From assembly GCF_018350175.1 (NCBI RefSeq), contig NC_058368.1, positions 86,864,001 to 86,928,000 on the forward strand: 64,000 bases of DNA, written 5' to 3'. Source of the stretch: Felis catus. Its lineage: Eukaryota. The notes under the pieces are model-generated. The model had not been told where the DNA came from, made no database searches, and worked only from the letters and a program-made list of their open reading frames with translations. Shown here piece by piece: positions 1 through 64,000 of the stretch. The translations under genes were made by a program, and so were the position numbers. The stretch's first letter is position 1; every line of letters starts with the position of its first letter.

Positions 1-2915
1 ATTTATTATTTCTCTTCTGCTGGGTTTGGTGTGTCTTTGCTGTTCTGCTTCTATTTCCTTTAGGTGTACTATTAGATTTTGTGTTTGGGATTTTTCTTGT
101 TTCTTGAGATAGGCCTGGATTACAATGTATTTTCCTCTCAGGACTGCCTCATTGCATCCCAAAGCATTGGGATTGTTATGTTTTCATTTTCATTTCTTTC
201 CATATATGTTTTTTAGTTTCTTCTCTAATGGCCTGGTTGACCCATTCATTCTTTATTAGGGTATTCTTTAATCTCCATGCTTTTGGAAGTTTTTCAGGCT
301 TTTTCCTGTGGTTGGTTTCAAGTTTCATAGCATTGTGGTCTGAAAGTGTGCATGGTATGAACTCAATTCTTGTATACTTATGAAGGGCTGTTTTGTGGCC
401 CAGTATGTGATGTATCTTGGAGAATGTTCCATGTGCACTCGAGAAGAAAGTATATTCTGTTTCTTTGGGATGCAGAGTTCTAAATATATTTGTCAAGTCC
501 ATCTGATCCAATGTATCTTTCAGGGCCCTGTTCCCTTATTGATCCTGTGTCTAGATGATCTATCCATTGTTGTAAGTGGGGCATTAAAGTCCCCTGCCGT
601 TACCACATTCTAATCAATAAGGTTGCTTATGTTTGTGATTAATTGTTTTATATATTTGGAGGCTCCTGTATTCAGCACATAGATATTTAAAATTGTTAGC
701 TCTTCCTAATGGATAGACCCTGTAATTATTACATAATGCCCTTCTTCATCTTTTGTTACAGACTTTCATTTAAAGTCTAATTTGTCTGATGTAAGTATGG
801 CTACTGCAGCTTTCTTTTGACTTCCAGTAGCATGATAGATAGTTCTCCATCCCTATATTTCAGTCTGAAGTTGTCTTCAGTTCTAAAATGAGTCTCTTGT
901 AGACAGCAAATACATGGGTCTTGTGTTTTATCCATTCTGGATACCCTATGCCTTTTGGTTGGAGCATTTAGTCCATTTACAGTCAGTGTTATTATTGAAA
1001 GATATAGGTTTACAGTCATTGGTTTTAGAGCCTGTAGTATTCATGCTTTTAGTGATGTCTCTGGTATTTTGTGGTCCTTGCAAAATTTCACTCACAGAAT
1101 CCCCCTTAGAAATTTTGTAGGGCTGGTTTAGTGGTGATGAATTCCTTCAGTTTTTGTTTGGGAAGACCTTTATCTTTCCTTCTATTCTGAATGACAGACT
1201 TGCTGGATAAAGGATTCTTGTCTGAATTTTTTTTTTCTGTTCATTACATTGAAGTCTTTCTGACATTCCTTTTTGGCCTGCCATGTTTCAGTAGATAAGT
1301 CTGCTACAACCCTTAGGTGTCTACCGTTGTAAGTTAGGGCCTGTTTACCCTTAGCTGCTTTCAGAATTTTCTCTTTATCCTTGTATTTTGACAGTTTCAC
1401 TATGATATGTCATGCAGAAGATCGATTCAAGTTACATCTGAAGGAAGTTCTCTGTGCCTCTTGGATTTCAGTACCTGTTTCTTTCCCAGATCAGGGGAGT
1501 TCTCAGCTATGATTTATTCAAGTACACCTTCAGCCCCTCTCTCTTTCTCTTCTTCTTCTGGAATTCCTATGATATGGTTATTATTCCATTTGATTGCATC
1601 ACTGAGGTCTCTAATTCTCCCCTCATACTCCTGGATTTTTTTAATCTCTCTTTTTCTCATTTTCCTCTTTTTCCATAATTTTATCTTCTAATTCACCTAT
1701 TCTCTCTTCTGCCTCTTCAATCCGTGCTATGGCCACCTCCATTTTATTTTCCACCTCATTTATAACACTTTTACCTCCTTATGAGTATTTCTTAGTCCCT
1801 TGATCTCTGTAGCAATAGTTTCTCTGCTCTCCTCTATGCTTTTTTCAAACCCAGCAATTAATTTTATGACTATTATTCTAAATTCTTGTTCTGTTATATT
1901 GCTTAAATCAGTTTTGATCAATTTGTTAGCTGTTGCTACTTCTTGGAGTTTCTTTTGGGGAGAATTCTTCCATTTCGTCATTTTGTGTAGTCCCTGTGGT
2001 AGCTCAAAACTGTAGGGCACTTCCCCTGTGCTGTCCTGAGAAACTTGTATTGGTAGTCAGGGCTGCAGTCAGATCCAATGTCTGCCCCCAGCCTATCGCT
2101 TGGGCCACAGTCAGACTGGTGTGTACCTTATCTTCCCCTCTCCCATGGGCAGGACTCACTGTGGAGTGGTGTGGTCCCTGTTGGGGCTGCTTGCACACTT
2201 CCAGGCTTGTGGTGCTGCTTCAGTGGGATCTGGCATATTAACCAGGGTGGATCTGCAAGGTGCACTGGGGCAGGAGGGGCAGGCTTGGCTCACTTTGCCA
2301 TTGGTGGTCCCTTGCAGGAGGGGCCCTGCAGAACTGGAATGGAGGCAGGCCTGTTGGAGGAATGGATCCACAGAATCACTGCATTGGGTATTTGTGAGGT
2401 GCAAGCAAATTTGGTGATGGGAACTGGTTCCCTTTGGAATTTCGGCTAGAGGGTGGGAGAGGGAAATGTTGCTTTTCAGTGCCTTTTTCTCTAGCCAAGC
2501 TCTGTTCTTCTGGGACTCAACAACTTTCCCTCCAAGCGTCCTCTCACCCTCCCTGCTCTCAGAATGTAGAGCTGTTGACTTTTAACATTCCAGCTGTTAA
2601 GTCCCACTGGCTATCCAAACTCATGCAGTCTGGCCCTTCCGCTTTTGCAAACCAGACTTGGGGGGCTCTGTCTTGCGCTGTGGGCTATCCCTCCACCACT
2701 CCGACTCCCTCCTGCCAGTCCATGTAGCACGCACCACCTCTCTGCCCCTCCTATCCTCTTCCGTGGGCCTCTTGCTTATGCTTGGCTCTGGAGTGTCCGT
2801 TCAGCTAGTCTTCTGGTGGTTTTCTGGTTTATTTAGGCCAATGTGGGTGGAATCTAAGTGATCAGCAAGAGGTGAGCCTAGTGTCCTCCTTTGTTGCCAT
2901 CTTCCTCTCTGGAAT
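1..2915 (-). mobile_element. LINE-1, 5' part (5' UTR, ORF1, ORF2 endonuclease domain), decayed; continues past the left window edge
   Basis: Minus-strand ORF fragments MTVNLYLSIITLTVNGLNAP (ORF2 start, 1019), FFSSAHGTFSKIHHILGHK and SDHNAMKLE (endonuclease), MTKWKNSPQKKLQE (ORF1 start near 1981). The 5' end reads GAGGAAGATGGCAACAAAGGAGG on the minus strand. Confidence 0.95.
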
Positions 2916-4099
2916 CTCCTGGTCTACTTTTTTTATACATGATTGAAAGTAGTTCTTAATTAAGCAATTGGATTTTTTGTTTGTTTGTTTTAGAAAAAAA
3001 GTACACTGAGTTAGATGTGTCCTTGACTTTCATTTATAAAATGAGGTGCTCATGAGAAGGGTGTGTTACTAAATAAATTCTTGTTTCTTTTAAAGATTTC
3101 TTTGACCATATAAGTACAAAGTTTGAGAACTGTATTTGTGAAATATGAAGTATAAGAAATAGGAAAAGTTTGAATTAATAAAAAGAAAACTGAAATCAGA
3201 GTGTGCAATTATTTCAACATACTGTTTTCTGTATAAAGTACAGTCAAATATATACATATAAAAAGGATTATAATCATGTGCCACGTTTGTTTTACAAGGA
3301 TAATGTACAAAGCAATCTGATAAACAGGTAATGAAAAGTACAAAGTACATGGACAAGACTGCAGGAGGGTTTAAACAAAGCAATAGAAGTACCTTACAAA
3401 ATGTTTTGTCTCTAGAAAAGAAAAACCCTAATTGTGATTGTTAGCATGTCACCAAATTTAGAATATCCAGTGGCTTCAGAGGAAATACAACTATTAGAAA
3501 ATAATAATTGTGATAGGTATTTGACTTCTATCTGATCCCATCTCTTAGGGAGCAAAATACTTTACCCATCAAAGGTTCACTTCCATTTCCTTATCCTGTT
3601 TTCCATGGCTGTCTTATAGAGGCAGCAAACAAGGGCTTGACCTGCTGAAACAGTCTGGAGATATAATATATCCTATTCTGTGTTGGCTGACACCTGTACA
3701 AATAGGGGTGCTTCTCAAAGGAGAAAGACCTAGGAGACTGAGTATGAGCTACCTCTTAGATCCTGATTGTGCTATTTGAAATCTCTTTTGATTCCCACTC
3801 AAAAATGAGCTGGGGTAAGGATAGAACAAGAAGGCTATATATTTGAAAGGGATAGGAGGAAATATTTAATTGTGAGAGTCATAATATAAATTTTCAAAAA
3901 CTATATCTATATTGAAAGTTTACTACATAAAGTACCATAATGAAATGATATACATGTGATCTGTCTTCCTTTATTTACTATGTACATGTTTATTAATATT
4001 TTGTTGAAGATATTATATTTGAACTTACGGTACTTATTTGTCATAGGAAATTTTGTAGTTTTATTTTCTAGACTCCTTTGCATTTTGGTGCTCTTAGTA

Positions 4100-4290
4100 A
4101 TTAATAAAATTGTATTTTCTTAAAAAAATGTGTGAAATCTGTATTAATTCTTATTTTAAAAATTGGTAGAATTCTTCAGTGAGCCTGCATATTTTTTGAC
4201 AAGAGTCTTTTTATTGTGTATTAAATATCTTCAGTGGTGTTGTTACTATTTCCATTACCTATTGCATCTTGATTGAATACTGTTAATGTT
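4100..4290 (-). mobile_element. old L1 ORF2 fragment
   Basis: TTTAAAAATTGGTAGAATTCTTCAGTGAGCC resembles the antisense of the ORF2 [11 protein letters not shown] region; highly diverged. Confidence 0.4.
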
Positions 4291-5478
4291 TAAAAAAAAA
4301 AACAAGCCAGGAATAGAGAAGAATGCAGAGACTTAGACAAAATTTCAAGATCAAGGAACTCATCACAAATGAAAGAACAAGCCACAGCCAGAGATCTAAG
4401 TGAAATCAACATAATTAACATGCCTGCTGGAGAATTTAAAGCATCAACCATAAGCATATTTGCTGGGATTAAGAGAATAATGGAAGACGTCCAGGAAGCC
4501 CTTATCACCGAGGAAAATAAAGTTAAAAAGATTCAGTCAGAAGTGAAAAATGAAATAACTGAGATTGGATACAACAGTGATGCAATGCATACAAAGCTGT
4601 AAAAAGCAGAACAAATAAGTGATGAAACAAACTAATGGAAAATAATTAAGCTAAACAAAAGAGACAAGAATTATGGAGCATGGGAATAGATTCACAGAAC
4701 TCAGTGGCTCCATTAAATGTTATAACATACATATCATAGGAGTCCAAGAAGAACGGAGAAAAAATTTACTTGAGGAAAAATAGCTTAAAACTGCCTTATA
4801 CTGGGAAAGGAAACAGACATCCAGGTCGAGGAGTCAGAGAGAACTTCCATCAAAATCAACAAAAACAGGTCAACACCAAGACATACTGTAATTAAATTTG
4901 TAAAATATAGTGATAAAGAAAATATCTTAAGAGCAGCAAGACAGAAGACTTTAACTTACACAGGAAGATCTTTCCACAGAAACTTGGCAAGCCAGAAAGG
5001 AGGTCATGATATAGTCAATGTCATGAATGGGGAAGAATATGCAGTCAAGAATACTCTATCCAGCAAGGCTATCATTCACAGTAGAAGGAGAGATAATTTC
5101 ACAGAAAAGCAAAAACAGAGTCTATGAACACTATCCAGCCCTGAAAGAAATATTAGAGGATTGTTTGAATGCAAAAAATAGACCCAGAGTGACAAAGGCA
5201 ACAAAAGATTAAAAAAATCTCCAGAAACAATGACAAAAGAAGTAACAAAACTGGACTAAATACATATCTATTAATAATTACTCTGAATGTAAATGGACTA
5301 AATACTCTAGTCAAAATCAGAATGGATATTTTAAAAGGCCCATCTATATACTGCCAACAAGAGACACATTTTAGACCTAAAGAAACCTGGAGATTGAAAA
5401 TGATGTGATGGAACATTTATAATAAAAATGGATGTCAAAAGAAACATGGACTAGCAATATATATATCAGATTAACTAG

Positions 5479-5488
5479 CTTTTCTTTT

Positions 5489-5532
<44 letters not shown>

Positions 5533-5650
5533 TCACAGGCTCCACATTCGGTATGGAGCCCAACACAGGGCCCAGACTCATGACCCCCAGATCAAGACCA
5601 GAGCCAGAGACAAGAGTCATGCTCAACTGACAGAGCCATCCAGGCACATC
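5479..5650 (-). mobile_element. CAN-SINE (partial) with (TTTC)n tail
   Basis: tRNA-derived head on the minus strand (GTGCCTGGATGGCTCTGTCAGTTGAGCATGACTCTTG), tail (TTTC)n at 5479-5534, degenerate TSD ATCAGATTAACTAG / ATCAGTAAAACTAG. Confidence 0.85.
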
Positions 5651-8313
5651 AGTAAAACTAGAATTAAAAAAAAAAAATGAAACAAGAGATAAACAAGGAA
5701 ACGATATCATAAAAAAGGGGACAATCTAAAAAGGAGTTGTAAATATTGTAAATGTTTATACACTCAACAGGGAGAACCCAGATATATAAAACAATAGCAA
5801 ACAAAAGGAACTAATTGATAATAGTGCAATAATACTAGGGGACTTTAATAAACCACTTACAACAATGAACAGATTATCTATATATAAAATCAACAAGGAA
5901 ACAAGGTCTTTGATTGACACATTGGACCAGATGCACTTAACAGCCCCTATATACTCGGGACATTCCATCTTTAAACAGCAGAAAACACATTTTTTTTAAA
6001 CACACATGGGACTTTCTCCAGAATAGATTACATACTGGGTAACAAATCAGGCTTCAGCATGCACAAGAGTATTGAGATCATACCATGAATATTTTCTGAC
6101 CACAACACTATGAAACTTGAAGTCAACCTCAAGACAAAATTTGGAAAGAACACAAATACACAGGAGTGAAAAAGCATATTAAAATTAATATGTATATTAA
6201 AAGCATAAAAAAGCAAATTAAAAACAAAAAATAAGCCAAACAGGAAATCAAAGAAGAAACTAAATATACATGGAAATGAAAGAAAATGAAAAATCATTGA
6301 TCCAAAAACTTTGGGGTGCAGCAAAAGCAGTTTGAAGAGGGAATTTATATAACAATACAGGTTTAATGTAATAAGAAAGAAAAATCTCAAATAAATGATC
6401 TAACTTTACATCTACAGGAGCTAGAAAAATAACAACAAATAAAGCCTAAAGCCAGCAGAAGAAGGAAAAGGATAAAGATTAAAGTATAAATATACGCTAT
6501 ATAAACTTAAAAAGAGATCAATGAAACCCCAAGACGATTCTTTGAAATAATTGACAACCCCCTAGCCAAGCTTATCAAAAAGAAGAGAGAAAATACCCAA
6601 ATAAATAATATCACAAATGAGAAAAGAGAAATAACAAACAACACCACAGAAACACATACAATTGTAAGAGAATATTATGAAAAATTACATGCCAACAAAA
6701 TGGACAACCTGGAAAATTTGGACAAATTCCTAGGAACATACAAACTACCAAAACTGAAACAGGAAGAAGTAGAAAACCCATAACCATCAACGGTTATAAA
6801 GACCCATAATCAGCAAAAAAAATAAATAAATAAATCAATAATAAAAAATCTCCTAACAAACAAAAGTTCAGGACCAGGTGGCTTCACAATTAAATTCTAT
6901 CAAATATTTAAAGAAGAAGTGATATCTATTCTTCTCAAAATATTCCCAAATAGAAAATGGAGGAAAACTTCCAAATTCATTCTATGAGGCCAGCATTACC
7001 CTGATACCAAACCCAGATAAAGACTCTACAAAAAAAAAATAAAAACAACAAAACAAAACACTACAGGCCGATATCCATGATGAGTATGGATAATAAACTT
7101 CTTAATAAAATACTAGCAAGCCAAATCCAACAGTACATTAAGAATCATTTGCCACAATACAGTGGGATTTATTCCTGGGCTGTAAGGGTGGTTTGGTATT
7201 CACAAATCAACATGATGTTAATAAAGAAAGGATTAGAACCACATTATTCTCTCACTAGATGAAGAAAAACATTTCAAAAGGACAACATAGGTTCATGAGG
7301 AAAACCCTTAACAAAGTAAGATTGAGGGAACATACTTCAACCTAATACAGCTGTATACAAAAAAAAAAAAACAAAAAAACAAAAAACAAATACAAAAACA
7401 ACAACAACAACAAAAACAGCTAATATTATCCTCAATAGAGTAAAACCAACAACTTGTCCTGTAAATTGAGAAACTAGACAAGGATGTACACTCTCACCAC
7501 TGTTATTTAACACAGTACTGGAAATCCTAGTCACAGTGATCAGACTACAAAAAGAAATAAAAAAAATCCAAATTGACAAGGAAGAAGTCAAACTTTCACT
7601 ATTTTCAGATTATATGACACTCTATATAGAAAATGTGAGACTCCACCCAAAATTTTCTAGAACATATACATGAACTGAATGAACACACAGTATACAAAGT
7701 CAATGTACAGAAATCTGTTGCATTTCTATACATCAATAATAAAGCAACCAAAATAGAAATCAAGGAATCAACCCCACTTACAATTGTAACAAGAAAAAAA
7801 CAAATATGATATTGAGGAATAAAGGTAACCAAAGAGGTAAAAGACCTGCATTCTGAGAATTATAAAACACTGATGACAATAATGGAAGAGGACACAAAAA
7901 AATGGAAAAACATTCCATGATCATGGATCAGAGGAACAAACACTGTTAAAATGCTGATAGTTCCCAAAGCGGTCTAAACATTCAAAGTAGACCCAATCAA
8001 AATACCTATTTTTCACAGAGCTGGAACAAACTATCCTAAAATTTGTATGGAACCACAGATGACCATGAGTAGTCAAAGCAATCTTGAAAAACAAAAGCAA
8101 AGTTGGAAGCATCACAATTACAGACTTCAAGTTATATTACAAAGATCTAGTGATGAAGACAGTATGGTACTGGCATAAAAATAGACACATAGAACAGAAA
8201 CCTCAGAAATCACATAATTGTATGGCCAGTTAAGCTATGACAAAGAAAAAAAGATATCTAATGGAAAAAGACAGTCTTTTCACAAAAATGGTGCTGGGAA
8301 AACTCCACAGTAA

Positions 8314-9075
8314 CATAATGTAGCCACTCTGGAAAACAGTATGGAGGTTTCTTAAAAATTAAAAATATTACTACCCTACAATCCAGCAATTGCACCACTA
8401 AGTATTTATCCAAAGGATACAAAAACGCTAACTCGAATGGGCACATGTACCCCAATGCTTACAACAGCACTATCAACAATAGCCAAATTATGGAAAGAGC
8501 CCAAATGCCAAATGTCCATCAACTAATGAATGGATAAAGGTATATGTCCATATATACTGATGAATGCATCAGTACATATCATACAGGAATATCATACAGT
8601 GAATATTATTCAGTATATATACATATATAATATTATTCTGTGATCAGAAAGAATGAAATCTTGCCATTTGCAACAACGTGGATGGAACTAGAGTGCATCA
8701 TGCTAAGCAAAATAAGTCAGTCAGAGAAATACAAATATATAATTTCACTCATATCACTCATGTGGAATTTGAGAAACAAAACAGATAATAACAGGGGAAG
8801 GAAAGGAAAAATAAGAAAAACAGAAAGAGAGGCAAACCATAAGAGACTCTTAAATACAGAGAACAAATTTAGGATTGATGGCGTGAAGTTGGGTGGGGGG
8901 ATGGGCTAAATGGGTGATGGACATTAAGGAGGGAACTTGTTTGAATGAGCACTGGGTGTTGTATGTAAGTGATGACTCACCGGGTCCTATTCCTGAAACC
9001 AATACTACACCGTATATTAACTAACTTGAATTAAAAAAAATACATTATGTACTCTAAAAAATAAAATAATATAAT
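8314..9075 (+). mobile_element. 5'-truncated L1 3' end nested in the older L1 ORF2
   Basis: The host ORF2 breaks after GGTGCTGGGAAAACTCCACAGTAACAT, jumps to an ORF2 C-terminus/3' UTR (KNEILPFATTWMELE) with an A-rich tail, then resumes colinearly near 9076. Confidence 0.85.
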
Positions 9076-9196
9076 AAAAGAATAATAGTGGGCTACTTTC
9101 TTACCCTATACACAAAAATAAATTAAAATACATTAAAGTTCTAAATGTGAGACATGAAACCATTAAAATCCTAGAAGAGAACACAGTCATCTTCCA

Positions 9197-9405
9197 TTAA
9201 AAAATGTTTATTTATTTATTTTGAGAGAGAAAGAGAGTGTGCAAGCAGGAGAGGGGCAGAGAGAGAGGAGAAAGAATCCCAGACACTGAACTAAACACTT
9301 TTAGTTCAGAATCCAACATGGGGCTTGAACTCATGAACTGTGAGATCATAACCTGAGCTGAAACCAAGAATGGGATTCTTAACCAACTGAGCCACTCAGG
9401 GGCCA
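9197..9405 (-). mobile_element. CAN-SINE
   Basis: SINEC head, CT-rich body and A-rich tail on the minus strand; inserted in L1 ORF2. Confidence 0.9.
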
Positions 9406-10486
9406 TAACAGTAACCTCTTTGAAATCACCTGTAGTAACTTCTTACTAGATACATCTCCTGTGGCAAGGGAAACAAAAGGAAAAACAAACTACTGGGATC
9501 CTAAAAATAAAAAAGTTTCTGCACAGCGAAGGAAACCACTAACAAAAGTAAAGACAGCCTATGGAATGGGAGAAGATATTTACAAATTACATGTCTAATA
9601 AAGGGTTAGTATATAAAACACACAAAGAACTTATAAAACTCAACACTCAAGAATCATAATCCAATTAAAATTGGACAGAAGACATGAATAGACCTTTTTC
9701 CAAAGACGACATACACGTGACCAACAGACACATGAAAAGATGTTCAACAACACTCATCACCAGGGAAATACAAATCAAAACTACAATTAGATACCACCTC
9801 ACACCATTCAGAATGGTTAAAATCAACAACAAAATAAACAATAGGTATTGGCAAGAATGTGGGAAAAGGGGATCACTCTTGCACTGTTGTTGAGAGTCAA
9901 ATTGGTGCAGCCCCTGTGGAAAATGGTATGGAGTTTCCTCAAAAAGTTAAAAATAGAACCACCCTATGATCCAGCAACTTCCTACTTGGTATTTACCCAG
10001 AGGATACTAAAGTACCAATTTGAAGGGATGCATTAAACAGGATTATCCACTATAGCCAAATTATGGAAAGAACCCAAATGTCCATTGACTGATGAGTGGA
10101 TAAAGAAGATATGGCATACATGTACACACAGTGGGATATTACTCAGTCAAAATAATAATGAAACTTTGTCATTTGCAATGATGTACCTGGGGCTATACAG
10201 TATTATGCTAAGCAAAATAAGTCAGTCAGTTAAATGCAAATACCTTATGATTTCACTCTCATGTGGAATTTAATAACAAAACAAATGAGCATAGGGAAAA
10301 AAAGAGAGGCAAACCAAGAAGTAGCCTCTTAACTATAGATAACAAGCTGCTAGTTATCAGAAGGTAGGTAAGTGAGGGGACAGGGATTAAGGAATGTGCC
10401 TGTTGTGGTGAGCACAGGGTGTTGTATGAAAGATTTGAATCACTGATTTGTGCACCTGACACTGTATGTTAAATAACTGGAATTTT

Positions 10487-10695
10487 ATTTTTTTTAATTT
10501 TTAAATGTTTACTTATTTTTGAGAGAGAGCTCGAACAAGGGAGGGAGGGCAGAGAGGGAGACACTGACTCTGTAGCAGGTCCCAGGCTCTGAGCTGTCAG
10601 CACAGAGCCCAGTGAGGAGCTCCAACTCACAAACCGTGAGATTATGACCAGAGCCGAAGTTGGATGCTTAGCCAACTGAGCCACCCAGGTGCCCC
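10487..10695 (-). mobile_element. CAN-SINE (feliform type)
   Basis: GGGGCACCTGGGTGGCTCAGTTGG head on the minus strand; TSD TTAAATAACT(G/A)GAATTTT at 10469-10486 and 10696-10713. Confidence 0.95.
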
Positions 10696-10744
10696 TTAAA
10701 TAACTAGAATTTTAATTAAAAAAGAAAAAACTTTAAAAAAATGA

Positions 10745-10940
10745 AGTAAAATAATTCATACCAGAGTGGTATTAGTGAGGGATATGTGAAATATATAGAT
10801 GAAGAGGATTAAGAATACACATGATGAGCACTTAGCAATGAGATATAGAATTTTTGAATCACTATATTTTACACCTGAAACTAATATAACGTTGTATGTT
10901 GACTGTACTGGAATTCAATAACAAAACCAAGCCAAAATAT
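10745..10940 (+). mobile_element. L1 3' terminal fragment (L1MA-like)
   Basis: GATGAGCAC...GAATCACTATATTTTACACCTGAAACTAATATAAC is an L1 3' end motif, followed by an A-rich tail. Confidence 0.75.
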
Positions 10941-11016
10941 AAAATAAAATAAAGTAAAATAAAATAAAATAAAAATGAAATGAAATGAAATGAAATGAAA
11001 TGAAATGAAATGAAAT
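10941..11016 (+). repeat. (AAAAT)n grading into (GAAAT)n microsatellite, derived from an L1 tail
   Basis: Directly visible pentanucleotide repeats. Confidence 0.95.
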
Positions 11017-13319
11017 GCCATTCAAGGTTGCAAACAAACTTCCTCAGGTAATTTTCACTCTTTGGTCAAGGATCAAATTTAGGTCCATATTTAAATAATG
11101 CCCTTAACTCAGAGAGGATCCCCAAAAGTTTTCTGAAGAATTGAGAATCATAATCAGGGTCTATGACTCTAAGCTGCTAAGTCCTTATCAGCTGGTTCAC
11201 ATACTGGTAGGGCCTGGCAAAGTTAAAAAAAATGGCTGTGAGAAGAATCCCGAGGATAACATTGGAAAGCCAATATGGTCCTTTCATAAAACAGAAAAAG
11301 CTTGCAAAATAGCAACTGATCTTGTAAAAACCATTCCTAGAATCTTCTTTGTCTGAATTGATTGAACTCATATTTGAATATGCAAATAAAAGAAGAAGGA
11401 ATTTTTGGCAGACTTTAAAGACCATCTGGAAGCTGAGTTTCTATGACATTCTGGGTTGATACAATAATTGAGGTCACCCAAACTGTTCTTGCTACACTGT
11501 TTTTAAATGTATTATCTCCTAAAGTTACTGGATTGAGAAAAAAGACAAAAAAATGGAATCAAAGGCCACCAGTCTGACTGAACTCATAACCACAGGTGGG
11601 CACTTGCAGAGAACTTTCAAATAAGACAACAGACTAAAATTCATCAAGCTATTGACCTTACACCTATAACGTTTCCAAAGTCAGTCCCCTATATTAATAC
11701 TTAAGCTTTCCACATCTCATTCCTCTATGGGTCTTACATCAAAATGCTGGCCTAGCGGTGGATGCCTCATTTGCAATCAACTAGAACACAGAGAAAAGGA
11801 TTGTCCTCCAAGATTTAATGCAACTTCTTTCACATCAACTGAAGTGTACCCATATCTATCCCCTTAGTAGGGACCCAATATGGGCCATTGTAGAGTTAAA
11901 AGGATTCCAAGGTGTTCCCCAGTAAATTGCTACCAGTTTTTCACTTATATAGCTAAGAGGAAATTATAATTAAAATTAATGGGAAAACTTGCCAGAATCC
12001 GGTAGATACCAAAGCTATTCTCCCTAATTTAAACTATAATTTAAAAAATTTAGGACAAAAAATCCCCTGGAGTAAAGAAATTTTCAGAAAAGAACATATA
12101 ACAATTCAGAGAGAGTTTCTATATCAACCAGTATAAAGAACTCTGGGACATTTCACAGAAAATAACATTCCTTTTGTCATGTAACACAAGTTCAGTCAAT
12201 CCATTAATTAGGTGGAAATCTCTACATTTAAAGTGCTAATATATTTTGCCCCCATTAGATACCTCACCTTGAAACTTCCCATAGAACATAAACTTGATCT
12301 ATTATATTCCTTATGATCTATTCTTGACATAAAAGAAGAATGATTCCAATAGAGCTCCCTAATTTAACTAAGGAAACCAAAACTTTATGGGCTACTTCTA
12401 ATACTGGCATTAAGAGAATTAAAAAAAATTCACAGCCTATAAAAATCCAAAGAGACACAACTAAACTTCTTCCTCAATTGCCTTCATATCCATTAAAGCC
12501 TGAAGCCACACAAGGCTTTACGGCCAATGTTAGAAGACCTAATTGTCTAGGGGCTAATCATTCCCTATACCAACTCCCATAACACACTAATTTCACTGGT
12601 TGTTAAACCTAATGGGTAGGAATGGTAATTTTTTTCAGACTTAACAACTAGTAACAAAAGAATTTTTCCCCTTTCTCAGTTGTTCCAAATCCAAACACCC
12701 TTGTAACAAGTTCCACCCAACACAGAAAAGATCATTGTTGTAGACGTATGTTCAGCTTTCTTAAAATCATTGCTGTAGATCCCAAGCGCCATTATCCACT
12801 TGTATTTACTTGAGACAATCAACAATATATCTGGACAGTCATGCTTTAAGGTTTCACTCAGGCCTTTTTATTTTTGGCAAGTATTGCACCAAGATTTAAC
12901 CCTGGAAAATCAACCCTTTTACAATATGTAGAAAACATCTGACTGCATTCAGTTGCTAAAGAGACATACATTAATATTTCATTCATTTATTTCATTTTTT
13001 AGGTGAAAAAAGACAGAAAATCTCTAAGGAACAATTACAATTATGTCTACATACTGTTATTAACTAGGTTATAATCTAAGCCCTGAAGGAATCCAGCTAT
13101 CTCAAGAATAATTAAAGGAATCCAGGAATTTGCTAGACCCTTAACTAAATGACTGTTTTGTGGATTCTTAGGCCTAGCTTGCTATTGCAGAGTATGGACT
13201 ATTATGACTATTTCCTAATTTTTCTCTATTGGCTTCCCTACTTTATGTGCTTAAACTTAAGTCACTGAATACCTTCCTTAGGGAGATAAACATAAGCAGA
13301 CCTTATAAATCTAAAACAA
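11017..13319 (+). mobile_element. decayed class I endogenous retrovirus internal segment (gag-pro-RT), no LTRs visible
   Basis: CCHC knuckle CLICNQLEHREKDC (11763-11804); protease-site remnant VDTKA (about 12002); RT motif remnants YPLKPEA, GLIIPY..NT...VKPNG, VVPNPNTL, IVVDVCSAF, QQYIWTVML*GFT, LLQYVEN (YVDD remnant, 12925-12936), GFLGLACYCRVW. Many stops and frameshifts. Confidence 0.9.
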
Positions 13320-13518
13320 GGGGTGTCTGAATGGCACAGTAGGTTGAGCATCTGACTCTTGATTTTGGTTCAGGTCATGATCTCACAGTTCATGGGATAG
13401 AGCCCCAAAATGAGCTCTGTTCTGACAGTGCAGAGTCTGCTTGGAATTATTTCTCTCCTTCTCTCCACTCCTCCCCAACTCATTGCTTTTCCTCTCTCTC
13501 ACAAATAAATAAATAAAA
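13320..13518 (+). mobile_element. CAN-SINE (older subfamily)
   Basis: GGGGTGTCTGAATGGCACAGTAGGTTGAGCATCTGACTCTTGATTTTGG head, CT-rich body, (TAAA)n tail. Confidence 0.9.
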
Positions 13519-14294
13519 GGCAACCAACAGAATGGGAAAATTATTTGCAAATGACATATTGGACAAAGGGCTGGTATCAAAAATCTATGAAGAGCTCACC
13601 AACTCCACACCTGAAAAACAAATAATCCAGTGAAGAAATGGGCAGAAGACATGAATAGACACTTCTCTACAGGAGACATCCAGATGGCCTACAGGCACAT
13701 GAAAAGATGCTCAACGTCAGTCCTCACCAGGGAAATACCAATCAAAACCACACTAAGATACCACCTCACACAGGTCAAAGTGGCCAAAATGAACAATCAG
13801 GAGACTATAGATGCTGAAGAGGATGTGGAGAAATGGGAACCCTCTTGCACTGCTGGTGGGAATGCAAACTGGTGCAGCCACTCTGGAAAACACTGTGTAG
13901 GTTCCTCAAAAAATTAAAAATAGATCTACCCTATGACCCAGCAATAGCACTGCTAGGAATTTACCCAAGGGGTAGAGGAATGCTGATGCATAGGAGCACT
14001 TGTCCCCCAATGTTTATAGCAGCACTCTCAACAATAGCCAAATTATGGAAAGAGCCTAAATGTCCATCAACTGATGAATGGATAAAGAAATTGTGGTTTA
14101 TATACACAATGGAATACTACTTGGCCTTGAGAAAGAATGAAATATGGCCATATGTAGCAATGTGGATGGAACTGTAGAGTGTTATGCTAAGTGAAATAAG
14201 CCATACAGAGAAAGAAGATACCATATGTTTTCATTCTTATGTGGATCCTGAGAAACTTAACAGAAGACCATGGGGGAGGGGGAGGAAAAAAAGT
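13519..14294 (+). mobile_element. L1 ORF2 C-terminus and start of 3' UTR (cat-type), broken by an inversion
   Basis: ORF2 Cys-rich domain ([16 protein letters not shown]); ends abruptly at GGGGGAGGAAAAAAAGT. Confidence 0.9.
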
Positions 14295-14748
14295 GTAATT
14301 TGTATTTCCTTGATGATCAGTACTGAGCATCTTTTCATGTGTCTGTTGGTCTTCTATAGGTCTTTTTTTTAAATAATGATTATTCATCTCATATATCCGT
14401 TTTTAACTGGATTATTGGTTTTTGCAGTGTTGAGTTTTATTTGTTCTTTATATATTTTGGATACTGATCCTTTATCAGATATGTCATTTACAGTTTTACT
14501 TTCCGAATCTGTAGGTTGCCTTTTAGTTGTGTTGATTCTTTCTTTTGCTTTGCTGAAGCTTTTTATTTTTATGTAGTCCCAATAGAGACATATCTAGAAA
14601 AAATTTGCTACAGCCCATGTCAACTAGGTTACTCTCTATGTTCTCTAGGATTTTTATGGTTTCATGACTCACATCTAGGCATGTAAATTATTTTGAATTT
14701 ATTTTTGTGCATGGTGTGAGAACGTGGTGTAGTCTCTTTTTTTTCAGT
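14295..14748 (-). mobile_element. older L1 ORF2 fragment inside the inverted segment
   Basis: Antisense ORF2 3' region (minus strand ...CATGAAAAGATGCTCAGTACTGATCATCAAGGAAATACAAAT). Confidence 0.85.
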
Positions 14749-14992
14749 GACCTTATCTTTTTATTTTATTTTCACCTCTATAATTCCATTTATTTTTTTT
14801 ATTTTTTTATTATTTTAATTAATATGAAATTAATTGTCAAATTGGTTTCCATACAACACTCAGTCCTCATTCTAACAGGTGCCCTCCTCAATACCCATCA
14901 CCCACTTTCCCCTCCCTCCTACACCCAACAACCCTCAGTTTATTCTCAGTTTTTAAGAGTCTCTTACGGTTTGCCTCCTTCCTTCTCTGTAA
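14749..14992 (-). mobile_element. L1 3' UTR and poly(A) tail, the inverted continuation of the 13519-14294 element
   Basis: Minus strand reads AAGTTACAGAGAAGGAAGGAGGCAAACCGTAAGAGACTCTTAAAAACTGAG..., the sequence that follows the G/A-rich motif in the intact 3' end at 39001-39200. Confidence 0.9.
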
Positions 14993-15004
14993 CTTATAAT
15001 CACC

Positions 15005-16328
15005 TAAAATACATTAAAGAATTAAATGTTGAAACTGTAAAACTCCTAGAAAGAAAAAAAAACACTGAGGTAAACTCCTCCATATTGTTATTACTTATGA
15101 TTTTGTAGATTTGATACACACAATACAGACAATAAAAGCAAAAACAACTGAGTAGAGCTATATCCAAGTGAAGTTTCTGAACGGCAAAGGAAATAATCAA
15201 CAAATGAAAAAGAACCTATAAAATGGGAGAAATATTTGCAAACCATTTTTATCATAAGGAGTTAATATCTAAAATATAAATGAAACTTATACAAGTTAGT
15301 AGCAAAAAATAACAATAAATAATAACACAATTAAAATATGGGCAAAAGACTTGAATAGACATTTTCCCAAAGAAGACACTTATGGCCAACAGGTATATGA
15401 AAGGTGATCAGCATAACTAATCACCAGGAAAATGCTAACCCAAACTTCAAGCAGATATCTCTTCACATTTGGTAGGAAGGCTATTATGAAAACATTACAA
15501 GTTTTATGGAGAGTGTGACAAAATAAGGAACCCTTGTACATTGTTGGTGGGAGTGTAAATTGGTACAACTATTTTGGAGAACACTACAAAGTTTCCTCAA
15601 AATAATGAAGATAGATCTGCCCTATCATGTAGCAATCCCACTTTTGGATGGATATCCAAATAAAATAAAATTGATATGTTGATGAGATATGTGTCCTGAT
15701 CTTTGAAGCATTATTCACATTAGCCAAGATATAGAAACAACCTAAGTGGCCATGAATGAATGGATAAAGAAAACGTGTTGTATTTAAATAATGGAATAAT
15801 ATTTAAATAATGGAATGGAAGTTTTTTTTTTTTTTAAAGAAGGAAAACTGCCATTTGTGACAACATGAATAGATCTACAGAGCATTATTCTGAGTGAAAT
15901 AAGTCAGGCACATAAAGGCAAATATTGCATGTTCTTATTTATATGTGGAATAAAAACAAAACAAAACAAAACAAAAACTATAAACAGTTGAACTCATAGT
16001 AACACCATATAACAATGGTTACCAGAGAGTGGTTGTTGGTGAAAAGAGGTACAAACTTTCAGTTATAATATACTGATAATCTAATATAAAGCATGATGAA
16101 TATACTTAAATGATACTCTGTCATATACTTAGTATTTGGTAAAAGAGTAGATATCAGTTGTTCTCACCACATATACACAATACACAAAGTTAGCTACATG
16201 AGATGTTGAATATGCTATTTAGCTTGATTGTAGTCAACAGATCACAGTGCATACATATATCAAAATATATAGTATACCCTAAATACATACAACCTTTGTC
16301 AACCATACCTCAATAAAGTTGAGAAAAT
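15005..16328 (+). mobile_element. old L1 (L1MA-like) ORF2 C-terminus and 3' UTR
   Basis: Diverged ORF2 C-terminal motifs; terminus ATACCTCAATAAAGTTGAGAAAA. Confidence 0.85.
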
Positions 16329-16339
16329 GTATTTATCAG

Positions 16340-19300
16340 ACACAAACAAGATATCTGAACCATAAGTTAGAATCACGATAATAAGAAGTTGAAAATATAT
16401 TAGAATCCCTTTCTGAAGAGATAAAAGAAGTAAAAAATAGCCAGAATGAAAATTAAAATGCTATAACTGAGCTGCAATCACGGATGGATGCAGCAGCAGC
16501 AAGGAGAGATGAGGCAGAACAGAGAATCAGTGATATAGAGGACAAACTTATAGAGAATAATGAAGCAGAAAAAAAGAGGGAGATTAAGGCAAAAAAGCAC
16601 GATTTAAGAATTAAAGAAATCAGTGACTCATTAAAAAGGAACATCAGAATCATAGAGGTCCCAGAAGAGGAAGAGAGAGAAATAGGGGTAGAAGAGTTAT
16701 GTGAGGAAATCATAGTGGAAAACTTTCCTAACCTGGGGAAAGACACAAACATCAAAATCCAGGAAGCACAAAGGACTCCCATTAGATTCAACAAAACCCG
16801 ACCATCAACAAGGCATATCATAGTCAAATTCACAAAATACTCAGGCAAGGAGAGAATCATGAAAGCAGCAAGGGAAAAAAGTCCCTAACCTACAAGGGAA
16901 GACAGATCAGGTTTGCAGCAGACCTATCCACAGAAACTTGGCAGGCCAGAAAGGAGTGGCAGGATATATTCAGTGTGCTGAATCAGAAAAATATGCAGCC
17001 AAGAAATCTTTATCCAGCAAGTCTGTCATTCAAAATAGGAGAGATAAAAAGTTTCCCTGACAAACAAAAATTAAAGGAGTTTGTGACCACTAAACCAGCC
17101 CTGCAAGATATTTTAAGGGGAGCTTTCTGAGGGGAGAAAAGATGAAAAAAAAAATATACCAAATACCAAAAGCAACAAAGATTAGAAAGGACAAGAGAAC
17201 ACCACCAGAAACTCCAACTCTATAAGCATCATAATGACAATAAATTCATATCTTTCAGTATTCACTCTAAAAGTCAATGGACTCAATGCTCCAATCAAAA
17301 GACATAGGGTAACAGAATGGATAATAAAACAAGATCCATCTATGTGCTGTTTACATGAGACCCGCTTTAGACCTAAAGACACCTTCAGATTGAAAATAAG
17401 GGGATGGAGAACTATCTATCATGCTAATGGTCAACAAAGGAAAGCTGGAGTAGCCATACTTATATCAGACAATCTAGACTTTAAAATAAAGACTGTATCA
17501 AGAGATGCAGAAGGGAATCATATGATAATCAAGTGGTCTATAGACCAAGAAGATCTAACAGTTGTAAACATTTATGCAGCAAATGTGGAAAAACCCAAAT
17601 ATATAAATCAATTAATCACAAACAAAGAAATTCATCGATAGTAATACCATAATAGTAGGAGACCTCAACACACCATTCATAGCAATGGACAGATCATCTA
17701 ATCAAAAAATCAACAAGGAAACAATGGCTTTGAATGACACATTGGACCAGGTGGACTTAATAGATACATTCAGAACATTTCATCCTAAAGCAGCAGAATG
17801 TACATTCTTCTCCAGTGCACATGGAACATTCTCCAGAATAGACCATTTACTGGGACACAAATCAGTCCCAAGTAAGTACCAAAATATCGAGATCATACTG
17901 TGCATATTTTCAGACCACAATGCTATGAAACTCGAAATCAACCACAAGAAAAAATTTGGAAAGATAACAAATACATAGAGACTGAAGAACATCCTACTAA
18001 AGAATAAATAGGCTAACTAAGCAGTTAAAGAAGAAATTAAAAAGCCAAAGAAATTATGGAAGTCAATGAAAATGATAGCACCACAACCCAAAACCTCTGG
18101 GATGCAGCAAAGACAGTCATAAGAGGAAAGTATACAGCAATCCAGGTCTTTCTAAAGAAGGAAGAAAGATCTCAGATACACAACCTAACCTTACCCCTTA
18201 AGGAACTGGGAAAAGAATAGCAAATAAAACCCAAAACCAGAAGAAGACAGGAAATAATAAAGATTAGACCAGAAATTAATGCTATTGAAACCAAAACAAC
18301 AACAACAACAACAACAACGAAAAACAGTAGAGCAGATCAATGAAACCAGAAGCTGGTTCTTTGAAGGAATTAACAAAATTGATAAACCACTAGCCAGTTT
18401 GATCAAGAAGAAAAAGGAAAGGACCCAAATAAATAAAATCAAGAATGAAAGAGGAGAAATCACAAACAACACAACAGAATAAAAAAAATAATAAGAGAAT
18501 ATTATGAGCAATTATATGCCAATAAAATGGGCAATCTGGAAGAAATGGACAAATTCCTAGAAACATATACACTACCAAATCTGAAACAGGAAGAAATTGA
18601 AAATTTGAACAGACCCAATAACCAGTAAGGAAATCGAATTAGTAATCAAAAATCTGCCAAAAAAACAGAGTCCAGGGCCAGATGGATTTACAGGGGAATT
18701 CTACCAAACATTTAAGGAAGAGTTAACACTTATACTCTTGAAACTGTTCCAAAAAATAGAAATGGATGGAAAACTTCCAAACTCTTTCTGTGAAGCGAGC
18801 ATTACCCTGATTCCAAAACCAGACAGAGACCCCACTAAAAAGGAGAACTATGGACGAATTTTCCTGATGAACATGGATGCAAAAATCCTCAACAAGGTAT
18901 TAGCCAACTGGATCCAACCATACATTACAAAAAGTTACTCACCATGACAAAGTGGGATTTATACCTGGAATGCAGGGCTGGTTCCATATCCACAAAATAA
19001 TTCATGTGATTCATCACATCAATAAAAGAAAGGACAAGAACCATATGATCCTCTCAATAGATGCAGAGAAAGCATTTGACAAAATACAGCAACCTTTCTT
19101 GATAAAAACCCTTAACAAAGTAGGAATAGAAGGAGCATACCTCGAGATAATAAAAGCCATATATGAGCGACCCATCACTAATATCATCCTCAATGGGGAA
19201 AAACTGAGAGCTTTCCCCCTAAGGTCAGGAACAAGACAGTGATGTCCACTCATGCCACTGTTATTCAACATAGTGTTGGAAGTCTTAGCCTCTGCAATCA

Positions 19301-20220
19301 GACAACACAAAGAAATGAAAGGCATCCAAATCAGCCAGGAGGAGGTCAAACTTTCACTCTTCACAGATGACATGATACTCTATATGGAAAACCAAAAAAT
19401 TCCACCAAAAAAATTGCTAGAATTGAATTCATCAATTCAGCAAAGTTGCAGGATAAAAATCAATGCACAGAAATAGGTTGCATTCCTATACACCAACAAT
19501 GAAGTGACAGAAAGAGAAATCAAGGAATCAATCCCATTTACAGTTGCACAAAAACCATAAAGTACCTAGGAATAAATCTAACCAAAGAGGTGAAAAATCT
19601 ATACACTGAAAACTATAGAAAGCTTATGAAAGAAATTGAAGAAGACACAAAGAAATGGAAAAAGAATCCATGCTCCTGGATAGGAAGGACAAATATTGTT
19701 AAAATGTTGATACTACCCAAACCAATCTACATATTCAATGCAATTCCTATCAAGGTAACACCAGCATTCTTCACAGACCTAGAGCAAATAATCCTAAAAT
19801 TTGTATGGAACCAGAAAAGACCCCAAATAGCCAAAGCAATCTTGAAAAAGAAAACCAAAGCAGGAAGCATCACAATCCAAGACTTCAAGCTATACTGCAA
19901 AGCTGTAATCATCAAGACAGTATGGTACTCACACAAGAACAGACATTCAGATCAATGGAATAGAATAGAGAACCCAGAAATGGACCCATAAACATATGGC
20001 CAACTAATCTTTGACAAAGCAGGAAAGAATATCCAATGGAATAAAGACAGTCTCTTCAGCAAGTGGTGCTGGGAAAACTGGACAGTTACATGCAGAAGAA
20101 TGAACCTGGACCACTTTCTTACACCAGACACAAAAAAAACCTCAAAGTGGATGAAAGATCTCAATGTAGATAGGAAGCCATCAAAATCCTCAAGGAGAAA
20201 GCAGGCAAAAACCTCTTTTT
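16340..20220 (+). mobile_element. LINE-1 (partial ORF1, ORF2 endonuclease and RT), truncated at both ends
   Basis: ORFs 16484-16888 (ORF1), 17234 (ORF2 start MTINSYLSVFTLKVNGLNAPIKRHRV), 18952 and 19252 ([11 protein letters not shown]); stops abruptly near 20220 with no 3' UTR. Confidence 0.95.
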
Positions 20221-21003
20221 TCCACATGGGACAGGAAGATGATGACCTAAACCTCCAAAGTCATGAGGCTCACTCTATATAAGCACAGCATTACATTTCA
20301 TAATGGCATTAAGTGATTGTGATAGGAAATAGTTCGTGTAGTAAAATTTCATAAACCGTGTATAAAATTTCACTGCATATTTAACTGCAGATAAATTTTT
20401 AAAAGAATCTTGGTGAACATCTGTATTATCCAATTCTCATATTGAGGCCTTACAGAATTAGGATAAACATTCACTCTTACCTGATGGCAAATGAGACAGC
20501 TGACTGCGTCTCTTTTACATGTTCAGTTAAACTTAAGGAAACAACGTTGTGAATGAGTATAGTTAAGCTACAGAAACCAGTGTACAAATCAATATTGATT
20601 TAAAAAAAGTTTCATCATGAGCTGCAAGAAAGTGACATCACCTGGTTAAAGAGTGAAAGAAATGAAGGGCTTAGTGGATTCCAAGGAATCAGAAAGTATA
20701 AATCCTGAATCTCTTAATCAAGAAAATAGTGTTGCAGGACAGGTTTCAGATAACAAAACTTCCCTTTTGAGATAGCTGTCAGTGGTTGATTATGGAGTAG
20801 GTTATGCATCAGATAATTGTAAAACCTATTCAGATGAGCATAATTTTCAAATTGGGTTGGTTCTACAGCAGTTTTTAAGTGTTCTTAAGAATGAGACGAA
20901 AAAGGACTAGTGGTCTAATCAATAAACTGTCTACTGTTGCTGACAGAATGAAAAGATTCCTGGGGCAGAAAGATAAAAGTGTGCCCAGATAAATACTACC
21001 TGG

Positions 21004-21266
21004 CAGGGCTATCCAATAGAGATATAATATGACCTACATATGGAATTGTAAATTTTCGACTACTCATATTTAAAAGTTAAATAAAACAGCTCCATTAGTT
21101 TTAGCAGTATATTAATTATCCTAGTACTCTCTAATATTATCACTTTGTATGTAACCAATACAAGATTATTGATGTGATTTTTACATTATTTTTGTACTGT
21201 CTTTGATATTTAGTTTTACTTTAACGTATAAAATCTGCTAAATTTTTATTGGAAATGTTGATCTGG
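21004..21266 (+). mobile_element. hAT-Charlie DNA transposon fragment (MER33-like), cut by an L1 insertion
   Basis: Begins CAGGGCTATCCAATAGAGATATAAT and tracks the recalled MER33 consensus (CAGTGCTGTCCAATAGAAATATAAT...). Confidence 0.7.
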
Positions 21267-22425
21267 GAAAAGGAAAGATGGTGGCAGAGTACGAGGACCC
21301 TAGCTCCCTCAGCCCACAAATACAACCAAATAACTATCAGATCATACTAAATACCTCAGAAATTGACCTGCAGACTGGCAGAAAAAATTCCATAACTAAA
21401 GGTAGAGAACAGGCTACACTGAAGGCTGACATGTGGTTTGGGAAAGATACAGATCTTGGCTGCTGTGTTGGGGAGGGAACCCCAGTCTCTGAGACAGGTC
21501 AGAAACAGACTAACACACAGGAGAGTTGCAAGGAGAAAATGAATTCCTATAGCAATTGGCTTGCAGAGCAATAGTCACTGAATTTTGTGGTTTTGCAGCC
21601 AGCAGGCTTAAAGCCTCTAGTTCTAAATATCAGTCTGCTTGGCTTGGGTAGAGCCTGGAGGCATTGGGGCTGCTCAGGCAGAGAAGGTAAGGCAAACAAC
21701 CCAAGGACATACCACAGGGAAACAGTGATCTGAAGAGTGTCCAGGACACACAGTGGGGAGATTAATTGCTCATGTCAGAGCCTGTTGCAGAGAGGCAGCA
21801 TTCATGGAGAAAACACTCTAAGAACAGAGGAACCAGCAGGCACCATTTCTCTTCCCCACTCCTCAACATAAACACAAGGCAAACTGTAGAAACCAATTCA
21901 GCCAATAACACTCTCTACCTAATTTGCTTACTAAAAGCCCTGCACCCCTGTTCTCTGGTGGAACCCCATTCTCAGTCATGTTTGCCTCAGTCCCAACTCA
22001 GCAGATCCCCTCTTACAGAAGACAAGCCCAAACTCTTGTCCACACTGTCTCCTGACCCAGCAGTTTTGCAGGGCCTGAATCCTGCAATGGTAGCAACAGA
22101 TCTCATTTCACAAGCTGAGCAGAGCACGCCTATCTAAAACTCACAATATTCAGCACAGAGACAAAACACTACCCACAATACAAAAAGAGCCAGTGTAAAT
22201 GACTGGCCTAAAGGATAAAGCAGATAGCACAAAACAGAAAGTGGACGAAGAGGAGACTCTTCCTGAAGCCCCAGGTTTTTGGGGATAAGGCATACTACAC
22301 TGCAGAGCACTACAGGACCTTTGCTTCATAGAGCCATTACCTTCAAAAACAGGAAACTTGGCTGACTTGGTTAATCCTGACACTTAGACAAAATGAGAAA
22401 ACAGAGAAATTTGTCCAAAACAAAA
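21267..22425 (+). mobile_element. older carnivore L1 5' UTR and ORF1 start
   Basis: AAGATGGTGGCAGAGTACGAGGACCC 5' motif; homologous to the 5' UTRs at 39215-39676 (-) and 56905 (+); ORF1 start ATGAGAAAACAGAGAAAT near 22392. Confidence 0.8.
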
Positions 22426-23170
22426 AAAATGCATATCAAAACCATAATGAGAAACCACCTCACACTTGTCAGAATGGCTAACATTAACAACTCAGGTTAC
22501 AACAGATGTTTGTGAGGATGTGGACAGACAGGATCTCTTTTGCACTGTTGCTGGGAATGCAAACTTGTGCAGCCACTCTGGAAAACAGTATGGAGGTTCC
22601 TCAAAAAATTAAAAACAGAACTACCCTACAACCCAGAAATTGCATTACTAGGTATTTATCTAAGTGATACAGGTGTGCTGTTTAGAAGGGACACATGCAC
22701 ACCAATGTTTATAGCAGCACTGTCAACAATAGCCAAAGTATAGAAAGAGCCCAAATGTCCATCAATGGATGAATGGATAAAGAAGATGTGGTACATGCAT
22801 ACAATGGAGTATTACTCATCAATCAAAAAGAATGAAATCTTGCCATTTGCAACTACGTGGATGGAACTAGAGAGCATTATGCTAAGTGAAATTAATCAGT
22901 CACAGATAAAGAAATATGATATAACTTCACTCATTTGAAGACTTTAATACACAGAACAGATGAACACAAGGGAAGGGAAGCAAAAATAATATAAAAAAAC
23001 AGGGAGGTGGACAAAAACATAAAAGACTCTTAAATATGGAGAACAAATAAAGGGTAACTGGAGGGGTTGTGGGAGGGGGTATGGGCTAAATGGGTAAAGG
23101 GCATTAAGGAATCTACTACTGAAATTATTGATGCACTATATGCTAAATACCTAAATTAAAAAAAAAAATA
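22426..23170 (+). mobile_element. L1 3' end with poly(A)
   Basis: [20 protein letters not shown], 3' UTR with a G-rich tract, poly(A) at about 23158-23168. Confidence 0.9.
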
Positions 23171-23180
23171 GATGAACTAC

Positions 23181-26100
23181 TTAGGCTATTAGAGGTCTTT
23201 TTTGGTTCCATACAAATTTTAGGATTGCTTGTTCTAGCTTCGAGAAGAATGATGTTGCAATTTTGATTGGGATTGCATTGAATGTGTAGATTGCTTTTGG
23301 TAGTATTGACATTTTAACAATATTTATTCTTCCCATGCATGAACACGGAACGGTTTTTTTTTCCATTTCTTTATAACTTCTTCAGTTTCCTTCATTAGCT
23401 TTCTACAGTTTTCAACATACATATCTTTTACATCTTTGGTTAGGTTTATTCCTAGGTATTTTATGATTCTTGGTGCAATTGTGAATGGGATCAGTTTCTT
23501 TATTTGTCTTTCTGTTGCTTCATTATTAGTGTATAGGAATGTAACTGATTTCTGTACACTAATTTTGTATCCTGCGACTTTGCTGAATTCATGTATCAGT
23601 TCTAGCAGACTTTTGGTGGAGTCTATCGAGTTTTCCATGTATAATATCATGTCATCTGCAAAAAGTGAAAGGTTGACTTCACCTTTGCCAATTTGGATGC
23701 CTTTTATTTCATCTTGTTGTCCAATTGCTGATACTATGCCATCCAACACTATGTTAAACAACAGTGCTGACAGTGGACACACTTGTCATGTTCCTGATCT
23801 CAGGGGGAAAGCTCTCAGTTTTCCCCATTAAGGATGATATTAGCTGTGGACTTTTCATTATCGCTTTTATGATGTTTAAGTATGTTCCTTCTATTCCGAC
23901 TTTGAGGGTTTTTATTGAGAAAGGATGCTGAATTTTGTCAAATGCCTTTTCTGCATCTATTGACAGGATCATATGGTTCTTATCCTTTCTTTTATTAGTG
24001 TGATGTATTACACTGATTGATTTACGGTATTACACTGATTGATTTGCGAGCAGTGAACCAGGCCTGCAGCCCAGGAATGAATCCCACTTGATCATGGTGA
24101 ATAATTCTTTTATATGCTGTTGAATTCGATTTACTAGTATCTTGTTGAGAATTTTTTCATCTATGTTCATCAGGGATATTGGCCTGTAGTTTTCCTTTTT
24201 TTGTGGAGTCTCTGTCTGGTTTGGGAATCAAAGTAATGCTCGCTACATAGAATGAGTCTGGAAGTTTTCCTTTCCTTTCTATTTTTTGGAACAGCTTGAG
24301 AAGAATAGGTATTAGGTCTGCTTTAAATGTCTGGTAGAATTTCCCAGGGAAGCCATCTGGTCCAAGACTCTTATTTGTTGGAAGATTTTTGATAATTGTT
24401 TCAATTTCTTTACTGGTTATGGCTCTGTTCAAATTTTCCATTTCTTCCCATTTGAGTTTTGGTAGTGTCTGGGTGTCTAGAAATTTGTTGATTTTTCCAG
24501 GTTGTCCTGTTTGTTGGTGTATAATTTTTCATAGTATTCTCTGTTAATTGCTGATATTTCTGAGGGATTGGTTGTGATAAATCCATTTTAATTTGTGATT
24601 TTATTTATTTGGGTTTTCTCTTTTTTCCTTTTGAAAACTCTGGCTAGGGGTTTATCACTTTTGTTTATTTTTTTAAAAAAACAAACTCTTAGTTTCACTG
24701 ATCTGTTCTACTGTTTTTATGGATTCTATATTGTTTATTTCTGCTCTGGTCTTTATTATTTCTCTTCTTCTTCTGGGTTTGAGGTGTCTTTGCTGTTCAG
24801 CTTCTATTTACTTTATGTGTGATATTAGATTTTGTATTAGGGATTTTTCTTATTTCTTGATATAGGCCTGGTTGCAATGTATTTTCCTCTTAAGACTGCC
24901 TTTGCTGCATCCCAAAGGGTTTGGATTGTTGTTATTATTTTCATTTGTTTCCATGTATTTTTAAATTTCTTCTTTAATTACGTGGTTGATCCATTCATTT
25001 TTTAATAGGATGTTCTTTAACCTCCATGCATTTGGAGTTTTTCCAAACTTTTTCCTGTGGTTGATTTCAAGCTTCATAGCATTGTGATCTGAAAGTGTGC
25101 ATGGTATTATCTCAATTCTTTTATATTTATTGAGGACTGTTTTGCAACCCAGTATGTGATCTATCTCGGAGAATGTTCCATGTGTGCTTGAGAAGAATGT
25201 ATATTGGTTGCTTTAGGATGAAAAGTTCTAAATATATCTATCAAGTCCATCGGGTGCAGTGTATCATTCAGGGCCATTGTTTCTTTACTGATTTTCTGTC
25301 TAGATGATCTGTCCATTGTTGTAAGTGGAGTATTAAAGTCCCCAACAATTACCATATTCCTATCAATAAGATTTTCCAGGTTTGTAATTAATTGTTTCAC
25401 ATATTTGGGTGCCTCTGAATTTGGTGCGTAAACATTTTATAATTGTCAGCTCTTCTTGATGGATAGACACATAATTATTATATAACACCCTTCTTCATCT
25501 CCTGTTACAACCTTTAGTTTGAAATCTAGTTTGTCTGATATAAGTATAGCTACTCCAGCTTTCTTCTGATTTCCAGTATCATGATCGATGGTTCTCTATC
25601 CCCTCACTTTCAATCTGAAAGCATCCTTAGGTGTAAAATGGGTCTTTTGTATACAGCAAAAGATGGGTCTTGGTTTTTTTTTTTTTTTTTTGGCTTTTTT
25701 TGTTTGTTTGTTTTTGTTTGTTTGTTTGTTTTAATTCATTCTGATACCCTCTGTCTCTTGGTTGGACCATTTAGTCCATTTACATTCAGTGTTATTATTA
25801 AAAGATATAGGTTTAGAGTAATTTTGTTATATGTAGGTTTAATACCTGTAGTGGTGTCTCTGGTCCTTTGTGGTCTTTGCAATACTTACAGAGTCCCCCC
25901 TTAGGATCTCTTGTAGGGCTGGTTTAGTGGTGATGAGTTCCTTCAGGTTTTTTTTTTTAAACCTTTATCTCTCTTTCTATTCTGAATGACAGGCTTTCTG
26001 GATAAAGGATTCATAGCTGCATATTTTTCATATTCAGCTCATTGAAAATCTCCTGTCACTCATTTCTGGCCTGCCAAATTTCAGTAGATAGGTCTTCTAC

Positions 26101-28398
26101 TACCCTTATGTGTCTACACTTGTACATTAAGGTCAGTTTAGCCTTGGCTGCTTTCAGAATTCTCTCTTTATCTTTGTATTTTGCCAGTTCCACGATTATA
26201 TATCATGCAGAAGATCGATTCAAATTCGTCTGAAGGGAGTTCTCTGTGCCTCCTTGATTTCAATGTCTGTTTCCTTCCCCATATTGGGGACGTTCTCAGA
26301 TATGGTTTGTTCAAGCACACTTTTGGTCCCTTTCTCTCTCTTCTTCTACTTCTTAAATTCCTGTGATACGGATATGGTTCCATTTCATTGAGTCACTTAG
26401 TTCTCTAATTCTCCCCTCCTGACCCAGAATTTTTTTTTAATCTCTCTTTTTCTCTGTTTCATTTTTTTCCCATAATTTTATGTTCTATTTCACCTATTCT
26501 CCCCTCTGCCTCTTCATTCTGGCTGTCACCACTTCTAGTTTATTTTGTACCTTATTTACAACATTTTTAAATTCATCATGACTATGTTTTAGTTCCTTGA
26601 TCTCTGTGCCAATAGCTTCTCTGTTATCTTCTATCTTTTCTCAAGTCCAGAAATTAATATTATGAATATTATATTAAATTCTTGTTCAGTTATATCGTTT
26701 ATATTTGTTTTGAGCAATTCTTTAGCTGTCATTTATTCCTGGAATTTATTTCGAGGGGAATTCTTCTGTTTCATCATTTTGGCTAGGTTTCTGTCCCTTA
26801 TGTGTTTTAAAAGCTTTTTATGTGTCCTGCACCTGCGAGCACTACTATAGTAAAGACGGGTCATACACCATCAGGCCTGGCCCTTTAGGAGGTGTTTTTT
26901 GGAAAGTGTTACTCTCTCTCTGTTGTTGTGACTTTGGTTACTTTATCTCCCTACTCATAGTGATGTTTGAACCCTCTACTAGGTGCTCCTTGATTTGTTC
27001 CTTGAAGTAGTCATGGAAAGGAAAACAAGAAGAAAACAAAACAGAAACAGAAAACAAAAACGCTCCAACACAAATAAACATAAGCAAATAAAATAATAAC
27101 AAAAACAGAAACACCAGCTACAAGTAAACAACAGGGTGAAGACAGTGCTGATAGAAGAGGCCTTATCCCAAACAAAGAGAGACATGACAGAGACAAGGAA
27201 AAGGAAGAATGAAAATTGAGCAGAACAACCATATGGCTTAATCCAGAGAGAGAAAAGGAAAATAAAGAAGGAAGCGAGGAAAAATAAAAATAAAATAAAG
27301 TTATCCAAACAGAGAAACTATAAGGCTTAATCCAGAGAGAGAGAGAAAAGAGAATAAAGAAGGAGGTGTGGAACATGTATCAAGAGAATGGATTAAATAT
27401 GTCTGCTTAAACAAACCAACAACCAGAGTAATCAGACTAGAGGAGGGAAGAGATAAGAAGGAGAAAAGGAAGGAAGAATATATCTATATAATAACTGTCC
27501 AAAAATTAAATCAGGCAATGCAACAGTGCTGGTCTGGAGGAGGGGCTGTCTGATTCATCAGCATCAATCCCGCTCCAGTAGATGTGCAGTTACCAGGCGC
27601 AGAGGGGCATTGTTTGTTGTAGACAGGTCCCACCTCCACTGTGGGCCCTGCTGTCCATTCGCTGAAGTCTCCCTCTTGTTGGTGATGGGGAGAAAATGGT
27701 GACACCCCAGTCTCTCCTCCATCGACCAGGTGTCCAAACCACTTTGAGCCATCCTTACTGTACCATGGACACAAATGAGGCAGTTTGTCCCACTCCGCTG
27801 GCTCCCTTGCCCTGGCACTTGGCTGGAATTCAAATTCCCACTCCATAAGCCCCAGTACTGGGGAAGCACCGCTCCATGTTGACCAATATGTGGTTCCTGT
27901 TGTCCCCAGCTTGTGGGCACAGGCATGCTTTGTCCTGTCCCACAGAGCTCCAGGGAGGAGATCACTTTCTTCTACTGTGGACTGTACCCCTGACATAGCC
28001 ACGGAGCTTGGGGCTGGCTCCTGTCCTCCACAGGTGCACAATCAGAGCAGCTGTCCCCAGTCCAGAGAAAGCCCCTCAGTTAGAGATTGGATCTTTCTCC
28101 TTCCTAGTCCATGTTTTTTCTCTTGTCCAGATACGGTGTTATGCTTCCCAGCTGCTCTTTCTCTTCCCTTTGTCTCTCTGAAGAGGGGATCCCTCCCTCC
28201 CCTCCATTCATTTTACCTCTCCCAGTTCACAGTTCCACACCTATGACCCCCTCAGGTTGTCCTGGTGGATCTCTGGAAGGGAGACTGTCTCTTTTCCTCC
28301 CAGACTCTCGGAGTTCAAAGTCCTTTAGCTTCAACACTTCTTTATTTGTGAGACAAGGGAACTTGGGATTCCCCTACTTCTCCACCATGTTCTCCACT
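23181..28398 (-). mobile_element. LINE-1 (5' UTR, ORF1, ORF2 through RT), 3'-truncated
   Basis: Minus-strand ORF fragments [35 protein letters not shown]1 near 25900-26780; long 5' UTR starting GAACATGGTGGAGAAGTAGG. Confidence 0.95.
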
Positions 28399-29680
28399 CT
28401 ATTAAGTCTTCTTTAATGTTTGGTAGAAATTGCCTGTGAATTATTCTTGTCCTTAAATTAGTTGTGTTTTTTTGGAGGGGGGATTTTTTTTGTTACTGAT
28501 TAAGTTTCTTTGCTGATTATTGGTCTTTTCAGATTTTGTATTTCTGCCTGTTTAAATGTTAGTAGTTTATATGTTTCTAGGAATTTATCTTTTTCTTCTT
28601 CATTGTCTAGGTTGCTGGCATATAGTTTTTCATAATATTCTCTTATAATTGTTTGTATTTCTGTGGTGTTTTTTGTTACTTCCCCTGCTGTACTTGTGAT
28701 TTTATTTATTAGTGTCTTTTTTTTCTTGAGAACTCTGGTGAGATGTTTATCAATTTTATTAATTTTTTCAAAGAAACTGCTCTTGGTTTCATGGATCTGT
28801 TCTATAAGTTTTAGTTTCTATATCACTTATTTATGCTCTATTTTTTTTATTTTCCCTTCTTATGCGAGTTTTAAGTTTTCTTTTTTGCTTTTTTTCCTCC
28901 TTTATATAAGGTTTATTTCAAATTTTTCTTGCCTCTTGAGGTAAGCCAGTATTGCTATATTTGTTCCTCTTAGAACTGGTTTTGCTTTTCCCAAAGTTTT
29001 GGACCACTGTATTTTTATTTTCATTGTTTCTATATACTTTTTTATTTCTTTTTTTTTCCTGATTGACTCATCCATTTTTTAGTAGCATATTATACAACCT
29101 CAATGTACTTGTGGTCTCTCTGGATTTTTTCTGTGGTTCCCTTCTACTTTCATAGTGCTGTGGTTAGAAAATAATATATGGTATGATTTCAATCTTCTTG
29201 AATCTTTTGAGGCTGGTTTTGTGGCCTGATATGTGATTTATTTTGGAGACTATCCCATATGCACTTGAAAAGAAGGTGTATTGTACAGTTTTAGGATGGA
29301 ATCTTTTGAATAAATCTATTAAATCCACTGGGTCAGTGTGGATTCAAAGCCATTTTTTTCCTTGTATATTTTCTGTTTACATGATCTGCCATTGATGTAA
29401 CTGGGATGTTAATGTTTCCTACTGTAATTGCATTATTGTTGACTAGTTCCCTTATGTTTGTTATTAAAAGTTTTGTGTATTTGGGTGCTCCAATATTAGG
29501 TGCATAACTATGTATAATTGTTATATCATCTTGTTATATTGCCCCCTTTATTATTATATAGTCTCCTTCTTTATCTCTTGTTACAGTCTTTGCTTAGAGT
29601 CTGCTTTGTTGAAGTATTGTTCCTCTGGTTGTCTTCGAACATCATTTGCATTACAGATATTTCTCCATCTTCTCACTTTC

Positions 29681-29710
29681 CTTTTAATTTAATTTTTTTA
29701 AATGTTTATT

Positions 29711-29744
<34 letters not shown>

Positions 29745-29910
29745 TGCACATACATGAGCAGGGCAGGGGCAAAGGGGGAGAGAGAGAGAATCCTAAGCAG
29801 GCTCTTCACCACCAGTGCAGACACAAGTCTTGAACTCATAACTGCAAGACCATGACCTGAGCTGAAATCAAAAGTCAGATGCTTAACTGACTGATCCACC
29901 CAGGAGCCCC
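29681..29910 (-). mobile_element. CAN-SINE
   Basis: SINEC structure with (GA)n; TSD CCATCTTCTCACTT on both sides. Confidence 0.92.
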
Positions 29911-30015
29911 CATCTTCTCACTTCAATTTGAAGGTGTCTTTAGGTCTAAAATGAGTTTCCTACACAACAGATAGATGGGTCTTGTTTTTTATCTATCATG
30001 TCACCCTAAGTCTTT

Positions 30016-30105
30016 AATTTTTTTTAATGTTTATTTATTTTGAGAGAGGGAGAGAGAAAGAGAGCATGAGCAGGGGAGGGGCAGAAGGAGAGGGAGAGAG
30101 AGAGA

Positions 30106-30137
<32 letters not shown>

Positions 30138-30262
30138 ATCTCAAGCAGGTTCCAGGCTGCCAGCAAAAAGACCAATGAGGGGATCAAACACAAATTGTAA
30201 AATCATGACCTTAGCCAAAATCAAGAGGCAGTGCTTAACTGACTGAGCCACCCAGGTGCTTC
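30016..30262 (-). mobile_element. CAN-SINE
   Basis: SINEC structure with long (GA)n; TSD TGTCACCCTAAGTCTTT / TGTCACCATATGTCTTT. Confidence 0.92.
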
Positions 30263-32302
30263 TGTCACCATATGTCTTTTGATATAAAAATTTCATTCAT
30301 TTACAAAATAATTGTTGATATATATGTGTTTATTGTCATTTTATTATTTATTTTGTTGTTGTGTCTGTATATTGTCTCTACTTCTTTCCTGTCTTGTCTT
30401 TCTCTTTCATGATTTGCTTATTTCTTTAGTGACATATTTGGATTTCATTATCTTTACTTTCTACATTTTTATTAGTGGATTTTGATACATGGTTACTATT
30501 AGGTTTGTATGTAATCTATTCTGCATATTTCATTCTATACTAAGTGGATAGTGGTTTAAATTTGAACCCATCTTTACTCTTCTCACATTTCAGGTGTATG
30601 TTTTTGTATTTTACATTCTTTTATTTTGTGAGTTCCCTGACTGATTTTTTACAGAAATATTCATTTCTACTGCTTTTCCATTTCCTAACTTTATATTGTC
30701 ATTTTTGGTCTCAATTCTACTCAAAGAGTCCCCTTTAATTATTTTTTGAAAGACTTGTTTAATGGCTGTGGACTCCTTTAGTTTCTGTTTGTCTGGAAAA
30801 CTTTTTATCTCTCCTTTTCTGACTGATAGACTTGGTGGATAGACTATCATGGCTCCAAATTTTCCCATTCAGCACTTTGAATATATCATGCTACTCCCTT
30901 CTGGCTGGCCATTTTCATTGAATATTGTCCTTCAAGCCTTATGGGTTTTACCTTGGAAATTAGTGTCTTATTTTGTGTTGATACTTATTTTTTTCCTTAT
31001 CACTATCTTTTCCAATTTAATAAAAACATGTCTTGATCTGGATGAGCTTTTATTAATTTAATGGGAATTTTGTGTGCCTCCTGAATCTGGATTCTTGTTC
31101 CTTTCCCATATTCGTGATGTTTTCAGTTATATTTCTTCAAATAAATTTTCTGCCCTTTTCTCTTTTATTCTTCTGGTTCTCCTATATATTAATGTTGTTA
31201 CATTTTTTTAAATGAATGTTTTTATGTTTCATGGAGTCACTGAGTTTCTTAAGTCCGTTCTTATTTTGTGTAATATTTTTTTCTTACTTTTGTTCAGCTT
31301 GATTGTTTTTTGTTAGATTATTACTCTGTCTTCTAAGTCATTAATTTGTTCCTCTGCTTCTTCCAGCCTGCTGTTCATTATCAAGCATCTTTCTCATTTT
31401 GTTTATTGAGCCCTTTATCTCTGCCGTGTTATTCCTTACTTCTGTGTTAAGGGTCTTTTCTCAAGTCCAATGAGTATACTTATGATAATTGCTTTAAATA
31501 TCCCATCAGGCATGTTACTTATATCTGTTTCACTTAGGTTCTGGTCTCATGATGTTTTCCTATTCTTTCATTTATGATACATTTCTCTGTCTTCATTTTG
31601 CCTAAGTCTCTGTGTTTCTTTTCCTGTGTCACAAAAGGCAGCCATGTTTCCTATGTAATTGAGGGTAATAATTTTATGAAGAAGAGTCCTGTAGTGCTCT
31701 TCCATGTAGTGACCCCTCTTCACACATGTTCTGTTGCTTCTGGAAATGTCTCCAATGTGTTGCATATGCACTGCTGTTGTGTTCTGGCTGCTTTATCATT
31801 CAGGCCAGTCATCTGCAGAGACTCTCTTTTCCTATTTGGAGCAGTGTTTGGTCCCTGGCTTGAATGTTGTGAGTTGTAAGGAAGTGTGATCTGGTATGTT
31901 TATGGAATGAGATCTGTCATCACTGCTGCCAGATCCAAGTCACCAGAAAACTCAGGCATCAGGAGACTAGGTATGAGAAGAGATTTGGGCTGGACTTCTG
32001 GGAGATGGATACTGCCCCTAGGACTCAAACAAACATGACCTGGAGGTTTGATTCCACTGGAGTGTCAGGGAGGACTGGATTTGACGAAACCAGGTAAGGT
32101 AGGAGAGAACAAGTGTATGCACTGCTTTGGTTCCTGCAGATGACTCTGTGCATATGTTGAGGGGCAGGGGAGGGTAATGGTTCTGGCCAGTTCCATTGTT
32201 CCCAGGGGTTATTTCTATGAACACGGTCTCTCTGGAATATGTTCCAAGATGGGTGAATAACCTTCACATTCCATGTGCCAGTCGCTCTTAAGAACAGTGT
32301 TT

Positions 32303-35300
32303 TGGTGGTGTGTCAGAATATGGTGGTGTAGGAGGTTAATTGGGTCCACCTCGTCCTACTGGACACTTAGATTCCACCCACATCTGCCTAAATAACCCAG
32401 AAATCCACCAGAAGACTAGCAAAATGGACTCTCGAGAGCCAAGCTTAGACAAGAGGCCCACAGAAGAGGGTAGGAAGGGCGGAGAGGCAGAGTGTGCTAC
32501 ACGAACTGGCAGGAGGGAGCTGGGCCCTGGAGGGACAGCCCTCTGGGAAAGGCAGATTCCCCCAAGTCTGGCTTGCAAGTGGAGGAGATGGATTCTGTGA
32601 GTTCTGACAGCCAGCGAAACATAACATCTGGAATGTTAAAAGTCAACAGCTCTACTCTCGGAAAGTTGGGAAGGTGAGATGACACTGGGAGGGAGAGTTG
32701 TTGAGCCCCAGAAGGACAGAGCTCCACTGGGGAACAACAGTGCTGGGAAGCACCATCTCCCTTTCCCATCTGCCAGCTGAATTTCCAAAGGGCACTAGTT
32801 CCCATCACTGAACTTGCTTCCACTGTGCAAACGCCCAATGCCGTGCTTCTGTGGATCCATCCCTCCTACCAGACTGCCTCCCTCCAGGTGCTGCAGAGCC
32901 ACTCCCACAGGGGACCACCAACAACCAAGTGAGCTAAGGCTGCCCCTCCCATCACTGTGCACCTTGGGGACCCACCCTGGCTAATAAGCCCTTGGCCACA
33001 TCCCATCAAAACAGCACCACAAGCCGGGCAGTGTGCAAGCAGCCCAGACAGGGGACACACAACTCCATAGTGAGTCCTACCCTGAGAGATGTGAAGATAA
33101 GTTACACACCAGTTTGACTGTTGCCACAGCAGTGGGTTGGGGGAAGACACTGGGACTGACTGTGGCCCTGCCACCAACACATATTTCTCTGGAAAGCACA
33201 GGGAAAGTGTCCTGCAGTTTGGAGCTACCACAGAGATTGGCCAAAATGATGAAATGGAAGAATTCCCCCAAAAGAAACCGCAGGAAGTGGTCACAGGTAA
33301 TGAAGTAGTCAAACCAATTTAAGCAATATAAAAGAACAAGAATTTAGAATAATAGTCATAAAATTAATCATGGGGCTTGAAAAAAGCATAGAAGACAGCA
33401 GAGAATCTATTGCTACAGAGATCATGGGACTAAAAATTAGTCACAACGAACTAAAAAATTGCTATAAATGAAGTGCAATATAATCTATAAAGAGCTCACC
33501 AAACTCCACACCCGAAAAACAAATAACCCAGTGAAGAAATGGGCAGAAAACATGAATAGACACTTTTCTAAAGAAGACATCTGGATGGCCAACAGGCACA
33601 TGAAAAGATGTTCAGCGTCGCTCCTTATCAGGGAAATACAAATCAAAACCACACTCAGATATCACCTCACGCCAGTCAGAGTGGCCAAAATGAACAAATC
33701 AGGAGACTATAGATGCTGGAGAGGATGTGGAGAAACGGGAACCCTCTTGCACTGTTGGTGGGAATGCAAATTGGTGCAGCTGCTCTGGAAAGCAGTGTGG
33801 AGGTTCCTCAGAAAATTAAAAATAGACCTACCCTATGACCCAGCAATAGCACTGCTAGGAATTTATCCAAGGAATACAGGAGTACTGATGCATAGGGCCA
33901 CTTGTACCCCAATGTTCATAGCAGCACTCTCAACAATAGCCAAATTATGGAAAGAGCCTAAATGTCCATCAACTGATGAATGGATAAAGAAATTGTGGTT
34001 TATATACACAATGGAATATTACGTGGCAATGAGAAAAAATGAAATATGGCCTTTTGTAGCAACGTGGATGGAACTGGAGAGTGTGATGCTAAGTGAAATA
34101 AGCCATACAGAGAAAGACAGATACCATATGGTTTCACTCTTATGTGGATCCTGAGAAACTTAACAGGAACCCATGGGGGAGGGGAAGGAAAAAAAAAACA
34201 GGTTAGAGTGGGAGAGAGCCAAAGCATAAGAGACTGTTAAAAACTGAGAACAAACTGAGGGTTGATGGGGAGTGGGAGGGAGGAGAAGGTGGGTGATGGG
34301 TATTGAGGAGGGCACCTTTTGGGATGAGCACTGGGTGTGGTATGGAAACCAATTTGTCAATAAATTTCATATATAAAAAAAATAAAAAAATATATATGAA
34401 AAAAAAATTAAAAAAAATAAAATGGAGACGGCCATATCACGGAATAAAGAGGCAGAAGAAAGAATAGGTGAATTAGAAGATAAAATTATGGAAAAGAAGG
34501 AAGGTGAGAAAAAGAGAGATAAAAAAATTCAGGAGTATGAGGGGAGAAATAGACAACTAAGTGATGCAATCAAACAGAACAATATCCATATCATAGGAAT
34601 TACAGAAGAAGAGAGAGAGAAAGGGGCTGAAGGTATACTTGAACAAATCATACCTGAGAACTTTCCTGACCTGGACAAGGAAACAGGCACATAAATCCAA
34701 GAGGCACAGAGAGCTTGCTTCAGACATAATGTGAATCAACCTTCTGCACGACACATCATAGTGAAACTGGCAAAATACAAGGATAAAGAGAAAATTTTGA
34801 AAGCAGCTAGGGATAAACAGCCTCTAACTTACATAGGTAGACACCTAAGGGTAGTAGCAGACCTATCTACTGAAACTTGGTAGGCCACAAAGGAATGTCA
34901 GGAAATCTTCAAAGTGATGAACAGAAAAAATATGCAGCTGAGAAAACTTTATCCAGCAGGTCTGTCATTCAGACTACAAGGAGAGATAAAGGTTTTCCCA
35001 AACAAACAAAAACTGAAGGAATTCATCACCACTAAACACGCCCTACAAGGGATTCTAAGGGGGACTCTGTGAGTGAAATGTTGCAAGGACCACAAAGTAC
35101 CAGAGACATCACTACAAGCATGACACTTACAGACATCACAGTCACTCTGAACCTGTATCTTTCAATAATAACACTGAATGTAAATGAACTAAATGCTCCA
35201 ACCAAAAGACATAGGGTATCAGAATGGATTAAAAAAAAAAAAAAAAACAACAGAAGACCCATCTATTTGCTTTCTACAAGAGACTCATGTTAGACCTGAG

Positions 35301-38300
35301 GACACCTTCAGACTGAAAGTTAGGGGCTGGAGAACTATCTATCATGCTACTGGAAGTCAAAAGAAAGCTGGAGTAGCCATACTTACAGCAGACAAACTAG
35401 ACTTTAAATTAAAGGCTGTAACAAGAGATGAAGACGGGCATTATAGAATAATTACATGCTCTATCCATCAGGAAGAGTGAACAATTATAAATGTCTATGC
35501 ACCGAATACGGGAGCCCCCAAATACATAAAACAATCACAAACAAACCAACCTTATTGATAAGAATGTGGTAACTGCAGAGGACTTTAATACTCCACTTAC
35601 AATAATGGGTAGATCATCTAACACACAGTTAATAAAGAAACAAGGGCCCTGAGTGATACATTAGATCAGATGGACTTGACAGAACTCTGCATCCCAAAGC
35701 AACAGAATGTACTTTCTTCTCCAGTGCACATGAAACATTCTGCAAGATAGATCACAGACTGGGTCACAAAACAGCCCTTCATAAGTATACAAGAATTGAG
35801 ATCATACCATGCACACTTTGAGACCACAATGCTATGAAACTTGAAATAAAACACAGGAAAAAGTTTGGACAACCTCCAAAAACATGGAGGTTAAAGACTA
35901 CCCTACTGAAGAATGAATGGGTCAACCAGGCAATTAGAGAAGAAACTAAAAAATATATGGAAACAAATGAAAATGAAAATACAACAGTCCAAATGCTTTC
36001 AGATGCAGAGAAGGCAGTCCTGAGAGGAAAATACATTGCAATCCAGGCCTATCTCAAGAAACAAGAAAAATCCCAAATACAAAATTTAACAGCACACCTA
36101 AAAGAAATAGAAGCAGAACAGCAAAGACACGCCAAACCCAACAGAAGAGATATAATAAAGATCAGAGCATAAATAAACAATATAGAATCTGAAAAACTGT
36201 AGAGCAGATCAATGAAACCAAAGTTTTTTTTTTTTTGAAAAAATAAACAAAATGGATAAACCTCTAGCTAGGGTTCTCAAAAAGAAAAGGGAGAGGACCC
36301 AAATAGATAAAATCATGAATGAAAATGGAATTATTACAACCAATCCTTCAGAAATACAAACAATTATCGGGCAGTACTATGAAAAATTATATGCCAACAA
36401 ACTGGACAACCTGGAAGAAATGGGACAAATTCCTAAGCACCATACACTTCCGAAACTCAAACAGGAAGAAATAGAAAACTTGAACAGACCCATAACCAGA
36501 GATGAAGTTGAATCAGTAATCAAAAATCTCCCAGCAAATAAGAGTCCAGGACCAGATGGCTTCCCAGGGGAATTCTAGCAGATACTGAAAGCAGAGATAA
36601 TAGCTATGCTTCTCAAGCTGTTCCAAAAAATAGAAAGGGAAGGAAAACTTCCAGACTCATTCTATGATGCCAGCATTACTTTGATTCCCAAACCAGACAG
36701 AGACCCAGCAAAAAAAGAGAACTACAGGCCAATATCCCTGATGAATATGCATGCAAAAATTCTCAATAAGATACTAACAAATCAAATTCAACAGCATATA
36801 TAAAGAATTATTCACCATGATCAAGTGGGATTCATTCCTGGGCTGCAGTGCTGGTTCAACATTCACAAATCAATCAATGTGATACATCACATTCACATAA
36901 ATAAAAGAAAAGAGAAGAACCATATGATCCTGTCAATCGATGCAGAAAAAAAAAAAAAAAACTTTTGACAAAATTCAGCATGCTTTCTTAATAAAAACGC
37001 TCGAGAAAGTCAGGATAGAAGGAACATACTTAAGCATCATAAAAGCCATTTATGAAAATCCCACAGCTAATATCATCCTCATTGGGTAAAAACTAAGAGC
37101 TTTCCCCCTGATATCGGGAACGCGACTGGGATGCCCACTCTCACCATTGTTTAACATAGTGTTGGAAGTTCTAGCAATAGCAATCAGACAACAAAAGGAA
37201 ATCAAAGGCATCAAAATTGGCAAAGATGAAGTCAAGCTTTCACTTTTTGCAAATGACATGATACTGTACATGGAAAACCCGAGAGACTCCACCAAAAGTC
37301 TTCTAGAACTGGTACATGAATTCAGCAAAGTCGCAGGATACAAAATCAATGTACAGAAATCAGTTGCATTCTTATACACTAATAATAAAGCAACAGAAAG
37401 ACAAATAAGGAAACTGATCCCATTCATAATGGCACCAAAAATCATACAATACCTAGAAATAAACCCTAACCAAAGATGTTAAAAGATCTGTATGCTTAAA
37501 ACTATAGAAAGCTTATGAAGGAAATTGAAGAAGATACAAAGAAATGGAAAAAACGTTCCATGCTCATAGATTGGAAGAATAAATATTGTTAACATGTTAA
37601 TGCTACTCGAAGTGATCTACACATTCAATGAAATCCCAACCAAAATTGCACAAGCATTCTTCTCAAAGCTAGAGCAAGCAATCCTAAAATTTGTATGGAA
37701 CCACAAGAGACCCCGAATAGCCAAAGTAACACTGAAGAAGAAGACCAAAGCGGGAGACATCACAATCCCAGACATTAGCCTCTACTACAAAGCTGTAATC
37801 ATCAAGACATCATGGTATTGGCACAAAGACAGATACATAGGCCAATGGAATAGAATAGAGACTCTAGAATTGGACTCAGAAAAGGATGGCCAACTAATCT
37901 TTGACAAAGCAGGAAAGAATATTCAATGGAAAAAAGACAGTCTGCTTAACAAATAGTGCTGGGAGAACCGGACAGCAACATGCAGAAGGATGAAACTAGA
38001 CCACTTTCTTACACCATTCACAAAAATAAACTCAAAATGGATGAAGGCCCCTTAATGTGAGACACGAAACCATCAAAACCTTAGAGGAGAAAGCAGAAAA
38101 ATACCTCTGCGTTCTCAGCCGCAGCAATTTCTTACTTGACACATCCTCAAAGGCAAGGGAATTAAAAGCAAAAATGAACTATTGACACCTCATGAAGATA
38201 AAAATCTGTACTGCAAAGGAAACAATTCAAAAAAACTAAAAGGCAAGCGATGGGATGAGAAAAGATATTTGCAAATGACATATTGGATAAAGGGCTAGTA

Positions 38301-39204
38301 TCCAAATCTATAAAGAATTTACCAAATTACACACCCGAGAAACAAATAATCCAGTGAAGAAATGGGCAGAAAACATGAATAGACACTTCTCTAAAGAAGA
38401 CAACCAGATGGCTAACAGGCACATGAAAAGATGCTCAACGTCACTCCTCATCAGGGAAATACCAATCAAAACCACACTGAGATTCTACCCCATGCCAGTC
38501 AGAGTGGCTAAAATGATGAAATCAGGAGACTATAGATGCTGGCGAGGATGTGGAGAAATGGGAACCCTCTTGCACTGTTGGTGGGAATGCAAACTGGTGC
38601 AGCCACTCTGGAAAGCAGTGTGGAGATTGCTCTAAAAATTAAAAATATATCTACACTAGAACCCAGCAACTAGGAATTTACCACTGCTAGGAATTTACCC
38701 AAAGGTTACAGGAGTGCTAATGCATAGGGGCACTTGTACCCCAATGTTTATAGCAACACTCTCAACAATAGCCAAATTATGGAAAGAGCCTAAATGTCCA
38801 TCAATTGATGAGTGGATAAAGAAATTGTGGTTTATATACACAATGGAATACTAGTTGGCAATGAGAAAGAATGAAATATGGCCTTTTACAGCAACATGGA
38901 TGGAACTGGAGAGTGTTATGCTAAGTGAAATAAGTCATACAGAGAAAGACTGTTACCATATGTTTTCACTCTTATGTGGATCCTGAGAAACTTAACAGAA
39001 GACCATGGGGGAGGGGAAGGAAAAAAAAAGTTAGAGATGGAGGGAGGCAAGCTATAAGAGACTCTTAAATGCTGAGATAAAAGTGTGGGTTGGGGGGGTG
39101 GGAGGGAGGAGAGAATGGGTGATGGTCATTGAGGAGGGCACCTGTTGGGATGAGCACTGGGTGTTGTATGGAAACCAATTTGACAGTAAATTTCATATAT
39201 AAAA
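32303..39204 (+). mobile_element. full-length LINE-1 (decayed), same subfamily as the 1-2915 element, containing a nested L1
   Basis: 5' UTR, ORF1 (ATG about 33246), ORF2 fragments through the stop near 38986, 3' UTR and short A tail. TSD AAGAACAGTGTTT (32290-32302) / AAGAACACTATTT (39205-39217) at a TT|AAGA site. Confidence 0.93.
33478..34420 (+). mobile_element. young 5'-truncated L1 nested in ORF1 of the full-length L1
   Basis: Uninterrupted ORF2 C-terminal frame (33468-34154, [19 protein letters not shown]), retained CpGs, complete 3' UTR and long A tail; host ORF1 resumes at 34422 (METAISRNKEAEERI). Confidence 0.93.
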
Positions 39205-39676
39205 AAGAACACTATTTCCATGCTCTATGTCCATGGGGTGTTTACCTGTATTGTCTCCAAAAGCAATACAATGCCTTCTGGTCTCTATCCCAGCCAAGCC
39301 AGCTGACTTCTAAAACTCCAAGTTTTAATCCCTGCTGGCTGTAGGAATTCATGAAATTAAACCCCTCTTGCTTCCCAAGCCAGTTGCCATTGGGATTCAT
39401 TTTCTCCATTAGCTCTTGTATGTGCTAGTCTGTCCTTGGCCTCCTCTGTGACTACAGTCCTTCTCCATTTCAGCAGCCACAATTCATTTTTCTCCCAAGC
39501 AGCATCGCTGAACTTTCTACCTTTGTAGATGTAGCCTTTCTTTACCTTTAGTTGTGGTATTGTTATGCTAGTCTTCCTATCAATTTCTGGAGTATTTAGG
39601 AGTATTTGGTAGTTATCTAGTTGTATTCATGGTATAAGACTAGCCCTGGGTCCCCCTATTCCACTACCATATTCCA
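39205..39676 (-). mobile_element. 5' end of the older L1 split by the 32303-39204 insertion
   Basis: Minus strand begins GGAATATGGTAGTGGAATAGGGGGACCC...ATACAACTAGATAACTACCAAA, homologous to the 5' UTR at 21267. Confidence 0.8.
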
Positions 39677-39857
39677 AACCCCCAGTGTTTATTGTAGTCT
39701 ATTTTGTCTGATACAAATATTACTAACTGGATTTTTTTTTTCAGGGTCTTTTTTAATTCCTTCACTTTCAGTCTGTATGTGTCTTTAGATCTGAGGTAAG
39801 TCTCTTGCAGACAGCATATAGATGGATCTTGTGTTTTATCCGTTTTGCCACTCTGTA

Positions 39858-40075
39858 TTTTTTTTTTATTTTTTAACGTTTATTTATTATTGAGAGACAG
39901 AAAGAGAGCATGAGCAGGGGAGGGGCAGAGAGAGGAGGAGACACAGAATCTGAAGCAGGCTCCAGGCTCTGAGCTGTCAGCACAGAGCCTGACACAGGGC
40001 TCAAACTCACAAACTATGAGATCATGACCTGAGCCAAAGTCAGATGCTCAATGGACTGAGCCACCCAGGCGCCCC
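39858..40075 (-). mobile_element. CAN-SINE (feliform type)
   Basis: GGGGCGCCTGGGTGGCTCAGTCC head on the minus strand, with body and A-rich tail. Confidence 0.93.
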
Positions 40076-40343
40076 AATGTTTTGTTTGTTTGTTTGTTTG
40101 TTTAATGGAGCATTTAAGCCATTTACATTTAAAGTAATTATTGATAGGTATGTTTGTTTTCTGGTTGTTTTGTAGTTCTCAGATACTTTCTTCTTCTCCT
40201 CTTGCTCTTTTTCTTCATGACTGATGAATGTCTGTAGTAATGTGTTAGCTTGTGTAGTCATGTGTTAGTTATTTGTACTTATATGTTCATTATTTGTTAG
40301 AGTTCTGTAGTTATGTGTTAGTTACATGTAGTTGTGAGTTAGT

Positions 40344-40478
40344 TTCTCTCTCTCTTTTTTAAAAAGTTTATTTATTTATCCAGTGCAGAGCCTGACTCAG
40401 GGCTTGAATCCACAAGCCATGAGATCGCGACCTGAGTGGAAGTTGAAAACTTAACCAACTGACCTATACAAATGCCCT
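40344..40478 (-). mobile_element. CAN-SINE, internally deleted
   Basis: SINE head and tail on the minus strand with the central part missing. Confidence 0.7.
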
Positions 40479-41829
40479 TAGTCTCTCTTTATTTTTGATA
40501 TATGTATTATAGTTTGGGATTTGTGGTTACCATAAGTTCCACATATTACATCCTAAGTATATAATGGTCTATATTATGTTGATGGTCATTTGAGCTCAGA
40601 CACATATTTAAAAAGTTTTTGTTTTTGTTTTTTTCCTACCCCCTTCTCCATGTTTTATGTACATAATGTCAAATTTTATGGGTTTTTTTATTTATAATTT
40701 TCTTGCATATAATTATGACCAACTTTTCCACTTAAAATATTCCCTTTAGCATTTTTTGCAAGACTGATTTGATGGTGGTGAACTTCTTTATCTTTTGTTT
40801 GTCTGGAAGACTATCTCTTCTTCAACTCTGAATGATAACCATGCTATGTTGAATATTCTTGGTTGTACTTTTTCTTTTTCTTTTTTCCCATACTTTGAAT
40901 ATATAATGACACTGTTGCCAGGCTTACAAAGTTTTTGCTAAAACATCAGCTGTTGGGTTGTCCTTGTATATAACTTAATGCTTTCTTGTTGCTTTTAATA
41001 CTGATTCTTTATCTTTAATCATTCACATTTTCCTTATTATTTGTCATGGTGTGCACCTGCTTGGGTTCATTTTGTTTGGAACTTTATTGTGTAGATGCCC
41101 ATTTGCTTCTCTAGCTTAGGGAAATTTTCAGTTATTATTTTATTCAAATAACTTTTCTGCCCCTTTCTCTCTATTTTTCTTCTGGGACCCTTATAATGCC
41201 AAATGTTTCCTTGATGTTGTCCAAGAATTACATTAACCTATTCTCATTTTTTAAAGTTCTTTTCTCTGCTCCTCAGCTTGGGTGTTTTGTTTTATCTCTT
41301 TTCCAGATTACTGACACATTCTTTTGCATCTGCAAATCTACTGTTAATTCCCTTTAGTGATTTTTTTAAAAATCTCATTGTTGCCTTATTCAACAATGAC
41401 AGGTTCTTTTTAATATTTTCTATATCTCTAAGGAAGATCTCTCTGAGTTCTTCCACTTTAATCTCTAGCCCAATGTGCTTCTGTAGAGTCATTACTTCAA
41501 ACAGTTTATCAGATATATTGCTTATCTTTATTTTATTTATTTATTTATTGAGGTTTTCTCTTATTATTTCTTTTGGAGCATATTCCCTTGCCTCCCTAGT
41601 TTGACTAAATTCATATGTTTGTATCTATGGATAAAGCAGAACAGCTACTTGTCCTAAACTTGGAAAAATGGTCTTGTATAATATTATTCCCTATATAGAA
41701 TGCTGTGTTTGGTGACTTGTGCTGGCTGGCTGGATCTGTGGCTGGCATGGGTGGGCTGGGGTCTAGGGTTCTTCACATAGCGGACACCAAAGTGTACACA
41801 GCTCAGTGGGGTTTCTGGGCTCTCCATGT

Positions 41830-43000
41830 ATTGAATGTCCAGACAGGACAACTAAAGCGAAAAAGGGTGCAATCTGATGTGTCTCAAAGCTCTACATGAA
41901 GAGAGAACCTTGGCATTTCAGCTGTATTTGAAGCAAGGTCCAGGCTGGGAGGTCTTAGCACTTTCCATGCAGTGGACACCCTGTCAGGACAGCCAAAACT
42001 GAAGGGATACAGACCAGGTTTCCCAGGGTTCTATACATTGAGGGAGCCCTGTCAGAATAGCTGAAGCTGAAGTGATTGTAACCCAGGGTGTCCTGGAGTG
42101 TTCCATGCCAGGGGAGCCCTGGTAGATGGGCTGGAGTTGAGGCAGTGTGCAGGCTAGGAAGTCCTTTGGCTCTCTTTGCACAGGGTGGCCTGGCAGTATA
42201 GCTGAAATTAACATGATTGCCATCTGAGGTCTCCAAGCTTCTATGCACTTAGGACACTTTGGCAAGATAGCTGAAGCTGAAGTCAATGTAAACTGAGGTA
42301 TTCTGGGACTTTCCACACAGATGGTGCCGTGGAGGGGTTGCTGGAGTTGAGACGGGGTACAGGATGGGGTGTACTTAGGTACCATGGCAAGATAGCTAAA
42401 TGTAAAGTGGATGTGGGTCATTGTGGTCCTTGGGTTCTCTGTGCAAAATGTGCCTGTCAGTAAACTGAAGCTGAAGTGGTTGCAATATGGGTATCTTGGT
42501 GGGGAGGGGTCTCCACATTGAGGGTGCCTTGTCAAGACAGCTAAAGTTGAAATGGGTACAAGCTGGGCTGCACTGGTGTCCTCAGTGCAGGTGGTGCCCT
42601 GGTTCAGCAATTAGAGCTAAAGACAGTGCAGGTGGGAGCTTACCAGGGTGCTCTGTGTGAGGGCAACCCTAGTGGGATGGCTGGAACTAATACAGTCATG
42701 GGCTGGGTCTTCCTGGGGTAATCCATACAGGGACACCTTGGCAACATGGCCCAGTATAAAGCAGACATTAGCCAGCAGGTGCCACAGTGATCCACACATG
42801 AGATGCCCTAGCAAGCTATCTGAAGCCTAAGTTGTGTTAGCCTGGTGCTAACACACTAGTGCTTTGCACTAGTTCACCTTGGCATGAAGTTTGGAGCTGT
42901 AGTGAGCACTCCCCAAGTGTGTCTCAGTGTGTACCACCCTGTGGCCATCTTGATGGGATGTCTGGAACTATTATAAGCTAGTGGCCTGGGGCTCACTGAG
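41830..43000. repeat. degenerate tandem array of about 70-bp period (about 15-17 units) within the L1 5' UTR
   Basis: Core motif like CCCTGGCAGGATAGCTGAAGCTGAAGTG recurs near 41989, 42057, 42127, 42198, 42267, 42338, 42392, 42462, 42537, 42607, 42677, 42746, 42816, 42889 and 42958. Confidence 0.85.
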
Positions 43001-43704
43001 GAAGCATCTGGACTGTGCACAGGTCTGTGCTTTCAAGGTGGAAGGGGAGCACCAACCATGTCAGTCAGGCCCTCCCACCAAAAGAGTGTTCCAGAGTGTT
43101 CCATCAGTTTCTTCACCATTTGGCAGAATTCTGGGACTGGATCTTTTATATGCTAGTTATTCTTTTAAACTGTAGCTTTTTTTTCCCCTGTGCCCAGCTT
43201 GACCAGGGCTGGTGTAACCTGGGAGACCCAAGCTCATCTGAAGCTGCAGACTGGGTCTGGTGACTGCACTCTGCTCTGGTCTATACTTTCAAGGGGGAGG
43301 GAAATCTAAAACATATCACTCTCCAGTCCCTCTGACCCAGAGAGAGTTCCAGCAGCTTCTTGAGTGATTGGTGGAGTTCTAGAGCTTAACACTTATAAAC
43401 AAGTTGCCATTTTAAACTGTTTTTTTTTTCTGTTAACACAGGCGGAGGAATCTGTTTCCTGCCCCTGAGTTCTATCCTACCCCATTGCAGTTTGCTGTGT
43501 CAGGCGTTGGGGTTAGTTAGTTACCACTTCTCCATCCCTCTTATTGTTCTCTCTTGCTATTCTATCTTTCATTGTGCAGAATCTGTTCAGTAGGCCCTCG
43601 GTTCTTCAGGAAGAATAGCTCTATTAATAGATGTCATTTGGTGTGTTCTATGGAGAAAGTGAGTTCACGGTCTTCCTATATTGCCATCTTAAATTGGAAT
43701 TCAT

Positions 43705-44600
43705 ATAATATCCAACTTAAAATTATACACCCAGTAACCATATTTTCCAGAACTACAAACAACATAAAAATGTTTCACACATATACAAACTTGAAGAATT
43801 TGTTGTCAACAAACCTGTAAACCTGAATTAAAAGCAGAGTTATTCAGGAAAAGTAATGGTCATAAACAGGAAAAGATGTGCAAGAGAGAGGAAGAACAAC
43901 AAAACTGTTGAGAAATAAGCAATATAGAACATGGGTGGTAGAGATATGTGTACCAGTGAAAAACATGATGAAATTCATGAAAAGTTAGAATGGACTAAAG
44001 TACTTAGAGTTCCAAAAGCATAACATCTCTTGGAAAGTTAAAATAAATAATTTCCAGCAGACTGTAACAAGTCTGCATATAGCAAGGATACATGTCATAA
44101 CCCCAAGCATATACACCAAAATCATTACAAAAGAATGCAAAACTTTTGAAGTAAAGAAGAAAAAAATTGGGATAATAAAAAATGTTAATCAAAAATACAG
44201 AAAGGAGCACAAAATAAATGGAAAACAAATATTAAGAAAACAAACACAAATGTATCTAAAGTTAAAGTAAATGCAGATAAAATACTAAAATTGAAATGTT
44301 AAAATTTTATTAAAAACAAGATTATTTTCCACTTACATATTTTCAAATGATGGCAAAGAAAACATATAAAGATGGAAAATGATATACCATGCAAAACTAA
44401 ACAAGAGAAAGTTGGTGCAGTCACTCTATAGCAATACATAGGAAATAAAACATAATTTATTTGTTAGATTAAAAAAATTCATGACAGAGGGGTACTTCCA
44501 CCACAAGTATATCATAAAACAAATTCCTTGTGCATGCAATAGTTCTATTTTAGATATATGATTTAACATGACAGACTTCAAGAAAGAATGTGACAATGCA
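43705..44600 (+). mobile_element. ancient L1 (ORF1 end to ORF2 endonuclease start)
   Basis: Diverged ORF1 C-terminal pattern and GATGGAAAATGATATACCATGCAAA (W K x I Y H A, endonuclease motif). Confidence 0.65.
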
Positions 44601-45242
44601 TGCTATTTTAAATCAAGAGTCCAAATAATCAAACTTATAGAAATTGCAGCAGAGAAAAAGATCAGGGGAAGAAAATTGGCAGAGACCCATCCTGTTTTTC
44701 TCCTCAGAGTCTTAACATTCTCTCTCCACTCCTTCCTAAAAGAAGAGTAAAATAGTACTAGTTGGCCAACAACGTGTTTGCAGGCCCAACTTAGCTCAGC
44801 ATCCCATAGCGGAGTGCTACCCTCCATTTCACCCTTGCACCCTAAATTTTAAAATTAGGTTATTCTGATCCATTGTCCAGTCACTCATAGCACCTAGAAC
44901 TATTATATATTGTTTCAAGGTATTTGTTTAAAATGATATATTGATAATGATCTTCATTGTTATAGAAGGAAGTAGGCCATCTTACTTTTAAAATATTAAC
45001 AAAACAAGTTATATGCATTGGTTCAATAACAAACATTTTTTACAATCTAACAATTAGAGTTAGACTCTAATTTTTAATAGTCATTTGACTACAATTACAT
45101 ATAAAACTTTCCCATTCCTTCCTTTCTTTTTGCCAGTCTGATAAACTTAACTAATATTTAGGAACACTGTATTTATTACAAACATTCAATAAACATTTAA
45201 GTTACTGCCTGGCAATCTTAAAAGACTGTTAAAAATGATCCA

Positions 45243-45450
45243 GGGGTACCTTGGAATTACAGTCTGTTAAGCATCGACTCTTGATTTTGATTCAGGTCAT
45301 GATCTCAGGGTTCCTGAGACTGAGCCTCGCATAAGGCTCCATGCTGACGGCAAAAACTCTGCTTGGGATTTTATTTCTCCTTCTCTCTCTGCCCCACCTG
45401 CATTCACTCATGCATATGCTCTATCTCTCTCAAAATAAATAAAATTTATT
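45243..45450 (+). mobile_element. CAN-SINE (older subfamily)
   Basis: GTTAAGCATCGACTCTTGATTTTGATTCAGGTCATGATCTCAGGG body, CT-rich region, AAATAAATAAA tail. Confidence 0.88.
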
Positions 45451-46929
45451 TAGAAAAATCTATAATATCACTTGTGTATTTTTTCTCTGAGACAAAACAA
45501 AATAGAGGAAAGAAGGCTATATGGTAAACATGAAAGTTTGTGTTTGAATTCCAATGGATATTTGAAACTATGAGGATATACAGTAGAGAGACAGAGATGA
45601 TATCGTTTCATTGTGAGTACATCACACGCATAAGTTGCATTTGTGTATGGACATGCATAAACAACACCAAAATAATGAATAGAAAAGATTTTCAAATAAT
45701 TCAGTTCAATTCAGAAATAAATTTAGTTGAGGAATTTGTTATATTTATTAACTAAGAATTTAATGCCATCCCATAGCTTGTTTGTAGACTCCCTCTGCCT
45801 CACAGTGTAGAGGGCTAAATTGAACCTTTCTGATCTTTGTTTTGAACCTTTGTCTTTGAATCCATTTCCTGCCACTACTTATGTTTGTCTTTTACTGGGA
45901 AAGAGGTTTCCATTGTCTAGAACAATAAAATTGCTTTTGTAACGATGTCCACTCATCTGTCTTTGAATATCTTTTTGTCTCTATAAGACACTCCCAGTAT
46001 CTCCGTTACTCAGATTTTCTATTCCATGAAGATATTATCTTGGGATACATTGTGGTGGTATAGAGAAATAGTAGCCCAGAAAAGTCATTCCACAAGTAAT
46101 TAGTAATCAGTGCAGAGTTATTTTAATTGCTCCTCTGAGAGCCATATTAATTCAACTGTGAGAAAGTTGGTCTGAAGATGCTGTCACCTGTGGTCCCTTG
46201 TTTTTGAGTCCGGAAAGATTTCGATTGATCTTAAGTATATTAATAATACTTAAGCAAACATAAAAGAAGTCTGTTGACTGCAAACAAAAGGAGTTATAAT
46301 CCTTATTGTCAGGGTTTTTTTTTTCTAGTAACTGAACACAGGTTACTGTTTGAACATGGCGATACCCTGCAAAGAGCCAAAGTAAGTATTTTTAGACATT
46401 CTAATTATTCTAGTCACCATGAAATTGTGACCTATGTAGAAATATGTCTGAACCAAGTAACTTCTTTACTTCTTTTTTAGGAACACTGAAAGAAAAAAGT
46501 CCATCCATGGATTATAATTCAGTCCAAAAGAGGGGATACTTATTAATAATAAGTGCATTTATATTGTCCCTCTGCTTTTTAATTTTTTATTTTATATCAA
46601 ATATGCACAAGTTGGAGTTAAGAAGAAAGTCAGCGGAACTTAGGTTAGTATGCCATTACTGGTGTGGTAGGAACACTTAATATATCTGTTATTTATTTAT
46701 AAGAATATCTTCTTTAAGTAGCATCAAAGTTTAATTAGCAAAGTTGTTTAAAATGGGTTTTCAAAACCTCTAAATGTATCAAAATTTTCTTAACTGATTT
46801 AAAATTTTCTCATAAATGTAGCTTTATTGGATTTGCACATTCTACGCATCATATACACGAATCTATGATAGAGTCTTTTATTTTTCAACTGTATTGAAAA
46901 TATCTTCATTTACTTAATACCCAAAAATT

Positions 46930-47460
46930 TTATAGCACTTCTACTTCACAGTATATATCTAAAAGAATTTATAAGATCTCAAAGAGATATTTGCACACCA
47001 ATGTCCATACTAACATTTTTCACAATAGCCAAAAACCAGAAACAACTCAAATGCACATCAACTGATAAATGAGCAAACAAATTGTGTTGCATATCCATAG
47101 TGGAATATTTTTCACCATTTAAGAAAAAAGATTTTCTGGCACATTTACAGCATGGGTGAACCTTGAAGGCATTATGCTAAATAATATAACCCAGTTACAA
47201 AAAGACAAATACTGTATGATTCAACTTGTAGGAGTTATCTAGAATAAATTCATAGAATCAGAAAGTACATTGAGGCTGCCAGGGACTATGAGTAGAGAAA
47301 AATAGGAAAAAATAGGAAGCTGTCTAATGGGTATTGAGTTTCAGTGTTACAAGATAAAAAAATTTCTGGAGGTAGCACAGCAAGGTGAATGTATTTAACA
47401 CTACTGAACTGTACATTTGACAATATTCAGTAAATCCTAGGTTATCTGTGTTTACATTTA
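46930..47460 (+). mobile_element. old L1 3' region (L1MB/L1MA-like)
   Basis: GAGATATTTGCACACC...ATTATGCTAAAT...AAAGACAAATACTGTATGATTC...ACTACTGAACTGTACA motifs. Confidence 0.8.
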
Positions 47461-48383
47461 AATTTAAATTATAGAATTTAATGTACACTAGAAAATATTC
47501 AGATAGTAAATTTCAGGTTGTCTGTATTTACATTTACATCTAAATTATAGAATTTAATTTTTAAAAACCTTTTACTGACGTTTCTCTCAGTTACAAAAAT
47601 GAATGAACTCTAGTTATTCTGAATGCTGGAATATGTATATATGGTATAAATAAGGAGATAGTGTAGAGCAAGGAATAGAAGAGAAATATAGAATATTTCT
47701 ACTTTCAAAAACCGGATTTCTAACTACAGAGGTTGAAATCTGACATATAAAGTTATGTGACATCAAAAACAAATAAATCCCCATAAAATGGAATTACTAC
47801 CAGAGATCTGAGGTAAGAGTAAGTATAAGAGATTGCAGTTAAACTGCAATAGTCTTAGAGCTCTTCCAGAAGGAGGTAGATAGGTAGCTTGGTGTTGAAG
47901 ATCCCTTTAGCAAGTGTTGACAAAGAAGTTGGCAATAGCTTTGAAAGATAATGCGTAACAACCCCCTGCCTCCTGGCTCCTTCATCCATGTATTACCAGA
48001 TAAGTTATCCTTTTTTTTTTCAGAAGGCTTTGTTATGAAGTGGTTCTCAATGCCTCATTTCAATATACCTTTTGTAAGATCCTATGATTTATTAACAGTT
48101 TTCAAGCACACAACTCATGACTATAGAAAATCTTGGAATCCAGCTGATTTAATGTTCACAGAAGACTTAGTTCAGGGGTCCCATTATTTCCCTCCTAACC
48201 CGTGGAAAAAAAAGTGCCAATTGGATTGTGGACTCTGTGATAGACTCTTAAACAAGGAAAAGGAAGAGTTTAAAGTTGAATTTGTAAAATTATATTTTCC
48301 CAAATTTAGAAAATGAAATGGTTTGGAAATTAATGTATGGCTGAGATTTTCAAGAATAAACATTTCACTGGTTTCAGGTGTTC

Positions 48384-48493
48384 TAGGGTGTCCAACTGTC
48401 CCAGTTTGCTTCAGACAAGATTTCCTAAGACATGAGACTTTCAGTGGCTAAACAGGAGCAGTCCCAGGCTAACCTAGATAATTTATTACCCAA
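48384..48493. mobile_element. MER81-like hAT MITE
   Basis: TAGGGTGTCCAACTGTCCCAGTTTG ... GACTTTCAGTG ... CAGTCCCAGGC ... TTACCCAA follows the recalled 114-bp MER81 consensus, with CpG decay. Confidence 0.7.
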
Positions 48494-49037
48494 TGATGGT
48501 AGGGCCATAATTTATACTGCATTCTATTTGCATAATTTGCACTGCATTCTACTTCCCAACACATTGATTTTTCACTACTGCCATTCTTTGATATTTCCAA
48601 AGTCTTTAAAAACTGAGAAATGACCACTTTCATTTTCACTACTTAAGCTGTGAAATTAAAACATTCTCCTTGAACAAAGCCTGAATCAGAAGCACCTGTG
48701 ACTTAAACTTTCTTAACAGAAAGTTGCCTAAAATGAAATTGTCTAAAAGAAGTCATTAGGAATGTGAGAGCACAGAGTACACTGTACCACTCACTCTAGT
48801 CCCATAGAACAGGGAGGTGGCTGTGATGAGTTCCTAACAACTTGCCTTACACACGGCAGGCCATTTAAAAGTGGGCTGATGTTGTTCATGCCAGCAATAA
48901 AGATGATGACATTTGAAAACAGATTATGATGATGATGACATAGTTGATAATTTGGAAGACTAAATTGTGTTCTAGGATTTGCATCAGTATAACCCTATCT
49001 TATAAATTACAACATGAGTGAGTTTCTTCATTACATT

Positions 49038-49200
49038 CCCTGGATTCAGATCTGCCTGTCATCAATGTTTGTGTAACAGTAAGCAAGTTTGTTAAATGTA
49101 CCAAACTTTACCAACCACATCATATTTAAAATAGGGACATTAACATTATTAATTATTAACTAATCTTGTTCTCAGGACTAAACAAAATAGTAGAATAAAT
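49038..49200 (+). mobile_element. MIR fragment
   Basis: Weak similarity to the MIR core (GCAAGTTTGTTAA...TAAAATAGGGA...TTGTTCTCAGGACTAAA). Confidence 0.5.
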
Positions 49201-50309
49201 GACACATAAATAAAACATCTATATAAACTTCTAATAAATGCTCTAAGTTCTAGGAGTCAGGAAACGCACAGTGACCTCAATTTTCTCCTTCTAGGAAGGA
49301 GTTGATGCTCATTTGTCAAAGTGCCTGCATCCTGACAAACAATTCAAATCAACTTGTCTAAATTCTTTCTATAAATAGTTTAATTTATGACATAAATTTT
49401 ATTTATTCTGGTAACCAGTTATTACAAGCACATCCTTAGGTTAAATGTAATTAAATTGATATTGTTCTACAAATCAATTGGTTCTTGTAAACTGTCTCTG
49501 CTCAAAATGGATAACATAATGCCTCCCTTTAGTTTTTATGTTGTCTTCAGGGCTATCTTTCTAAAATTTGGGGCAAAACACATTTTACTTCCTCTCTCAG
49601 ATTTTTCCAAATTCTCCTTTATGCCTATAGAACAACACAATAACTTATTATAATATAATTATCTGAACAAGTCCTATCTTGTTATACTTCACATTACACA
49701 GTATTTCTATGCATTGTCTCTAGTGAAAGCCATTTCTCATATTCATTTGTATTTCATACTTCCTTATTTTTGCTTGGAAATTATTTTGCCTCTTCTTTTC
49801 TCTTTCCTTTCACACTCATTGAAAATTGCTTACCTTTCCAAAATAAAACTACATTCAATATTTTATTAGATTTTCCATAATCCTATCCAAAACCAAATTA
49901 ATTGTGCTATATTACTATACAAAATTGTTCCATATCTCTGATAATTTTCCCATCATCTTAGCACATGTTTAATAACTGTTTTACCATTACTCCTGAGAAA
50001 ATTGAGAACATATTGCATTTTCTGCATCATTAAAACTAAATATAATAACATAATGACTAGTATGAAGTGTGATCTTTAAATGTTTACTGAATGAAGGCAT
50101 CTTAATTATATTTATATTTAATTGAATTATCTTTGATTGTTATAACCCAATCTGCTTATTCTTTTATTATAATAATTATTCAATAACTTAAAATGCAAAA
50201 TTGGAAGTTCTTCCTTCCATTAATCATGAAAAAATTGCTTCATAATTAATTTAAAATTCCAAATGTTAAAACTCTGCTTAAAATCATTAGCTTTGGATTA
50301 GAAATAATG

Positions 50310-50515
50310 ATTATTGTTACATTTAATTGACAGCTCAATGTGGGCTAAAAATTGGGCTAAGAATTTGTATTCATTGTTTAATCCTCAGAGCGACTTAGTT
50401 TACCACTGTTTTTATTCTCCATTTAAACAATGAAGATAGACTGAGACTCAAAGAATACACCTTAAAAATGCAATGTCATGGACAAAAATTTCCAGAATCA
50501 AGACTTAAGCCCTAT
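50310..50515 (-). mobile_element. MIR fragment
   Basis: TTTAATCCTCA...ATTCTCCATTTAAACAATGAAG...ACTGAGACTCAAAGA is an antisense MIR core pattern. Confidence 0.55.
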
Positions 50516-52224
50516 GTGTTAACCTAATTCTAACTAAATTTTACTAATTTTGTACATCCAAATTTAAATCAATAGAAAATCTGAGTTGGATTAAACATAA
50601 TAAATAAAGAGGTGTAAATAATTCCAGATGAGAGGGACAGAAAAGGACATGGCCAAGAATCAATGGCTTTTAAGTTAGAAAACCTGGCTAAATGTGTTTC
50701 CCTGCTGATGTAAGCAGGCTTTTTTTTTTTCTTTTTAATATATACTGTGGCCTTTTAGGATTGAAGATAACATCCAAGCCAGGTATGCTTCACTTGTAGA
50801 ATTTCAATAGAAACTATTGACTACACATTGGACACCTGTAGATTGATGAAAGTATATATCTCTACCTTGAATCAATAATGGATATTTGAACAAAGCTACT
50901 ATATTCAATATATACCTTCTCTCAGTGAACCATATGATACCCCCCTTTTGGATTTTGCTTTACCTACACACAGTAAATATCCAAATTCTCACAACTAGCA
51001 CTAAGAACAAGGCCCAACCAATGCCATTAATATTGTGAAGGGGGTAGAACATTCCAAGAAGAGATGAGAAAAGGAATCTCCAGGTACCCTCACTCTATTG
51101 TTCTTCACTTAGAGACAGTGAACCAGAGATGATTTACACAATATCTTCGCAAAATTTCAACATTGTATGAAATTTCATTTTGTATCTTGGGGCTGAATTT
51201 CTCTCTCACACCCAGCTTCAGAGAACTCGATGACTAACAATTAAATAGACAAATAGCATTATTTACATTGATAGGTAACAATTCTCCAAAGGAGAATTGA
51301 AGCTTTTTTCTTCATCATTAAGGAAGGTTCAGTTTATATTTGAGTACCTATTTTGGTGGGTAAGATCACATAGGCAGGACAAGGACTGTTGTCTTATAAA
51401 TTCATCCCAAAATCTTTGATGACAGATCTCTGATTCAGATGGAATAACCAGACCAAGGCTTCCTAATCTAATTTGAAAATACATCAACACTCAGTACATC
51501 AAAGATTAGTTATTATTCATTTCAATATCAGATATTTTTAAATTAAAATATTTTAATTGAATTTTAAATATCAACTATTTTCTCTATATTTTCCTGTCCC
51601 AAGTCATATCTCATTCAGAATAAAACTCTCATTTTCTTTAAAATATTTTTATATCATTCAGTTTTGTGTATGTTTGCCATACTATTTTGTATTTTACCTG
51701 AAAGCATATAGCTGAGAGGTTAATATCAATTTGTGAAAAGTCAGACAATCTAGATGCGATAAAGGAAATTTTCAACGTTTAATGTTTGTGGGCACAGCTT
51801 TTGGGTTGCCAGGGAAGCTACACTTTTACCAAGGTCAGAATGACTTCACCAAACTTCAAACCATGGGCCCTATTTCTGACCTGAGCACACATTGTCATTT
51901 GTTTCAATAGAAAATAACCTAAAAAAAAATCCAAACCAAAGATAAGAGTGAAAATATCCCTAAGTTCCATTCCCATACCTCCAAAGCCTGCAAACTTGTA
52001 CATACTTGAAACAAAATAAAGTTTATAATTTTCTAAGATATCTTTCATCATAATTCAACAACAACAACAAAAACATACATAATTCTGTATTAAACATTCC
52101 TTCTCCAGAGCACTCTGTGTGAAGATTGTGTATCTCAGGAAGCTGTCCTCACTTGGGCTCGAATAAAACTTTATTCTTTTTTTATTATTTAGAAATTCTA
52201 AAAGTTTTGCTCATTTTGCACCAA

Positions 52225-52435
52225 GAGGGTGTCAATTCTGGCTCTTCCACTTATGAGATATGTAATTTGGCTTCTGTCCTTTTATCTGGCCCAGTGAACT
52301 GGGTTTTTTTTTTTTTTAGCAACCGAATAAAGATGGCAATATTAAAGTCCCACCATGATTGTGACAAAATGATGTAATATCTGCAGAAGATCTAACACAG
52401 AGCCTGTCACGTATCATAGATGCAAGTATTGACAG
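52225..52435 (+). mobile_element. MIR fragment
   Basis: AATTCTGGCTCTTCCACTTA...GATTGTGAC...TAACACAGAGCCTGTCACGTA matches MIR core and 3' motifs. Confidence 0.6.
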
Positions 52436-52588
52436 GTGTTACATCCTTTCACAATGAGAAAACAAGAAATAAGTCCAGGGATTCATGAGGTGATTTAGAG
52501 ATTGACAAAATATTTATTTTATGTCTGAACAGCTACACATGGTCAGTAAATTTAGAAAATCATCAGTTCATTAAAATTTAGCAAATCA

Positions 52589-52807
52589 GGGGCGCCTGGG
52601 TGGCGCAGTCGGTTAAGCGTCCGACTTCAGCCAGGTCACGATCTCGCGGTCCGTGAGTTCGAGCCCAGCGTCAGGCTCTGGGCTGATGGCTCGGAGCCTG
52701 GTGCCTGTTTCCGATTCTGTGTCTCCCTCTCTCTCTGCCCCTCCCCCGTTCATGCTCTGTCTCTCTCTGTCCCAAAATAAATAAAAAACGTTGAAAAAAA
52801 TTTAAAA
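52589..52807 (+). mobile_element. young cat-type CAN-SINE (SINEC_Fc-like)
   Basis: CpG-rich, near-consensus body; perfect TSD AAAATTTAGCAAATCA at 52573-52588 and 52808-52823, at a TT|AAAA site. Confidence 0.97.
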
Positions 52808-53957
52808 AAAATTTAGCAAATCAGTAATTCAGCTTTCATGGTTTGAGGGAGCAAATCACACTGGATGTGGTCTCCAAAATGATTTGTATTTCTTCTGTTT
52901 AGGTAACAGAAATACAATGTGATCTCTGAAAAGACAAAGAACAGTTATGAAGCATAAATTTATTATTAAACTCACAATTACTTTGAACACTTTTCCTAGA
53001 TGCAACAGGTCATAACAGTCCTAACAGTCATGCATCCATGCAAAATGCTGATTATGCATAAAAACAGATCTATCCAAATAAATAAGCAAAAAAGAAAGCA
53101 GGTGACAAATTGCTAGAGAAGTTTTGCAGAGCAATGAAAAGAACAAGAATTTCCCTCATAAATCTCTTGGATACTTTCCAGAAAACTTTTTCTAGCTGTT
53201 TCTTTCTTCTAGTATCCCTAAGAAACTTTTATACTGTCTTCATACTACCTAATATTTCTCTCTATTTATAATATTGTTAGAAATAAAAAGAGATTTCATC
53301 AGAAATATGAAGCCTATGGAGTTTCAATGGCCAGTTTATAGCTATAATAAAATGAAGATTCAATCCTAGATCTTCTATGTTCATATCTAATCTTCTTACT
53401 CTTATATGACATAACAAATTAGTTCATGAGATTTTAAGAATGTACTTCTGAAACTGAAGAAAAAATATCAGGCAGGCATTTGATTAAATTATTTAGTTCT
53501 TAGACACCAATAAATTATCCAATGGTCTCTAAATATCCAGTCTCAGGATATTCTGTTGGACTTTTTGCTGCTGAAGTCTTCCCACTATAATTAGCCCTGT
53601 CAGCTTCTATTGTTCTAGATATTTCTGCTCATGTATGTTTCAAGAAAGATAGCATATAGTTAACAATTGGTGAGATATGTAATTATTTGTACTATATTCC
53701 ATATATATGTGAATGATGTTTAAATGTTTCAACTCAAAATGGTAATACTGAAATACTTGAATATATTAATTTTTCTTATCTTTTTCTTCTCAACCACTGA
53801 CTTCAGTTTAGTGTAGTCATTAATTGCAGAATGTACATCAGAAAATTATATCCATCTGGAGGATAGAAGATATTGCCTGGAAGACAGAACTCCATCATGC
53901 TCTATCAGAAGGGAATTCTTGCTATAAAGTTGTATCAAATCGACACAAAATCACTAA

Positions 53958-53960
<3 letters not shown>

Positions 53961-53994
<34 letters not shown>

Positions 53995-54033
53995 GCACAC
54001 ACACACACACACACACACACCACACATCACACA
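53961..54033. repeat. interrupted (CA)n microsatellite just upstream of the OR coding exon
   Basis: Directly visible. Confidence 0.97.
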
Positions 54034-54107
54034 TCTCCTGATAAAATCAACCACATTATTTTAATTCCTAGTTGTTCACTCTCTGCAATGTGTGTCATCA
54101 AAGAACA

Positions 54108-55031
54108 ATGAATAACAGCATTGTAACTGAGTTTATGATTCTGGGACTTACCCAAAATCCTGAACTGCAGGGAGTTCTCTTCATTGTCTTTCTCTGCATC
54201 TACCTTGTGGCCTTTTTTGGCAATGGCCTAATTATCATTGTTATAATCTATAATACCACCTTGCATACGCCCATGTATGTGTTCCTCCTGGCACTAGCTA
54301 TTGTGGATATCATCTGTACAACAAGCATTATACCAAAGATGCTGGGGACCATGCTAACATCAGGAAAGAGTATTTCATATGGAAGCTGCATGTCCCAGCT
54401 CTTCTTCTTCACGTGGTCATTGGGGGCTGAGATGGTACTCTTCACCACAATGGCCTATGACCGTTATGTGGCCATCTGTTTTCCTCTTCGCTACAGCACT
54501 ATTATGAACCACCATATGTGTGTGGCCTTGCTTAGCATTGCCATGGTTATTGCAGTAACCAATTCCTGGGTACACACAGGTCTCATCCTGAACCTGACTT
54601 TCTGTGGGCCAAATAACATTGACCACTTCTTCTGTGAGATACCCCCACTGCTCTCTTTGTCCTGCAGTCCTGTGAGAATTAATGAGGTGATGGTATATGT
54701 TGCTGATATTTCCCTGGCCATAGGTGACTTCAGCCTCACCTGCCTGTCTTATGGTTTTATCATTGCTGCCATTCTCCGCATCCGCACAGCAGAAGGCAAG
54801 AGGAAGGCTTTTTCAACATGTTCATCCCACCTCATAGTTGTGTCCCTTTACTACTGCCCTGTAATCTACACATATATCCGCCCTGCTTCCAGCTACTCAT
54901 TTGAAAGGGACAAGGTGATAGCTGCACTATATACTCTTGTGACCCCAACATTAAACCCAATTGTGTATAGTTTACGAAACAAGGAGATGCAGACAGGGAT
55001 TCAGAAAGTCTTTGCATTTTTGAAACATTAG
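54108..55031 (+). CDS. OR13G1: olfactory receptor 13G1 orthologue, 307 aa, intact single-exon CDS
   Basis: ATG at 54108, TAG at 55029-55031. OR motifs LHTPMY, MAYDRYVAIC, HFFCEIPPLL, KAFSTCSSHL, PTLNPIVYSLRN. Stretches FTWSLGAEMVLFTT, CSPVRINEVMVYVAD and the C-terminal KVFAFLKH match human OR13G1 as recalled. Confidence 0.93.
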   Translation: MNNSIVTEFMILGLTQNPELQGVLFIVFLCIYLVAFFGNGLIIIVIIYNTTLHTPMYVFLLALAIVDIICTTSIIPKMLGTMLTSGKSISYGSCMSQLFFFTWSLGAEMVLFTTMAYDRYVAICFPLRYSTIMNHHMCVALLSIAMVIAVTNSWVHTGLILNLTFCGPNNIDHFFCEIPPLLSLSCSPVRINEVMVYVADISLAIGDFSLTCLSYGFIIAAILRIRTAEGKRKAFSTCSSHLIVVSLYYCPVIYTYIRPASSYSFERDKVIAALYTLVTPTLNPIVYSLRNKEMQTGIQKVFAFLKH

Positions 55032-55213
55032 TGGTTTCACAAGAGAATGTCAACTCTCTATTCTAGAATCATCTCCTAGAACATCTTAGATTTTACTGAT
55101 CATTTATAGGTACTTCCTTCCCAAATTTCCCTACTCCCTCTTCGGAGTGAGAATGATTCATTCCACTGCAAATCACTTTCTTTGCTCCTCATTTCTAAAA
55201 TGCACTTATTTCT

Positions 55214-55428
55214 GGAGCATCTGGTGACTCAATTAGCTAAGCCTCTGGCTCTTGGTTTTGGCTCAGGTCGTGATCTCACAGTTACGTGGGTGTGAGCCCC
55301 CGCGTTGGGCTCTGTGCTGACAGTGAGGATCCTGCTTGGGATTCTCTGTCTCCTTCTTTCTGTGCCACTCTCCCATCATGCTGTCTCTGCCTTTCTTAAA
55401 GTAAAATAAACTCTAAAAAAATTAAAAT
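55214..55428 (+). mobile_element. CAN-SINE in the presumed OR 3' UTR
   Basis: SINEC body; TSD AAAATGCACTTATTTCT (55197-55213) / AAAATTCACTTAGTTCT (55429-55445). Confidence 0.92.
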
Positions 55429-55722
55429 AAAATTCACTTAGTTCTTACCATTTCACTACTGATTTATACTCCTCACTCCACATATTTCTAAATTACTTTC
55501 ATTCTGAAAACTTTCACAACTACTCCCAGTAAATGTAAAGTGTTTATCTTATTCCTATTCTATTCTGGGCTACCTCATTGTCTCCACAATTTTATATTTT
55601 TAGTTTAACAATGTGTAAAATGTAGTATATATACCATCTCAAATATATAACATGATATATATCCCAAAATATTTCTAGAATATATATGTATCTTCTCATT
55701 CTCATTTATGCCTGTGTACAAG

Positions 55723-55746
55723 CATTTGCCTGTAGGCACAAACATC

Positions 55747-55779
<33 letters not shown>

Positions 55780-55829
55780 ATACAATATATACAATAGCAT
55801 ACATATATATGTGTATATATATATACATA

Positions 55830-55866
<37 letters not shown>

Positions 55867-55887
55867 GATGTTTGTGCCTACAGGCAA

Positions 55888-55890
<3 letters not shown>
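55723..55890. repeat. inverted repeat (palindrome) with a (TA)n/(CA)n/(TG)n interior
   Basis: CATTTGCCTGTAGGCACAAACATC (55723-55746) is the exact reverse complement of 55867-55890. Confidence 0.95.
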
Positions 55891-55919
<29 letters not shown>

Positions 55920-56166
55920 GCACATACATTCACAAAGAAAGATTACTTCTAATATTATGAAACTAGTCTGAATAAAATCATGTCTATTTCAATATATAAG
56001 AAAATATATGGCATTACTGCGAGACTTATTTGTGACACAGACAGTACAATTTTCCCTTGAAATCAGTTATAATTAAGGTTCTACATAAAATCATATTAAT
56101 ATATTTCTTTTATTAATTTGATAATATATTTGTTTCCCTTACCTTATGTTCATCTGTTTTGTCTCT

Positions 56167-56359
56167 TAAAGTCCTAAGAGACAGAGACAAAGTGCAAGTG
56201 AGGAAAGGGGAAAGAGAGAGGGAGAAAGAGAATTCCAAACAGGTTCCACATTGTCAGCACAGAATCTGATGTGGGGCTTGATCTCACAAACCATGATATC
56301 ATGACCTGAGCCAAAACCAAGAGTTGGATGCTTAACTGACTGAACCACCCAGGCACCCC
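56167..56359 (-). mobile_element. CAN-SINE
   Basis: GGGTGCCTGGGTGGTTCAGTCAGTTAAGCATCC head on the minus strand. Confidence 0.9.
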
Positions 56360-56639
56360 AGTAATTGTATTTTTAACAAGAGCAATATAAGTAAATATGT
56401 CTCCATGTTTTTGAAATCTTATTTAATTCTTCATGATTAGTGAATAGATAAATAAGAAAGATACAATGTCAATGACTTCAATTTGTAAGATTTTTGACAG
56501 CACAAATCTAGGCAATGATCTTTAACATTTGCTGAAAACTTCAAAATACAGAGAACCACATATATAGATCACCGTCACCAAAAAAAAAAATGACAATAAC
56601 ATCAAAATTTACATCTAAGAATAAATTTATGATAATAAC

Positions 56640-56880
56640 AGCAATTTGAGGACAATGGCACCATGAATATACATCAAACAAAATCCAGACTGAGGGAAAC
56701 TCTTCACTATAAACTATCCAGTTTCTTCAACAATAATAAAATGTAGATTTTAAAATAAAATAAAAAGATACAGGCAAACCTATAAAACAAAAATATTTAG
56801 AACAATTATCAACCAATTGCAAAGTAGTTCTTTATTTATAGCCTAATTCAGACAAACACATTTTATAACATATAAATAAA
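56640..56880 (+). mobile_element. ancient L1 3' fragment (L1MC/ME-like)
   Basis: AAATCCAGACTGAGGGAAAC...CCAGTTTCTTCAACAA...TCAACCAATTGCAA...AATTCAGACAAAC pattern. Confidence 0.55.
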
Positions 56881-56904
56881 TTATAAAAATATCAACTTGA
56901 CACT

Positions 56905-57586
56905 AGGAAGATGGCAGAGCCTTCAGATCATTTTCTGGGTAATTTACTCTTGCCTTCTCCTATAGATACAACTAGATAACACTTACAGTGTAAATAATGC
57001 AGAAAATGATCTGAAGACTGACAGAACAAACTCCACAGCTAACAGTGGAAAAGACACCACATTAAAGAGGGTAGGAAAGGAGGAGGCATGGAGGGGAATT
57101 AAAAGGGTCCTGTCCATCTGTGGCGGGGAGGGAAACAGGGGCATGGAGAAAGGCAAAGAACAGACCATAAGACCAAGGAACCGACTGGGAGAAGACAAAG
57201 TCCCATAATATTTGGCTTTGAAAGTGAGAGGGGCCAAATTTCCTGACTTCTTACAACCAGCTTGGCTTAAAGCCTGGAATTTTAAGTATCAGTGGACTTG
57301 GCTTCTTAAAGAGAGCAATAGGAAGCTGAAACTCCACCCTTAAAGAGACAGCACAAAAAACAGCCCATGGAAACAGCATAGAAGCTATGGGGCGTATGAG
57401 AGGGAGAATTATTTACTCTTTTCAGAGTGTATACCAGAGAGGCAGTGATACACCTAAAATGTGGGAGAGGGTGGAGAGAAGTAAAGAATGATTTCGTGCT
57501 TCAGCAACCATCAACTTAATATAGGCTGCTACCTACAGAAGATGTTATATACGAACTAAATGGTAACCACAAATCAAAAACAATAA
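56905..57586 (+). mobile_element. older L1: 5' UTR joined to the inter-ORF region; host of the provirus
   Basis: AGGAAGATGGCAGAG start, 5' UTR homologous to 21267, then inter-ORF sequence AATGGTAACCACAAATCAAAAACAATAA. Confidence 0.75.
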
Positions 57587-58075
57587 TGTGGGAAATCAAA
57601 TAGCTACATCCTGGTTTAGGAGATTATAGGGAATACAATGCAAAACAGAACACTGTTTTCTGGCCTTGCTGCAAACAGCAGGCAATGTGTCGCTTATCCA
57701 GTTAATGTATATCTAGGGGGCACTCACTTTTCTTACCTGGCTAGTGTATATCTAGGGGTTACGTCCTGCTTGTGATCATAAATCCCTTAGACCATAGACA
57801 GGTCTAAGACCTGTCTAAAGATCTTAGAAAGAATAAAATATTATCCTGTCTTAACTTGTTTTTCTCACATTTTGTATACATTCTTACTGGCACACAGCCC
57901 ACTTATGTATTGCACATTGTTTCCCTAAATGTATGCTTAATAAATATGGGACCCTGAGAACAGCTTGGGGAGATTCCCTTTAGCCTCCCTCGCACCTCTT
58001 GACTTGCATGGAGTCTTGAGTAATCTTTTCCACCATCCTTGGCTTTGCTGGACAAAGCCAAAAGCCAAACCCACA
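57587..58075 (+). mobile_element. 5' LTR of a betaretrovirus-like (class II/ERVK-type) provirus, 489 bp
   Basis: Termini TGTGGG...CCCACA, AATAAA near 57939, followed by a PBS and gag; a second copy lies at 63801-64000 (-). Confidence 0.88.
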
Positions 58076-58077
58076 AC

Positions 58078-58097
58078 TGGTGGCCCCAATGTGATAG
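58078..58097 (+). promoter_or_regulatory. degenerate primer-binding site, tRNA-Lys type
   Basis: TGGTGGCCCCAATGTG 2 nt after the LTR end, compared with the Lys1,2 PBS TGGCGCCCAACGTG (CpG decay plus small insertions). Confidence 0.65.
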
Positions 58098-58381
58098 CAA
58101 TAGCTTTGAGGGGAAGACTTTCAGGCAGCAGAATCCACACATTCAAGGAGAAGAAAGTGAAACTGTCCAGACTTCAAACAGACCTCATCTTGGTAAGGGA
58201 CAGCAATACTCACGATGCAAATATTGCGCAAGTCTATCATTCAGAATTTGAGAGGCAAAGACTTTCTCAGACAATCAAAAACTAAAGGAGCCCATGACCA
58301 CTGAACCAGTACTAAAAGAAACAGTGGGGATAGCTACCAACCCATCTAGTTTTCAGAGTATTGCTTTTCTCTTTCTTTACC

Positions 58382-59177
58382 GTGGGCCAAAAATGACAGG
58401 GAAACAGTTATTATACTTAAAAATTTTACAGCAGCTTTTAAGGTGGCCAATTTTACTGTTACAAAAGATAAATTAAGTAAATTGTTATGAACAATACAAA
58501 ACATCTGCCCCTGGTTCCCCGAACATGGTACAGTTGATTTAGATCTATGGGAACAAGTGAGAAGAAATTTAAAAGAAAAACATGAAAAAGGAGCGAAGGT
58601 TCCTGCTTCCATTTTAGTGACCTGGAGTTTAGTCCATATGACATTATGTCCATTACATGTAACTGCAGAGAAGAAAAAATTCAGAAAGAAAGCCTAACAC
58701 CCACCTCTCCTATGGCACCTCCTATAGTGGAGGATGACTCCCCTTTGTCACCTCCTCCTGTCCCTATTCCTCCTGATCGCTTAAAGCCAATACCTATATC
58801 GGAGGGACATAAGCCTTCAGTTATGCAGAAATGTTTACGAGAAGGATATGCTGCTGGGGAGTTTCATACATTCTCCATCATTACCACTGCTGGACATCAA
58901 CCTAGGCATGTGTCCCTCCCTTTCACTGTCTTTTAGGAATTGAAGTGAAATGTTGCTGAGAAGAGTATCCAAAGCTGCTTTACTAAGGGCATAATTGAAG
59001 CAATAGGATGTGGATATGAAATTAACTCTTGGGATTGAAAGACATTAACAAAAACCATACTTTTCCCTCTTCAGCATGCTGTATGGACTTTAGAAATCAA
59101 GAGGGTTGCACCACACAGCCAATGCATAATCAAGATTTGGGTATTCCGATAGGAGTAGAAATACTACAGGGATTTCA
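58382..59177 (+). pseudogene. gag: betaretroviral gag remnant (MA, late-domain region, N-terminal CA)
   Basis: GTG GGC CAA AAA (mutated MGQK start); CPWFPEHGTVDLDLWEQV at 58506 (cf. HERV-K CPWFPEQGTLDLKDW); PMAPP; SVMQKCLREG; LPFTVF*ELK; FTKGIIEAIG; WD*KTLTKTILSP. Frameshifts and stops. Confidence 0.88.
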
Positions 59178-62045
59178 GTTTTGTGTTTTTGTTTTTGTTT
59201 TTGTTTTTGTTTTTGTTTTTGTTTTTGTTTTTCATCTGCACTCTGAGCCAGTGCAAACTTAATGAATACTTTCTCTTTTCTTCTTTTACTCTTATTTCAG
59301 GGAGCTTTTGAGGAGTATGGTCTTATTGGAACACTTTCATGTCAATTGTTCAGGCTGCAATCCTCTAGCCCATGGCGACTCTATTTGGAGGAGAAGACCT
59401 GCCTTTTGGATGGAAGTTAGTACCTTGGCCAGCCTGGTAATAAGACTCAGAAAGTTGACGCCCTGTCTTTATTCCTGTCCTTATACAAAGTTGTCTTTCT
59501 TGGGCATGGGACAGCACTCTAAGTGAGTAGCGCAGCTGCCAATATTAAGACTCTCATGTAAGGTTCCCTCCTCATATGTTTAACATGATCCCTTTCACAT
59601 CTCTAGTTGGCCCACTTCTGGCCACAGGACCTCCACTGGAAGCTGGCTGAAACCAGCACCTGGTTCAATTAAAAACCCAACCTAACTTTCCAACCTAGGA
59701 AGTTGGCTGTAAAGACTCCATGTGTCTCCATGTGTAGGAATGTCACTTAGATCATGATGGATTTCTAGCTTTACTGTTTTCTAACAATGTCCTCTACCAA
59801 CTACCTAAATTACAAAATTGGGTAACACCCCTTTGTAAAACTTTTCCAGTGTTTTCCATAGGTTAAAAACAGTAGTCAGTAGTTTCTTCTCTGCCTTCTT
59901 TTAACTTTTTTTTATTAGTTTTCTTTATTTTTGAGAGGCAGAGAGAGACAGAGTGTGAGTGGGGGAGGGGCAGAGAGAGGGAGACACAGAATCTGAAGCA
60001 GGTTCCAGGCTTTAAGCTGTCAGCACAGAGCCCGATGCAGGGCCCAAACTCAAGAACCATGAGATCATGACCTGAGCTGAAGTCGGATGCTCAACCAACT
60101 GAGCCACCCAGACACCCCTCTTCTCTGCCTTCTTAGCAAGGTCTCTCTCTAGGAGGACCATAGGAACTTCTCTTTAGTCCCCAAAGAGTCTCCCTTGGGA
60201 TGCCTTTTTAACTGACTGGAAACAATTTGTATTACAAAATTTAGGAAAGAACTAATCTCCTATAAAACTGAATGGCTACAGTAGGATCTATCAGTTAGAT
60301 CTCTTCTGCAGGAAACAGGGCAAATCGATGGAGGTACCGTAGTTCCAGGCCTTCACAGCTCCAAATCAGGACCCAGACCTAAGGGCCTCTTGCAGAATAT
60401 GTTTGCCCAAATGTATTTGCCTACTAAACTCCCATATTGGATGTCTAAATAAGCCTCCCCCAAATAAATCCAGGTTGCTGGAGGAAACACAGGACATCCC
60501 TAACAACGGGGATGCTGGCTGTTTCTCTCTGTTCTTCCTTCTAATAAATGTGAGAGCTTCTCCCACATTCATTTTCCGGGTTAATGGCTATGATAATTAG
60601 AGCCAACTGTGGTTACTTTACCTCCAACAGGGACTTTAAGGAATATTCCCAAGCAGCTGATAAAACTCCATTTGTTTCAGAGAAATTCGCTGCCTTCTCC
60701 AGCCTGACATGGACTGCCTAATTCCACTAGCTGGGAAACAAAACAAAGCAAACACCTGGCATCTGCTCCTCTGTCTGAGCTGACAAGGTTTAGAACCAGA
60801 AATCCTTTTTCTCTGCACCCTGGGCTTTTATCTGCTTCCAGGCCTCTTGACAGAACCTCACCTCTTCAGTTTCCCCCAACCTGCACAGTTTCTGCACCAC
60901 CTGGGGTGCAGCCTTTGTAACTGACCCCTCAGTGCCTCAGGCACTATTGACTCCTTCTCTAGTCCTCAATGTCAAGGAGCAAAGAGCACCCCCTTGGACT
61001 ACCTACTTCAGATTTTCCCACCTCTGTTTCAGGTAAAAACTGACAATGGGGAACAAATTGTCTTTTAAGTGGACACATTAGAATGTATTTGATATTTAAG
61101 CTAATTTGTTAGTTTGAGATTTACCTGTTTATCAGTATTAAATAAAATATGTTTTATTCTATCTAGGTTTGCTAAAGGTCAAATAAGTTCATGTTATTTC
61201 TATTGCAATTTGCAAAAAGATGACTTAGATTAATAGTTATTCTGTCTCAAAGTTTCACAAGTAATTAAGATAGATTTCAAATTCTTTGGTAACCTAAAAT
61301 TTTAAAGTTTTGTTTGTATGATAAATGGGATTGAGTTCATTGGACATCTAGGTCTTTTCTAAATAGAACGGAATTCTTAAAAAATTGATTACTGATATCT
61401 TATTGCAGAGAACTAATGCTATGTGGGTTTGTTGGTAAACATGCTTTGTGCTTCATTGATAAATTTTCCATCTTAAAAAGATTCTGGTGTAACAGTTCTC
61501 AACTAATTACCTAGTTTTCATTGGAGACTAAGGTTTCTAAGAGTTAAAATTCTGCTAAATGTAATTAAGGCTAATGTTAATAGAGAAAGGAACTCTGTAG
61601 GTAGGAAAGTAGGAGATATGTAAGGAAGATATAAGGAATGGAAACACACTTTTACTGAAGGTAAAATAAAGTAATATTGTCCTAAATGAGACTGGTTGTT
61701 TGGAGAGAAGTGGCTTGGGTCAAAATTTGAATGCAAAGGAAAATTGTAGAAGGTTCATGAAGGGAAATCTTTGGGAAGGAATTTTTATGTGTGTTTAGGA
61801 TGGACTAAGGTTGAAATGAATGGATTTTAAAAAGTACACTGGAATAAGGTTAAAATTCTGCTTTTCTCTCTGTTCAAAAGACAACATTTTCTTGGACTGT
61901 TGTTCTGCTCTTGACAAAAAATAATATGCAAAGGTCTTCTCTCTTTTGTCTGCTGGGAAAACCAAAGCTTATGTTTTCTCTTTTTCAGATCTTTGATTAC
62001 GTAGTTAAAACTTTTTTTAACGTTTAAGGAGCTAAGTTTTGCTAA
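59178..62045 (+). mobile_element. class I ERV-derived internal sequence replacing the middle of the class II provirus
   Basis: (TTTTTG)n at the left junction; class I gag MA remnants ESPLGCL..WKQF and QLDLFCRKQGKSMEVP*FQAF (60186-60360); then a long AT-rich non-coding internal-type tract. Confidence 0.65.
59901..60118 (-). mobile_element. CAN-SINE (feliform type)
   Basis: Perfect TSD TCTTCTCTGCCTTCTT at 59885-59900 and 60119-60134. Confidence 0.96.
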
Positions 62046-62048
62046 CAG

Positions 62049-62650
62049 CCATATAACCCTACCAAACAAGCTATTAGAATGTACGCATGCCACTTTAAGA
62101 CAAATGCTTCGTGGGACGCCTGGGTAGCTCAGTCAGTTAAGCGTCCAACTTCAGCTCAGGTCACCATCTCGCAGTCCATGAGCTCGAGCCCAACGTCGGG
62201 CTCTTGGCTGATGGCTCAGGGCCTGGAGCCTGCTTCCGATGCTGTGTCTCCCTCTCTCTCTGCCCCTCCCCCATTCATGCTCTGTCTCTCTCTGTCTCAA
62301 AACTAAATAAACATTAAAATTTTTTTAAATAAAAAAAAAGACAAATGCTTCGCAAACAAAAAAAGGGGAACCTACATAATGCCTCCCCTTGGAATTCACT
62401 ATTTAAAGACTTATACACTCTAAATTGTTTAAATTGTGATTCTCATAACTTGATAGATGCCAATCAGCATTTCGTGCCATCCCCTGTCTCAAATATCACA
62501 GCCAAGGTGCTACTTAAACACGTACAAGGTGATCATTCATGGAAAGGACCTTATGAACTGATAACATGGGGATGGGGATATGCATGTGTTCTTGTCCCAT
62601 CAGGATTGTACTGGGTTCCTGACTGTCTGATTAAACCATACCATGAGTTG
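62049..62650 (+). pseudogene. pol: betaretroviral integrase C-terminal remnant, interrupted by a SINE
   Basis: PYNPTKQAI..E.THATLRQMLRKQKKG, LYTLNCLN, WKGPYELITWGWGYACV...WVP...IKPY (class II WGRGYAC-type motif). Confidence 0.88.
62112..62337 (+). mobile_element. cat-type CAN-SINE
   Basis: Perfect TSD AAGACAAATGCTTCG at 62097-62111 and 62338-62352. Confidence 0.96.
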
Positions 62651-62681
62651 GAAGGATCAACCCTTCAACCTTCTTCCTCAG

Positions 62682-62729
62682 ATGGCCAATTTCTCCTTAC
62701 AAGACAACAGGGGAAACATTAAACACACA

Positions 62730-62779
<50 letters not shown>

Positions 62780-63060
62780 AGGACAGTGGGGGAGACCATG
62801 TCCCTGGACAACTAAGGCAAATGACATCATCTGGGGACAACTTAAGAAACTCAATCGACATGCACCAAAGTCATGTGCCATACCCAAGCACCACCCACCC
62901 CAGAAAACAGGTTTTTAGTATATTTAGCTGTGGTTTCCCAAATCTCGGCTAAGGTAACGATTTGCTTAATCTTTTTCTTTGTCCAGACCACTACTGTTTT
63001 TTCATCACTGTATTAGGCTCATATCATAGACTCCCCTTTCTTTAAGCCAGTTAAAATAAC
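62682..63060 (+). pseudogene. env: betaretroviral env leader/signal peptide and start of SU
   Basis: ATG at 62682; IIWGQLKKL (W at 62832); hydrophobic FLVYLAVVSQISAKVTICLIFFFV; Y*AHIIDSPFFKPV at 63011 (cf. class II SU YWAY.P.PP); (CA)n expansion at 62724-62776. Confidence 0.8.
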
Positions 63061-63084
63061 ACTTGATGACCCATACTATCTTTC

Positions 63085-63292
63085 TGGTTTGTTTTTTTTT
63101 TCAATAAATGAAATTTATTGTCAAATTAGTTTCCATACAACACCCAGTGCTCATCCCAAAAGGTGCCCTCTTCAATACTCATCACCCACCCTCCCCTCCC
63201 TCCCACCCCCCATCAACCCTCAGTATGTTCTCAGTTTTTAAGAGTCTCTTATGATTTGGCTCTCTCCCACTCTAACCTCTTTTTTTTCCCTT
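63085..63292 (-). mobile_element. cat-type L1 3' end, broken at an inversion breakpoint
   Basis: T tail followed by AAATTTATTGTCAAATTAGTTTCCATACAACACCCAGTGCTCATCCC, antisense to the L1 3' ends at about 34330 and 39150. Confidence 0.9.
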
Positions 63293-63351
63293 CTCTCTCT
63301 GCCGCTAACCCACTCGCATTGTGTGTCTGTGTCTCTCAAAAAAATATATAA

Positions 63352-63382
<31 letters not shown>

Positions 63383-63385
63383 ATA
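63293..63385 (+). mobile_element. 3' half of a CAN-SINE with (TAAA)n tail; 5' half missing
   Basis: CTCTCTCTGCCGCT...TGTCTCTCAAAAAA(TAAA)n with no tRNA-derived head. Confidence 0.75.
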
Positions 63386-63509
63386 TTGCTACCCTGGCTT
63401 TCTTTTGACATTCATTTGCATGATAAATGTTTATTCATGCCCTTACTTTCAATCTGGATGTGTCTCTAGGTCTGAAATGAGTATCATCTGGGCATCACAT
63501 AGATGAACC

Positions 63510-63554
<45 letters not shown>

Positions 63555-63794
63555 TTTGTGTATGTGTATATACACATAGATACACACTGTGTCATCCTAT
63601 GTCTTTTGATTGGAAAATGTGTCCACTTACACCCAATGTAATTTTTGATATGTATATATTTTCTGCCATTTTCAACTTGTTTTGTGGTTGTTTTTGTAGT
63701 TTTACTCTGATCCTTTTTTTATTTACTCTCTTTCATGATCTGCTAGTTTTATTTAATGATATACTTGGATGTTTTTCTCCTCTTTGCATATCTA
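63386..63794 (-). mobile_element. L1 inter-ORF region and ORF2 start; inverted continuation of the host L1 at 56905-57586; contains (TG)n
   Basis: Minus strand TAGATATGCAAAGAGG...TCCAAGTATATCA continues directly from ...CAAAAACAATAA at 57586; (TG)n at 63511-63565. Confidence 0.8.
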
Positions 63795-63800
63795 TTATTG

Positions 63801-64000
63801 TGCTGGTCTGGCTTTTGGCTTTGGCCAAAAGGATTACTTAAAACTCCATGGAAGTCAAGAGAGGTGAGAGGGAGGCTAAGGGAAGTCTCCTCTAGCTGTT
63901 CTCAAGGCCCCATATTTATTAAGCATACATTTAGGGAAACAATATGTTATACATTACTGGGCTATGTGCCAGTAAGAATGTATAGAAAAATGTGCAGAAA
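63801..64000 (-). mobile_element. 3' LTR (terminal 200 bp) of the same provirus, inverted
   Basis: The reverse complement aligns to about 57860-58075 (shared ATTGTTTCCCTAAATGTATGCTTAATAAATATGGG and others); it ends in CA and is followed by CAATAA, identical to the 6 bp before the 5' LTR. Confidence 0.9.

Follow-up and report, generated by a model that had tools for sequence, protein, structure and literature searches.

The element at positions 57587 to 63060 of the window (the whole 64,000-nt stretch of Felis catus DNA analysed here; features lie on the forward strand unless stated otherwise) appears to be a provirus of mixed descent. Its shell almost certainly belongs to a class II (beta-like) endogenous retrovirus (ERV), as read from the remnants at both ends, and its centre of about 2.8 kb is very probably class I internal sequence and not class II. 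The two LTRs can, with good confidence, be assigned to one provirus whose right part was inverted later. As a whole, we lean slightly towards a layered history in which an HML5/6-like class II provirus with a template-switched class I core received later insertions and was then partly inverted. What is unusual here is this history, with its foreign centre and flipped end; the type of element itself is already known. The provirus encodes nothing usable today, and a single dead locus of this kind has no known effect.

Class II remnants at both ends of the element

The 5′ LTR occupies positions 57587-58075 (489 bp) and has TG...CA ends with the termini TGTGGG and CCCACA, exactly as described in the first-pass annotation; AATAAA is present at 57832 and 57939. 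Its U3 region contains a 23-bp near-perfect palindrome (57793-57817), ahead of which lies a 27-bp direct repeat (57693 and 57732). A solo LTR beside unrelated fragments was ruled out, as a primer binding site (PBS) and gag follow directly after the LTR. The candidate major splice donor proposed earlier is present at 58190-58198, with GGTAAG at 58192; nine copies of this hexamer were counted on the forward strand of the 64 kb, which corresponds to a chance of about 4% of finding one in a 300-bp leader.

The PBS remnant (58078-58095) had been called Lys-like, a reading that turned out to be equivocal. Scored against the motifs in the supplements of PMC4724089, it reached 9 for a Lys type, 7 for the Met type of HML5 and 4 for a second Lys type, and the Lys and Met scores were reached by 4 and 7 of 3000 random 25-mers of the window, respectively. 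The Lys alignment starts 5 nt after the LTR end and the Met alignment 2 nt after it. By these alignments, the primer site appears to fit Met about as well as Lys. The PBS is described as an unstable marker in PMC4724089, and HML5 as Met-primed in PMC3778440.

In the Pfam scan, the gag and pol/env regions were read in three forward frames each and the middle in six (18 readings), which gave three retroviral matches: Gag_p10, the N-terminal part of Gag_p24 and IN_DBD_C. The class II gag MA remnant (58382-58660) matches Gag_p10 at 58431-58643 with an E value of 1.4e-16, in agreement with the MA motif noticed earlier; its expected start has no ATG, and it contains one frame break and one stop. Among PDB chains, it matched HERV-K Gag (8c9m, 666 aa; E 2e-11) and the MA of MPMV (E 6e-7). 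The CA remnants reported at the same time were confirmed for the N-terminal part. This remnant (58907-59170) carries several stops and matches Gag_p24 at 58907-59101 (E 1.3e-5), with weak PDB matches only, to the CA of MPMV and HERV-K (E 0.05-0.6). Its extension beyond the Gag_p24 match to about 59170 was made by eye, and homology to CA past the (GTTTTT)n microsatellite at 59178-59232, near the left junction of the centre, was unsupported in alignments with four CA-bearing relatives.

Between MA and CA, the motif PMAPP (58709-58723) stands in the position of a late domain. Compared by eye, the HML1 and HML6 Gag consensuses of PMC4724089 carry P(S/T)AP after MA at the same place, and a late-domain reading is plausible from this likeness. 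The first-pass annotation had gone further and regarded the motif as a PTAPP altered by CpG decay; the motif and its position agree with that proposal, and the decay itself is conjectural.

From about 62049 onwards, the sequence again resembles class II, beginning with the end of the integrase core (62049-62111), recognised by alignment with relatives. The C-terminal part of the integrase (62345-62719), which holds the longest run without a stop codon (129 codons) in the element, matches IN_DBD_C at 62534-62638 (E 4e-10), so that the integrase motif of the first reading is likewise upheld. Among PDB chains, the best match of this integrase tail was 7usf (E 2.7e-10); the matches to 7usf and 3jca, which we take to be MMTV integrase structures, ranged from 3e-10 to 2e-8, and that to the RSV integrase had an E value of 0.16 or worse. 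The tail is closest to class II, and its named relatives are of the 'group K Pol' type. Further downstream, the env signal peptide and the start of SU (62787-63085) are broken by frameshifts. They match stored proteins that bear both an integrase tail and a HERV-K_REC match, and the env leader noted earlier is supported in this way; the env start alone had no match in Pfam or PDB. A donor-like AGGTAA site at 62952 (62946-62957) lies where the env signal-peptide region ends, as would be expected of a Rec-type splice donor, and a HERV-K_REC match is present in a stored relative.

Protein word-index searches with the class II Gag pieces were negative (0 of 163 and 0 of 7 candidates), which is weak evidence, and Rfam gave no match in 58400-64000. 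The assignment of the shell to class II is made because all protein pieces at both ends of the element match beta-type families or structures. The Pfam and PDB matches of MA, CA and integrase rule out class I or class III for the shell.

A probable class I segment in the centre

The description of the whole element as a class II provirus holds for its two ends, where it is carried by protein matches. About half of 57587-63060 (from about 59170/59300 to 62040) is not class II. A class I-type internal segment in sense orientation extends over 59300-62040, with its left edge at about 59170-59300, and consists of a leader-like part, an MA remnant and an AT-rich tract. The tract (61040-62040, 30% GC) forms the last kilobase of the segment; such AT-rich tracts presumably mark elements of the MER4 group. 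The gamma-type (class I) Gag MA remnant, which has an internal deletion, lies at 60154-60420, and its frame 60202-60417 matches the relative P0157 (E 1.2e-14, 49%; one of four candidates). The gamma-type assignment of this MA comes by way of PF01140, which P0157 carries, direct Pfam and PDB searches having given no class I MA match. The end of this MA resembles, by eye, the HERV-W and HERV30 Gag consensuses printed in PMC4724089. The first-pass annotation had named a best match to class I as a result that would speak against its classification; the shell matches class II, and the centre, with its match to P0157, gives just such a result.

The interval that separates CA from the end of the integrase core lacks the components that a class II provirus has there: the CA C-terminal domain, NC, dUTPase, protease, RT and RNase H. 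No retroviral Pfam match was obtained in six frames of 59250-62200, and no HSP started in 59200-62030 (0 of 28; 24 class II relatives, many of them with RT/RH, dUTPase- and protease-bearing ones included). Two SINEs are inserted in this part of the element: one inside the class I segment (59901-60118, reverse strand, 16-bp target-site duplication, TSD), the other inside the integrase (62112-62337, 15-bp TSD), both found by repeat comparison. The family relative P0002 reads across the site of the latter without a SINE.

In structure, about 2.8 kb of similarly oriented class I sequence take the place of the region that starts with the CA C-terminal domain and extends to the integrase core. The most likely cause would be a template switch, prior to integration, between RNAs packaged together, an origin on which our confidence is evenly balanced. 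The resulting hybrid would have kept its LTRs, primer site and leader but no RT, and so would have been mobile only with a helper. Criteria for re-integrating recombinant ERVs are given in PMC4724089, the second of which asks for the same LTR at both ends, an insert in sense orientation and no third LTR inside. What is seen here is the same LTR at both ends, sense orientation and no LTR pair around the insert, which may still hold a single unrelated LTR. Scans of viral contigs and metagenome contigs did not reveal a second copy of the hybrid, of which one locus is known.

It is somewhat unlikely, but a serious alternative, that a class I element was inserted into a resident class II provirus as a one-off event, after which deletions took its LTRs together with the class II pro-pol. 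PMC4724089 names secondary integration among the causes of mosaics, and the locus is insertion-prone, with two SINEs and one L1 end, as well as rearranged. Moreover, P0002 is unlike the window upstream of about 62050, so at least one copy of the family differs there, which counts against template switching; a test of whether P0002 has the integrase core there in another frame gave no significant result, 10 of 40 shuffles being as good. Such an insertion would, however, require deletions at both ends of the insert, whose edges show neither a repeat or LTR pair nor a TSD, and it would have to have landed in sense orientation, by itself a one-in-two chance. Template switching is the origin that we prefer.

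The probable inverted 3′ LTR and the insertion site

A second LTR, most likely the 3′ LTR, lies inverted at 63801-64000 (reverse strand), where it is cut by the end of the window, and is 86.7% identical to the 5′ LTR over 173 nt. On its own strand, its terminal CA is followed by CAATAA, the hexamer that also stands before the 5′ LTR. The left copy of this hexamer is at 57581-57586, and the right copy at 63795-63800 on the reverse strand. The 6-bp TSD of the first-pass annotation is thus real, its second copy lying beyond 63060, the right limit that had been given for the element. The LTR ends align without a gap under the 6-bp reading; a TSD of 4 bp was ruled out, as it needs a gapped LTR end. 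A 6-bp TSD is typical of class II ERVs and betaretroviruses, and it is what the locus shows, provided that the inverted LTR is the 3′ LTR.

The repeats that flank the provirus we take to be L1, with L1 ORF2-like frames, and the types of SINE and L1 present suit a felid host. To the left of the insertion, a piece of old L1 (57474-57580) matches an L1 copy at 30584-30480 of the window. A second piece, now inverted (63376-63794, reverse strand), continues the L1 cut at 57586 and matches 30477-30263 of the same copy. This one reference copy is therefore collinear across the insertion site, with an overlap of about 6 nt. The old L1 left of the provirus (57000-57586) is patchy, with pieces matching 39382-39216, 21545-21798 and 30584-30480 side by side. 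Because of the shared hexamer and the collinear L1 flanks, both LTRs most likely stem from one integration into an old L1.

A 200-bp L1 3′ end without a TSD (63088-63287, reverse strand, 91.5% identical to 34191-34390) and a SINE tail without a head (63288-63375, repeat family D4 in the window comparison) separate env from the inverted flank and meet in a short T/C-rich overlap. The left inversion breakpoint would coincide with the right edge of the L1 3′ end (63287), and the right one would fall beyond the window end (64000).

It seems improbable to us that the inverted LTR was inserted separately as another member of the family, or that the flip is an assembly misjoin in repeats. Only 200 bp of this LTR are visible in the window, and a junction where an L1 end meets a SINE tail is prone to misjoins. 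The matching hexamer and the L1 that is collinear on both sides argue against a separate insertion. As regards a misjoin, 19 of the 24 listed sequencing runs (seven studies, two organism labels) hold 76-81% of the sampled words, which shows that the pieces exist and leaves their order aside. A single provirus with a later inversion is the more probable reading.

Integration into the old L1 left the 6-bp duplication seen today; under the layered history, the provirus would already have contained the exchanged core. Two SINEs and the L1 3′ end were inserted afterwards. An inversion would then have turned round the remainder of env together with the 3′ LTR and the flank, joining, at a few bases common to both, the L1 piece in env and the SINE of the right flank.

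The divergence between the LTRs (K2P) was 0.13 ± 0.03 over 194 columns, only 200 bp being available for comparison. With the three rates used in PMC4373062, it corresponds to 28 My (16-40), 13 My (7.5-18.5) or 5.4 My (3-7.7), that is, to an age with a fivefold rate uncertainty.

The surroundings of the provirus had been described as an olfactory receptor (OR) cluster. A single intact OR gene (54108-55028, 307 aa, Pfam 7tm_4 E 5e-56) is present, oriented like the 5′ LTR and 2.5 kb upstream of it, and resembles OR13G1. No other OR pieces were found in the 64-kb window, and a cluster inside it was ruled out. Stop-free frames of 155-208 codons occur at 27514-28243 and 41987-42610, with no obvious likeness to L1 or OR by eye.

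Lineage and relation to known elements

Within class II, the lineage is probably nearer to human HML5 and HML6 than to HML2. The points from MA, env and the PBS lean towards HML5/6, and none of them is decisive. Identities over 56 MA residues, counted by hand against the printed consensuses of six of the ten HML groups (HML3, 4, 9 and 10 were left out), were 29 for HML5, 26 for HML6, 24 for HML1, 22 for HML2 and 20 each for HML7 and HML8, with small margins. By eye, the start of env is closer to the HML5 pattern than to those of HML2 and HML4.

For the integrase tail, 169 relatives were found. The tree comprised 117 rows and 107 columns, 40 of the 156 stored proteins having been dropped (under about 69 residues covered). 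The cat locus and four unnamed proteins formed a clade of five rows with a long stem and support of 100/99, in which the closest relatives were 70-75% identical. This clade is tentatively placed inside a group of 36 rows (support 87/90), which also contains snake proteins and rows judged HML5-like by eye from the start of env; no row of the tree was identified as HML2 or MMTV. The fox protein P0176 (cluster of P0011) also has a class II integrase tail and belongs to the same group of 36 rows, in a different clade. Related class II lineages may exist in canids. For the dog, 28 beta-like elements are reported in PMC3093408.

An ordinary Lys-primed provirus of the HML2/MMTV kind that underwent simple decay is very improbable: its best PDB matches are HERV-K Gag (666 aa) and an MMTV-type integrase, and the Lys-type PBS score is slightly higher, but no chain named HML5 or HML6 occurs among the PDB matches, whose ranking cannot weigh these groups, the MA and env patterns are nearer to HML5/6, the Lys alignment has the wider gap after the LTR, and the centre is class I.

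The locus had also been proposed to represent a poorly described class II lineage. Four class II families of the cat, FcERV-beta1 to beta4 (PMC4133949), and three felid class II clades (PMC4373062) are already in print, so this view is only partly right; the locus may belong to one of them, all of which are defined on pro-pol/RT. Among the literature titles searched, none dealt with a class II/class I hybrid from a carnivore or with a cat lineage of the HML5/6 kind, which is weak evidence of novelty, as most subscription journals were outside the search. It is doubtful, though conceivable, that the locus is a copy of an undescribed feliform family of cross-class hybrids with an HML5/6-like shell and a HERV-W-group-like core, spread by a helper. 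If so, a second such hybrid would have arisen independently of the human HML1/HERV-W one, beta- and gamma-type genomes would have been packaged together in a carnivore germ line, and an HML5/6-related lineage would have crossed between primates and carnivores. Where the oldest HML groups came from is an open question, to which an HML5/6-like lineage in cats is relevant. With its 3′ LTR flipped, the locus would escape searches that rely on RT or on a direct pair of LTRs; felid class II counts may therefore be low.

With the betaretrovirus genus (MMTV, MPMV), the locus shares a Gag_p10-type MA, a Gag_p24-type CA, an IN_DBD_C tail and a 6-bp TSD; the dUTPase, zinc knuckles, frameshift sites, RT and TM of betaretroviruses cannot be seen in it. 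With HML5 and HML6 (HERVK22/LTR22 and the LTR3 group; PMC4724089, PMC3778440), it has 29/56 and 26/56 residues of the MA core in common, as well as the pattern of the env signal peptide and SU start, and, with HML6, a short MA-CA region with a P(S/T)AP-type motif. It differs from both in its host order, in its replaced centre and in forming a long-stemmed clade of its own, not nested among the HML5-like rows.

Like FcERV-beta1-4, RV-domestic cat/RV-cougar and the PyEM13001 clade, the locus is class II and found in cats, and the range of 2.3-41.7 My reported for cat ERVs (PMC4133949) covers its age. Those felid families were defined on pro-pol fragments, which the locus does not have, and the available sections of PMC4133949 and PMC4373062 mention no hybrid structure such as is present here.

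Cross-class mosaics are given as 'a small number' among 3173 human chains in PMC4724089. The nearest parallel is offered by the HML1 (HERV-K14)/HERV-W hybrids, seven HML1 proviruses in which, according to PMC3778440 (citing Flockerzi 2005), gag-pro-pol was replaced by HERV-W sequence and the product re-integrated. They are known from several copies with different flanks, which indicates re-integration, whereas the cat hybrid is known from one locus, and, unlike them, its insert consists only of leader, MA remnant and non-coding sequence, with no pol. In both, a class II shell encloses class I sequence in place of gag-pro-pol.
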